DNA of 63,120 nt, filler included, from Lenisia limosa (GCA_001655205.1; 11 parts of 11 records of this genome joined end to end with filler, not necessarily neighbours in it), one strand, 5' to 3'; positions 1 to 63,120 are shown, counted from the first letter of the whole stretch. Notes: generated by a model from the sequence alone, not told the origin. A program made the numbers and translations.

Positions 1-3000
1 ACCTTGGACGGGGCGGCAGCGTCTTTTGCTGTTGATGCACCAAGAGTTTGGGTGCGGACACCTGTGGAGATTAGCTTTTTACAATATTGCAATAATAATT
101 ATATCATATCTAAATAGACCCTAATAATGATGAAAAAAACGACAAAGAAGAAGAAGACAAAGAAGAACAAAGAACAGAAATACCAGGAAGCATACGAATG
201 TTATCACTGGGATGCGCGGCAATTGGAGTGCTGGTTCTGGGAATATCAGATGAAATAACATAATTAAACAATGTTTTTGAACAAGAGGAAAATATACCTG
301 AGAAACCTGACACAAAAACGAGAAAAAAGGACTCCATACTTGTAGCATTTATACTACNNNNNNNNNNNNNNNNNNNNNNNNNNNNNNNNNNNNNNNNNNN
401 NNNNNNNNNNNNNNNNNNNNNNNNNNNNNNNNNNNNNNNNNNNNNNNNNNNNNNNNNNNNNNNNNNNNNNNNNNNNNNNNNNNNNNNNNNNNNNNNNNNN
501 NNNNNNNNNNNNNNNNNNNNNNNNNNNNNNNNNNNNNNNNNNNNNNNNNNNNNNNNNNNNNNNNNNNNNNNNNNNNNNNNNNNNNNNNNNNNNTATGTGC
601 TCATGCGGTACGCATTACAAAATATATCCTCAAACAAAACAAAACAAAACAAAACAAACAAAACAAAACAAAACAAAACAAAACAAATAAAAACACTTGA
701 AAATACCACAGTAACCACCTCTCCGACTCCGATCCTAAAATTTCCAGAGCTCCCCCCCCCCNNNNNNNNNNNNNNNNNNNNNNNNNNNNNNNNNNNNNNN
801 NNNNNNNNTCTGCAGCACCAACTTTACGATATCCGGGAGGAGGTTGAGGAGGGATGAGAGGCCTTCAGAAGCCTCATCGACCTGAAAACAAGCATTAAAA
901 CCAAGCATTAAGACAGAGCATAAATATCCAGATCGGTCCGAAATTTCATTTTAAGCCTTGTAATACGATGTTAAAGAGCATTTAAAGACATGATGATCAA
1001 ATAAACCGTTTTGACTAAGAAAAAAACAATAACTAGTAATATATCATATTGAATGCTTGTGAGAAAGTAATGACACAACTTGTGCTATTCCAGTTCCTGT
1101 AAAAAGTAAAGCACAGCTGAGTCACTGCTTCCTTTAGTCCCTTATTCAATAGCTACCCCCCCCCTCCCAACATTCTCAAGGCATTGAAAAGTGGTAATCA
1201 AGTCTCCGATTATGGTAACACAGAGATTCGTTTCCTTAGCCGTCTGTGGTGGAGGTAAAATTGGAATTTTATATATAAAAAAAAACAAAGCCTCAGAGTA
1301 TCATTGAGACTTGTCGGTCAATTATCATACGATGGATATGAGGTATCATATCACTGCGTGGAAAATGATAGTTCACACTGTGAAAAAGACACAAAAGTGA
1401 TATGATAGGAGATGAGAGTCAAATGATTGGGAGAATTCATATAACCAAAAAATTTCATCATCTAGAGAAACAACGTATGGGTGGCTTCTCCAGATACCTT
1501 TTTGTATTTATCGTACCCTCCAAAATACTTAGCATGTGATAATGTCACATTTCCACGCTTGATATGCCCCCTATAATGAATCATCCAAGCACCTTGAAGA
1601 GGTGTGTTTTGACGTGTTCGCAGACAATTGGTAGCAATACCCCTCGACAGGTTCTGTCTCTTTATTGATTAGAAAAGCAGCTATCTGTCAATAATCGATA
1701 GGTTATACACTGACCACAATAATTAAGCAATCGTGTCAGGACTTATAGCGGTCATTGTACATACGATAAACATATACTATTACATATTTACGTCTGTATA
1801 ATAATAATTTATCAAAATAGTGGCGGGGTAAGAGAACAAGAACGCAAGATAAAAATGATAAGGCAGAANNNNNNNNNNNNNNNNNNNNNNNNNNNNNNNN
1901 NNNNNNNNNNNNNNNNNNNNNNNNNNNNNNNNNNNNNNNNNNNNNNNNNNNNNNNNNNTCAAAGACAGCTTGTTGTTGGCAATAGTAGACTAAATTTATC
2001 AAAGACAGCTTTTGACTACATTTTCAAGACAGATTGCTTGTACTACAATATTTTAAGACCCTCACAAAATCCCCCATCAAATTGAGATCTTTGTTGAACC
2101 CTTGATAATGATAAAAACACCAAATAGTGACAGAACGGTGTATATATACATAGCACTGAGAATAATACTAATAGAAAAGTTGTATCTGGCCGAAGCCATC
2201 CACACAATCACGCTGATAAGAGATATTGGAATATTATCAGAAAAAAGCGATTGCCCCCCCCCCCCCNNNNNNNNNNNNNNNNNNNNNNNNNNNNNNNNNN
2301 NNNNNNNNNNNNNNNNNNNNNNNNNNNNNNNNNNNNNNNNNNNNNNNNNNNNNNNNNNNNNAACAGCAACATCCTCAAAAACGGTCGTGAGCTCCATCAC
2401 AACGGAAGAGAAATTCTGAATACATGAAACACGACTGGCATTAGAGGGGCATAAACACGACTGGCAGTTATTAGAGTGACATAAACACGACTGGCAGTTA
2501 TTAGAGTGACATAAACACTGACAGTTATTAGAGAACATGAATGGCAGTTATTACAGTAACATGAGAAATGAAAATATATTTTGTTTTGCAACAATTGTAA
2601 AATGGCTAAATAGTAACAAGAAAGCACCATCACGATGTCTAAAAATGATTTAGTATTTCAATTCACCAGTTGTGGGTAGGGCTTTACTTCGGTACGAAAA
2701 AAGACTGGATGTCTCAATAAATCTTCGACAATTATCGATATTTTACCAGTATTTTTCGAAACAAAGTGAAGCCCAAGTTGTGTTTCGGGCGTATCGATCG
2801 ACTATAATTACGGCCTAACTTCGGTTCAAAAAGACTGAATTTCTCGATAAAACCTTGAAAACTATCAATATTTTACTGATCTTTTTCGAGCCAAAGTGAA
2901 GCCCTCAATAGCTAACCTTGAGGGCCATGGCTTTTGCTCCAATAACCCATTCCGGGGAGGTCTTAGCCATGAGCTCGTCAAGACTGTTGAACACCTGGGG

Positions 3001-4868
3001 TTGAGAGGGGGGGGGGGGNNNNNNNNNNNNNNNNNNNNNNNNNNNNNNNNNNNNNNNNNNNNNNNNNNNNNNNNNNNNNNNNNNNNNNNNNNNNNNNNNN
3101 NNNNNNNNNNNNNNNNNNTCACGAACCAAATAATCAGAAACTCCAAACAAACAAACAAAAAAAAGCAATAACAAACACGAGCAACCAACGCTGGGGAGGG
3201 GGGTGTCAAGTGAGCGCACTGGTGGGGTTTTGGAAATTTGTTAACATTAGTACTTTGTGTTATATCATTAAAATGTATAAATGATATACAGTGCATACAA
3301 GGCGGTATGGTGATCTGTTCTCTCCAATTGACTCGATATGCTAGGCTCTGCTCATCAATTACCTCCCCCAATATCCACACCCATGCATAAGTGCTTTTTG
3401 AACAACCCGTACCTCCAATAAGTCCTTTTTGAACTTGGCATCATCGTCCTCGGAGGGGTTGTTGCACTCAGTGTAGATCTTACGGGAAACAATAATCATT
3501 CTGGGGAGGGGGGGGGGGGTNNNNNNNNNNNNNNNNNNNNNNNNNNNNNNNNNNNNNNNNNNNNNNNNNNNNNNNNNNNNNNNNNNNNNNNNNNNNNNNN
3601 NNNNNNNNNNNNNNNNNNNNNNNNNNNNNNNNNNNNNNNNNNNNNNNNNNNNNNNNNNNNNNNGATTGTTAGAATAGATTTACGATTCGGGTGAGTTGGA
3701 TTAATTCTACGTTAATATCAAAAAAGTACTAATACTGTCAAAAAATACACATATACACATGGAATATTATATAATAAAATAATATTATACGTGTATATCA
3801 TGGCTATCATATAATATATGCTATTGTTACATTGAGAATGGTGCGCAATTATTACTTTTACCCATTCTATATAGCAATGAGAAATTAAAAAATAAGGCTG
3901 CATCTGGCCGAAGCCATATCATATAAACCCAGGACGGCAACGAACCGAATGATGTACTCCAGGGCCTTGATGGAGGACCGGATGGCCTTGCCCATTTTCA
4001 TGTCGTCAGACTTGGAGAGGTAGTCCCTGGGGTGTTAATGAAGAGTTGGCAAAGTTAAGAGGCTGTGAATGAAATGAAATGCATAATTAGGGCTCTGTTC
4101 ACTTAATTTTTCAAGAATGTTATAAGACAAAATTAAAAAATAAAGTATCTCACTTCGATTCCCCCCTCCCCCACCTGATGACCGAAACGAGGTGGCGATG
4201 AGCGGTGGGGTACTTGAAGTGCTCCATGATGTAAGCGTCCAGAACTGAGCGGAAGTTGGTGAACTGCGGGGTGAGTAAAATTGGAAAATTTATTAAATAA
4301 AAAAAACCTAAATCAACTTGGGGGGAGGGGGGGGGGTAAAATTGAAAAATATATGAAACAAAAAAAAAAGGGGCTATGGAGAACCTCTGTTGGCTAGCAA
4401 CACACGAGGGTCGAAAACAACCTAACAAACAAAGCCCAGGACAGTCACTTCTGCATCCCCACATCCCATCACTGCAGAATACAAACAGCAACTCACCTTC
4501 GAGGTCTTGGAGTCTACCAAGATGTTAATAACATAGGTGATGGCGTTGAAGACGAGGAACTCAAGATTGTCAATGCCGGATTCCAGGATCGTGAAGAGAG
4601 AGTCGAAAATCTGTGCCAGGAACTAAAGTGTCAGAGGGGGGGGGACAAAATTAAAATATGAAATGTAAATTTTTGCATCTACAGACGTTTTTTTTTAAGA
4701 GCCACTCCAATTTTAGACAAGTTTGTAATTGTTTTGTTTATGAGTATTTCAGCAACCCTACAATAGTATTTAATGGTTACATCACCCCCAACTTTAATGA
4801 TATCGACAGGGGGTGCGTAGGTGAATCGGTTCAGGGTAGAGGGAAGGTTCGTTTTGGGGTCTTTCCAG
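1..4868 (-). CDS. DOCK-family (DOCK1-5-like) Rac GEF, internal multi-exon fragment
   Basis: GT-AG-bounded exons splice to WKDPKTNLPSTLNRFTYAPPVDIIK / FLAQIFDSLFTILESGIDNLEFLVFNAITYVINILVDSKTSK / FTNFRSVLDAYIMEHFKYPTAHRHLVSVIR / DYLSKSDDMKMGKAIRSSIKALEYIIRFVAVL / TCRGVLLPIVCEHVKTHLFK. This resembles the armadillo region after DHR-1 in DOCK proteins (KFLQDxLDALF...FxxFxPVLxxYIxxHF...KALEYIFKFI), recalled from memory. Confidence 0.8.
631..686 (+). repeat. (AAAAC)n microsatellite in DOCK intron
   Basis: About 11 imperfect AAAAC units read directly. Confidence 0.9.
2182..2240 (+). repeat. Dispersed repeat family C (TCTGGCCGAAGCC...), left part
   Basis: GTATCTGGCCGAAGCCATCCACACAATCACGCTGATAAGAGATATTGG. 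Related copies near 3900, 5805, 13785, 17370, 22570, 43975, 51495, 55713, 56030 and 62777. Confidence 0.8.
2425..2562 (+). repeat. About 30-bp minisatellite in DOCK intron
   Basis: ATAAACACGACTGGCAGTTATTAGAGTGAC, two near-perfect plus degenerate copies. Confidence 0.85.
2679..2774. mobile_element. MITE family A (about 95 bp, TIR GGGCTTCACTTCGGTTCGAAAAA)
   Basis: Ends GGGCTTTACTTCGGTACGAAAAA...TTTTTCGAAACAAAGTGAAGCCC are inverted repeats; TA at the left flank; non-coding. Confidence 0.8.
2812..2904. mobile_element. MITE family A, second adjacent copy
   Basis: Same internal sequence and right TIR ...CCAAAGTGAAGCCC. Confidence 0.75.
4264..4470 (-). repeat. Repeat family B forming the 3' part and acceptor of a DOCK intron
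   Basis: Minus strand reads ...CCTGGGCTTTGTTTG...GCCAACAGAG...AATTTTCCAATTTTACTCACCCCGCAG, then exon FTNFRSV. Confidence 0.8.
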
Positions 4869-4884
4869 CTGAGGGGGGGGGGGG

Positions 4885-4984
4885 NNNNNNNNNNNNNNNN
4901 NNNNNNNNNNNNNNNNNNNNNNNNNNNNTTAATTAATTAANNNNNNNNNNNNNNNNNNNNNNNNNNNNNNNNNNNNNNNNNNNN
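4885..4984. other. Artificial scaffold-joining linker, first of 10
   Basis: 44 N + TTAATTAATTAA (stops in all six frames) + 44 N. The 12-mer recurs at 4929, 12563, 15920, 22767, 27250, 41474, 44029, 46494, 56664 and 61588. Confidence 0.97.
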
Positions 4985-5150
4985 GGGGATAAAATTGGAA
5001 AATTTATGATCCAGATATGGCCCAAAATCAACTCTGCTGGCTGACAACACAAGAGGGTTAATGGTTGAGAACAACAATACAGCGTGTGACAACACACGAG
5101 TGTTGAGAACAACAAGAAATATGATAGGGGAGGGATGACCTGAAAAACAC
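4985..5150 (-). repeat. Repeat family B copy at scaffold start
   Basis: GGGGATAAAATTGGAAAATTTATGA...AAAATCAACTCTGCTGGCTGACAACAC matches the reverse complement of the family consensus. Confidence 0.7.
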
Positions 5151-5158
5151 TGCACCTA

Positions 5159-5242
5159 GGGCTTCACTTTGGTTTGAAAAAAGACTGAATTTCTCGATAA
5201 ATCCTCGAAAATTATCGGTATTGTCGAACCGGAGCGAAACAC
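5159..5242. mobile_element. MITE family A, internally deleted copy
   Basis: TA-GGGCTTCACTTTGGTTTGAAAAAAGACTGAATTTCTCGATAAATCCTCG... Confidence 0.7.
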
Positions 5243-5319
5243 TAATTGCACCCACACACCCCAATCAACAATAGAGTGACCGCATTTCAACTCCCCCGCT
5301 CCTCATATTTTTAAAAATA

Positions 5320-5478
5320 CACTGACCGGGATAAGTCTTGACCTATTTCCTTGGGAAATCACATAGCAAATCGGTCAAGACTTATCCCGATCACTGTATA
5401 TTACATAGCAAATGGGTCAAGACTTATCCCGATCACTGTATATTACATATCAAATCGGTCAAGACTTATCCCGGTCAA
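5320..5478. mobile_element. Tc1/mariner-type MITE (77 bp) followed by two tandem re-duplications of its right end
   Basis: TA-CACTGACCGGGATAAGTCTTGACC...GGTCAAGACTTATCCCGATCACTG-TA at 5320-5396: about 24-bp TIRs and TA flanks. The right roughly 43 bp repeats twice more. Confidence 0.8.
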
Positions 5479-6063
5479 TGGACTCCATCCACCCCCCTCC
5501 CCACTCTGAAAGGCACAGTGAAGGTATCACCGGCCTTGGCGTTACTGCCCAAAAAGAGCTTTTTAGCCACCATTCGAAGGGTACCCGTTTTTTCCTTCTG
5601 TGGTCCCCCGAATTCTGCTGAGCCACCTATGCAAAAGTTAGAATATGGTATAATTGGGATATATAAGACCAAAGCCTTCCAAATAAAGCAAAAGAGATTT
5701 TATGTTACAACTTGGGTTTTAAACAAAAGCACAAAAGACAATCTCACATTATATAGAATAAGTGGAAATGAGAAATTAAAACAGGAAGTTCTTACCAATG
5801 CCGTCCACACAATCACAATTATAAGAATACTTGACTGTAGTTGTAATACTGAAAGAGGCGTTCAAAGATAATATTCAAAGGGCAAAGAGAAGAATAATCA
5901 AAGAAGCAAAAAGGTCAGAATGAAAGCTACGAAAGCATAAGACATAAAAATGCAAAGGACACCTTTTCAGACACTTTAATTTTCCGTTTCCGGCAAATAT
6001 TCATCGAGTCAAACTTTACTATACGGTAACTATTTGTAATTCTTCCCTGTAAAACCCTTCCCC

Positions 6064-6109
6064 AAGACAACTGGACTAGTCACTGTATACAAAAATGCAG
6101 TAAAAGCGG
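6064..6109 (+). repeat. Left 46-bp direct repeat
   Basis: AAGACAACTGGACTAGTCACTGTATACAAAAATGCAGTAAAAGCGG; 44/46 identical to 11495-11540. Confidence 0.9.
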
Positions 6110-6232
6110 GTGTTGAGGTTTCAGATTTCCTACTTTATCTAATGAATGGTTTAATAACTATGATATTGCAGATATTGATTATGATAATAATATGTTGAAA
6201 TCAAAAAAAAATTATTTTGATAGTAAAAAAGT

Positions 6233-6935
6233 TTGAGGTACATTTATAACTATGGTACCAACACTCGTGAGAAGATGTTTGGATGCGAGGATCCTAACTT
6301 GTCTAAGATTGAACGTGACTCACCTTTTCAGTTACCGATCACTGACAAGAATCTGTACAATACAAAAGGTGTAAACTTGCTTAAAATGTTAATTAGGTGT
6401 GAACCTAATAACAATACTTTTGGAAAAAAAAAATGTAGTGACTTTTTCACAGGTATTCTTAATGGCGCTAAGCCTAAATCTCTTGTAAAATTGTAATGGC
6501 TATTTTTCATATCCCTTCATTGTTGTAGGTAAACATTCATATCCTACTGACTTTGTTCCTCATGCTTCTTACGTATACTTCTACAAAACCGACGATAAAA
6601 AAGCTGGAGATATGATTATCGCTACCGAAGTGTATAGTGACACTATTGGTGTTGGCTCTTTCTCTGCCTATGTTAATGGGCAATGCTATGCTACTAAGGC
6701 ATCTACTACTAACACTCTTACTGCTGTTACTAACATGAAAAACCCTAGGCACACTGTTGCTGATGGATTATTATACTTCTTTAAAGTAGGTATAACTATA
6801 TTAATGCTAATTATACTGGTAAAATCAATCATGATAACTTAAAAAATAATAAGTATGCACCTATTGACGTACAACAGATCGATCCTGGTACCAACACTCG
6901 TGAGAAGATGTTTGGATGCGAGGGTCCTAACTTGA
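6233..6935 (+). pseudogene. Frameshifted AT-rich, intronless ORF of unknown family; template of the tandem array
   Basis: LRYIYNYGTNTREKMFGCEDPNLSKIERD...KPKSLV, frameshift near 6488, then CNGYFSYPFIVVGKHSYPTDFVPHASYVYFYKTDDKKAGDMIIATEVYSDTIGVGSFSAYVNGQCYATKA...LLYFFKVG, frameshift near 6792, then NYINANYTGKINHDNLKNNKYAPIDVQQIDPGTNTREKMFGCEGPNL. Confidence 0.6.
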
Positions 6936-8297
6936 TTGAACGTCCTTATAAAGAATATATGGTGACAATCGCTTTTCTTCATATCCCTTCATTGTTGTAG
7001 GTAAACGTTCATATCCTACTGGCTTTATTCCTCATGCTTCTTTCGTATATATCTACAAAACCGACGANNNNNNNNNNGAAAAAGCTGGAGGTATGATTAT
7101 CGCTACCGAAGTGTTTATTGACACTATTGGCGTTGGCTCTTTCTCTGCCTATGTTAATGGGCAATGCTATGCTACTAAGGCATCTACTACTAACACTCTT
7201 AATGCTGTTGCTAAAATGAAAAACCCTAGGCACACACTTCTTTAAAGTAGGTAATAACTATCCTTATAAAGAATATATGGTGACAATCGCAATTCTTCAT
7301 ATACCTTCATTGCTGTAGATAAAGATTCAAATCCTACTGGCTTTGTTCCTCATGCTTCTTTCGTATATATCTACAAAACCGACGATAAAAAAGCGGGAGG
7401 TATGATTATCTCCACCGAAGTGTTTATTGACATTTTTGGCGTTGGCTCTTTCTCAGCCTATGTTAATGGGCAATGCTATGCTACTAAGGCATCTACTACT
7501 AACACTCTTAATGCTGTTACTAACATGAAAAACCCTAGGCACACACTTCTTTAAAGTAGGTAATAACTATATTAATGCTAATTACACTGGCAAAATCAAT
7601 CATGATAACTTAAAAAATAATAAGTATACACCTATTGACATACAACAGATCGATCCTGGTAGAAACACTCGTGAGAAGATGTTTGGATGCGAGGGTCCTA
7701 ACTTGTCTAAGATTGAACGTCCTTATAAAGAATATATGGTGACAATCGCTATTCTTCATATACCTTCATTGTTGTAGATAAACATTCATATCCTACTGGC
7801 TTTGTTCCTCATGCTTCTTTCGTATATATCTACAAAACCGACGATAAAAAAGCGGGAGGTATGATTATCTCCACCGAAGTGTTTATTGACATTTTTGGCG
7901 TTGGCTCTTTCTCAGCCTATGTTAATGGGCAATGCTATGCTACTAAGGCATCTACTACTAACACTCTTAATGCTGTTACTAACATGAAAAACCCTAGGCA
8001 CACACTTCTTTAAAGTAGGTAATAACTATATTAATGCTAATTACACTGGAAAAATCAATCATGATAACTTAAAAAATAATAGGTATACACCTATTGACGT
8101 ACAACAGATCGATCCTGGTAGAAACACTCGTGAGAAGATGTTTGGATGCGAGGGTCCTAACTAAGATTGAACGTCCTTATAAAGAATATATGGTGACAAT
8201 CGCTCTTCTTCATATACCTTCATTGTTGTAGAAAAACATTCAAATCCTACTGGCTTTGTTCCTCATGCTTCTTTCGTATATATCTACAAAACCGACG
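6255..8297 (+). repeat. Tandem array 1 (units of about 633, 316 and 459 bp)
   Basis: Marker ACACTCGTGAGAAGATGTTTGGATGCGAG at 6261, 6894, 7665 and 8124. Short units lack about 143 bp. Confidence 0.92.
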
Positions 8298-8322
8298 NNN
8301 NNNNNNNGGTAAAAAAAAAATT

Positions 8323-10580
8323 ATGGTTCCAATTATCAGTGTTGTTTTTGGAGTCACAACTTTAGAAAAATCTGGAGCGTTTACCTTCAACAGCTCCATG
8401 AAAGTGTTCAATCCTGCTTCCCTTGACAAAGACTGGCCAATGTTGCTCTCCTTTCAGGATGCCTCAGAGCAGTCGGAGCAAGGATGGGTTGACCTTTCCG
8501 GTTAGTGGGTGGTTCATTAGCTACTAAATTCTTTTTTTGTTTTTGTTTTGTTTTTGTTTTGTTTTCAAGACACAGGAGAACTGGCAACAACTGGAGAAAT
8601 GGATAAGCACTCCGAAGTGTATCAGGAACGCCGCGTAGGTCGAGTATACTCTCAATATAAATCTGTGACTTCTTTTAATTGTAGTTTAGAAAGTCAAACA
8701 TGTTCGGGACAGATTGCACACTTTTCTGGTGAGACAAGAGGCTTGCGGAGACGACGTCTCTAGATTAGGGATGTTGAAGTACCTTCAAGTAGTACTGCGC
8801 GGAAGTTCTGCTTTCGCCAATCTCTTATTGGGGTACTTGACTTCAAGATCATCGGCCGGGGTGGGCTAATCAACCTACATGATTGTTTAGCATATAGTAC
8901 AGTCATTAGAAGAAAGAGTAACTTCATTAGGCTGCAGCGTTGAGGTCGGAGATCGCACTTCTTTCAAAATTGTTTACATGGGCACATTTGCCAGTCGAGG
9001 CCATTGCAAAAGCAATGGCCCTACCTGCATACAAGGCCCGGTTTGACGACCTGTTTTGTGAGTCTACCAAGTTGTCAAGAGAGGTTTGTGGAAGTCCAAT
9101 TCAGTAACATTTAGCGCTCTCTCAACCTTAATCTGTCCAGAAATTCAACAGAAAACGAGATAGCGCAGTGGCTAAGATTGAGGACGGCATCCTTCCTACT
9201 AGGGACGAGCTCCCAGCGGGAGGCGGAGAACCTCCTTTGACAGGTTCAGAATATGTGAGGTATGCTAGAGACAGATCTTAGATATCTTACAATTTGTCAA
9301 CCTAATGGTTAAAGACTGTTATCAATTATTGAAATGCTGCCACTCGGCAATGAGGTGGTACCGTTTACAACCACCGTGTCAAGAGCCGCATACTTAGTTG
9401 GTTGGAATACCACAATGTTTGCCTTACTCTGGCCCCACAGTTATACATTATCACAATTGTCAATCACATTTGCAGGCAATGTTAGCTATGACCGGTGAAG
9501 ACGGATCACGTCTAAGCAGCCAACAGACTATTTTAATTCTATCCGACTTGTCTTTTGACAGTGATCACCTTCTGACGGTTTGCTACAGGCCAGTAGACAG
9601 CGGAAACAAGACAGCAACACGTGAAAAAGGTCAGATCACGGCATTTGAAATAACACTCCAGGTAGTTACACGTTTTCGGCTATGACAAGTGAAGCTGTAT
9701 GGAGATACCTTTGGTATCGTGTCAAAGATCCCGAGCTAGTGGGGTCTTCAGCTCCGTCACATCAAAGTTTCCTGTTTCCCGACTTGTCCTCAGGAAGAGT
9801 GGTTAATGGATTCGCTAAAAGCACGAGTTCCCGAATTGAGCGATTTTTCCGTCGGATTTTTGACCACGCCGGAATGATATACCACGGACCGCATTCATTA
9901 AAAAAAATGAACGTCGAAGCCAGCAAGGCCGCAGTTGCTGACGGAGTTCCTGAAATTATACAGTTTGCTATTTTGGATGATATTTACGACCATTGTAAAG
10001 ATTTTGACACTACTTGAATTTCATCTAATTCTCTAGGCAGTTATCTTGGAAGCCGTTGACGGCTGATACTCTTCTCCGAAGGTACACTGGAATATCGATC
10101 AGGGACATGTTTATTCGTTATGCGGCGGAAGTCGGGTTGTACCCTTCTCCTGAAGAGGTATTTCCCAGCCAGGTGCCTCCAATTCCGACTACCAAATTGG
10201 ACACGCTCACCCCACCACCAGCGAATCCTGACAGTGCACTACTGCAACAACTGTTAGGCATCACTCCAGGTATGGGTACAAGCTTGCCGATGCCGACATT
10301 TAACGATATGTCAAATGGCCTTGATAGGATCTACTGCGAGTACGAGTGGCACGCTGACAATGGAACGCTAACTCCGCGACTGTCGGGAGACTTTAGGCGA
10401 GTCCATATCGGTGTTCTCGCATATTCTGGTGTGGAGGGCTTCATGACAACCTACAAGAATCACTACCCTGACTGCCTACCTGTTTCTAAACACAGAGTAA
10501 TCAAGTTTGTGGAGGCCACGGTCAACCCTCGGACAATGACTGTTGAGCTTCATAAGTCAAGGAAAAAGCCTCGAACTTAA
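8323..10580 (+). CDS. Intron-containing tyrosine recombinase (Crypton-like), 9 exons, 588 aa
   Basis: Exons 8323-8500, 8570-8634, 8690-8860, 8931-9083, 9141-9259, 9315-9396, 9476-9629, 9662-9962, 10037-10580; all introns GT-AG; 1767 nt with no internal stop. Motifs: RAAYLAMLAMTGEDGSRLS, NKTAT, EAVWRYLWYR, SFLFP, RRIFDHAGMIYHGPHSLKK, IIQQLSWKPLTADTLLRRY. The start codon is uncertain (8323 or 8398). Confidence 0.75.
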
Positions 10581-10597
10581 ATGTTTTTTCCTTCTAC

Positions 10598-11409
10598 ACA
10601 CTATTGGCGTTGGCTCTTTCACTGCCTATGTTAATGGGCAATGCTATGCTACTAAGGCATCTACTACTAACACTCTTAATGCTGTTACTAACATGAAAAA
10701 CCCTAGGCACACACTTCTTTAAAGTAGGTAATAACTATCCTTATAAAGAATATATGGTGACAATCGCTATTCTTCATATACCTTCATTGCTGTAGATAAA
10801 GATTCAAATCCTACTGGCTTTGTTCCTCATGCTTCTTTCGTATATATCTACAAAACCGACGATAAAAAAGCGGGAGGTATAATTATCGCTACCGAAGTGT
10901 TTATTGACACTATTGGCGTTGGCTCTTTCTCTGCCTATGTTNNNNNNNNNNNNNNNNNNNNNNNNNNNNNNNNNNNNNNNNNNNNNNNNNNNNNNNNNNN
11001 NNNNNNNNNNNNNNNNNNNNNNNNNNNNNNNNNNNNNNNNNNNNNNNNNNNNNNNNNNNNNNNNNNNNNNNNNNNNNNNNNNNNNNNNNNNNNNNNNNNN
11101 NAAAAAAGCTGGAGGTATGATTATCGCTACCGAAGTGTATACTGACACTATTGGTGTTGGCTCTTTCTCTGCCTATGTTAATGGGCAATGCTATGCTACT
11201 AAGGCATCTACTACTAACACTCTTAATGCTGTTACTAACATGAAAAACCCTAGGCACACACTTCTTTAAAGTAGGTAATAACTATCCTTATAAAGAATAT
11301 ATGGTGACAATCGCTATTCTTCACATCCCTTCATTGTTGTAGGTAAACATTCATATCCTACTGGCTTTATTCCTCATGCTTCTTTCGTATATATCTACAA
11401 AACCGACGA
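10598..11409 (+). repeat. Tandem array 2, same unit and orientation as array 1
   Basis: Begins mid-unit about 18 bp after the YR stop with no gap at this junction; short-type units; internal gap 10942-11101. Confidence 0.92.
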
Positions 11410-11494
11410 NNNNNNNNNNGAGGAATTAGAATCTGGTCCAGTTCATATTATGCGTCCATATCTTGATGAAAATCAAGAAGTTCGGAACATTGTT

Positions 11495-11540
11495 AAGACA
11501 ACTGGACTAGTCACTGCATACCAAAATGCAGTAAAAGCGG
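11495..11540 (+). repeat. Right 46-bp direct repeat
   Basis: AAGACAACTGGACTAGTCACTGCATACCAAAATGCAGTAAAAGCGG; encodes KTTGLVTAYQNAVKA in ORF 11450. Confidence 0.9.
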
Positions 11541-12618
11541 ACAGAGACATAATGGAACGAGCCATGAACTCCCCACGCTCAAGGTGTGAGGGGAGGAGAG
11601 AATCATTTCCAGTCGCTTTCTTCGTTTCTTCAATCACTTCTAGGAATGACGCAATGAGTGAGATAGTAGCAAAGAGGGGAAAGGAGAGGGAAAGGAGAAA
11701 GCCACCAATAACGAAGGAAACATCATTGGGTGTTGCTTTTCTTCTTTTTCTACTTTCTCTTTCTTCATTATTTGATGCCATGCTGCCATGGAAAGGAGAA
11801 GCAGGAAGAAAGAATACCGCGGGCCGGGAATCAACTTTTACACCAGAATGGTACCTTTGAAATTAAGGTCCACCAAAAATAAGGGTTTTAAAATTTTTAC
11901 GTAAATTTACGTAAAATTCGTACACCCGAACGGCCCCTAATTATCAATTGTGATTTTGATCTTCTAATTATAATTACTCAGAGTCAACTCTCCCTTCAAT
12001 TCAATGTTAATTAATCTGTGTTATCAACGGATTAGTATTTGTGAACGAGAGTAATATTCTCATTTCCACAGGCATCAGCCAACAGTTTGCATGCTCTCCT
12101 AGCCAAGAATCACATTGCTTAACTGGACCTATTTGATGCAGGAATTTCCACAATTAAAGTGCTTGAAAGGGAAAACACTATACACCTCACAAATCCAAAA
12201 GACAAAAAACAAAATCAAAAGCCAAATCGAGATCAAAGTCATACCATGTTAAAATAATCATACTGCTGAAAAACAGAAAAAATTAAACCAAGAGCTTCAA
12301 AAAAAACAGAGGAATTGAATCTAAGAACTGAAAAACCAAGAAATGAATCAAAAGAAATGGTACATGTTGCCATTAAGAAGAGGTATTTTGTTTCATTTGA
12401 TATTAAATGTTTATTTTGTATGACATAATATTGTTCTATTGGTGTGGGAATCTGCAATTATAGTATATCATCATTATATAATATGCTAGGCAACCTAAAC
12501 TCCGTATTTTATTCAAAANNNNNNNNNNNNNNNNNNNNNNNNNNNNNNNNNNNNNNNNNNNNTTAATTAATTAANNNNNNNNNNNNNNNNNNNNNNNNNN
12601 NNNNNNNNNNNNNNNNNN

Positions 12619-14605
12619 GGGGGATTTTTAGAGAGGGAAAAAAACAATCTGGCAGAGACTAATTGACTCTTTGGATGAAAGATAAAATTGATTAGCTGAA
12701 AGTTACGATTGAGTTGCCTTTTCTGCAGGTTCAGCATGTAACTAACCCACCAACACCCACCACCCCTCACGATCCAATTCATCAGCATAGTAGCGAATCG
12801 TAATCGTAGTAGTGTCTGAAAAATGAGCAAAAAGCCAACAATACGCATGTACTATTGTATATCATATCACTTATGGATCATGATCACCATGGCTTCACTT
12901 CGGTTCGCAAAAAGAGTGAATATCTCGATAAATCCTCGAAAACTCTCGATATTGTACCGGAGTGAAGTCCTAATCATATCACTTTTTGGATCATTATTAC
13001 ACATGTGAACATCATTTTCCACGCAGTGATATGATAACTCAAATAAACTCGTGTGATAATTGGCCGACAAGTGGATGAAGTAAAAGTTTCATATTTTGGG
13101 TTATCGTCAGCCTACAGATAAATGGGAGGGAAAGCTGAGTCATGATTATATATATGATTATGGGCAATTTAAAAAAAAGGAAACAAAATGAGATAAAAGG
13201 GGGATCAACATGAGATTCAAAAAGAAAAAGCTGAAAAGACACAGTACAAGAAAAATATAGCGGCATAAGATTATAAAAGCCTTGTATGAGAAAGAAGACA
13301 AAATAATCATCTGCCCCATCATATGCCCCCATTCCGTCTCGCCACCTCCTACCAGCAGAAACTAAATAATACTCATACGAAACGGAGAGCAGGGAGACAT
13401 CTTGCATTGCCTGAAAGTTCATCAAAAGGTCATTGATAATTGTCCAAAAAAAAACAATTGGTGAGTAAGCTGAAGAAACGATATTCACTGTTAAATGCCT
13501 TGTAAGAAAAAGGAAATAAAATGTTTACAGGTTCAATGCACAAACTTAAGAGGCGAAAAATATATTATTGTAATCTGAAGAACAAATTGGTATTGCAGAA
13601 AGTGACAATGATTTGAAAAACTTAAATTGCGAATTAAATTTCCTCACCTCATCACCAAAATCAGCCCATCCTCCCCCNNNNNNNNNNNNNNNNNNNNNNN
13701 NNNNNNNNNNNNNNNNNNNNNNNNNNNNNNNNNNNNNNNNNNNNNNNNNNNNNNNNNNNNNNNNNNNNNNNNNNNNNNNNNAAGAGGTATTTATTCACCC
13801 AAACATTTGCCTTACAACTCTGTGCACACAGCTTTCTGCATGCCTCCCCAGCATCCCAAAAGCAAAACTCACACCCCCAGCCCACCTGCAAACTCACACC
13901 CCCAGCCCACCTGCAAATAAAAACTATCATAATGACCACTATCGAATTTCAGTGTCCACCTGCCCTCTAGGTTCTTGCCATATAGAATCTGAGGAAGGGG
14001 ATCATCTGGGGGAGTAAAATTGGAAAATTTATGAAACAAAAAAGCCCAAATCAACTNNNNNNNNNNNNNNNNNNNNNNNNNNNNNNNNNNNNNNNNNNNN
14101 NNNNNNNNNNNNNNNNNNNNNNNNNNNNNNNNNNNNNNNNNNNNNNNNNGGCTGATAAAACACACGAGGGTTGATAACAATCCATGCCATGACTTGGGTG
14201 AGAAAGTGGTATGGGTGACAAAAGGAGGGAACAAAGTATGGTTAATCAACATTTTCCTCGAAATGAGGACAATATATGTAGAGTTGAAAAATAAATATAA
14301 TTAGACAACATCTGGAAACATAATCACGATTCTAAGAGATACTTCAGCTCTGAGATCAAAATCAAATGAGTGCTTGTTGAGGACACTATTTCAAAAAAAA
14401 ATATGAAATTAATAAGTCTTGAACGGCCCCACTTTCAAAACTTAGTTCTGAAATAATGGATTTATCCGCTGAGGAACCAATATTGTTCCGAAGGAAAAGA
14501 GTCTCAAAGGCGCAAGTGCAAACCTGTTACCACCTGAGACACTGTGCTCTTAAAACAGAGCAGAAGAAGCGCAGCGTACAGCAGTAGGGGCAAGAAGAGT
14601 GGCAT
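12619..14605 (-). CDS. Secreted protein, possible proprotein-convertase P-domain-like fold, 3'-partial, multi-exon
   Basis: ATG at 14605 gives signal-like MPLFLPLLLYAALLLLCFKSTVSQ. A later exon reads DDPLPQILYGKNLEGRWTLKFDSGHYDSFYLQ (GxWTL motif). The domain call is weak. Confidence 0.4.
12890..12970. mobile_element. MITE family A, deleted copy
   Basis: GGCTTCACTTCGGTTCGCAAAAAGAG...CCGGAGTGAAGTCC-TA. Confidence 0.7.
14006..14180 (-). repeat. Repeat family B at an intron acceptor (gapped)
   Basis: Minus strand reads ...CATAAATTTTCCAATTTTACTCCCCCAG, then exon DDPLPQ. Confidence 0.8.
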
Positions 14606-14901
14606 TTCTGAAAACGGTCCACTCTTCTAGTCTCCTCCGATAAGTCTCACCACTTGTATATTTATTATGATAAAATACATGATTCATTACATCTTTGTCT
14701 GCATCTCTCGGGGGGCTCACCGAGTTGTAATAGTGTATCAAAAATATTCTGGGGGTTCGGAGAAACACGCAGGACAATTTAAATTAGAAAAGAGGAAGTT
14801 GTTGTATAGTTTAGTTAGTCAGATTGTTAGATTTAAGTCAGACAGGAGTCAGACATAAGGGGATAGCATTCACAAACCACCCATTTCAACTCGTTCCAAT
14901 C

Positions 14902-15603
14902 ATGCGTTTCCACTCTCTTTTCTTTCTTCTGCTCTCCATCTTCCTTGCCTCGAGCCTTGCTGCAGCCAAAGAATGCAAGGACCTCACCCCGGACAAGGAC
15001 GGCGAAGCTGGTGTTGGATGCTTTGTGTCTGACGGTACAATTGAGTGGGGGGGGGGGGNNNNNNNNNNNNNNNNNNNNNNNNNNNNNNNNNNNNNNNNNN
15101 NNNNNNNNNNNNNNNNNNNNNNNNNNNNNNATGTATATACATGTATGTATATGTAGCACCACGCAAGTCCAATTTGATTTTATAATGCTACGATTATTTT
15201 GATATTCCGCGCCTATACGTACGGAAGAGGATTGGGATGTAATAATCATTATTTCAAAACATACAGTGACCGATTTGCTATGTGATTTCCCAAGGAAAAT
15301 AGGTCAAGACTTCTCGGGCACTGTATGTATGCCAAAACCCTCATATCAATTGACTCTGACATTTTTCCCAAACTTAGAGTACAACCGTCGGGTATTTATG
15401 TTCCTAGTTTCAAATATTGACTTTGCTACAACCACACTGGACAAATAGATTGTTTTTTTCTTCTATTTCTTTATTTCTTTTTTCAGCACTCTACTGCGCC
15501 AAACTTACCGCATTAGTGGATGCAACAACTGTCAAATGTTCGTATGCTACTCCGGTTCCGGCGACCCCACGCGGCCGAACCAAACCCTCAAATGCGGAAC
15601 CAG
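14902..15603 (+). CDS. Secreted Cys-containing protein, 5' fragment, multi-exon
   Basis: MRFHSLFFLLLSIFLASSLAAAKECKDLTPDKDGEAGVGCFVSDGTI, then donor GTGGGGG. A further exon lies near 15488-15603. Confidence 0.5.
15264..15323. mobile_element. Tc1-type MITE, internally deleted copy
   Basis: TA-CAGTGACCGATTTGCTATGTGATTTCCCAAGG...GGTCAAGACTTCTCGGGCACTG-TA. Confidence 0.7.
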
Positions 15604-15636
15604 GTGTGTAGGGGGAGGGGGGATTGAGATGTGGCA

Positions 15637-15730
15637 GGGATTCACATTGGTTCAAAAAAGACCGTTAAAATATCGATAATTTTCGAGGGTTTATCGAGAT
15701 ATTCACTTTTTTTGAACCGAAGTGAAGCCC
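15637..15730. mobile_element. MITE family A copy
   Basis: GGGATTCACATTGGTTCAAAAAAG...TTTTTTGAACCGAAGTGAAGCCC-TA. Confidence 0.78.
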
Positions 15731-16116
15731 TAGATGTGGTAATAGTTGGGGGGGAGGGTCAAATGCAACACTAGTTTTGAAGGGCATATCACCATGACAA
15801 CTTTTTTAAAAAAAAACACATTGAAAATCTAAGGAAAGTAATTATCTTATGTGGATACCATTACATTATTGCATANNNNNNNNNNNNNNNNNNNNNNNNN
15901 NNNNNNNNNNNNNNNNNNNTTAATTAATTAANNNNNNNNNNNNNNNNNNNNNNNNNNNNNNNNNNNNNNNNNNNNCCTCCCTGGAGAGTAAACAGATGAT
16001 ATGCATGCAAGATATGGAAAAGGAGCAATTTCAAATTGTTAATTGCCACCCACCCCCCATCATGATCCTCAATAGAGACTTTAATGCAAAAAAATACCCA
16101 GCAAAATACCAGCATC

Positions 16117-19100
16117 TTACTGGAGTAAGTTGAGCTGCTTTGTGTAGATCAGGGTCTGCTCATCTAGCTCTGAACAGCGTGCCTCAGCCTGGGAAAAGTA
16201 AGGGATTCGACAAGGGGGTTAATCGTCCGTTGAAGATGAGGGCATATGACAAACTAAAGAGAAAGCGCATATTATAAATGACGGTAGCTACATATTGTGA
16301 CCACATGTATGAACAACTAATTGTCACAATTACAAAAAAGTGCCAACGATAAAGGAATCTTTGTTGTTGCCTCATTCTCATCAAAGCTGTTTCTTTGAGG
16401 TGATATTTTGGCTGCTTTCGCACCCCCCCCCCCTCTTGGTGTACNNNNNNNNNNNNNNNNNNNNNNNNNNNNNNNNNNNNNNNNNNNNNNNNNNNNNNNN
16501 NNNNNNNNNNNNNNNNNNNNNNNNNNNNNNNNNNNNNNNNNNNNNNNNNNNNNNNNNNNNNNNNNNNNNNNNNNNNNNNNNNNNNNNNNNNNNNNNNNNN
16601 NNNNNNNNNNNNNNNNNNNNNNNNNNNNNNNNNNNNNNNNNNNNNNNNNNNNNNNNNNNNNNNNNNNNNNNNNNNNNNNNNNNNNNNNNNNNNNNNNNNN
16701 NNNNNNNNNNNNNNNNNNNNNNNNNNNNNNNNNNNNNNNNNNNNNNNNGTTGACATTTCCTTTTGTACTGCAGGGTTAGAACTTTTCCTGGGGCCTCTTT
16801 TCCCACTACAATATCTTTGTAGAAATGAGAGAAAATGTTGTATCAGGACAAAGCCGTCCACACCATTAAGTTTATACACAAAAACAAGAGATATTTATTA
16901 CAATGGAGAACACCATACCTGGGAATAATCAAAGAAAAACTCTTAAGATACATATATTTGCGGAGTTTGAATTAAACAAACAGGCACTGATCAAGATAAA
17001 CATGGAAGGACAAAAGGATGATATTAACGCAAGCCCCCCACCCCCCACATCTCATGTTTAAGGATTGCGCTGCACTGAGCTTGAGAGAGGACGCTGCCGA
17101 CTCAGCTGAAGCCTTATCAGCAACTTCTTGCACCAACAATACTACAATGTTACAATGTTAGCACGGATTCTGCCTATGATAATATGACAGAAATTATTTC
17201 CAAATGAAAAAGTATCACACTAAATATGATAATGAGTCAATCAATGCTTTTACGAAACATATAATAAAATACTATACGATCTTTTAATTCATAGTATATT
17301 CTTGATATTATGCATACCAAAGTATCACATATTATACTTGGATATTTATTTCATTTTGTACCATATCGTATGCTAGGGAGGCACACAGAAAGCTGTGTGC
17401 ACAGAGTTGTAAGTCAAATGATTGGGTGAATTAATATTATACGATAATCCAATATCTCTTATCAGCGTGATTTTTGTGTCGAAATATACTACATGCATCA
17501 ATACTCAATTATACGAAACAAAAGCTATTTCTAGCATCCTGGTGTAATAAGACTCAACAAACCTTCAACAGTAGCATCCTTAGCCTCCTGTTTGATCCGA
17601 ACAACATCATTTTTGAGACGCTTAGATATCAAAACATACAGGAGCAAATTATGCATTTTTATGCCTTGTATTCGAGATGGGTTATACGTTTTGGGTACAC
17701 TTTTTAAACAAGAATGCTAAATATACAGTGGCCGGGATAAGTCTTGACCGAATTGCTATGTGATTTCCCAAGGAAAATCGATCATGACTTATTACGGTCG
17801 TCACTTTATGTACCACTAGGCAGAAAGCTGATATGGAGTTAAGGTCAATAATAGTTTGATTCAATAACTCTGATAAATAAGGTGATGAGAGCGGCTTCGG
17901 ATAAGGGTATGATAGAAGTTAAGGGGGAGGGGGGGGGAGAGGATTTAAAGCAGTGCTAATATAATGTTTCTGTGAATGACCAATGCTTTCACAAAAATAT
18001 TGCAGTTCTTCAACGCCACAAACCTCGTTTTCGTTTTGTGCAGTTTCCAGCTGAATATGCATGGCGTCTAACTGCTGGTGCAAGTCCAGGACAGAGCTGG
18101 TAGCCTGGAGGAGGGGAATTATTCCATCATATGGGTTTTCACTCAAATACTGAAACAAAAATCGAATATAATCTTAAACAAGCCACAACTATTAAATTCA
18201 ATGTCTTTTTAGAAAGTGCCCACTTCTTTCCTGTTTGCTTGCTAAAGAGGAAGAAATACATCCACAAAATAAGTCAGTTTTTAGGCAGAAGCAGAAAAAC
18301 ACAGTTCACCCAACAACTCGTCCTCCTTCAGCTGCTACCCCCCCCCCCCNNNNNNNNNNNNNNNNNNNNNNNNNNNNNNNNNNNNNNNNNNNNNNNNNNN
18401 NNNNNNNNNNNNNNNNNNNNNNNNNNNNNNNNNNNNNNNNNNNNNNNGTCCGCAAGAATGCTTTCAAGCTCTGCCGACAGTGAAACGTGGAAATGCTGAA
18501 TTAACGATAGTCTTCTTCTAGATTTATATGCAGCCGTAACTCAAGTGGGGAAATAGCGGAAATAAGGGAGGGGGGTTAAGGAGGAAAATAGCGGAAATAA
18601 GTTCTTCCTCACCCAAGATCTTTGTTTTGAGTGCATGAACCTCCCCAGTTTCAGAAGATTCCTGCGGTTCTATGCTGTCATGGTGTGGCTCTTGGGGCTC
18701 TGCGGATGGTATGGGTGGCGCTTGCGGCTCTGTCGCGGGTAGGGGGCTGTTGTCGTCGTTTCTACATTGTTAATGTAACCAGTACGTAATCCTGTTGGCA
18801 AGGATTTTTACTGAAGGAAGACAGAAAATTTCTTTCATTCAAACGCTGTAATGGTACAACCTCTTCATCCCCTTCCAACATTGTAATACCATCTTCATCC
18901 CCCTCCAACATGGCATTTTCAGAATCTTGCTTTCCCTGCACCACAGCTGGCGTGGCTGAGGGAGCCTCACCCCCCGCTCGAGCAAGCTTGGCTTTTCGTA
19001 GTGCTTCAAACTAGAATGTTATGCTCACATCGCCTTCACAGTGAAATATCGTATCCATTTAGGATTTATCAGGAAATTCCGTTTTTCTATTCTTAATGAG

Positions 19101-19700
19101 CGCCTTCAGCTTTTGAGAAAAAGATCGGTAAGATTGCATATTTGTAATAAAGCAGTTGTCGCCCCACATATGCGCCATCCCCACTGGTTTTTGTCTTCCG
19201 ACAGGCTTACGAATATATAAAAAATTCGAGTAAAAATTCACATGAGAATAGGAGAGTAGAGCGTCAATTTTTAAACATTTTTTAAATCTTGCTAACCGAA
19301 CCCAAAATATAGCAAAATTTGAAAAAACCCCTTCTGTGGGGGTGGCCCATATTTTGAAGGTGCCATTTCAACGTTATTTTCGTTATCTTCAAAGCAATTT
19401 CTGATTTGTGCCTGTTATATAACTCCCATATTACTGCAGCAGCTCCATCACAGTAAACACCAACCTTGGCACGCCCTGCTTTAAGAAGGGCTTCCCTATC
19501 CATTGCTCATATAAACACTGCTGCCTTGATGATCACACGCAACACAGCTCTAGTAGAGGCAAATGACAGCTTCTTCCCCACGCTAATCAACTTTTTTCAA
19601 CTCTTTCACAACTTTAACGGAATAGAAGAGGCTTGGGAGGGTTCTTGTGGAAAAGGTTCTTGAAAGGAAGGTGGTGACCTTGCTGAGTTTGACTAAGATC
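16117..19700 (-). CDS. Large uncharacterised multi-exon protein with coiled-coil-like segments; start uncertain
   Basis: Exons include KRLKNDVVRIKQEAKDATVE and QATSSVLDLHQQLDAMHIQLETAQNENE; terminal exon AEARCSELDEQTLIYTKQLNLLQ with stop at 16117. Confidence 0.5.
17370..17472 (-). repeat. Repeat family C, right half with terminal hairpin
   Basis: Minus strand ends GCACACAG-CTTT-CTGTGTGC-CTCC-CTAG. Confidence 0.78.
17726..17806. mobile_element. Tc1-type MITE copy
   Basis: TA-CAGTGGCCGGGATAAGTCTTGACCG...; right TIR degenerate. Confidence 0.72.
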
Positions 19701-21544
19701 AACGTAATGGGGTGGTTTTAGAGAAGGAGGGGGCGGAAAAGGGATTTGAAAGGGCCCTCCAGCGATTAAATGTTCTCTATTTCTCTTCAACCCCCAGATA
19801 CTTTTACATATTATTGAATGTGCTCGATTTTTTCAGATTTTTAAGGTTTCAGAGGAGAGATATGATTTTTATAGTGTGCTTATAATGTGAATTAATCTCA
19901 AAAGAGGGAAGAAATAAGAAGATGCCTTTCCTTCCCCAGCCGTTCTATCGCTCTTATTTCCCAAGTATATTTCGCACAGTAACATACCAGAATGGCCCCT
20001 ACATCGCCAGAGCCTTACCTCCTTTGTCAACCCCACTCCCTCTTCCCCGTCTCCGTTACCAACCCGCATTATCGCCCAATCCACTCAGCACCTCCCTATG
20101 GTAGGCCTGGGTTTGGTACAAGAGGAGAAGAAAAAATTAACTTTTCTTAGTCTTGGCCGTTGTGTTTACCTAAAAGTGGATAACTGGTTTATGTTTATAG
20201 GTTCTATCTCTTTTACTCATCTACACACATTATAGAGATCACAAATAAAAGGCCAACTGACAAACCAGGAAGAAAGCCGGTTCAAGGAGGCACTTTTCTA
20301 CCTCAGCGCTGCCGCCTCCTAGTACAGAAAGTGGGAACCTTGGGTGGTGGTCAAATTCCTCTCAGAAGCGTGATTGTATGGATAAGCCAGATACCATAAT
20401 GATATTCCCAATATAAGTGTGATGCTCTGATCAGTAACTCCTTCTTATTTCTACGCATATCCTGCTTGTTGTTATTAAATAGTGTACATTATTTAGTACG
20501 GACCACCGTCGCTTACTCTTCAGATTCGATTGTGTCGCGCTTCCTCCATTTTATGAAACAGAACCCCCGCCTTGCAATTTTCGGGGTGGCAGCAGGACTT
20601 TCGTTGGGGGGAGGGGGGTTCAGTAACATAGTTTATACACAAAATAGTGGCAATACTAATTTGAATTGCGTTTTAGTCTTTAGCTTGATGAGTTTGCTTT
20701 TGTATAGTTGAAGGATGCTGTTATTAAAAGCTACCCCACCCCCTTTAAATGGTTCATTGATCCCCTCTATTTGATTTTTGTTGCAATTCTGAGCTTCTGT
20801 CCAAATACAACCCGAAAAAAACTAATTTGAGCACTTTCATGTGAGCGGTCTTCAAGTTGATAACAAACTACAGAAGTGAGCAAAACTGGTTTACAACAGC
20901 TCGACAGCGAAGCCAGATAGGGCGGCATAATCAGATAAACAACTCTGAAAAATACCATTTCTACCGAAGAGGTTACTTGTGATGCCACAGATTTGGTTAC
21001 TCTTTGGTCAAGTACAATTGGCTCCAACAAGCCGACAAAGACATCTAACGAGAGTACACTGCTTAGCCTTCAGTTGGGATAACCGAGTTCACACTTTGGG
21101 AAAGTTTGACATTAGAGGGTGAATTGTCACCCCACAAGATAAATGTGACAATCTTGATGAAATAATTACTACATTCGTAGATAAAACTGACAGGGAGGTG
21201 AGGAACAGGATACTGCTCCTAATACAGCTAATACTTTCAGTGTGGTACAATTGGCCAAGAGGCGCTTTGATATTTTAATCCGTGTTTATTCTCTTTTTTT
21301 AGCGTATTCAAGCCATTACAGTTTGGTTAAAAGGGGGTTGTCATTTTTGGAACATCCATTACTAATGTGTGATGTCGTCACTCTTGTGTTTGATTGATAA
21401 TCCTCCTCTATTCATGCTATTGTGTTTTGCCATGTGTTTCAATGCTTATTGTGGACTTGAATATCTGGAACTAATACAAACGCATTGCCTTTTCTATTCT
21501 GTTACTCATTCACGTCACCAGTGCCTTTCCTTTGTTACAGTAGT

Positions 21545-22248
21545 TATTCGGATCTTACTTTACTAGCTATGTTTGGTACCTCCGAAAAAGCAACATTGAG
21601 CAAATCTCTTGGCAAGAGTTCAAAACTGACATTATGAAGAGGGAAGACGTGGGTGTGGGCGTGCTATGTATTTGTCTGGGGCTTCGTGCCATTTAAAAAA
21701 AATTATATATTGAACTGGGACATTATTATGAGAACCACTTAGTATAATTTCAAATTTTATCAACCAATTTCTTAAAAGTATATATAAATTGCTATAATAA
21801 GTAATTTCTTTCATATTATATTCCACAACCAATTTTTTTTTTCACGTCAGAGTGGTTTATGATGATCTATTGTTATTTTCTCGTCACAATACCACCCCCA
21901 CCCCCCAACCTTGCCTCATCTTTCTCCCGCTCACTACATAATAGCAATGAAGCGTATCAAGGTTTTTTTATTATTATTATTTTTTTATTTTTATTTTTAT
22001 TTTTATTTTTATTTTTATTTTTATTTTGATTTTGATTTTGATTTTTATTTTGATTTTGATTTTTATTTTTATTTTTATTTTTATTTCTTAAAAACTCCCT
22101 CGTTCAACTCAATCATATTTCAAGATTGTTGATGTTTTTTTTTTAACAAGGCTTAGTTCCACCATCTTGAAGTTACACGTGGCAGCGTGCTCGCATATAT
22201 GGCCCCGGAGAAATCGAAGTATATGAATTACTCCAAGGTACGAAGTTT
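21545..22248 (+). CDS. Possible FtsH/AFG3-like (m-AAA protease) N-terminal fragment
   Basis: Exon LFGSYFTSYVWYLRKSNIEQISWQEFKTDIMKRED resembles the TM + EISWQEF start of the FtsH extracellular domain; next exon FHHLEVTRGSVLAYM. The AAA domain is not in the scaffold. Upstream exons from 19922 may belong to this gene. Confidence 0.4.
21965..22086 (+). repeat. (TTTTTA/TTTTGA)n hexamer microsatellite
   Basis: About 18 units read directly. Confidence 0.9.
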
Positions 22249-22909
22249 GCTTTCTCAACTGGGATTGTTTTTGTTTTTTTGGTCCAAATTTTTGAGACAT
22301 CTTGGAACTGTTATAAACAGAGATGTTAACTTACACAACCATGTTTTTTATATCATATGATATTTAATTAACGGTTAAGATGAGAGTTATCTTCCCATCT
22401 GATGAAGGAATCAAAGCCAAATACCAATTTAGTGGGGGAGGGGGTGTTACTGTTTTGAATGATATATTAGTACAACACCACCAAGCCCAGGTATTTATGC
22501 CCTGAGCATGTCGTACAACACCACCCCAAAGAGATTATACTGTAACAATAGCCGCATTTACTCTAGTATCCTTGATAAGCGCGATGGTGTAGACGGCTTC
22601 GCCAGATAAAACCTTGGATTCTTTTTCATTTCTATAATTACTTATTGTTATATGATAAGCATATGCTAGGCAACCTAAACTCCATATTTTATTCAAAACT
22701 CCGTATTCTATTTTTATAAAATNNNNNNNNNNNNNNNNNNNNNNNNNNNNNNNNNNNNNNNNNNNNTTAATTAATTAANNNNNNNNNNNNNNNNNNNNNN
22801 NNNNNNNNNNNNNNNNNNNNNNCCCCCCCCCCCCTCTCAAAATCAACTCTATGAACACTGTAAAATGTTTATTGCTGAAATATTGAGTAAACTTTTCAAG
22901 GAACCAACC

Positions 22910-25831
22910 ACTAATGAGGGTGTAGACTGGTTGGAGGACTTGGACGATGCCGAAGGTGCGGACTGGGAGGGTGGGAGGTTGGTTTGAGCCTGGGCAGCCA
23001 GAAGCTCAGCAGTGAGTCCCGAGGTTCGTCGGTCCGGGCTGGAGGTAAGAATCGTGTATTCATATTTAGGGTTTCACTTCGGTTCAAAAAAGACCGGTCA
23101 AATGTTGATAGTTTTCGAGGATTTATCGAGAAATTTGGTCTTTTTTCGAACCGAAGTGAAGCCCAATTCGTATTGCCAGATCAAGTGAGAAGTCTGATTT
23201 ATGAGGGCATTTCCCTTGAGCTCTACAGATAAACCGTTTACCTGAGGGGGGAAATGGGAGAGAGTAGCGAAGATTGGGTGGTTGGAGTATCCGGCTCTGA
23301 TATTGACGGGACGGGGGATTTAGGGAACGTGAGGGAATCCGTGGCAGTGGCCGAAGGAGTTTTAACGGTTTTAGGCAAGGAGGAAGGGATTGTGCTGAGG
23401 GGATGAGTGAACTAAAATACGGCTGAACCAACTTTGGGGATGATGATGGTTTGAATGGATTCTGAGATTGGAGCGCACTACCCACTGAATCGACTAAAGA
23501 ATAAGGACCAAGACAAAGCTGAATTATACAATATGCCGTACCAGATTTGGGCGGCGAGGCGCCCTGTTTTCTAGATGGTGACGGCGGAAGAGGCTTTTTC
23601 GGAGGAGTGGAGGGCGAGTGGGACATTGGCGTTCGGGGCGAAGGCTCCCGGGGGTTTGGCGTGTTTGGCGAGACTGCTCTATTTTGAGATATACAAAGAG
23701 GACTCCGGCACGGGGTGTGGGGGGACTGAAGTGTCAAATGGTTGGCGATGAGACGAGGGTTGGGATAAAGCAAAAGCTTAGATCAGGCTGAAGCCACACT
23801 ATCATCAGGAACGATATCAGCTATCAACCAAAACGGCCTCAAACATTCAATGATCACAATTGTTACGCACCTTGTTTCGCGGGCTCAGGAAAGGATGCAT
23901 AAACAACTCTTCGAAACTGATTCGCTCCACAGGGTTCCGCTTCAAGAGAGACTGGAAAGTAAACGCCACAACGCCAACAAACCTTCATAAGTTCCAAGCA
24001 GTCTTCAGGACAGTCTGGCCAGTCTGGCTTGGATGTTTCGATCTTTTGGATCAGCGCCATGTGGTTGTCCGCCTGGGGGGGGGGAGTAAAATTGGAAAAT
24101 TTATGAAACAAAAAAACCCAAATCAACTCTGTTGNNNNNNNNNNNNNNNNNNNNNNNNNNNNNNNNNNNNNNNNNNNNNNNNNNNNNNNNNNNNNNNNNN
24201 NNNNNNNNNNNNNNNNNNNNNNNNNNNNNNNNNNNNNNNNNNNNNNNNNNNNNNNNNNNNNNNNNNNNNNNNNNNNNNNNNNNNNNNNNNNNNNNNNNNN
24301 NNNNNCTGAAACTCCAAACAAAAAAAAAGGGGGGGAGGATAAAGCGAGGGAAATTGATATTTGAAACAAAAAAAGTTCCCAAAAATACATGCGTGAAACA
24401 TTTGGGTCATTACATGATGGATGATGGTTGAAAAACAAAACAACCAAAGGTCAGTCGATTCTGCAACGGTGTTGGCGCGAGAATGCCATTTCAGCAATGC
24501 TCACCATATATGGAGGTCGTCCAGCCATCATTTCGAAGAGAATTGCACCAACAGACCTAGTAGGTGTTAGAGAATGTAACTGGCCAAAGTAATATGCCAG
24601 TTAAAAGCCTACCAAAGGTCAGCTTTGGAGTCGTACTTCTTGTACTTGAGAATCTCAGGTGCCTGGAATATGAGGCCAACGACTTGGAAAGAGGCTTACC
24701 ATGTAAAGCGGTGATCCACAGAGAGTTTCAGCCATACCAGTTGGTTCAATATACCTACAACAGTAAATTGCCAAAAGGATAAAAAAAAATTTACGTTTAC
24801 AGAGCAATGATACTACTCAACCACCAAACCTCGCAAATCCGAAGTCCGCGATTTTAATTGTCGCTTCATCCAGGTTGGAGCATGATAAAAGGAGATTCTG
24901 GGGCTACAGGGTGAGATGATGCCAATGTAGCAAATAAAAATGGTATTACTGGAATGCTATTTCATCATCATACTTTTAAATCTCTGTGCACCAAATTAAC
25001 TGTCCGCAAAAGCTCAAGCCCTGAAGCTAAAAGAGTATTAAAGAAAAGTATGAGAAAGACAAATTGTGATCAAAAGGAATGAGATGAAAGTAAATACACC
25101 ATCACCACAAACCCAGCTGAGTTAAAACATGGCGGACAGTTTCAATGGCAAGAGGAGTGCCTTTGGATTTCCTGTGCAAATTAGAATAGTTCCAGTTGAA
25201 AAGCAGACAAATGCTTGCCTTTTGGAGTAGTTGGAGGAAGTGGTATTTCAAGGATGAGCCAAAGAACAAATGTGAAATGAACACAGCTGAATTTTCCAAA
25301 TGGTAGTATGGACTCTTCCATGGAGTGAAGGAAAGAGCCTTACCATGCATGACCCCTGCTGCCTACTTGAGGACTCGGGCTAAGTCGCCACCAGAACAGT
25401 GTTCCAGGACAAGGTGGATATGATTGGTTGATGTCTGTGAAGGGTAAGATATCTCCTCTGCCGTTAAAATGAAAAAATTGTCAAATGCTACCGTAAAATG
25501 GTCCAGTTTGCCTACAATAACTTCATAAAGCTCAACACAGTTGGGGTGCCTTGTCATTTGCATGACTCCTATCTCGCTATCCAGGTTATCTTTGCCCTTT
25601 GGGGAAAGCCGGTCTTTCCGAACAGTTTTGATAGCAACCTGGTGAAAATAAGAGAAGAAGGGTCACGAAGGGGGGTTGGAAGGCCAGGGAAGAGGGGAAA
25701 TAATATGGAAACTCGCCTCCAACCTCCTTCTTCGTCTCACTATGCACAGCTTTGTAGACTGTTGCAAAAGAGCCAGCGCCTATCTTGCCTATGACAAGAT
25801 ACGGACCAATCCTCGCTTCCTGCGATGCCAT
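22910..25831 (-). CDS. ATG1: ATG1/ULK-family Ser/Thr kinase, 3'-partial, many exons
   Basis: MASQEARIGPYLVIGKIGAGSFATVYKAVH / VAIKTV...DNLDSEIGVM...HPNCVELY / LVLEHCSGGDL / VHRDLK / PQNLLL...IKIADFGFAR / MAETLCGSPLYM / APEILKYKKYDSKADLW / SVGAILFEMMAGRPPY / ADNHMALIQKIE / LLKRNPVERISFEELFMHPFL, then a Ser/Pro-rich linker. Confidence 0.88.
23069..23164. mobile_element. MITE family A copy in ATG1 intron
   Basis: TA-GGGTTTCACTTCGGTTCAAAAAAG...TTTTTTCGAACCGAAGTGAAGCCC. Confidence 0.82.
24073..24134 (-). repeat. Repeat family B at ATG1 intron acceptor (gapped)
   Basis: Minus strand reads CAACAGAGTTGATTTGGG...AATTTTCCAATTTTACTCCCCCCCCAG, then exon ADNHM. Confidence 0.82.
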
Positions 25832-26070
25832 TTCTGGCTGGTTCTTGAAAGTGCGTCTCCCTGCTCTCTCGTCTTCTTAAAAACTTATGGTGGTTATTAT
25901 TGGTTGGAATGTTGGAATGGAGATTAGGATTTGGTTGTTTTTCTGTGAATTTTTGATTTTTTCGTCAATCCCGTGCCGCCATCTTCAATTCCCCAGAGGA
26001 AAAGATGGAAACAATAAATACCATATGGTTAATAACAAGAAATACCAATACACAAGAAACAAGGGGTAGA

Positions 26071-27061
26071 TTAGAAGTAGAGATCTCTCTCTCCCTTCTC
26101 GAGTTGGACAAGCTTTTTCTCTAAGCTGTGACGAACTGAAGGCTTGGCGATTTTGGCCGTCTCAGTCTCCAGTACCTTGTAGCCTTCTTCACGAGCCTCT
26201 TCACTTCCGTAGTCACTGAGCAATGAGCTTGATGTTGCGAGAATAAAACCATATGTCCAAATGAAACCACTTTCCACAAAATCGCCACATACTCGAGATA
26301 CTCCTTCATGGTGAGAATAGCATTGGGGTGACAATAGTTGTGAATTTCACCATCCTTGGCAATCTTCATGAACTCGCAGCCGGTACGACCAAGACGGTAG
26401 CAAGCAGTACTACGACATTATCAAGACCAGTTGTATCACACACCCACCAGAAAGAGGGGACATAACCGTCCTTCATAAGGTCAACAAGGACAGCGTCGAG
26501 AGGACGTTCATCTTGGAGGTCAAACTGGCCCTTGGTGTCGTCTTGTTCTTCAGACTGCTTCGTTAAAACCAAAATGTCATTCAAACAATATCTGACACCC
26601 ACGTATGAATACGAAGGGGGCAGATGCAAAGTTAATTACAAAAAACACCTAAAACCAGCTCGGAGGAGACTAACCTCTTCGTCATAGCCATTGATGTTGG
26701 TACGGGAGCCGGCAGAGAGCTGACTGATGCCCATGTTGAGGAGAGTGTTACGAAGGTCCTTGGACTCGCGGGTAGAGAGGATCATACCTGCAACATGAAA
26801 TTTGGTTTATTATTGGACCGCTAAAATTGTGTTCGGAGATGTTAGCAAACCAGTGTAAGGAACAGCGCAGCGGAGGACAGCCACAAGCTTCTTGAAGTCT
26901 ACATCGTCAAACAGGCAGGCAATACTCTGCACTACAGTACAGCAGGACAGTTACATACCGGCATCGTAGACGGGGTGGGGGACGTGCATAGCGTCAGCAG
27001 CACCACCGGCGGGTTGGATACGAGGAATGGAGATGGTGTGAGGTCCGGCACCGTAGGTGTC
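26071..27061 (-). CDS. hydG: [FeFe]-hydrogenase H-cluster maturase HydG, C-terminal half, intron-containing
   Basis: YGAGPHTISIPRIQPA / DFKKLVAVLRCAVPYT / GMILSTRES...MGISQLSAGSRT / QFDLQDERPLD...GYVPSF / CTACYRLGRTGCEFMKIAKDGEIHNYCHPNA (Cx2Cx22C, characteristic of HydG) / ...GERDLYF stop. Confidence 0.92.
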
Positions 27062-27329
27062 CTACAACAGTCAATCCCAATCAGATAGTTATTGTGAGAT
27101 ATCAAATTCCCCGTGTTTGCTTTTGCTTGTTTTTTTTGTTTTTTGTTTGGAGTTTCAGATTAGTCGTACGCCAATATTTTTCATCGAAATTTCCTTCGTT
27201 TTACTNNNNNNNNNNNNNNNNNNNNNNNNNNNNNNNNNNNNNNNNNNNNTTAATTAATTAANNNNNNNNNNNNNNNNNNNNNNNNNNNNNNNNNNNNNNN
27301 NNNNNTATCATATAAAATACAATATTTCT

Positions 27330-29213
27330 TACCTTTGCTCTCTGATGCGCTTTCCGATTTCCTTTGGCCTACTACAGGTTCACTGCCCACATGAGCAGGC
27401 TGAGATACTAAAATGTAAGAGCCGCAATAATAAATTCAGACCCTACCACGAGGAGACGGCTTTCTTCCTCCCATGGTCGATGCATATGAACCAGTGCGGT
27501 GGGTCACTCGTCTGGATGTTGTAAATCAGGAAAATCTAAACATATCAATTATTTAAATACTATTTAATAATATACATACGATATATAAGTATGATATAGT
27601 ATATCATATATAGTACATGTAATATAGTCAACTTTTGGTTGTTTTTGACAACAATATCCCCTTGTTTGCCTTTGTATTTACAATGCTCCAAATTAAATGT
27701 CTCCAAGACAATTTTAAATGTTGTTAGGTATTTGGTGCTGTTTCCAGGATCTTTGGACCTCACAGAGGCGAGAAAATCGGCCTTGTAACCCCCAAACTAA
27801 GGATTTACCTGAGCCAAAATCAAGGGGTGGTGGTCAACTTTTGCTTGTTTTTGATATTAATCCCCCCTTGTTTGCCTTTGTATCAACAATGCTCAAAATT
27901 AAATGTCTCTTAGACAGTGTTTGGTACTGTTTTTGGGAAATCTAGACCTCACAGAGGTGAGAAAATCCGCTTAGTGACCCTCCCAAACTTAGGATATTTG
28001 ACCTTAGCTAAAATCAAGGGGTGGTGGTCAACTTCTGGTTGTTTTTGACAATCCCCGTAATATATTATACTATCTATCACATAGCTATATAATAGTGATG
28101 TATTTATTTTTGAACCAAGAAAAATACCATACCTCAAGGCAGCAGGGTAGACAGATGGAAGGGACTTGATTTCATTTGCCAACTGTTCGCGGTGCAAAAG
28201 GCGATGCTGCTGGGATATTGTGAGAAGAGTAAACCTTTATGACAAAATTCCCAAGAAATACCTGCATTTGGCTTTGAATTCCCATGAGAACTGGCCACAT
28301 GGAGGTCTGGGAAACATGTGAGTGGTGGGATCAGTTAGTGAATTCGTAAGGTCTAAGATATTCTGGAGTTAATGCAACCCAACTTACGTGTCTGTTATCT
28401 TGTATTATTTCGGTGAGTTTTGAGGAAAGAGTGTCACTTGCTGCAGCAACCTGGAGAACCATGAGATAGCGTTGAGCAATTGATCCCAATCATGGCATAT
28501 CAAATAGATCCAACCTGTCTGATTCTACTTGACTGCTCATTAACGGAAAGGGTTAAACCCGCCACGCGGCTTGGTGGTGGTTGAAGGGCTTCAGTGCCGC
28601 GGATGTGGTTCTAATACAATAAGCAGATTAAATCTGTGCATAATTTTCTACCACATTCTTATTAATCAGAAAACAATAGTATCTCAAACTTTAAGCTTGG
28701 CCGAAGCGTAGGCGTTTGCACGGGAGTTGGCGGAAGGCATGAGAGCTACTGATGCGCACATATTGGCAATCACATCATCAAAGTCAAGGAGCTGAAATTG
28801 TCACGTAAAAGTCTTTATTATATTCTTGCCAAACACCAAAAAAACACCAACCAACCCCGGATGAAATTGTCTCAGAGCCAGACATCAAAGCTATCTTGCC
28901 GTACGAACTTGGTGAAGGCACAGTAATTACCCGCTATATGATTAGAAAAGTTTTGCAGCCTTTCATAAGAACGAGTGGTCAAACCAGACGCCCACTCTAA
29001 ACTCTGGATTATGGGTGGTCACCTCTTCGGTCCGACCAACTTCCTTCCACTTGGACTTAGACAGCGGCACATAAACACATAAACAAAACTTTCTGTGATG
29101 GACTGTGTCATCAATGGTGCTAAATTGATTAACAAAACATACATGAAAAAATGACAAACCAGCCAAAGGAGAGGGCCACTGACGAGTTCATGATTGAAAG
29201 TTTTGAAGTTCAC
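27330..29213 (-). CDS. Uncharacterised multi-exon protein divergent from eIF5A, 3'-partial
   Basis: GT-AG exons such as LLDFDDVIANMCASVALMPSANSRANAYASAKLK, TSMWPVLMGIQSQMQ and HREQLANEIKSLPSVYPAALR. No family recognised. Confidence 0.45.
27625..28055 (+). repeat. About 200-bp tandem duplication (about 2.2 units) in an intron
   Basis: GTCAACTT(T/C)TG(G/C)TTGTTTTTGA near 27628, 27833 and 28027; GACCTCACAGAGG...AAAATCAAGGGGTGGTGG occurs twice. Confidence 0.8.
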
Positions 29214-29557
29214 CCAGAGTATTTTTTTTAGTTATAATAATATAATGCTGTTTGTAGCAGCGCCAGCGCAGCAGGTGGGAAGAGATGGGGAAAATCAAAA
29301 GTCTACGAAATTACACTGAATTCTCCGAGTGAAGTGCTGTCGTCTCTTATTTTTTATTTGATTTTTACTACTATCATAATATTCTTATGAATTCAATTTT
29401 TTCGAAAAAAAAACGCGAAGAAAAAAAAAAGCCCCGGTGGCGGTGAACTGAACTGAGGTCACCTAGTTATCTTTTCAGTGGCTTTTTTTCAAAAATTCTG
29501 TCTTTATTAAACGTTTGTTTACCATTTTTGCTGTTTGTTATTTATTTTTTTAGAAAT

Positions 29558-30171
29558 ATGTCTGACGAGACCTTTGAACAAGCTGACTCCGGGGCTTCCC
29601 TCACCACCCCCCTCCAGTGCTCTGCTGTAGGTTATACATTCATTTGGGAGTTTTCTAACTTTCATTCAGCTCCGTAAGGGTGGCCACATTGTCATCAAGG
29701 GACATCCTTGCAAGGTTGTTGAGATCTCAACTTCTAAGACTGGCAAGCACGGTTGGTTTTGGACTTAAATAAAAAATTGGCTGTCTTTTCCCTTTTACAA
29801 GTGTCGTGATTCTATTAGGTCACGCTAAGGCCCATATTGTTGCCCTTGACATCTTCACCCAAAAGAAGTACGAAGAGCTTTCTCCCTCTACCCACAACAT
29901 CGAGGTCCCTACCGTCAAGCGCTCTGAGCTCCTTGTAAGCCTTTAACTTGATTTGGGTTGCGTTTACATTTTTCAGCTCATCGATATTGACGAGGACGAC
30001 TACCTTTCTCTCATGGACGACAACGGTGAAACCCGTGCTGACCTCAAGGTTCCCGGAGGTGAGCTCGGTGAGAAGCTCCGTGCTCGTTTCGAGAACGACG
30101 AGGAGACCGTTTGCACTGTCCTCGCTGCTATGGGCCACGAGGCCGTCATTGAGTTCAAGAACTCCAAGTAA
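29558..30171 (+). CDS. eIF5A: Translation factor eIF5A, 4 exons, complete
   Basis: [23 protein letters not shown] / [28 protein letters not shown] / [26 protein letters not shown]... ; hypusine motif [12 protein letters not shown]; three GT-AG introns. Confidence 0.97.
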
Positions 30172-30615
30172 ATGTATTTATTTAATATAAAATGTCACTT
30201 GTTCTAGAGCTTCCTCTTGCCTTCCCTCCCTACTTTATGCACTTGTTAGCATCAAATATAATACCGATATTTTGGATTCTTTCGCTGGCTTCCACCTTCC
30301 CACTTGTGATAAGGGGAGTAAGAGTGGAATGTGTTATTTCTTTTTCTAGAATTTTCTACCAAACCCAAGTTAGGGCTACTCACACCAAACTGGTGGGGGT
30401 AGGAGTGGGTTTCTTCCAACTAACCTTTTGATTCGCTCTGGCCTACCCATCATCTCATTGTTTTGGGTTTACTTATCAACGGTAGTCATGAGCAATTCGA
30501 AGTGTTAGTGTAATTTGGTTAATTAACACGAGGAGGAATTTACGGCCACCAGTAGGGAAACAATGCATGAATAAAGCAGAAAGCTAAGAAAGGTCTACAA
30601 TGACAAGGCGAATTA

Positions 30616-33600
30616 CTATGATGATTCTGAGAGGGGGTTTTTCTTGACAACAGTAGTGCCATTTGACATGAGAGGAACGTGGCAGGTGTACTTGTCACCA
30701 GACATTGTAGCTCGTTGCCCTATCACGTGAGCCCTCTCAACAACATGCTTCAAATTTGGTGAACTACCCAAGCCTACCCGCAGCAACAATAGCAGGAGTG
30801 TTCATTGTTTGGAACGCAGTGATGGCCTGGGTGTGACCCACCTGCCCAACAAGCTCTAGTGCCTAAACTGTCAACTCTGCCTAACAGAAAGCACATAATT
30901 GGCCATCCCCCGAGACGCACCTGGCCAACACGCACTTCGGTTTCCAGTGGGTTGTTTTCTTCATCGACAGTGAAGATCCAGCGTGGAGAGGCTGCACTCG
31001 CCAAAATCACAGGCATCCAAGAGTATTCCATCACCAGGTCTGCGGGATTAAGGGGCAATAGGGTACACTATCAACGAGGAACCCCGGAATATATTATCAC
31101 AGCTTCAATTCAGTAGAGAAAAAATTATGGTATCCTCTTTGGACAGAACAACCCTCCCAACAAGTATCCGGTCTGAGGCAGGCAAAAGAGAAGGGGAGTA
31201 GGGCCGCGAGTGCTGAGGGAGAAACGTGGTAGTGGTCACCAGGGAGACGGTTATGAGGCTCGGAGAGCGTTAACTGGGGGGGGGGGNNNNNNNNNNNNNN
31301 NNNNNNNNNNNNNNNNNNNNNNNNNNNNNNNNNNNNNNNNNNNNNNNNNNNNNNNNNNNNNNNNNNNNNNNNNNNNNNNNNNNNNNNNNNNNTCTGTTGA
31401 TTGGCATTTGGGAAATAAAAAAGGGTTAAAAACAACAAAACAAAGCCCAGGTCAGCACTGGAAACATCAATTCAAATCCCCCCCTCCCCTCCCCCAAGGT
31501 TTGCATTTGAAATAATAGCATTAACAATAAAACGGTCAAGGCACATCTATATCGTATCATATCTACTCATGTGCTACACATACAATCATAAATAAAAATT
31601 GGTTGTATTTGGCCGAGTCCAAGCCATCACACTCGATATAATAAAAAAAAAAAGAAGATATGGATGCCCCCCCCCCCCNNNNNNNNNNNNNNNNNNNNNN
31701 NNNNNNNNNNNNNNNNNNNNNNNNNNNNNNNNNNNNNNNNNNNNNNNNNNNNNNNNNNNNNNNNNNNNNNNNNNNNNNNNNNNNNNNNNNNNNNNNNNNN
31801 NNNNNNNNNNNNAGACATCCAAAAAAACGTAATACTATGATATGTGCCTGCCCACAAGGACGAGTGTAGTGGAAAGCAGCAAGTCCACGAAGTGTTGCTG
31901 ACACACGGGAGTTGTTGGTTCCTGGAGAATTAGTTTTGAATTCAGCCTTGCTTCAAACCAGCCGCCATGAGGCCAAGACTGAGGATGGCGGATCTGCAGA
32001 CATCCTTATCATGATCATGAGCTAGGCGGCCCAGAGATTCTTCAATCTTAAGGATAAGGATGGCTGAAGTTAACGCAAATAATGAGGAAAAATATAACTA
32101 TGTCCTTACATCAATTTTGGGGTGTGATACATGGAGAAGACCCATGGCAACAGCAACACCGCAACGAGGGGTAGTTTTTTCTACAAGTACAATAAAACCA
32201 TTCTCCTTGCCATAGTAGGATTTCGCGTCAAGACAACCAACNNNNNNNNNNNNNNNNNNNNNNNNNNNNNNNNNNNNNNNNNNNNNNNNNNNNNNNNNNN
32301 NNNNNNNNNNNNNNNNNNNNNNNNNNNNNNNNNNNNNNNNTTGAGGTCATATCACGTGCAAGGGGGTTCCCCATTGAGATGAACCCACAACAGAGGGCTG
32401 CCATCTGAAGGGTTAGTTTAAGCATTTGGGTTAATATGGAGAATAGAGCTAAGAAAAAGACAAACTGGCTGCTCACCTGACAAACGTAACCTTTGGTCTC
32501 ATGATCGCCAGCAATCTTTGAAAACTTCTGAATTAGCTCTGGTTCTCCGCTTCCTATCAGTTAGATATAGCAGTACCAAGTGCTGAAACAAACCAGTATG
32601 AGAAATGGCTTCAATAACCATCGCGTAGATTTCAGTGACTTCTTCGGGAAGCGCGTCAAGGGCTGCCATAATACCTTCCAAGGCAGAGGCGTGACCTGTT
32701 CCGTGAGGTATTGAAAGGGGTAAAACAAAATAATGGTCATTATCCATCGTATTTCCCTCACCATAACACATCAAAGCTAAACCAGCACAGAAGAGCATTC
32801 CAGAAGGCAGCAGAAGGGGGTTTGAGGAGTGCTCAGCAAGAGCTTCCGCCTTGCGTTTCTTCTTTTCTTCCTCATCAAGGTCCTCTTCAGGTTTCGATGC
32901 TGAAGGTAAGAAACAAAAGGTGACCGGTCATACCTGACTCCGGGTCGTAATCGAGGCCTCTATCAAGGATGGTCATCAGAAGAGTGTCACTGGCTTCACC
33001 AACTCCAATTCCACAGTTCACCATGCCTGTGTTGTAAAGGACAAGGTGCAACAATCTACGAACCTAGAGCCAAAGAGGCTGTTGCTGCCACTTTCAGGGT
33101 AATGTCTGAGCCCATATACTTCATCAGCAACTAAATTGTTATATCATGAGGTGTGTATGCCCTTGTTGTGTAACCCTGCCCACCTCCGACACGTCCTCTC
33201 TTCTCTGGCCTGAATACGCAATACCAAGTCTGGAATGATGAGAAGAGTAAACAAATGTCCCAGGAAAAGTATACCCTCACCCTGCGATGCATGATATCAT
33301 TTCGTTGTCGGTGAGGTTCTCATTGTCAAGGGCAGTGGTGAGAAGCGCAAAAGCAGGGTCGCAATCGTTAACACAACCCGTAGACATCACTCCTACACAG
33401 GTTAATCCCTGACCTCAACAGCATCATGTCTTAAGGTAGCCTTTTTACAAGCGTACCGATGGCAAGGTGGGCACCAGATCGTACGTCAGCATCCTCAGAA
33501 TACATCCATTTGTCAAGGGCGGTAAGACCATTGTCGAAGTCCCAGAGATAGTGCATGCCTAGACTGTGTTACTCAAATAATTCACTTTGGTACCATCCTT

Positions 33601-36600
33601 CCCCTACCAAGAGAAGCAACCGCCGCAATTCTGTCATCACCCTTGCATTTGTACAACCACTTGTTGTTTTCTAACGAATAAAGGGGAGGAGTAAAATTGG
33701 ACTAGCTATATGAATGTCATATATTACATGATATACTATATGATACTATATAAAGGAGTAAAACAAAAGGGAAGATGGACAACACAGACACCGCCACCAA
33801 CCATCCTCAGAAGCCAGTTTGTCACCACCTAAGCCAGTATTGACCAAGCCGTTCACAACCTAAATAAATGGTGAGATGCGAAAGCGAGACCGGATCTCAG
33901 CATGATTCAGATTTAAAGCATATCCTATGTATATATTAAAGAAACAAACAGCCCAACCGCTTCGCCAAGTCCTTGGATATGAGTTTCCTTTTTAGAGGGG
34001 GCAAGTCCTCCTGCAAGGTTAACAAAAGGAAAGTGTGGTCTTCAAATATAGCCCACTTGAACAATAGATACAGCTCAATTCAATCAACACCCTCTCCCAC
34101 GCCCGTCAGCCTTGTGACTTTTGAAGGCATCATGAGGCAGCTTGGTCTCAACAGCAAGGTGCTTCATTGCAGACTTGACTTGGTCTGGAAGCTACAAAAG
34201 GTAACATAGGCCAAAACTCTTTACAATTTAATAAAAACCTTGGTTTTATTGCATGATAGTAACTCACATGTTCGTTGTTAACGACAGACTGCAAGCNNNN
34301 NNNNNNNNNNNNNNNNNNNNNNNNNNNNNNNNNNNNNNNNNNNNNNNNNNNNNNNNNNNNNNNNNNNNNNNNNNNNNNNNNNNNNNNNNNNNNNNNNNNN
34401 NNNNNNNNNNNNNTATATATGATATATACATGTAGCTATATAATATATGATAGTATATGATATATATACCGTCCATATATATCTGTGATTTTCCTATATC
34501 TTATACATAATATATCACATGATGTCATATCACAGAACTAACTCCTGTAAGGCGCTTATCAAGTTGAAAAAAAACACAAGACCAAGCAATACCAACGCAC
34601 CTCAGGAATACCCTCAACCGTCTCGAGGTCAACAAACTTCTTAAAATGTGACAAAGTATGACACATCTGTAGCCTCATTCCACTAAACCGCTTTTAGAGA
34701 ATGGTACTAAGGGGTATATAAATGGGGTGGTAGGTTGTTTTCACTTGTGTTAATTAAATTTGTCCCTAAAATATTGAAATTATAGCTTTCACCTGTTTCT
34801 TACTCTTATACACACAGTATTATAACCTAATCAAGTTTAGAGGAAAAGGGCACACGAGCTGAAGTTAAATAAAAAAATTCGGTCTTACTAACCATTTATT
34901 GCTGCCAGTTAACATTCAATTTTCAATAGAATTAATAACAAACGTGAAACAAGAAAATACAAACCCGCCAAGGAATTTCACTGATATACTAGTATTATAT
35001 ATAATGTCACACGTCAGATCCAACATACCCATCTAGTGCCTTAGTGAAAAGACAAAGTGCTTGATCCATTTTTTCCATCTCAATAGACAATACAAGAGCT
35101 GCCACAATTTTTTTGTGCTCAACAAAAAGCTGAATAAATGAGATCAGTTTATGTGAAGAAGATTCAATTTAAAAACGATTGTCATACGTATTAAGTGTAG
35201 TATTGGGATTAACACACCTCAAATGCCATGTTGAGGAGATAACTGCAATGGGCTTCACTAGAGATACGCGCCGAGGCAACAAGGTAAGTGCAGATCTTGG
35301 TTACTGACGCCTTGGTGACCTGAATGGTAATTGCATCTTCACTTGATTATCCCTCTCTTAATTAGTCATAAAAAAGAGTTCCATAACATTATGTTTTATG
35401 AATGACAACAAAAAATGAAAAAAGAAGGAGAAGAATCACCAACCAGAGGAGGCAGGAGGTGCATGTGTCCAGCCTAAATTATATTAACAAACGCTACCAA
35501 GAATACTCAATAAAAACAGAATACTACACGAAACTGGGTAAGTAACCTGACAAACCTCAAGTACAAGGTCAATAGCTTCATCATAGCTGTTACTCTAAAA
35601 GGTAATCTCTACTTCTACACACTGACCTTCATAAAAGCAGCAAAAACAGTGGAAATGATTGTGTTTAGTTCGGAGGGGACAGCAGCGTCCTCTTTGGCAG
35701 CTGTGGAATCAGGGAAACAGTAGCAATGTAATTCATGACTGTTTTCTACCGAACGATATCAAAATGATATGAATTCAATTTGACAAATGTAAATTCTATT
35801 GGAAAAGTACATTTACACCAGGGGCTTCCCATTCTTACATAGATCGACTTCTTTGTCACCTCTTGCTTCACGGACCTTAATAAGAAGTTCTTTTGAAATA
35901 TGCCTTCGAGGTTAAAGGAAAGAAGGTAAAGGTAATATATGTTGTCTAATTGACTTCATATTACACTCAGCTCTCACCTCATGTAATCAATACCCCAAGA
36001 TTGAATTTCTTCGGTTTCACCACCAGCAGTAATGCGGAATTTAAGCGCCTAAATACAGGTCAAAGTAAATACATTGGTTAGTAGAATACATACCTGGAGA
36101 GGTCTTCTTCTGATATCTTTCATCTCCTCAGCCTGAAATAATGTAAATTAAAAGGGTTAAATTATGGTCAGAAAAAAGAAGAAGCGAACAGCATCCTCCC
36201 ACTTCTTCTTCAGGTAAGAGAAGAGAGGGCTTTTTGGGTTTGTTCTTGGCCTTGGCAGCCTTTAGTGCCTCTTCAGTCCGGGCTTCTTCCTTTTCCTTTT
36301 CGGTCATGTCTTTATCCTTAGCTAAACGAGCTTCACGTTCAGCGGCGAGCTTTCTCTCCTATTGAATTAGGTAATGAACACGTATGAACCAACCTCCTCA
36401 TCTTCAACATCAGATAGAACAGTACTGGAAGTCACCGCCAAGAATGACAATAATGCACTGAATTTAGCATATCCTTCATCCTCAGTGGACATCTTCTCGT
36501 GGATCAGAACAAGGTTGGGGAAAGTACGATACAAGTACTGGACTTCTTTGGGAACAGACGCTAAGGTAACAGTGGCCGCTTTCAAAGCTGTGTGAAGTCC

Positions 36601-36910
36601 TTCAATGGCAGCAATCTATTAAAGGATGAGTAAAGAGGAAGGGAGAGGGTATAGGAAACAAACCCTGGTTGCAACATCTGTGGATCCGCTAAGTTTAGCC
36701 TTAAGAAGAAGTCCATCTCTAAGTTCGATCTCTTCATCAGTCTACAAGGTCATTTGGAATTTGGTGAATGTTTATTCATAGAAAAATAGAAGGCAGGCTT
36801 ACCAGTTCCTCCTCCTCTGAAATAACTTTTTTGTTTTTATTATCTACCTTTTCATCCGAGCTAGCGTTCACTTTCCCTTCAATATCCATTATAGACTCGT
36901 CCTTTCCCAT
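30616..36910 (-). CDS. RPN1: 26S proteasome regulatory subunit RPN1/PSMD2, many exons
   Basis: EEEELTDEEIEL / TLASVPKE / VVNGLVNTGLGGDKL / NKWLYK / GMHYLWDFDNGLTALDKWMYS / VNDCDPAFALL / GTNNSRVSATLRGLA / PRWIFTVDEENNPLETEVRVGQ / ELVGQVGHTQAITAFQTMNTP... stop at 30616. Probable start at 36910. Confidence 0.85.
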
Positions 36911-37460
36911 TACCGGCACTTTGGTTCCAGTAAGCAAACAATCCTATCAAAAACACCAACAAAACAAGTTAACAAAACAAAACAACAACAAAAGCAAAAA
37001 AAAACTTGTAAACCGCTCCCTGGCTCCCGGCATTTTGCGACCTTCCCCTGATTCAATTATTTCGAGTAGATCGTCGGAACTCCCGGAAACCTTAGCCTTT
37101 TCTTCTCTCTCTTACTCTCTTTCCTCTCTTCCTTCCCATTCTTCCAAAAAAGATTCCAAGACGATTCCAAAGAGGACCAAGTTCCTACGTTCCACTCTTC
37201 CCAGTTGTTGTTCTGTTGCTGTAGTGAGTGAAGGCCGTCGCAGTATCAAGGAACGAACACATTTCTCGTGTGCATTTGTCAGACAGTTTCCTGCTCCAAA
37301 GACATGAAGATCCACACTCTTTTTCTTTCTGCCTTCGCGGGGTAGGATAGTTCTAAACCTTCCCCCTAATTTATTTATTTAGGTTCTGGTACGAAGGGTA
37401 ATGAAGTGAAATTGGTGATATTTTACGTGTATCTTTTTACGCTGACAACCAAGGGGAAGT

Positions 37461-38457
37461 ATGGCGGCAGTGTTTACCAAAATTGCTGCCGGTGACTCAG
37501 TATGACATTCTGGGTTTTTTTTTTAGTGTTCTTTCATTTACATCTCTTCTTCGCCGGCAACCTATGCCTTCCAGGCTTCAGCCAGTATTGCAATTTTAGA
37601 CAATCATATTAAAGCCAAAGTGACTCTGTGATTCTCACTTTACAGCATATTGTAGTGTCTTTAGCCCAATCCCTCGTTACCAATCTGTCAACATACTGTG
37701 ACTCGCACCTGGCTATTGATGAGGTTGGGAGGACAGTATTTTCGTGCAATTGTGCTGCAATATTCAATTAACACATTTTCAGTCCTCATCCTTGATTCTC
37801 CGTGTAATCTTCGGAGGCTGTGTGGTTCTATCAAACGTCTTTATGTGGCTTGCCTTCTCCCAAGCCTTAGCAATGGGGTCATCTTCTGTGGGGGGGGGGG
37901 TGAATTAGNNNNNNNNNNNNNNNNNNNNNNNNNNNNNNNNNNNNNNNNNNNNNNNNNNNNNNNNNNNNNNNNNNNNNNNCTATCAAATGCTTAAGTGGTT
38001 GTCTTGGACACAATTTACCTCCATACTTCAAAATGCGATAACCTTAAAGTGATTTTTGTTTTAAAGCTAATCAACATCCACATACACATTCAGCTTCTGA
38101 ACCATTGTGTAAAAGGTGTCTTGAGTGGGCAACTCACGTTACGGCCAATTGTGTTCTCATCCTAGACTTCGCCTACATCGCTGCTCGTCTCATTCTTTTC
38201 GTTCAAGTTGCAAGTTGCCTTGACTTTACTTTCCTAGACTGAATGCACAGCCATTAACATGACCGCAAATTTTTTGACCAGTGTGAGTGAAAAAGAGGAA
38301 TGGGTTTGTTATATTCCTGTGACCAAATTAGGCGGTTGTTGGAGTGGTCTTGTTCGGTGAAATGCTCTCACCCCTGTGGTTCCTGGGCTCTGCATTTGTT
38401 CTGTTAGGCCTATTACACTTGAGTGGAGGAAAAGATGGGAAGGAGAAAACGGACTGA
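37461..38457 (+). CDS. TMEM42-like small multi-pass (EamA/DMT-type) membrane protein
   Basis: MAAVFTKIA / LRVIFGGCVVLSNVFMWLAFSQALAMGSSSV / AVVGVVLFGEMLSPLWFLGSAFVLLGLL...stop; fits the TMEM42 pattern NxxMWxxFxxAL...FGE. Confidence 0.65.
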
Positions 38458-38739
38458 TTTTACGTTCAATTTTGGTGATATCTCACACAGCGGTATGGCC
38501 TCTTTGTATCAAGAATGGCTTCAATAAGGACTATTATTTATTTTTGGTCACAATTATTTTTCGCTTGAAAGGTATCCTTAATATTATCAAAATATAAACC
38601 AAATTAGTAAGATTCTAGACCAGTAGACCTGTACATAAAGAAAGCTGCTCTATCCGAGGGGATATCGAGGAGAGGGGTTGTGGTCTAATTTAATAAAAGG
38701 AAATTGGGCAAGATAGATGGTATCTTATGCTCGTGAAGA

Positions 38740-41340
38740 ACCTACGTTGAAAGGAAGGCATATGGAATCCGTAGGCCAAAGAACAGCGCCAGTTAAGAAT
38801 CTAGCAATTAGAAAGACAAGTTTCACAAAGGAACAAGAAGAGAAGCACTCACCTGTCAATAACTGCAATTGTTTCAAAAGACGAAGGAGCATCTACAGAA
38901 TTAGACTGTTTCTGGAAAACATATATATACTCCCCACCTGTCTTCCGTATACTAAGAAGTTCGAAGTGGTCAGAACTGATTTTTGGCGACCATGACGACG
39001 GCTGCAAGTCGCAATCAGTGTGAACCGCAGACATCATTGGATATGCGCCCCGCTGGCCAGAAGCCTTTAACGTACCACCTTTGAGGATGGAGATTGTAAT
39101 TGTGCCACATGATGAGGACTATGTGGTGAACTTTTTCACTATCTCGCACAAACCTTATCTGCAGCCGTTCTATGTAATCCAAGTCCATCATCTCTTGATG
39201 GCACACGATGAAGATGGACAAAGGAGGTTGACACTACAAAGTAAAACTGACCTGTTGCCTTCTTGGAGAAGTAGCATTGCCTCAAACTTGTAGTTCTTGA
39301 CAGTCCAAAAGGACGGTTCATTGAGACAGCCAAAGATGGGGCTCCAATCGGCCCAATGAAAAACGCGTCGCTGACCGGTTCTGGAGAGAGGCCCGCCAAC
39401 ATTGCCATTGAGTGACCACTGGGAATGGCAGTCGACACCATGGACAGTATGTTCTTTGAACTAGTTCTTTAGAACAACTTTGATTCAATCATAACTTCAA
39501 GAACTGAACAGAAACACGATTTTGTAGTTGTAAAAGTGGTGAATATCGCTATTTACGATATGGAACAACAAATATTGATAAAAAAAATCCCGATTCCTGT
39601 TAAGCACTACGGGGAGGGGAGAGGGAGACAATGGCACCAACAACAACGAACAATCATATCCAAAAAAAAAAAAGTTATGCATGGAATTGTCATAATTCTA
39701 CCTTCTATCAAGTTTCTATGAAGAATTAGAGAGACTATTCCAAGTTTACCCTTTTTTAATGAAATCCCTTTTTCATAAAAAACCTCTAAATATAATGCCT
39801 CAGACCTTGAAAAAGCGAAGGAGAACTCCTGGAGCCATTCAGTGCCCTCAGCTGAGATGTGAGCCTCAATCAAGAAGCAGCATACCTGGAGTCCCTTGAA
39901 ACTTGATTGTGATATCACTGGTCACGTCCGGGTCTGATAATGGGACTGTTACTTCAACACTAAAGAAAGTCAACACTGAGAAATGTTTTATTAGATGACC
40001 ATCTCATAAAGAAGCCCCTTCACCAAGAAAGGTAGTTGTTCATGAAAGTAGTAGCCCTTGCAAATGAATGCCCTTGTACAACGAAGGTCTAAACAATGAT
40101 AATGCTGTTAGTTTTTATATACGGTGTGTATCATCATATCATATGATTCAACATACCACACTGTTGTCTACAAGAAGAGAAGGTAACGGAAGAAATACGA
40201 AAATTGCAGCCATTAATGGGAGAACCGTTTGAATTTGAAAGCGGAATCTTGCGAAGAAACTGTATCTAGAAAGGTAAAAATATTCAAATACAAAAGAGCA
40301 GTTATATATCTGGTGATACTGACCGAAAAGCTGCAGAGAAATAGGACACAGTGACAAGCGCTATAACTGAAAATGCTGTTGCTATCTGAAAAGTGAGTAA
40401 CACCCTAAAAAAAACACTGAATGAACAGTGAATATTCCCACAGGAAGGGGTGAAAATCTCAGTGATTTGCTCGACCTCTCTCTTTCTGTGAGGTAAACTT
40501 CACCACGAATCCTAAAGAAAATCAAATATTAAATCTAAAAAGGTATGATACTAATAAATAGCGCTTTATATTAAATAACCAGTTCTTCAACCTCCCTTAC
40601 GTAAAAACAATGAAAGCAGCTGTAATCATGATAATAATCACTAAACAGAAGTCAGGTGAAAGGTTTTCAAGACTCCATCATAAAGAAGACCCCAAAACCG
40701 GATCAAAACCATCAAAAGTGCTCAAAATTCGGTTAATCATGAAAGCATGCATTTTCCTACCCCTCCCCCTACCAATTGCTCTGAGAGTTGCCTTTCGGGG
40801 AACCTAATGTCAATGATTACAAAACCAATAATTGTCTTTACCTGGTTCCACCAAAGAAGCATTATTTTGACGTATAGGCCAGGGTAGGCTCTTCGCAGAA
40901 ACGCCACGAAGGGGCCTCGAATATACTGTGACGAGAGGCCAGACAGCTGTGTGAGTTATAAATACCCATGTGTCCTGATTTCCCCAGCACAGTTGGTCAG
41001 CATACAATGAAAGGAAGACACAAAGAAAAAATGAAGATAACTACTGCGGTCACGAGAGGTCGAAGATAGAAGAACGAGCGTGTTAGGTCTACAACAGTCA
41101 CAATAGTCCTTCAAATCCAGAAAATATCAATTAACAGCACCCACAGAATCCAGAAAAGGGTGTATTCAGATCGATTGTGCGAGTTCTGATTGATTCAGTA
41201 CCAGCCTTAACCGAAGGTGAGCCTGGACCATCATAAAGGGACAAGAAATATTTATGGAAAGAATAATGGCAGCTACTGACCTTGAAGATCCACATCTACT
41301 TGGAGGTCATGACTATTGACCACTGGCACGCGGGGCTCAG
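38740..41340 (-). CDS. Uncharacterised multi-exon gene or genes
   Basis: Open GT-AG exons, e.g. FKEHTVHGVDCHSQWSLNGNVGGPLSRTGQRRVFHWADWSPIFGCLNEPSFWTVKNYKFEAMLLLQEGN (39250-39456). No family recognised and ends uncertain. Confidence 0.4.
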
Positions 41341-41548
41341 AAAAGAACAAATCTGAAGGTTAGCAATATATATCACACCGTCCATATATCTGTGAATTTT
41401 CCTCTATCTGTGATTTTTTTTTATATATANNNNNNNNNNNNNNNNNNNNNNNNNNNNNNNNNNNNNNNNNNNNTTAATTAATTAANNNNNNNNNNNNNNN
41501 NNNNNNNNNNNNNNNNNNNNNNNNNNNNNCCCCCCCCCCCCTCGCTCA

Positions 41549-43880
41549 CTATTTAGTGTCTCCTCCCCGCAGGCCTGTGAGATCGTTCTCAAGTTGGGCT
41601 CTGGGAGATGGTGTTATTGGAAGCATTCATGAGTGTCAAAAGTTGCTTACATGATGTTGTTTTTCTTCAATGTTCCATTTGAATTATTCCGTTAATATTG
41701 ACCCCCCCCCCCCCATTTNNNNNNNNNNNNNNNNNNNNNNNNNNNNNNNNNNNNNNNNNNNNNNNNNNNNNNNNNNNNNNNNNNNNNNNNNNNNNNNNNN
41801 NNNNNNNNNNNNNNTTGTTTTTATAATTTCATGATATTCATTATCGATATCTTCCCGGTTTTTTCGAAGTGAAGCCCTAATTGTGATACGACTATACCTA
41901 TTATCTCTGAGAATTACTTCTTAGGATCCCCCCTGCCAGTTCGTCGTCGACGTAGTTCTCCTTCTCCTCAGAAGAAAAGGTGGAGGGGGGGGATATCACG
42001 GGAGGTATTTTGCTAAAGAAATCTTTCAAAAAGTTAATTCGGTGACAACCTTTATTAACATCATAAGTTAATTCGGTGACAACCTTTATTAACATCATAT
42101 TATTAATATATGATATCTATTATACTACACATGTCACTGCTTTCTCAGACCAATGCTCACACTCAAGGACCCCCAGCCCCAGGCCCTTCAGAAGGTCGCC
42201 CACAGACTCCCCTCGCCGCCGTTACAGATCAAGATCCCCTGCAAGGAGACGCTAGGTCAATGTATTAATAGATTTCTAGAAAGTGATGTTAGGCCCCCAT
42301 TAATTGAGTCATTAATTCAATTACCAACATTTAATATAGTAATAGTATAATATAAACATCATAAACTAGCTTGACAAAAAGTATCCCTCTCTGAATACAA
42401 CTAATTTTATACATTTGTCGCTACCAGAGCCTGAGGTTGAGGTCAGCCTTGAGCGCAAGCAGCATGCGCGGGTCTCCTGAAATGGCCCCGTCAAAGCCCC
42501 GCCACATCACCTCGGACTGGAGGAAAAGTAACAATTTGTTCGAGGGACAATTTAGGATAAAACGGGGGGGGGGGGNNNNNNNNNNNNNNNNNNNNNNNNN
42601 NNNNNNNNNNNNNNNNNNNNNNNNNNNNNNNNNNNNNNNNNNNNNNNNNNNNNNNNNNNACATGAGCATCAAACGTAAACACTGAGAGGTGAAAACGAGC
42701 ACAATGAAACACAACAACTCAATCGCGATTTGACCAACATACCTGGAGAATAGCCGTATCCGGTGACCACGTGATGATTGGAATGTCAAGGCTGTGAGCA
42801 AGCTGCAAAGGTAAGGGGGGTAGCCAGGGATTGTTTGAAGAAATTGGCAAAATTTGAAATATATATTACTCTGAAAAGGGATTCTAGTTACAATATGTCC
42901 GTCTCACTTCTTAATTACCCCCCCCCCCATACGGATACGAAGCTGTCAGTCACGGTATGATGACTCAGAGAGAACGACCGGATTCCTTCGGAAACCTCGG
43001 CCTAAATAGCGGGTTAAAAATGAGTAACTTCCCCTGAACTATAAGAAACAGACTCCCTCTCCTAAATCATCAGCAAATCAGCTAGAAAACGCACCCACAC
43101 CCCGGACACAGCAACCGCCGGTTCTCTATGATCCTAGTTTCAATAGAGACTTTATACAAAAAAAAAACAGCAATCACGATATCCCCTACAAGAAGCCAGG
43201 TTTTGTCGAAGATGGCTGGCTCGCTCCCCAGCCTCTGGAGCATGGACGGGATGTGCTGTTGTGTCAGAGGGGGGTAACAACCAAGCTATGTTTGGTGGAG
43301 AACTTAACGATAGTTTCATCCCCAGAGCCAGATAATAGATCAGGCATTCCACACCTTGTAGTGATGGACTTGCCATTCGGTTCTGCAGGAGGAAAAGATT
43401 CTCTTCTGCATAGCAGGGTACTTCTCGAGCAGCTCTGTCACCAATTGAAGTCTCTACGGGGGGGGGGGGGATGAAANNNNNNNNNNNNNNNNNNNNNNNN
43501 NNNNNNNNNNNNNNNNNNNNNNNNNNNNNNNNNNNNNNNNNNNNNNNNNNNNNNNNNTTTCACAAACACACAAGGATTAAAAACAATAAAAAAAAAGTAC
43601 AGGCCTAGTACTTCGACACCGTTGTGAACCACATCAAATGATGTCTATTATCGTCCTTTTTCCACAAGTTGATATGCTATGCCCGGTTAAATTGGCAGTA
43701 TTTATAACGATAGTTGACATGACCACATAATCAGTTTATTATTACTTAAAAGTACTGGAATGACAGATAAACAGTTGTCACTGACCAACCATTTTCTCCT
43801 GATCCTCGTTTCTCAGTACCTTGAGGTCCATGACAAGATAGGCGCTGTGCCTGAAGTCGTCAGTACAACATAAGGCTACA
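41549..43880 (-). CDS. Uncharacterised multi-exon protein, 5'-partial
   Basis: Exons ELLEKYPAMQKRIFSSCRTEWQVHHYK, HIPSMLQRLGSEPAIFDKTWLL, LAHSLDIPIITWSPDTAILQ, SEVMWRGFDGAISGDPRMLLALKADLNLRLW; terminal AQLENDLTGLRGGDTK stop. Confidence 0.5.
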
Positions 43881-44084
43881 CTGTGTTCCAAAAAAGTCAA
43901 GTATTTTGTATAGAGTATATACGTACATGTATTAGTATATCACATAATATACATGTAGATGGGAAATCAAACATATCTGGCCGANNNNNNNNNNNNNNNN
44001 NNNNNNNNNNNNNNNNNNNNNNNNNNNNTTAATTAATTAANNNNNNNNNNNNNNNNNNNNNNNNNNNNNNNNNNNNNNNNNNNN

Positions 44085-44218
44085 GCGTACGGTGCTGCAG
44101 AAGCGACCGGCCTGGGCTTTGTTTGTTTTGTTGTTTTCAAGCCTTGTGTGTTGCCAGCCAACAGAGTTGATTTGGGATTTTTTGTTTCATACATTTTCCA
44201 ATTTTACTCTCCCCCCAG
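44085..44218 (+). repeat. Repeat family B, most complete copy, ending at an acceptor
   Basis: GGTGCTGCAGAAGCGACCGGCCTGGGCTTTGTTTGTTTTGTTG...GCCAGCCAACAGAGTTGATTTGGG...TTTTCCAATTTTACTCTCCCCCCAG, then exon CSAVDG. Confidence 0.85.
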
Positions 44219-46170
44219 CTGCAGTGCTGTCGACGGGTTTCTCCTCAAAAACGGATCTGTTGATCACTGCGAACCATGCCCGGGCCCCAATAACCACCCG
44301 TTGATATTCGACGAGCACGCAAACGAGTGCGTGGATGGCATTACTTCTTTCATTTCTGTTTAACATTTTTCGTTTCTCTCTTTTCACCTGTCTTTCCTTC
44401 TTTCTCTCTTTTCACCTTTCTTTCCTTCTTTGTTTCTTTAGCGGTGGTGATGGTGATAATAAATTGATGGTGATGATGGGGGTGATCAAAAATTCTATAT
44501 TTTTTATTCTTCTTTTACCATTAACAGTGTCGGCTACTGTATATGTGGACCTGGATACGTGATTAATCAGGAGGAGGAAAGCTGTGAGCTCTGCAATGAT
44601 GGTAGGGGAGGGCACTTTCAATGAAGAATATTGCCGTAAAGGTCTAATCACGAATGAAACTCCAACAAGTGGAGGGGGGGTAATAATTGTGGTAATTCTG
44701 AGGGATAGAATTGTCCCCCAAGTATCGAAGTCCAATTTAGAGTAAAATATCGATAGTTTCCGAGGATTTATCGAGAAAATTCAGTTTTTTTTTTCGAACC
44801 GAAGTGAAGCCCTAATCACAACCCCGAACACTCTCTTATAATCCCGTTACAGCACCCCAATCACATAAAGAATACCTCCCATCCCCCCTCCCCCCCNNNN
44901 NNNNNNNNNNNNNNNNNNNNNNNNNNNNNNNNNNNNNNNNNNNNNNNNNNNNNNNNNNNNNNNNNNNNNNNNNNNNNNNNNNNNNNNNNNNNNNNNNNNN
45001 NNNNNNNNNNNNNNNNNNNNNNNNNNNNNNNNNNNNNNNNNNNNNNNNNNNNNNNNNNNNNNNNNNNNNNNNNNNNNNNNNNNNNNTTCCAAGTTTACCC
45101 CCGCCCTTCCTTAGAACCCTGTTACAACCACCAAATACTCCATTATCTAATAACTACTGTGTTATTAGCCTACAGAGTTGATTTTGGCCCTTTTTTTTTG
45201 TTTCATAAATTTCCAATTTTTCTATCCAATAACTTCCCAGGATACTACAAGTCCAATGAAGACTTCCGGGGATACTGCACCGCATGCCCAAATGACTCAA
45301 CTTCGAAGACCTCTTGTGGTGCTGCGTGGGGGGGGGGGGGGNNNNNNNNNNNNNNNNNNNNNNNNNNNNNNNNNNNNNNNNNNNNNNNNNNNNNNNNNNN
45401 NNNNNNNNNNNNNNNNNNNNNNNNNNNNNNNNNNNNNNNNNNNNNNNNNNNNNNNNNNNNNNNNNNNNNNNNNNNNNNNNNNNNNNNNNNNNNNNNNNNN
45501 NNNNNNNNNNNNNNNNNNNNNNNNTGTTTCACCAAAATCGATGCCATTTTTTTACAGTTTTTTATTTATTTATGTATTTATTGCGCCACTCTGTTTTACT
45601 GAGTTTAGATGTCCGGCAGGGTTCACGTGCTCTATCGGAATGCTGAAGATTCGAGACAATCTTGTTGATGTGGGTATTTTACCATCATTATTACCATCGT
45701 TACCATCATTATTATCATCATTATTACCATTCAACATCATCATCACCATCATTCTGATTATGATTCTCATATGTGTTGTTGGAAGGGGGGAGGGTAAATG
45801 TATACACATACAAGTATACAGACTGCGATAAGTCCAATATTAAGCTTTTTCTTTAGTCAATCATGCCAGGAATTATTATCAGTTGAACAGGAATATTTTT
45901 GTCAACATTTTTGCCAATCATTACATCTTGGGCTTCACTTCTGTTCGAAAAAAAACTGAATTTCTCGATAAATCCTCGAAAGCTATCGGTATTTATTTTA
46001 CTTATCTTTTCGAAACGAAGTGAAGCTCTAATTACAACGCTTTTACTCAGCCCCCCAGGACGGAGGCGGCAACATGGTCTCTTGCAACGACATAAACTCT
46101 GTTATCTCGGGCGGCGTGTGCGTGTGCCCGGCCAGATATGGCAAAGATTTGGGTAGCTCGTTATGCTCTG
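44219..46170 (+). CDS. Cys-rich (EGF/furin-like repeat) surface protein fragment
   Basis: DHCEPCPGP, GYCICGPGYVINQEEESCELC, GYYKSNEDFRGYCTACP, CPAGFTC, GVCVCPARYGKDLGSSLCS. Confidence 0.65.
44740..44812. mobile_element. MITE family A, partial copy
   Basis: ...GAGGATTTATCGAGAAAATTCAGTTTTTTTTTTCGAACCGAAGTGAAGCCC-TA. Confidence 0.72.
45169..45240 (+). repeat. Repeat family B, 3' part, at an acceptor
   Basis: ACAGAGTTGATTTTGGCCC...CATAAATTTCCAATTTTT...CTTCCCAG, then exon GYYKSN. Confidence 0.72.
45930..46028. mobile_element. MITE family A copy
   Basis: GGGCTTCACTTCTGTTCGAAAAAAAACTG...CTTTTCGAAACGAAGTGAAGCTC-TA. Confidence 0.8.
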
Positions 46171-49100
46171 TGGGCGGGGGGTGTGATTTTGAGTTTTTTA
46201 TATATTTTTTCACCCCCCCCCCAGCCTTGTCTATATTTGTTTTGTTGATATCGATATTGTTATTTGTATAGCTATATGCTATATCACGATACAAAGTATC
46301 TCATATATTATATACAATAATGATGCATATGATATGTATTATTATACTATATTATATCATGTGCAATATACATATGCATATGCGTATGTAACTAATGTAT
46401 ATCATATATGTATATTATTAAATCACCCCCCCCCCAGCCTTGTCTTGCCNNNNNNNNNNNNNNNNNNNNNNNNNNNNNNNNNNNNNNNNNNNNTTAATTA
46501 ATTAANNNNNNNNNNNNNNNNNNNNNNNNNNNNNNNNNNNNNNNNNNNNCCCCCCTTAGTTGGTACCGTCAACGGCTCGATTCTGAACATCCAAGACAAC
46601 TCCAATGACTTGATGTTCGAAGTGGTCTTTGTACAGTGGTGCGAGGGGGGGGGGTCTCTTTACATTATAAATCTTGGAAACAAAAAAAAAAGGGATACCA
46701 TAAACAAATTACTATAGCGACATGTACAGTGGTGGGGGGTATTCTTTATATAGAGAGGCTTCTATTCATATCTGGATGCTATATAGTGCGACTTAAAACT
46801 CAGCAATAATTTTCCTGTTCTGTTAAAATTTTTGTACTGTGTCAAGAATGAGCCCCACAGCATACCATCCCCTCTGTCAGGGACTAGCTATGCATCAGAC
46901 CTTCTGGATACCAACGTTCTTTTATTATATTATCATAACACTACAGTGATTCCGCTTCTGAGTTGTTTGTCAAGGGGAAAATCCCGGACCCCGAGGAAGC
47001 TAATGAGGTTTGTGTGTATGGGCAATGCTTTGAACCCTCCCCCCCCCAGGGCCATGTTGCTTTTGTCGAACGGCAGGGTAAGTAGTTGAGTGTTTTTTTC
47101 TTTCTTCTTTTTTCAAATAAAACAGTCAGAGAAAAAAGAAGAAAATGACAAACTTGCCAAATAAGGAGAGTTCGACCAATTACCCTACCGTTCGACTAAT
47201 GAGCAACAACATGGCTTGTCCAACGGAGATATAATATTGATGATTTGTGTTTGTACATTTTCCCTAATTTCATTTTTTTTTACTCCATGAAGGAAGAGAG
47301 CGGCGATGAAAGCAGCGACCTGGAGTGTTTGGACGAAGCCGCCCTGGAAACTGATGATGAGATTATCTGTCTTAACGACACTCACTTGGAAAGTAGGTTG
47401 TAGGATGGTTGTGGTTAGTAGGGGGACTTTGGGTGATTACTGAACTTGTTTGTCCAATGAGTTATGACTTTTTATCAAGGAGTGCAGGATACCGTAGGAT
47501 GGGGGCTTTTGGTTGATTTGGGCGTTTTTTTCATTGTTTCTGCTTCTTATAATGTTGTTTCTCCCTTCCCCTCATCAACACCATTTTCCATTCTGAGCCC
47601 CCACCTACCTAGTTTGTTTTGTTAGTTATCAACTCTCNNNNNNNNNNNNNNNNNNNNNNNNNNNNNNNNNNNNNNNNNNNNNNNNNNNNNNNNNNNNNNN
47701 NNNNNNNNNNNNNNNNNNNNNNNNNNNNNNNNNNNNNNNNNNNNNNNNNNNNNNNNNNNNNNNNNNNNNNNNNNNNNNNNNNTTGCTGGTTGTATATTAG
47801 TTTTGTGAATGTAATTGTATTCAGATTGTTCAAGGGATCCTACGATCCCACTCCTACCATTTTCAATTTCTGGTGTGCTTGGACTAGGCGACAGTATGTC
47901 AGTATGTCACACAAGGCGGATGTCACAGATCATATCATTGATGGTTTTTTTTTTATTATTTATTTACCTCCTCATTCTTCTGTGTCCAACTGTCCAACTG
48001 GAGGACTGGAGGAAGGAAACAAGAAGGTAGAAATTGGGTTGAAAGGTAGAAACCTTTGACAGATCTATGAAACAACCTAAAAATACCAGTTAGTGTGTTG
48101 CTTGGGTATTTCGTTAAATCCAAGTTAATATAACGACTCGCGCTAGTCTTCTTCAGCCTCCTCTTCTGCAGCTCTTCTGCTCTTCTGCTCCTTTTTTTTG
48201 AAAAAAAGTCACTAATAATTACCTAACGAGTACACAATAACAGGAGCAGGATAGCTTTGTTTTTTTCGAGGAAACAAACCTACAACATACAACTTGCCGA
48301 CAATACCGACACGAAAACAGCCTGATTGAGGGTCGCCAACAATAATTATGAAACACAGAGCCTTGCTTTTGGTCATGTTGCAACTTGTTTGCACGGCCCT
48401 TAGCGCACCTCTTGTGTTTGTGGGCTCTTCCTAGGAATTGATTATCCAACTCACAACCTTTTCCGTCACATTATGAAGTAGTATATTTGTTGCCTCCCTC
48501 TTTTACCAGGTTATCGTTGTCATGAAATAGTAGAAGGTAATTATTTCATATCAATCATTATTCTATTATGAGATATAGTATTCATTTACTTGCTTTACCC
48601 CNNNNNNNNNNNNNNNNNNNNNNNNNNNNNNNNNNNNNNNNNNNNNNNNNNNNNNNNNNNNNNNNNNNNNNNNNNNNNNNNNNNNNNNNNNNNNNNNNNN
48701 NNNNNNNNNNNNNNNNNNNNNNNNCATTCTTCCGAGCCATGCCGCATCCAAGGTTCGCGTTTTTGGTGTATTATGTTGGGCTTGCTTGGAGCTACACGGG
48801 TGATTGTGTCAATGGTTCCAGTGAGATACTCCTTCTCCTCCAATGATACGGCTCAAAGTGATTGGCTGAGTTAAAATATTGTACCATAATCCAACACTTA
48901 TCTTGTGATGGTCTGTGAGCCTTTTCAGATAATATCTTATGTTTTTTATTCATCTCTACATCAATGTGGCAGGATGTACTCTTTTTATTGTCTATCACAT
49001 ACACTGAAGTGATGAGATGCGGTGCTGCAGAAGCGACTGNNNNNNNNNNNNNNNNNNNNNNNNNNNNNNNNNNNNNNNNNNNNNNNNNNNNNNNNNNNNN

Positions 49101-49989
49101 NNNNNNNNNNNNNNNNNNNNNNNNNNNNNNNTGATTTTGGGCTTTTTTTTATTTCAGAAAATTTTCAATTACTCGCCCCCTCCCCCCCATTCTGTCTGAC
49201 TTTTTAAGGCGTATGTTGACGAGGTAAAAACACGTAAGCACTTCCGTAATAGAATAATTACTGCGACTCCTATCATCTACAGTGGTGGTGATGTCAATCT
49301 TTTTGTTCTAGAATTGAATCTATTGAAGTGACAGTCACTGGGGATTTGGGTTTTTTTAAAATGAACCAGCTTTATATATCCTAGAGATATTTGAGTAAAG
49401 ATATCCTTTAATAAAGAAGAGATTTGTATTGTGTTTTGTTTCACTCTGAGTTTCCAACCCCTGATTAATGACACACTTCATGTCTCCCAGAGCTGTCATG
49501 CATGATGATTGGCCCTTCGGTACCCGAGGGCGTCACACAGCAGATCTCCAATGTCGTGGTCACTCACTCCGGTTCCACTGCTGACGTCACTGTTTCCGTG
49601 AGCTGAGGGGTAGTCTTGACCGATTTTTCTGAAGGAAAATTAACATGTATTAAATAGTATCATAAATGATAAATACTATCATATACACTATATATATTTA
49701 TATAGTATATGCATGTAGTGTATTATATGCATATACAGCATTATCCAAAAGGGATTAACTTCAGAACATCGATAAATCCTCAATATGGCTTTTGGAACCG
49801 AAAGTGAAGTTCTAATATATCATATGTATGCAATTGCTTTGACGAGGTGTTGAGTTTCAATGATCAATGTGTGGAGAATGAACAAGTTGATAAATAAAAG
49901 TGCTCTTTCTAGAACTCTTTACAATTTAATAAGGAGAATGGAAGCGTCTAAAATGGGGGTTTCTTTACACTGATTTTTTCACATTATTT

Positions 49990-52900
49990 TTTTCCTTTTG
50001 TAACAAGCTCAAGGGAAGTTGCCCCGAGGGTCACTATCTGTCTTACACGTCCAAAAATGTGGCGTGTTCGTTCGAAACAGGCTGGGCCGAAAACGTCGAA
50101 TGCATTCCTTGTAGGGGGGGGGGTATACAGAACATGCATTCCTGATGATGGTGGGGGCCGTCAACATGNNNNNNNNNNNNNNNNNNNNNNNNNNNNNNNN
50201 NNTTTTTCATGATAATTCCGTCCTCTTTTGAAGTGGATTGTGGGGGTTCCTTGGTGGATTTGTAGGGTTTCAAAAATACTTTGCACATTCTTCTTTGTTG
50301 AAATATTCTAACCCGCCCCATCAGATCGATGCCTCAATAATTTTAACGACATGTATACTCTCAACAACTGCAGTGGAAGTCCGCGGGGGGNNNNNNNNNN
50401 NNNNNNNNNNNNNNNNNNNNNNNNNNNNNNNNNNNNNNNNNNNNNNNNNNNNNNNNNNNNNNNNNNNNNNNNNNNNNNNNNNNNNNNNNNNNNNNNNNNN
50501 NNNNNNNNNNNNNNNNNNNNNNNNNNNNNCGATATTTTCCGTATTTTTCGAACTGAAGTGAAGCCCGAGGGGAGGGGAGGTTGCTGAATGAAAAGTGTTA
50601 CAGCTCCCGGTATTCAATTAAAGCTCAAACAAAACTACTATCACAACAATGATCACACCTTATCTCATTACCAATGAGTTGACCTTTCAGTTGATTCTCT
50701 GTATGGAACGGTGTGCTCCCTCTCTTGTGCTGATACCTCCATTCCGCCTGAGCAGGTTTGTTCGAAGTAATAATCCTCACTTTTCTTTATGTTCCCAAAA
50801 GAGTCCTATTTCGATCAATCTTCGTGAAAACTCGCTACTGATAAAACATAAACAATTCCAATTATCTGTGAAATGTTTATTACTTCCCAACTAACAAAAA
50901 TGTTGCTTTCACTCTCTCAAACTCCCATCATGTCCTTGTTTTTTTATTTCTCTCATCGTAATAAACGTTTCTACAGTTGAAAAAGCATATCATCTCTTTA
51001 CATAATGCCACACTTCAGATTACCGGGTCACCATATGCCACATGCCAGGCAAATGGCGAGTTTGCCTCAGACTACAGCTGCTTACTAGGTATGACAGCGG
51101 TCTGACTACACTTGAATTTCACTTGGGTCCTTTAATTTATGGAGAGATTCAGTCTTTTCTCGTACCGAAGTGAAGCCTAAGCTATGCCCCAGACCCAAAC
51201 ACTTACCAGAAACGCCACTGTGATAATACTTTTTGAAATAAATTCAATAAAAGTTTGAAAGTGCAATTTACGTATACAAATAGATATCATGTATACATTT
51301 GTGTCACCGCGCTTCTCTGACCCCCTACCTCCCCCAAACGCACAATGAACAAGTGTGTTGTGCTTTTTTTTTTGATGATCTCCTTTGTAGAGTTCAGCAT
51401 CCGCAGTTGCGGCAAAGGCACTTCAAATGCTCTTGGAAATGTAGGCATACCCGTTCTTTCGTAACACCAGATTGATGAAATATGCCTCTTCCAATAGCTC
51501 TTATCAGCGTGATGGTGTAGACGCAGGCAGATAAATTGTTATTTTCCTCATTTAACAAACTCTAATCATACTATAAGGACTCTTTTGAATTATTGCAAAA
51601 AAAGGAAGTTACAATACAGCCTTCTTCCGCTGCTAATCAGCTTGATGGTGCTTACTATGACTCATCCTCCGACTACAACGAATTTACATTCCTCCAAGTA
51701 CATTTTCGCGGTTTTTGCGGTTTCTACAAAGGTCTGATCTGTGTGGGTATTTATATTGACACTGATAGATTTACCATAATATATGCAAGCTGTTTACTGT
51801 TTGCCTAGAGCCTTCCTAGACTATAATTACAATAAGGATAATTATCCCAATAAGTGATATCGTGTCATCATGCTAGAGAGGACATCGGTTGTCATAGTCC
51901 TTCACGCATCACCAAAGGTTCTTACTTCACAGATCAAACGCTTATTTGTACTGGATTGAATACCTTGTATCAGTGTGCCAATTCTGACACTACGGGAAAA
52001 AGTGAGAGACTCGTAGCGGCGAATATTGGAGCCTTTTAATGAACATATTTTTATTATAGTTTCCAAAATGGGGTAGTTTCATTTTGCATTCATTTTCGCA
52101 GTCAAGAGCACCAATAACTTCTTTGTCACCCTTGGTGAAATTATTGAAGAGTTCCATGGAGGTTACGACAGCTATGGTGTAGTAACCAGTGGGAGGCGTG
52201 TTTGTTATAATTATGTTAGATCACTTTATTGAGGTCATTTTGACGTGTGATACCTCATATCCACTCGTCTGATAATTTTGACCGACACGTCTCAATGATA
52301 CTCTGATACACTCGGGATGAGCCCTCGTGTTATTTTCGATGAACATATGGCATTGTCACGCTTTAGCCCTTCGAAATCTCTACATGTGGGGAAGTAATAC
52401 ACATGGCCAAGTCCTTCAAGATAACCTAGCACTGAACTACATGCCTACGAAGGTTGGACAGTCATGTATTCTCGATTTTCCAATAGAGTTGAAGTCAAGT
52501 TATCTTACTTTTCCCTTGCCTCATTTCACCAGGTTACCTTCCCGGGAAACGCAAAAGTTGATACCCTCACGGTTGAATATTACGTAACCATTGCGAAGCT
52601 TGGTGAGCGGCTTTACTTTACCACCAACATTGTAGCTACACTATTTCCGCGAAAAGTCCTGACACGATTGACGCTAAATACCCGCGTGTCAGGACTTAAC
52701 ACAGTCAATGAATAATATCATATAGAACTAAATAGGACTCCGTTCAAAATATATATTTTAAAATATACATTTAATTGAAAGGAGACATATTGAAACTGGA
52801 GAACTAATTTGTTAATTAATATCCCCAAAACTATTATGTGTATGTATATTCCTAAGATTGGGGTCTGTTCTGTTACTTCAATTTCATTATTGACCCGATT

Positions 52901-54870
52901 TTCCCCAACATTTCAGATTCTGGAACATACTACGGTGGCGGCTATCTTATTGACTGTGCTCTTGGAGGGGCCTGTGATACAAGCCTTCCACACATCTTGA
53001 ATTTTGACCTTCCAAGTGTCGGGTTGTCGTACCTTTTTTGAACAAGAGAAGATATGACATAAGACCTGAGATAAAATAACCAGCGATACCATCAGCTCCG
53101 CACCTCACAGACAATAGCAGCACTCCCTTTTACATTTTCAGGGGCGTCCAATTGCTAAGTTAACGAGCGGCCCTTATGCTACAGTTGCTCTTTCTGGTAT
53201 GTTCTCTGATACTTATCTGTACAAATATTATGGTTCGTCTCGTTATTTCTGAGTGGCAAACGGGCAATTATTTTGTCAAGGCTTCATTTGATCAATACCC
53301 TTCTCAAAATCAAATGGTTTTGTTGTTCATATCACCTATGGTTGGAAATAATAGGAATTCTCTCTGGTCTGAAAGCGACCGATATAATATCGATATTTTT
53401 CTTCCCAAGAAATTCAGTCTTTTATGCCCTTGCTATGACAGTGATATTACGCTCCAGATGACAGAAACATTTACGGAATGTCGAAGGGGCGCAACGAAAT
53501 GTACTGCCGGCCCTCGGGGACTGACGCCACCTTTACCCAGGTACGCTTTGCAGTTTCAAGTTGTTTTATCCTTGATAAGTTTGCTCTGTTCTTGTTACGT
53601 TTTTTGCAGAGTTTAATATTATAATATCGGAAAACAAACTGTGTTTGGGCTAAGAGAGGTAATACATATTATATATGAAATTGTATGATTAAGGAATTGT
53701 TTATTTGTTATGTTGAGATGGCAGCGCACTTTCCCCAGCTCCGTGTAACCTGATTCTAAACGACCCAGGCAAACGATAATGCATCAAATCAACTGGGGGG
53801 CAAGGTGATCGACTTTGAATGCAATCTTGACACTTGCCTCTTCCTCACAAGTTGGGGGATACTGAGCGAATCAACAACAGCTCTTTTTTTTCACAAGCAT
53901 GTGCATTAATATGTCCTCTATATTCAAGTGTATTGCAGTGACTTAATATAACATCTTTTTTATAATTTCCGGATTACTTCTGAATCCCACAGGTGAGGGG
54001 AAGGCCTTGGTATGCAGTGACTTGACAGGATCATCTGGAGTTACTTCAGACCAAACCCCTGTATGTTAAATCATGTTCAATGTCCCCTGATCACGCCTCG
54101 TTTCTCTTATCGGCTTGAGGTTGATGTCACGACAGCATTCACGACACCGTGTGGAGGGGGTCTTCCTAAGCATCTCATAGCTGCTGACTACTATCACTTC
54201 TACTATTGGGGCAATTGTAAGCAAACATCAATCTGATTAATATGATAATGTGTGTGTACAAGTGGTTGGCTTGGGCTTTGTTTGTTTTGTTGTCTTCACA
54301 TGTGTCTTTCTCAAATATTAAGCCAACTTGAGTTTGGGATTTTCCTTTTCAACATTTACCCCTTTTTACCCTATTATGAGTCTTTTGTATCTAAGCATTC
54401 TACAATATGGTCATATGATATGCATTGAGACTTTGAGGTTTTCGCTGCAGAACATTGTGACGGTATAGAAAAGACTCATTTTCCAACTAACCACCTAGCA
54501 TGTGGTGATAACATTGTTCGCGCATTCACTATTGGCCCCAATCATCCAGAATCTATCTGTAAATCTGCCACTCCTGGTGATGCTCAGGTGAGTGCTTAAT
54601 CCCAATCGCTTGTGATTGCTTTCATTTATCAACTTAAGTAGCCCCTCCATGATAAGATATGGTGTTTTTGTCTTTTTGTATTTTGCTTCAACCTGTGTGT
54701 TTCTCAAATTAAACCTTTAAAATTCATTGATTTTGTTTCTTCCCCCTTTTCTTGAAATTCTCTTAATCCACCCCACCCCCCAGTCAAACAATGTTCTTGA
54801 TGTGAGGCCTCACTCTATCTACGATATCGCAGCTTTGAGAGAATCTGTCTTCGTAATGCTCAAGTAGCAT
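49990..54870 (+). CDS. Large multi-exon extracellular-type protein or proteins with sushi/CCP-like Cys modules and RCC1-like repeats
   Basis: SCPEGHYLSY...CSFETGWAENVECIPC, GTVCSLSC, ITGSPYATCQANGEF...SC (CCP-like); NLYMWGSNTHGQV, IAKLTSGPYATVALS (RCC1-like). One gene versus two is unresolved. Confidence 0.4.
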
Positions 54871-55712
54871 ATTTTATTATTGTATGAAGTAATATAATAT
54901 GTATTTATCCACTATGTAATCACGTGTCCACTAAATGGTGTCCTATACAACGCATGCACATATGTGAAAATGATCCTTTAAACGTCTATTTGATTTTGAA
55001 CAGCAAATTATTCTATTGCCACCCAGTATCGATTATTTGAAGGGCTTTCAACACGGGCCGAAAAGACCAGTAAAATATCGATAGAGAAACCCTAGTTCTT
55101 TGTTAAGTCGACACTGTGTGTACAGATACAATGAAATTAATGTACAACGTCTACACCTACAACACTAAATACCATAAACCCCTATTTCTTCTTAAAGAAG
55201 CTCATAACAGACCTTTGTCCCTTCACAGGGGCTTTAACCACGCTTTTGGCAATCTACAAAGATCATTAACTGGGCTGGAGGGGGGTAAAAAGGAGGAAAT
55301 TAGACTCCAATCAACTCAGTTGGCAAAAAGAGAGGGGGGAGGGTGTGAACAAGAAACGTGATCAGTGGCAAAAGGTCCCAGCATTATGGCTAAACACCTA
55401 AGAAACACCCCCCCCCAACAGCCTTCTGCGCCTTCGCCACTTGCTGGTAGTCCTCAACTGGAGTGTTGTCAGCTGGATCGCTCTACAAAGTGATTTGCTG
55501 TACCATTATTGTCTTCAGAACTAGGCACACTTCTTATACAATAAAGTTTTTGTCCTCAGAGGCACACTTAAAATAAATCTCTTGTCCTCAGAGGCACACT
55601 TTCATACAATAAAGCTCTTGTCCTCAGAGGCACACTTTTCAGAACAAGGTATTCTACATAGTATATCATATCCTATTTGTATTTTGAGATGGGCAATAAA
55701 TAAGGTTTACAT

Positions 55713-55815
55713 GTATATCTGGCCGAAGCCATCCACACCATCACGCTTGTATAGAACAATGTTAATTCACCCAATCATTTGCCTTACAACTCTGTGGACA
55801 GCTTTCTGCGTGCGG
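55713..55815 (+). repeat. Repeat family C, near-complete copy
   Basis: TATCTGGCCGAAGCCATCCACACCATCACGC...TTAATTCACCCAATCATTTGCCTTACAACTCTGTGGACAGCTTTCTG. Confidence 0.8.
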
Positions 55816-56719
55816 CTTTAAAAAAACTTCAGCTTCCCAATAAGAGTAATTACCCCCCCCCCCTACATCAGCGGCTTGTCGCTTACGAGAAGGCTTGATT
55901 TCCTCCACTTTAACTTTCTCTGGCAATCTAATGGATGAGAGGGCTGTGTTTACGTTGTAGAATAGAGAAAACATTTGGTGTCAACACCATATTGTTTATT
56001 ACAGATAGAGATAAGAAAAAAAAAACAAGGTATCTGGCTGAAGCCCTCTTTATAGCATTATATTAATTCACTCAATCATTGACTTCAACTCTGTGCGCAC
56101 GGCTTTCTGTGTGCCTTCCCAGAATAGTTATGTGCACATTACAATTAACCCAAACATTTGCCTTAGAACTCCGATTTTGGGGTACATGAGGGGGGGGGGG
56201 AGGCTTTATATCGTAAAACGCACAGCACAATAGGGCTCCGTGCAATTAATTTTTTGAAGAAATTGATTGACAAAAAAAGTTATTAAAGTGTCAGAAATGG
56301 ATTTTACATTACAATATGTCGCACATCAAATTTTGAAAATGCTTTTTCCATTTCTTACACGGAGGCCTAACAATAACCCACTTCAAAATGCTTCGGACTG
56401 CATCAATTAAGTCCTTCGGAATAACCGCGGTCATCATAACAAGAGCCGCTTCCAGAGCCAGGACTGAAAAGTTATACGTGATGTGCATTGTTCGTGCTTT
56501 GCATTCCTTTAGATAATTGAATAAAGAAGTTTTACACTGCCCACACCAACCATCACTAGGTTTAATGACTTCAGGGACCCGATCAATGCTCCCTCCAGGG
56601 GGGACCAAATATGTCTGTGNNNNNNNNNNNNNNNNNNNNNNNNNNNNNNNNNNNNNNNNNNNNTTAATTAATTAANNNNNNNNNNNNNNNNNNNNNNNNN
56701 NNNNNNNNNNNNNNNNNNN

Positions 56720-56944
56720 AATTTAAAAAATATTGATTGGGTAATTGTCGGTGGAGAAAGTGGACACAACCCAAGACCAATGGATGCTGAATGGGTAATT
56801 GATATTCAAGAGCAATGTGAAAAGGCAGATGTTGCGTTTTTCTTTAAACAATGGGGCGGAAAAAATAAGAAGAAAAACGGTAGAGAATTAAATGGTCGAA
56901 CCTATGACGAAATGCCCGAAATTGAATTGCAACACAGCGTCTGA
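56720..56944 (+). CDS. DUF5131 / phage Gp37-Gp68 family protein, C-terminal fragment
   Basis: Not in the ORF track. [66 protein letters not shown]; the WVIVGGESG...FFFKQWGG motifs are characteristic. Confidence 0.88.
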
Positions 56945-56958
56945 AAGGAAAAGCCAGT

Positions 56959-57156
56959 TGCCAACAACGTATATAGCTCATAGCTAATCAGTTGCCTAAT
57001 TCAAAGTTAAGGCATATTTGGAAAGTCGCCAAATTTTTAAATTTGACGATTTCCAATAAAAAAGATAAATAGTAAAATTTAAAAATCTGGCTTGTGGCTC
57101 AACCGAAAATTAATCGCTAATTTGCACGCAACGAGCCATACACAAGACCGTTAGCC
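56959..57156 (+). repeat. attC-like site 1 (about 200 bp)
   Basis: TGCCAAC-AAC-GTATATAGCTC ... GAGCCATACAC-AAGACC-GTTAGCC. Confidence 0.8.
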
Positions 57157-57171
57157 ACAATATGACCACGA

Positions 57172-57717
57172 ATGCAAAATCTGACTAAAGAAATACAATC
57201 ATTACTCGAAACGAAAGAAACTCAAGACTTCTTAAAAGTTGCTCGTGGATTTATTGAACTGATTGAAAACAAAGAAATTAAGGAACAAGAATTTTATCCT
57301 GAAATTCACAAAAAACTGACTGAATTATATAACGCTGGACTTTCTCTAAAATCGGTTGAACTAATTCACTCAAGTGAAAAATCGAAATTTGATAACGTTT
57401 CAGAAGAGGAAATAAAAGAACGGAATGTCAATCTGATTTCCTCACTTGGAAAGGACTGTTTCTATTGGGAAGTTTTTGACCCAACTTATGAAAAGGAAAA
57501 CGAGCCGACACAAGGCTGGTTAGTTGACGATGTTGCGGACATTTATGCTGACTTAAAAGAAGAACTTTACAAAATTGACAAAATTAAAACCGATGAGGCA
57601 ATCGAAGATGGACTTTGGCAATTGAAATTCGGATTTACTTCTCATTGGGGAAATCATTGCGTGAATGCAATTCGAGCTTTACATTACATTTATTATGACG
57701 GAAAGAAAACAATGTGA
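57172..57717 (+). CDS. DUF5063-like protein (cassette ORF)
   Basis: FYWEVFDP...LVDDVADIYADLK...WQLKFGFTSHWGNHCVNAIRALH matches the DUF5063 pattern as recalled. Confidence 0.75.
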   Translation: MQNLTKEIQSLLETKETQDFLKVARGFIELIENKEIKEQEFYPEIHKKLTELYNAGLSLKSVELIHSSEKSKFDNVSEEEIKERNVNLISSLGKDCFYWEVFDPTYEKENEPTQGWLVDDVADIYADLKEELYKIDKIKTDEAIEDGLWQLKFGFTSHWGNHCVNAIRALHYIYYDGKKTM

Positions 57718-57728
57718 AAAAATACTGT

Positions 57729-57861
57729 GGCTAACAACGCATAACGGCCCAGCCCGGCTGAACCAGAAAGTTGAGAATGACAAACTTTAAACAATCAATA
57801 ACCACGGCTGACAAACCACGCCATTAAACCCGTGCCGATGCGTTATGCGAGGCCGTTAGCA
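57729..57861 (+). repeat. attC-like site 2 (about 133 bp)
   Basis: GGCTAAC-AA-CGCATAACG ... CGTTATGCG-AGGCC-GTTAGCA; perfect 9-bp inner inverted repeat. Confidence 0.88.
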
Positions 57862-57895
57862 CCAATTTTGCGACTTACGTAAGTTAATTGTAATT

Positions 57896-58840
57896 GTGTT
57901 ATTGAGTAAAACTGTCGAAGTTTGTAAAAAAATAACAGAAATGATAATAGAATATAATTTTGCAAATGATTTACTGGAAAAAATAGAGGAAGAATTAATT
58001 AGCTATGAGAGTAAAAATGGAATTCAAATTATTAAACGCTTTTCAATAAGTAAAAGTGCTAATCTTGAATGGATGAGAAAAAGTCAAGATTATAGTTTTC
58101 CAATTAACACTAGTGGTTCAACAGAAATAATTCAGATTACAAAAGAATATTATGAACTTTTAGTAAATGGATGGCAAGAAAAACATCCAGAATTAGTAAA
58201 AAAAGGAATTGTTGAGACAGTTAAATCAACAATGGAATCTGATTTTCCTGAAGAAACTATTCATTCAGCCATTTATGATAAAGTTTCAAAACTAATATAT
58301 CAATACGATGAAGTTTTAAAATGTACTAAAGAAACTAATAGACTTTTTGGAATTGAAGATGAGGAAAAAATCTTATTAATTCACCTTAATAGATATAATG
58401 AGATATTAAGTTCTGATTTTAAACAAATCGAATTTTTACACGGAATCACTTTAAATAAAAAAATTAGTGATTTAATATTAAAAATATACATTCGATTTAT
58501 CAATTTAAGGTTAAAAATGCTTANNNNNNNNNNNNNNNNNNNNNNNNNNNNNNNNNNNNNNNAAGGAAGTCAAAGAGACTTGTGCGAACTCTTTATTGAA
58601 TTACAAGAAAAGAAATGGATAGATGAATTTGAATGGGGAGAACGAAATAAAATAGCTCAATCGATTTGTAACTTATTTGATTTGACTTTAACCAAAAAAA
58701 ATAAGAATAGTAATGTCGAGAATTCTTTCTACCAAATATTAAAAGGAACTCATAATCCTAAAACCAAGAAAAGAGAATATGATGTAGTTTTAGGAAAAGA
58801 AAGTGACAGAAAATTTAATAAAATAAAAAACAGGTGCTAA
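57896..58840 (+). CDS. Hypothetical cassette protein; C-terminus weakly RteC-like
   Basis: 314-codon ORF with an internal gap; GSQRDLCELFIELQEKKWI. Stop TAA lies inside the GGTGCTAAC inverse core. Confidence 0.7.
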   Translation: MLLSKTVEVCKKITEMIIEYNFANDLLEKIEEELISYESKNGIQIIKRFSISKSANLEWMRKSQDYSFPINTSGSTEIIQITKEYYELLVNGWQEKHPELVKKGIVETVKSTMESDFPEETIHSAIYDKVSKLIYQYDEVLKCTKETNRLFGIEDEEKILLIHLNRYNEILSSDFKQIEFLHGITLNKKISDLILKIYIRFINLRLKMLXXXXXXXXXXXXXXGSQRDLCELFIELQEKKWIDEFEWGERNKIAQSICNLFDLTLTKKNKNSNVENSFYQILKGTHNPKTKKREYDVVLGKESDRKFNKIKNRC

Positions 58841-58893
58841 CAACGTATATAATCCATTGCTAGAGAGAGCCTACTTACGAAAATCCTCGCGGA
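58835..58893 (+). repeat. attC-like site 3, left arm only (right arm lost in gap)
   Basis: TGCTAAC-AAC-GTATATAATCC..., same start pattern as site 1. Confidence 0.7.
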
Positions 58894-58903
58894 NNNNNNN
58901 NNN

Positions 58904-59915
58904 CGGAATATTATTTACAATTTGCCTTTTGTTGTTTAGTTGTACTAAATCGGCAGACAATAACGACCGCAAAAGTGACCTGTCGAATTATAACTTTAAT
59001 GGACAAATAAAATCTGTAAAATCTGAACTTTTCAATCTAATTATTGAGAAAGACACTTTTAAAATCGGAGAGAAAATAAATTCACTTGCATTTGACCGAA
59101 ATTCTCTGCTCGAATTTAATGAACTCGGAAACCTGACTTCAATAAAAGAGTTTCTTTACAACGGCAAAGTAATTAAAGAAGACATCTATACTTATGATAA
59201 AAATGACCTATTAATTAAAAGAAAGGAAATTGACAATTATGGTAAAGGTTCGTTTTTAGACTTCGAATTTAAATATGATTCTAAAGACAGCTTGACTAGC
59301 GTTTTAATATCTAGCAATGGATTTAAGAGAATTCTAAAAATTGAGCGAGATAGCAATAATCGACCAATAAAAAGAGAAACTATTCAAAATGACACAGTCC
59401 AATTGACTTACAGTGTAAAATATGACCAAAACGACAATTTGATTTCTGAAAGTCAATTTAGATATAAAAACATACCAGTAAAATTAATCGAAAGAAGTTT
59501 TAACAGTCAAAACTTGAAAGAAAAGGAAAAGATTATCGAATATAGAACTTGGGATACAATCAGAGTAGAAAACGAATATCTTTATGACAATAAAAATCAA
59601 TTAGTTGTTGAGAAATTCAACGTAGAAAACGACTCAACTTTTGATGAAACAAAAAACAAATATCACAAAAACGGAAAACTAAAGGAATCAATTATAGTAA
59701 TGGGAGAAAATGAATTCGCCATTATTGAAAGAAATCTATACAATGAAAATGGGAATTTAACTGAAAAAACAGTTAAAACCAATGATGGAAAAACTAACGA
59801 TGTTTGGAGTTATGATTTTAAATATGATTTAGAAAATAATTGGATAGAAAAAATTGAATTTAAAAACAATAAACCGTTGAGAATTGTAAAACGAACAATT
59901 GAATACTATAAATAA
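58904..59915 (+). CDS. YD/RHS-repeat-like lipoprotein, start lost in gap
   Basis: Lipobox LLFSC, then repeated YxYDxxxxL units (YTYDKNDLL, FKYDSKDSL, VKYDQNDNL, YLYDNKNQL, FKYDLENNW). Confidence 0.75.
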
Positions 59916-59923
59916 AATACGTT

Positions 59924-60061
59924 GCCTAACAAAGTATAACCGCAATTACGGCGGATTCGACTACGTCCGAATCCACTCGGAATTGCTAACGCGAGTGCTT
60001 AACCGAAAATTATTAACTTTAAAACCGTNNNNNNNNNNACGGTTATACGAGACCGTTGGCA
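59924..60061 (+). repeat. attC-like site 4 (10-N gap inside)
   Basis: Canonical GCCTAAC-AAA-GTATAACCG ... CGGTTATAC-GAGACC-GTTGGCA. Confidence 0.88.
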
Positions 60062-60067
60062 ATAATT

Positions 60068-60448
60068 ATGAAAAAGACAATCTATCTAATTTTAATATTA
60101 ATGAGTTTCCAAAGTTGTAGTGGACAATTAAAATGTTCTGATTTAAAAAACGGAATATTTGAATTAAAGTCAGAAACTGGAACAACAATAATCGAAAGAA
60201 ATGGAAACACACAGATTGAAAAAAAAGACGGATTGAATTATTACTCTGATGTGGAATGGATAACGGACTGTAAATATGAACTAAAAAATCATCGGAATCA
60301 TAACGGAGAATTAGAAAAAGAAGAATTGAATAGCGTATATATTGTTGAGATAATTGAAATAATGAAAGATTCTGTGAAGATTAAGACAACTGCAAATTAT
60401 TCTGACAAAAGTCTTGAACGAACACTGCAAATAATTGAATTAAAATAA
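60068..60448 (+). CDS. Small putative lipoprotein (cassette ORF)
   Basis: MKKTIYLILILMSFQSCSGQLKCSDLKNG...; ATG lies 13 nt after the GTT core. Confidence 0.75.
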   Translation: MKKTIYLILILMSFQSCSGQLKCSDLKNGIFELKSETGTTIIERNGNTQIEKKDGLNYYSDVEWITDCKYELKNHRNHNGELEKEELNSVYIVEIIEIMKDSVKIKTTANYSDKSLERTLQIIELK

Positions 60449-60452
60449 CTAT

Positions 60453-60515
60453 TGCCAACAATGTATAACCGCAATTACGGCGGATTCGACTACGTCCGAA
60501 TCCACTCGGAATTGC
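60453..60515 (+). repeat. attC-like site 5, left arm
   Basis: TGCCAAC-AAT-GTATAACCGCAATTACGGCGGATTCGACTACGTCCGAATCC..., identical to the left arm of site 4 up to the gap. Confidence 0.85.
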
Positions 60516-60603
60516 NNNNNNNNNNNNNNNNNNNNNNNNNNNNNNNNNNNNNNNNNNNNNNNNNNNNNNNNNNNNNNNNNNNNNNNNNNNNNNNNNNNNN
60601 NNN

Positions 60604-61543
60604 TCGGAAAATGAATTTCTATTCTACAACTTTGTGGAATTGACTTTTGCACCTCATTTGCAAAAATGGTACGAGAAAGCCAAAGCAAACGGAATTCAAT
60701 TTAAACCGCAATACGAACAAGCAATTAAACAAAAAGTTTCAACATCTGAATTTAAAAATCCTCACAGTTTTCCAGAATATTTCGACAGTAAATTTGACCA
60801 TATTGTAATTGACTTTGAAACAGCAAACCAAAACCGAGTTAGTGCTTGTGCTTTAGGCTTGGTTTTCATAAAAAATGACAGAATAGCTTATCAAACAAGT
60901 TTTCACATCAAACCGCCAGAAACCGAAAAATTCTCAAGCAGAAATATTGGAATTCACGGAATTACAGCCGAAGATGTAGATTATGCAATGACTTTCGATG
61001 AACTTTGGGAATTTGAACTTTCAAAATATTTTAATCAAAACTTAATTGTGTTCCATAACGCAAGTATGGATTTGAGTGTTTTAAAAAACCTCTTTGAACA
61101 CTATTCAATTTCAGATTTCAATATTAACTACTTGGACACAATGCAACTTGCGGAGAAAACAGGAAATTCAAAAAAGTTAGCTGAACTCGCAGAAAAATTT
61201 GACATTGAATATATTGACAAACATAATCCTGAACAAGATGCAAAAGTTTGTGCTTATGTATTTGGAGAACTTGCAGAACTTTATCCCGATTATGAAAGTT
61301 TAATAAAAACTTTGAGTTTCGGAGAAATTCAAGAAAAAAGAATTCGACAAAAAGAAACAGCCGAAATTAAAAATCAAAATCTTGATTATGTTCAAGCGTA
61401 TTCTCTAAAAGACGGAGAACTCGAAAAAATTGAGATTAAGAACAAAGGATTTATTTTTACTGGAGAAATAACGACAGACAGAAGTACAGCGAAAAAATTT
61501 ATCGAACAAAATGGCGGAATAATAAAATCTGGAATTACGAGCA
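60604..61543 (+). CDS. DEDDh 3'-5' exonuclease (Pol III epsilon-like) with C-terminal BRCT domain, both ends truncated
   Basis: VIDFETAN, VFHNASMD, YLDTMQLA, HNPEQDA; BRCT-like KNKGFIFTGEI...IEQNGGIIKSGIT. The frame is open from the gap at 60604. Confidence 0.85.
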
Positions 61544-62776
61544 NNNNNNNNNNNNNNNNNNNNNNNNNNNNNNNNNNNNNNNNNNNNTTAATTAATTAAN
61601 NNNNNNNNNNNNNNNNNNNNNNNNNNNNNNNNNNNNNNNNNNNCGTTTGTTATGTCTTGACTCTTTAGAATGAAGGACATAAACTCCATCACTCAGATTC
61701 TGAACTCCCCCGTAACCCCCCTCTGCCTGGTATGTGAATCATAAGACTTATTGGCCTGATCTTTTTGTTTGTTAACCTTCGTGAGTTTTGAGCCAGCAGA
61801 GTTGACTTTGGGCTTTTTTTGTTTCATAAATTTTCCAAATTTACTCCCCCTCATTACCGCCATTAGTAACTACCCAAGCCTCTCGCGCGTCCACTCCCTC
61901 TGCTGGAAAGAAGGTGCGGGGGGGGGGGGGGNNNNNNNNNNNNNNNNNNNNNNNNNNNNNNNNNNNNNNNNNNNNNNNNNNNNNNNNNNNNNNNNNNNNN
62001 NNNNNNNNNNNNNNNNNNNNNNNNNNNNNNNNNNNNNNNNNNNNNNNNNNNNNACCAAAGAAACTAAGTTGATAGTAAAATGATCATTCGAACAACCTTC
62101 CGAGTCGAAATGACGAAGATCACAAAAACCACCCAATTTTAGACAAGCCCAAAGGATATAATATATCATATGATATATATTATTTTTTTTACCCAAAATA
62201 TATCGTACAATCTGATTTTGCCTCCACCGTTGCCTTAATTTCTGCAGCCCCACTCCTACCCCCCTCCTCTCATTGGAACACCCAAGAATGGACAAGGCCC
62301 TCTTTCCTACAGAAGTCCCAATAGCGTAAGGGGTAACATCAGTTTTGTTTTAGTTTACATGTTTTCTATTTTTACAGAGTTTATTTGGGCTTTTTTTGCT
62401 TTTCCGTTGGTTGCTCGTGTTTTTTATTGCTTGTTTTTTGTGTTGTTTGGAGTTTCAAATTATTCAGTTCGTGATTAGTCTCTTTACGCCATATTTTTCA
62501 TCGAAATTTCCTTCACCCATACAGGCGAGTCTCAGTGAACAAACATCGTCATTAGAGCACCCTTCTGCTGAGAGTTCTAGTTTAAGTAGGGGCGGGCGGT
62601 TGACTGAATATCTATCGACTGTTGCGCAGTCATAATGCAACGAAGTCGGAGTTCCCTGTCTTTTTATGGGGAGTTTGAGGGGCGGACTGCAGGGCTCTGT
62701 CTGTTTTTGACCGTAGAGAAGTAAATAGGGTCTTTTTGGGCACTAGTTAGAACAGGAGGGGTGAGAGAAAAGTCTC

Positions 62777-62848
62777 ATTGGGTGAATTAATATTATACAA
62801 TATAATGTCTCGATAAGAGTGATGGTGTAGACGGCTTCGGCCAGATAC
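62777..62848 (-). repeat. Repeat family C copy
   Basis: Minus strand reads GTATCTGGCCGAAGCCGTCTACACCATCAC...AATATTAATTCACCCAATG. Confidence 0.78.
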
Positions 62849-62932
62849 CTTATTTTTTATCCCCCCCCCTCCCCCATGGCTTTTCAAATATGTTGGTTCA
62901 AAAACAGTATTTTAATATTGTACGGTAGATGT

Positions 62933-63066
62933 GATGGGATGCGGTGCTGTAGAAGAAACTGGCCCGGGCTTTGTTTGTTTTGTTGTTACCAACCCTCATG
63001 TGTCGCCAGCCAACAGAGTTGATTCTGGGCTTTTTTGTCTCAAAAATTTAACAATTTTGCCCCCAG
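62933..63066 (+). repeat. Repeat family B, full copy ending in CCCCCAG
   Basis: GATGCGGTGCTGTAGAAGAAACTGGCCCGGGCTTTGTTTG...GCCAACAGAGTTGATTCTGGGC...AATTTTGCCCCCAG. Confidence 0.8.
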
Positions 63067-63120
63067 CAAATTTCTCTTTTTGGTCTCTTAATTCAAAAAC
63101 ATTACCACCACCCCAACTGT

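Follow-up and report, generated by a model that had tools for sequence, protein, structure and literature searches.

Positions 56720-61543 of the Lenisia limosa window (the whole stretch of 63,120 nt that was analysed) are probably part of a chromosomal array of mobile gene cassettes, integron-like but not classical, which would be run by an Xer/IntI-like recombinase acting on the folded non-coding strand. The system is integron-like and differs in its recombinase, its site geometry and its platform site. A cassette consists of one gene, sometimes two or more, with GTT at the 5' end and AAC at the 3' end, and its outer 14 nt are mutually complementary. Comparison among loci showed that cassettes occur in different contexts with a break at GTT, and that arrays in relatives start just after the predicted gene of a conserved recombinase. 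The piece points to an overlooked integron-like system in Bacteroidota, and no prior description of such a system was found in the literature.

The cassette array and its gap-free counterpart

The stretch at 56720-61543 is an internal part of the array (Table 1), and its counterpart is a gap-free 13.9-kb metagenome contig, L001, which is a cassette array over its whole length and aligns with 56720-61543 in four blocks, three of them identical and the fourth at 99.4%. Only the first of the four assembly gaps lies inside a gene; the other three interrupt sites between cassettes, and for two of them the site is a copy of one and the same repeated interior family. According to L001, the 39 N at 58524-58562 stand for 60 nt within one gene with the frame kept (306 aa), the 10 N at 58894-58903 for 91 nt in which a site is completed down to its GTT and the following gene has its true ATG, the 10 N at 60029-60038 for 5 nt of a hairpin loop, and the 88 N at 60516-60603 for 184 nt that complete another site and open the exonuclease gene with its first ~30 codons. 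The ORF at 58857..59915 was rejected as an artefact, because it reads through the second gap, which hides the rest of the site, the GTT and the true ATG.

Table 1. Cassettes and inter-cassette sites at positions 56720-61543, with their counterparts on contig L001
Feature	Position	Strand	Evidence and remarks
3' end of DUF5131 gene, second of a two-gene cassette	56720..56944	+	Pfam DUF5131, E 5e-27; PADLOC candidate PDC-M30B; 5' part beyond the edge of 56720-61543
Site 1, long class	56959..57156	-	AAC 56963-56965, GTT 57150-57152, span 190 nt; nested hairpins inside; site caller, L001 5255/5442
Cassette A: GTTAGCCACAATAT ... DUF5063 gene 57172-57717 ... ATACTGTGGCTAAC	57150..57735	+	End pairing 13/14; Pfam DUF5063, E 6e-42
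Site 2, outlier family with GC-rich L box	57729..57861	-	AAC 57733-57735, GTT 57855-57857; covariance model 43.9 bits, E 1.6e-8
Cassette B, one gene without assigned function	57855..58841	+	ATG 57941, stop 58838-58840 inside the left end of site 3; interrupted by gap 58524-58562; end pairing 9/9; uninterrupted product on L001 6233-7153
Site 3, left part only	58835..58893	-	AAC 58839-58841; rest including GTT in gap 58894-58903; complete at L001 7148-7278, 99.9 bits
Cassette C: RHS-repeat lipoprotein gene, ends ...TACGTTGCCTAAC	58904..59930	+	Stop at 59915; Pfam RHS_repeat, E 2e-5; first 14 nt of the gene and the GTT end of the cassette inside the gap; gene on L001 7284-8309, 341 aa, start MKKTF...
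Site 4, widespread interior family	59924..60061	-	AAC 59928-59930, GTT 60055-60057; covariance model 50.1 bits, E 7.6e-10 despite Ns; complete copy L001 8318-8450, 90.3 bits
Cassette D: GTTGGCAATAATT ... 126-aa lipoprotein gene 60068-60448 ... AACTATTGCCAAC	60055..60459	+	End pairing 12/13; ORF
Site 5, left part only	60453..60515	-	AAC 60457-60459; rest in gap 60516-60603; complete copy L001 8842-8975, 93.9 bits
Cassette E: DEDDh exonuclease gene with C-terminal BRCT domain	60604..61543	+	Pfam RNase_T, E 1.5e-18; PADLOC DEDDh, E 1e-19; 5' end in gap 60516-60603, 3' end cut by the edge at 61543; gene on L001 9013-10185, 390 aa, RNase_T and BRCT

The DUF5131 gene belongs to a pair that is complete on L001 (3388-4509 and 4511-5236) and matches PDC-M30A and PDC-M30B of PADLOC with E values of 5e-146 and 2e-133, the PDC-M30B match being equalled by PDC-M41B. 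Pfam searches assigned no family to the gene of cassette B, in either 56720-61543 or the L001 copy, or to the gene of cassette D. Among the sites, the interior of site 5 is 98% identical to that of site 4, forming a direct repeat, and site 1 has a 92% identical twin at L001 13683-13884.

Pairing of the cassette ends

The first-pass annotation had proposed that the sequence at each GTT pairs with the far end of its own cassette, and the pairings were confirmed at 57150/57722 (13/14), 57855/58833 (9/9) and 60055/60447 (12/13). Among the five left-hand ends of 56720-61543, the best partner of a GTT flank was the far end of its own cassette in 3/3 cases; the unbroken matches measured 10, 9 and 10 nt, and every other combination reached at most 6. 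For 286 consecutive site pairs from related loci, pairing of at least 11/14 was reached by 54.5% of own-cassette ends, 3.6% of the two ends of the same palindrome and 1.8% of random pairs, in agreement with the proposal that a GTT flank pairs less well with the left end of its own palindrome; inside the array, a palindrome's two ends form only 4 bp with each other. The further suggestion that pairing extends past 7 bp was sharpened to a stem of exactly 14 bp. Of 156 cassettes, 155 have a mismatch at position 11; in 152 of them a coding-strand A faces C, corresponding to a G·T wobble on the other strand, and positions 15 onwards are mismatched for the most part. The 7 nt beside GTT are different in every cassette, R/Y being kept at position 4 only and positions 5-7 being free. 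Own-end complementarity is present at the recombinase-proximal junction too.

Complementarity of a cassette's own ends over a 7-bp core is textbook integron biology; the new aspect is the 14-bp extent together with the fixed wobble. Own-end pairing is the signature that integration of putative circles at GTT would leave.

Site structure and the folding strand

A covariance model built from 70 related sites identified both complete standard-length sites of 56720-61543 (E 8e-10 and 2e-8) and three partial or atypical ones, and on L001 it called 15 sites at 84-105 bits, all on the non-coding strand, where the coding strand gave at most 18 bits. The attC-like character proposed at first pass was thus recovered on the non-coding strand of both sequences. 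The Rfam search of 56720-61543 returned no match to an attC family. Site 1 gave partial matches only, since the model represents the 125-nt class; two A·C positions of its coding-strand L box become G·T on the folding strand. Within an array every site points the same way; on L001 the opposite strand gave 0 calls. The interior between cassettes measures ~118 nt, or ~185 nt in a minor class.

The AAC and GTT triplets do not vary among the aligned sites. The 16-bp inner stem is 97.6% paired with compensatory changes at 13 of 16 pairs, and every shuffled or slid control scored far lower. Two conserved G·T wobbles occur in this stem (57/70 and 69/70 sites), and the variants found there are other standard pairs. 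Non-Watson-Crick positions of the coding-strand L box are A·C in 177 cases versus G·T in 3. The first-pass annotation had named bottom strands without attC-like hairpins as evidence against its reading; in circularised sites the non-coding strand was the more stable in 136 of 137 (-29.5 versus -25.5 kcal/mol), and joining a cassette's own ends added 6.4 kcal/mol to the stability of the fold. For site 2, the non-coding strand folds into R box, internal loop and L stem at -22.0 kcal/mol, compared with -17.9 for the coding strand. These comparisons showed that the non-coding strand is the strand selected to fold.

Canonical attC sites have R boxes RYYYAAC/GTTRRRY, spacers of 5-6 nt in each arm and extrahelical bases opposite the AAC of the bottom strand (PMC5027507). 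The site geometry here differs: spacers are 3-4 nt on the left and 6-7 nt on the right, the folding strand has its surplus bases on the AAC arm, and the consensus fold has no bulge on the arm opposite AAC, where extrahelical bases are absent.

A duplex system resembling Xer/dif modules, in which an L' arm, the 6-7-bp spacer as crossover region and a GTT arm would form a site as in Acinetobacter pdif and the palindromes would be inverted pairs of such sites, is unlikely. The recombinase of related loci is Xer-like, the right junction spacer of 6-7 nt has the length of an Xer central region (the left has 3-4 nt), and occasional exchange on the AAC side would be easier with duplex sites on both sides. 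However, the variation of the 7 nt beside GTT from cassette to cassette speaks against a sequence-specific duplex arm, the stem sequences vary with complementarity kept at 13/16 pairs, and the non-Watson-Crick exceptions are nearly all G·T on one strand (177 versus 3, and 152/155 at position 11). Other standard pairs as the variants in the wobble columns are likewise unexpected for duplex sites.

The recombinase and the start of the array

In agreement with the first-pass annotation, neither 56720-61543 nor L001 carries an integrase. Across related loci, a tyrosine recombinase whose protein cluster spans 12 loci is the sole widely conserved neighbour of the arrays. Nine of the ten array-adjacent recombinases scanned are of the XerA/IntI-like type, and in 7/10 loci the gene lies upstream of the array and is co-directional with it. 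In seven related loci the first cassette begins 40-100 nt past the recombinase stop codon, five of these seven junctions showing a short palindrome of 20-24 nt, then 4-6 nt and then GTT; at one locus (L129) the sites continue for at least 10 kb after the gene. The platform site of related loci is a short hairpin and not a duplex attI beside a divergent intI.

The recombinase is a dedicated gene product of 376 aa at the array end with an extra N-terminal domain. Its catalytic residues are intact, R235, K260/K263, H324, R327, H350 and Y359 being invariant across 42 homologues, and its nearest solved structures are XerA and IntI, equally. It passes NF040815 and fails TIGR02249; all ten scanned proteins fall below the TIGR02249 cut-off, and the nine XerA/IntI-like ones (188-215 bits against 265) match the model in two stretches and skip model positions ~180-240. 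The IntI-specific insertion is absent, 19 residues standing in place of the 62 (180-241) of V. cholerae IntI. Related loci bear out the first-pass suggestion that something other than a classic IntI may act here, as the tyrosine recombinase beside the arrays is without that insertion. For the L. limosa array itself, we infer the recombinase from relatives, adjacency being all that ties it to the sites.

It is distinctly unlikely that the array is an ordinary integron fragment (CALIN) with divergent but classical attC sites, a classical IntI elsewhere in the genome and an unrelated Xer-like neighbour. The same-strand arrays with AAC/GTT ends, a folding bottom strand and complementary own ends conform to the classical type, CALINs distant from an integrase are common (PMC9024848), and the flanks inspected span 8-21 kb per array, so that IntI could be distant. 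Against this stand seven independent loci in which the array follows an Xer-like stop codon by 40-100 nt with a platform-specific hairpin instead of a full site, the failure of all ten adjacent recombinases to reach the TIGR02249 cut-off with nine skipping the IntI-specific region, the lack of extrahelical bases on the IntI-bound arm and spacers of 3-4 versus 6-7 nt rather than 5-6 in each arm (PMC5027507). Surveys have moreover found essentially no integrons in Bacteroidota (PMC9024848; 10.1101/2024.07.02.601686).

Mobility and distribution of cassettes

The mobility of cassettes suggested at first pass gains support from seven cassette pairs common to different loci, six of them between genomes of different species. 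The cassette order in relatives, proposed as a check, gave a DUF5063 cassette behind three different upstream neighbours, with identity beginning exactly at GTTAGCC. The upstream interior was conserved in 0/7 of the shared pairs and the downstream interior in 4/7, where two random interiors give a baseline of 6%. In two independent cases a near-identical cassette is followed by an unrelated downstream interior, with the break exactly at AAC; the hairpin interior is apparently not always carried along with its gene, and an exchange strictly confined to one side and one strand would not predict such swaps on the AAC side.

Immobile or selfish intergenic repeats of the REP/BIME, MITE or terminator kind, without cassette recombination, would account for imperfect palindromes of ~125 nt between genes that are highly similar across genomes, and a MITE survey lists many such elements in Bacteroidota (PMC11602168), but this reading is very improbable and has largely been refuted by the context comparisons, in which one gene is found with changing neighbours and the breaks fall precisely at GTT and AAC, besides cassette-specific end pairing, arrays anchored at a recombinase gene and a single shared orientation (0 opposite-strand calls on L001).

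The attribution to Bacteroidota made at first pass proved right: the first gene of L001 encodes a T9SS sorting domain, and a 24-mer of the site interior occurs in more than 120 contigs from many Flavobacteriaceae genera, a Lewinellaceae bacterium and Algoriphagus. The related loci were collected through one interior family, by which family frequencies are biased.

Proposed mechanism

In the reading of an integron-like system with its own recombinase, the 376-aa Xer/IntI-like enzyme would cut the folded non-coding strand in the 5'-AAC-3' triplet, the complement of GTT, and exchange a single strand with a second folded site, as IntI does, so that the cassette would be excised as a circle. Circularisation would bring both ends of the cassette together in the 14-bp stem with the G·T wobble at position 11; beyond it, the AAC arm would carry a 3-nt bulge or asymmetric loop before the 16-bp stem with two more G·T wobbles. 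The circle may then re-insert at another site or at the short hairpin beside the recombinase gene. The enzyme would carry the extra N-terminal domain in place of the IntI insertion that binds extrahelical bases; with that insertion absent, the choice of strand and arm would rest on the wobbles and the asymmetric loop. As palindrome ends pair over 4 bp only, excision from the array would have to rely on an R box far weaker than that of classical attC. The canonical rule (PMC5027507) places extra unpaired bases on the other arm, whereas the surplus here is on the AAC arm, and in detail the analogy to IntI chemistry may therefore fail.

More broadly, it seems plausible, and is on balance favoured, that Bacteroidota including marine Flavobacteriaceae possess their own integron-like lineage, with an Xer-like recombinase that never acquired or lost the insertion, hairpins recognised via the asymmetric loop and fixed G·T wobbles, a hairpin platform, and recombination at both interior borders by which genes and interiors assort separately. 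Such a lineage could be an independent invention or a missing link to the integron.

Implications

The definition of integrons by Messier and Roy in 2001 is said to require an integrase with an IntI-specific additional domain near patch III, and IntegronFinder reportedly follows it. Current integron finders probably miss the present elements or label them only as unexplained repeats. A definition based on the IntI domain may miss such a system, and Bacteroidota have been described as integron-free (10.1101/2024.07.02.601686; PMC9024848). If true, a widespread Xer-like cassette system would imply hairpin-based cassette capture without the IntI-specific domain and would offer a concrete intermediate, or a parallel, for the origin of integrons from Xer recombinases. 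It would also open a large unexplored cassette pool in abundant marine polysaccharide degraders, including candidate phage-defence genes such as PDC-M30, and cassette-specific 14-bp ends with separable interiors could help to understand how cassettes and sites are made.

Comparison with known systems

Sedentary chromosomal integrons and CALINs, such as the V. cholerae superintegron with its VCR sites, resemble the present arrays in same-strand order, mostly single short genes, AAC...GTT imperfect palindromes, folding of the non-coding strand, crossover at GTT with each cassette carrying the partner of its own far end, few homogeneous interior families that break short-read assemblies, and defence-type cassette genes (PDC-M30 here). 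The present arrays depart from such integrons in a recombinase with an additional N-terminal domain and no IntI-specific insertion, in a cassette-specific R stem that measures 14 bp and has a fixed G·T instead of the 7-bp RYYYAAC/GTTRRRY, and in spacers of 3-4 versus 6-7 nt, the AAC arm holding the surplus and the opposite arm being devoid of extrahelical bases. The platform here is a short hairpin rather than a duplex attI, cassettes and recombinase gene run in the same direction where integrons have a divergently transcribed intI, and interior families are common to several genera and even classes. Inverted-integrase integrons of Treponema and others likewise have the integrase gene upstream in the orientation of the cassettes, but their integrases possess the IntI-specific region and are called IntI by IntegronFinder, whereas those here fall below the model cut-off (Cury et al. 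2016, PMC4889954).

Archaeal XerA is the best sequence and fold match of the recombinase. Integration of CTX phage at dif employs an Xer-type enzyme without the IntI insertion, a hairpin of one DNA strand and a single strand exchange, and the Xer-type enzyme here could act on a one-strand hairpin in the same way; unlike CTX/dif, the system has neither a dif-like 11-6-11 site nor a phage genome, and it comprises arrays of many cassettes and a dedicated platform. The pdif modules of Acinetobacter plasmids are gene modules between inverted recombination sites and occur, like the cassettes here, as bounded modules in varied contexts, but they use a conserved 28-bp duplex (11-bp arms and a 6-bp centre) and the host XerC and XerD, in contrast to the cassette-specific ends and folded strand of the present system. 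REP/BIME or MITE elements insert themselves irrespective of gene order and have terminal inverted repeats and target duplications, whereas the breakpoints here lie at cassette ends and the arrays are anchored at a recombinase gene.

Cassette array and gap-free contig

The array at window positions 56720-61543 consists of seven reading frames on one strand with imperfect palindromes between them (sites 1-5). Each site runs from AAC through an interior to GTT, and a cassette extends from GTT at its 5' end to AAC at its 3' end. The array shows five left-hand ends (...YAAC-AAYG) and three right-hand ends (...CCGTTRGC), and the remaining two right-hand ends lie within assembly gaps. An exact look-up of the DUF5063 protein led to a gap-free metagenome contig of 13,885 bp (L001; ENA ERZ3820729, NODE_1109) that covers all four ungapped blocks of the array, three of them identically and the longest at 99.4% identity. 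The true gap contents were read from this contig with BLAST coordinates (see table), and the listed reading frames that cross gaps 2 and 4 proved to be artefacts. All gaps but the first lie within sites, and an interior of 59 nt is common to sites 4 and 5 at 98% identity, suggesting that the assembly was broken there by the site repeats. L001 is an array over its whole length, comprising 15 sites of standard length and two long ones in a single orientation, and the product of its first gene has a T9SS sorting domain, a marker of Bacteroidota; no integrase was found anywhere on its 13,885 bp. A twin of site 1 (92% identity) follows a different cassette at the far end of L001. The only hit of the array in the Rfam scan, Ref70, was at chance level (E 0.09; 27 bits, with the cut-off at 115).

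The first cassette, whose tail opens the array in the window, encodes a GMT-wHTH-like protein and a DUF5131 protein, which give near full-length PADLOC matches (E 5e-146 and 2e-133) to the candidate phage-defence system PDC-M30 A+B; the first gene corresponds to PDC-M30A, and the second equally to PDC-M30B or PDC-M41B. The other products are a DUF5063 protein, an unknown 306-aa protein, an RHS-repeat lipoprotein, a small lipoprotein and a DEDDh exonuclease with a BRCT domain. Some cassettes have their stop codon within the left end of the site, and the last codons of the exonuclease gene extend into the L box, so that the C-terminus of the protein is constrained by the site. IS110-family transposase genes lie in or beside four arrays (L023, L077, L085 and L104); classical integrons attract IS1111-attC elements, which belong to the same superfamily. 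A 3.4-kb stretch between two strong sites of a long contig (L129) holds four housekeeping-like genes (cNMP-binding, YceI, GTP cyclohydrolase II and glutamate-synthase domain) and may be a large multi-gene cassette.

A 24-mer of the commonest interior matched exactly in more than 120 genome contigs, from Psychroflexus, Tenacibaculum, Winogradskyella, Polaribacter, Leeuwenhoekiella, Flagellimonas and many other Flavobacteriaceae as well as from a Lewinellaceae bacterium and Algoriphagus, with same-strand arrays at many of these loci. Complete genomes with the 24-mer include those of Algoriphagus yeomjeoni DEN5 (NZ_CP187512.1), Pontimicrobium sp. IMCC45349 (NZ_CP178208.1), Polaribacter sp. R77954 (NZ_CP138992.1) and Tenacibaculum sp. 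A30 (NZ_CP195160.1), and cultivable carriers include Psychroserpens mesophilus JCM 13413, Winogradskyella species and A. yeomjeoni DEN5. Carriage of the arrays by phages was rejected, as the search of viral contigs with this 24-mer returned 0 matches.

Coordinates of features in the window and in related contigs (L numbers); (-) marks the minus strand
Feature	Sequence	Coordinates	Remarks
Gap 1	window	58524-58562	39 N for 60 nt; in frame within 306-aa gene
Gap 2	window	58894-58903	10 N for 91 nt; rest of site 3, its GTT and start codon of RHS-repeat lipoprotein
Gap 3	window	60029-60038	10 N for 5 nt; part of hairpin loop
Gap 4	window	60516-60603	88 N for 184 nt; rest of site 5 and first ~30 exonuclease codons
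Two-gene cassette	window; L001	56720-56944; 3388-5236	
Site 1	window	56959-57156	
Twin of site 1	L001	13683-13884	
Stop codon within left end of site	window	58838-58841	
Exonuclease end in L box	L001	10168-10185	
Interior-swap pair	L001; L002	5442-6027; 3518-4103	
Interior-swap pair	L047; L103	779-1302 (-); 7232-7755 (-)	
Recombinase	L011	3642-4769 (-)	
127-aa Cys-rich gene	L129; L130	9547-10000; 9547-10000	divergent, 70 nt upstream of recombinase; CxxC...CxxxC
272-aa frame	L100; L111	6063-6878 (-); 4682-5497 (-)	
IS110-family transposase	L085	5287-6423	
Multi-gene stretch	L129	17369-21031	

Pairing of cassette ends

The first-pass annotation had described the left end of each fully sequenced cassette as the reverse complement of its own right end, and its three pairings were borne out at 13/14, 9/9 and 12/13 positions. 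Among the five possible partners in the array, each GTT flank was best matched by the far end of its own cassette, with runs of 10, 9 and 10 nt versus at most 6 nt for all other combinations. In the related loci, own-cassette ends matched at 11 or more of 14 positions in 156 of 286 consecutive site pairs (54.5%). Opposite ends of a single palindrome did so in 3.6% and random pairs in 1.8%, so the end pairing is real and lies far outside chance. Matches of 13/14 are the most frequent, and 14/14 never occurs; position 11 was mismatched in 155 of these 156 cassettes, in 152 of them by an A opposite a C on the coding strand, which is a G·T on the other strand, and the pairing ends after position 14. 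Positions 4-10 vary from cassette to cassette, so that the end stem is kept by complementarity instead of by sequence.

Site structure and folding strand

A generic structure-based site caller was discarded as far too permissive in AT-rich DNA, since on L001 it made 40 calls on one strand and 42 on the other. It was replaced by a caller of measured background that demanded AAC[AC], a 9-nt L box and a right spacer exceeding the left one by 3 nt, and this +3 offset yielded 453 calls versus 108-293 with other offsets or shuffled sequence. The span from AAC to GTT is very uniform (median 125 nt, 5-75% range 123-126), with a minor class of 189-199 nt; the interiors of the long sites (span ~190-199 nt) contain strong nested hairpins.

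Several lines of evidence point to the non-coding strand as the folding strand. The non-Watson-Crick positions of the L box in 231 high-confidence sites, read on the coding strand, were A·C in 177 cases and G·T in 3. Alignment of 70 non-redundant sites as non-coding strands gave a consensus stem of 16 bp with compensatory changes in 13 pairs and two conserved G·T pairs (57/70 and 69/70 sites); 97.6% of its cells pair, and all 500 shuffles and all slid versions fell far lower. With DNA energy parameters, the non-coding strand was the more stable one for 127 of 137 sites within the array, where a palindrome has its own ends paired over 4 bp only, and for 136 of 137 sites rebuilt as in the circular cassette (-29.5 versus -25.5 kcal/mol). 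The joining of a cassette's own ends adds 6.4 kcal/mol, and the circular form of the L001 example folds into a single uninterrupted hairpin that has 3 extra nucleotides on its AAC arm. A covariance model of the sites scored 84-105 bits on the non-coding strand of the L001 sites versus at most 18 bits at the same places on the other strand, and it also found site 2 (E 1.6e-8) and site 4 (E 7.6e-10) of the gapped array. The bottom strands do fold; the first-pass annotation had named a failure to form attC-like hairpins among the results that would refute its reading.

Crossover and cassette mobility

The DUF5063 cassette has three different upstream neighbours (in L001, in L002/5/7/8 and in L004/6), and the identity of its copies starts exactly at GTTAGCC. 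At the recombinase-proximal end of the arrays, cassette 1 starts at a GTT whose flank is complementary to the far end of that cassette in 11-13 of 13-14 positions. In 5 of 7 such junctions it is preceded by a palindrome of 20-27 nt, perfect in four, and then by 4-6 nt. Seven cassette pairs were common to different loci, and in four of them the downstream interior was conserved, versus a baseline of 6%. These results indicate that the main exchange takes place at the border between interior and GTT. A main crossover on the AAC side, by which the interior would move with the downstream gene, was rejected, because the upstream interior was kept in none of the seven shared pairs and no full interior stands before cassette 1. 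Two independent near-identical cassette pairs (99.7% and 98.7%) are followed by unrelated downstream interiors, and their identity ends exactly at the terminal AAC, indicating that the AAC/interior border also recombines, less often, and that genes and interiors are separable. For this second exchange, the obvious candidate is that the other strand recombines now and then.

Recombinase and its locus

Clustering of all ORFs of the related loci revealed one widely conserved array neighbour, a tyrosine recombinase with Phage_integrase and SAM_4 domains, and by inference from these relatives such an Xer-like enzyme would also act on the array in the window. It belongs to a large family (376 aa, 64-90% identical across many genera) with the ambiguous NCBI name 'site-specific tyrosine recombinase/integron integrase', and none of its six catalytic residues varies among 42 homologues. 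The recombinase passes NCBIfam NF040815 ('XerA / integron integrase') and fails the integron-integrase model TIGR02249, where it reaches 188-215 bits against a cut-off of 265 in two stretches that omit model positions ~180-240. In the comparison with Vibrio cholerae IntI (2A3V), 19 recombinase residues stand in place of IntI residues 180-241, which we take to be the region of the IntI-specific insertion (see also PMC9668308, PMC4889954). The recombinase aligns continuously to archaeal XerA, and XerA and IntI are equally good matches to its predicted structure (pLDDT 81). At the N-terminus, residues 5-77 make up an additional conserved alpha/beta domain (b-b-a-b-b-a-b) without a Pfam family; its best fold matches are the DNA-structure-recognition N-terminal domains of T4 UvsW and archaeal XPB helicases, a likeness that is only a lead because the Z scores of 6.4-6.8 are below the trustworthy level.

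In 7 of 10 loci, the array lies downstream of the recombinase gene and has the same direction, and in L129 sites follow the gene for at least 10 kb. Two loci (L100 and L111) hold an identical frame of 272 aa, counted from the first ATG, with a match to the recombinase core; it is divergent from the adjacent sites, the classical orientation. In the long contigs L129 and L130, the recombinase is preceded by a conserved gene for a 127-aa Cys-rich protein, without a Pfam family, and by a spacer with a conserved palindrome (GAATATTATACGTATAATATACGTATAATATTC in L129); the protein and the palindrome may be a regulator and its operator. SOS control was rejected, as the palindrome does not match Bacteroidetes LexA motifs.

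Comparison with classical integrons

IntegronFinder 2.0 named only one complete integron from Bacteroidetes proper, that of Salinibacter ruber (PMC9024848), and a 2024 preprint counted Bacteroidota among the clades 'previously found without any integrons' (10.1101/2024.07.02.601686). No prior description of these arrays was found in the open-access literature, including Cury et al. 2016 and the supplements of IntegronFinder 2.0. The interpretation of the first-pass annotation, an integron-like mobile cassette array, is supported, and judging from the sequences, the arrays would work like an integron. The arrays depart from the integron family in three defining features: integrase domain, site geometry and platform site. 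Canonical attC sites possess R boxes RYYYAAC/GTTRRRY, spacers of 5-6 nt on each arm, and extrahelical bases opposite the AAC triplet of the recombined strand that are bound there by IntI (Nivina et al. 2016, PMC5027507). In contrast, only AAC/GTT and one R/Y position are retained here, the arm opposite AAC shows no bulge, and the spacers measure 3-4 and 6-7 nt, the longer one being on the AAC arm. The location of the main exchange is the same as in classical integrons, whereas the separation of genes from interiors is not predicted by classical one-sided exchange.
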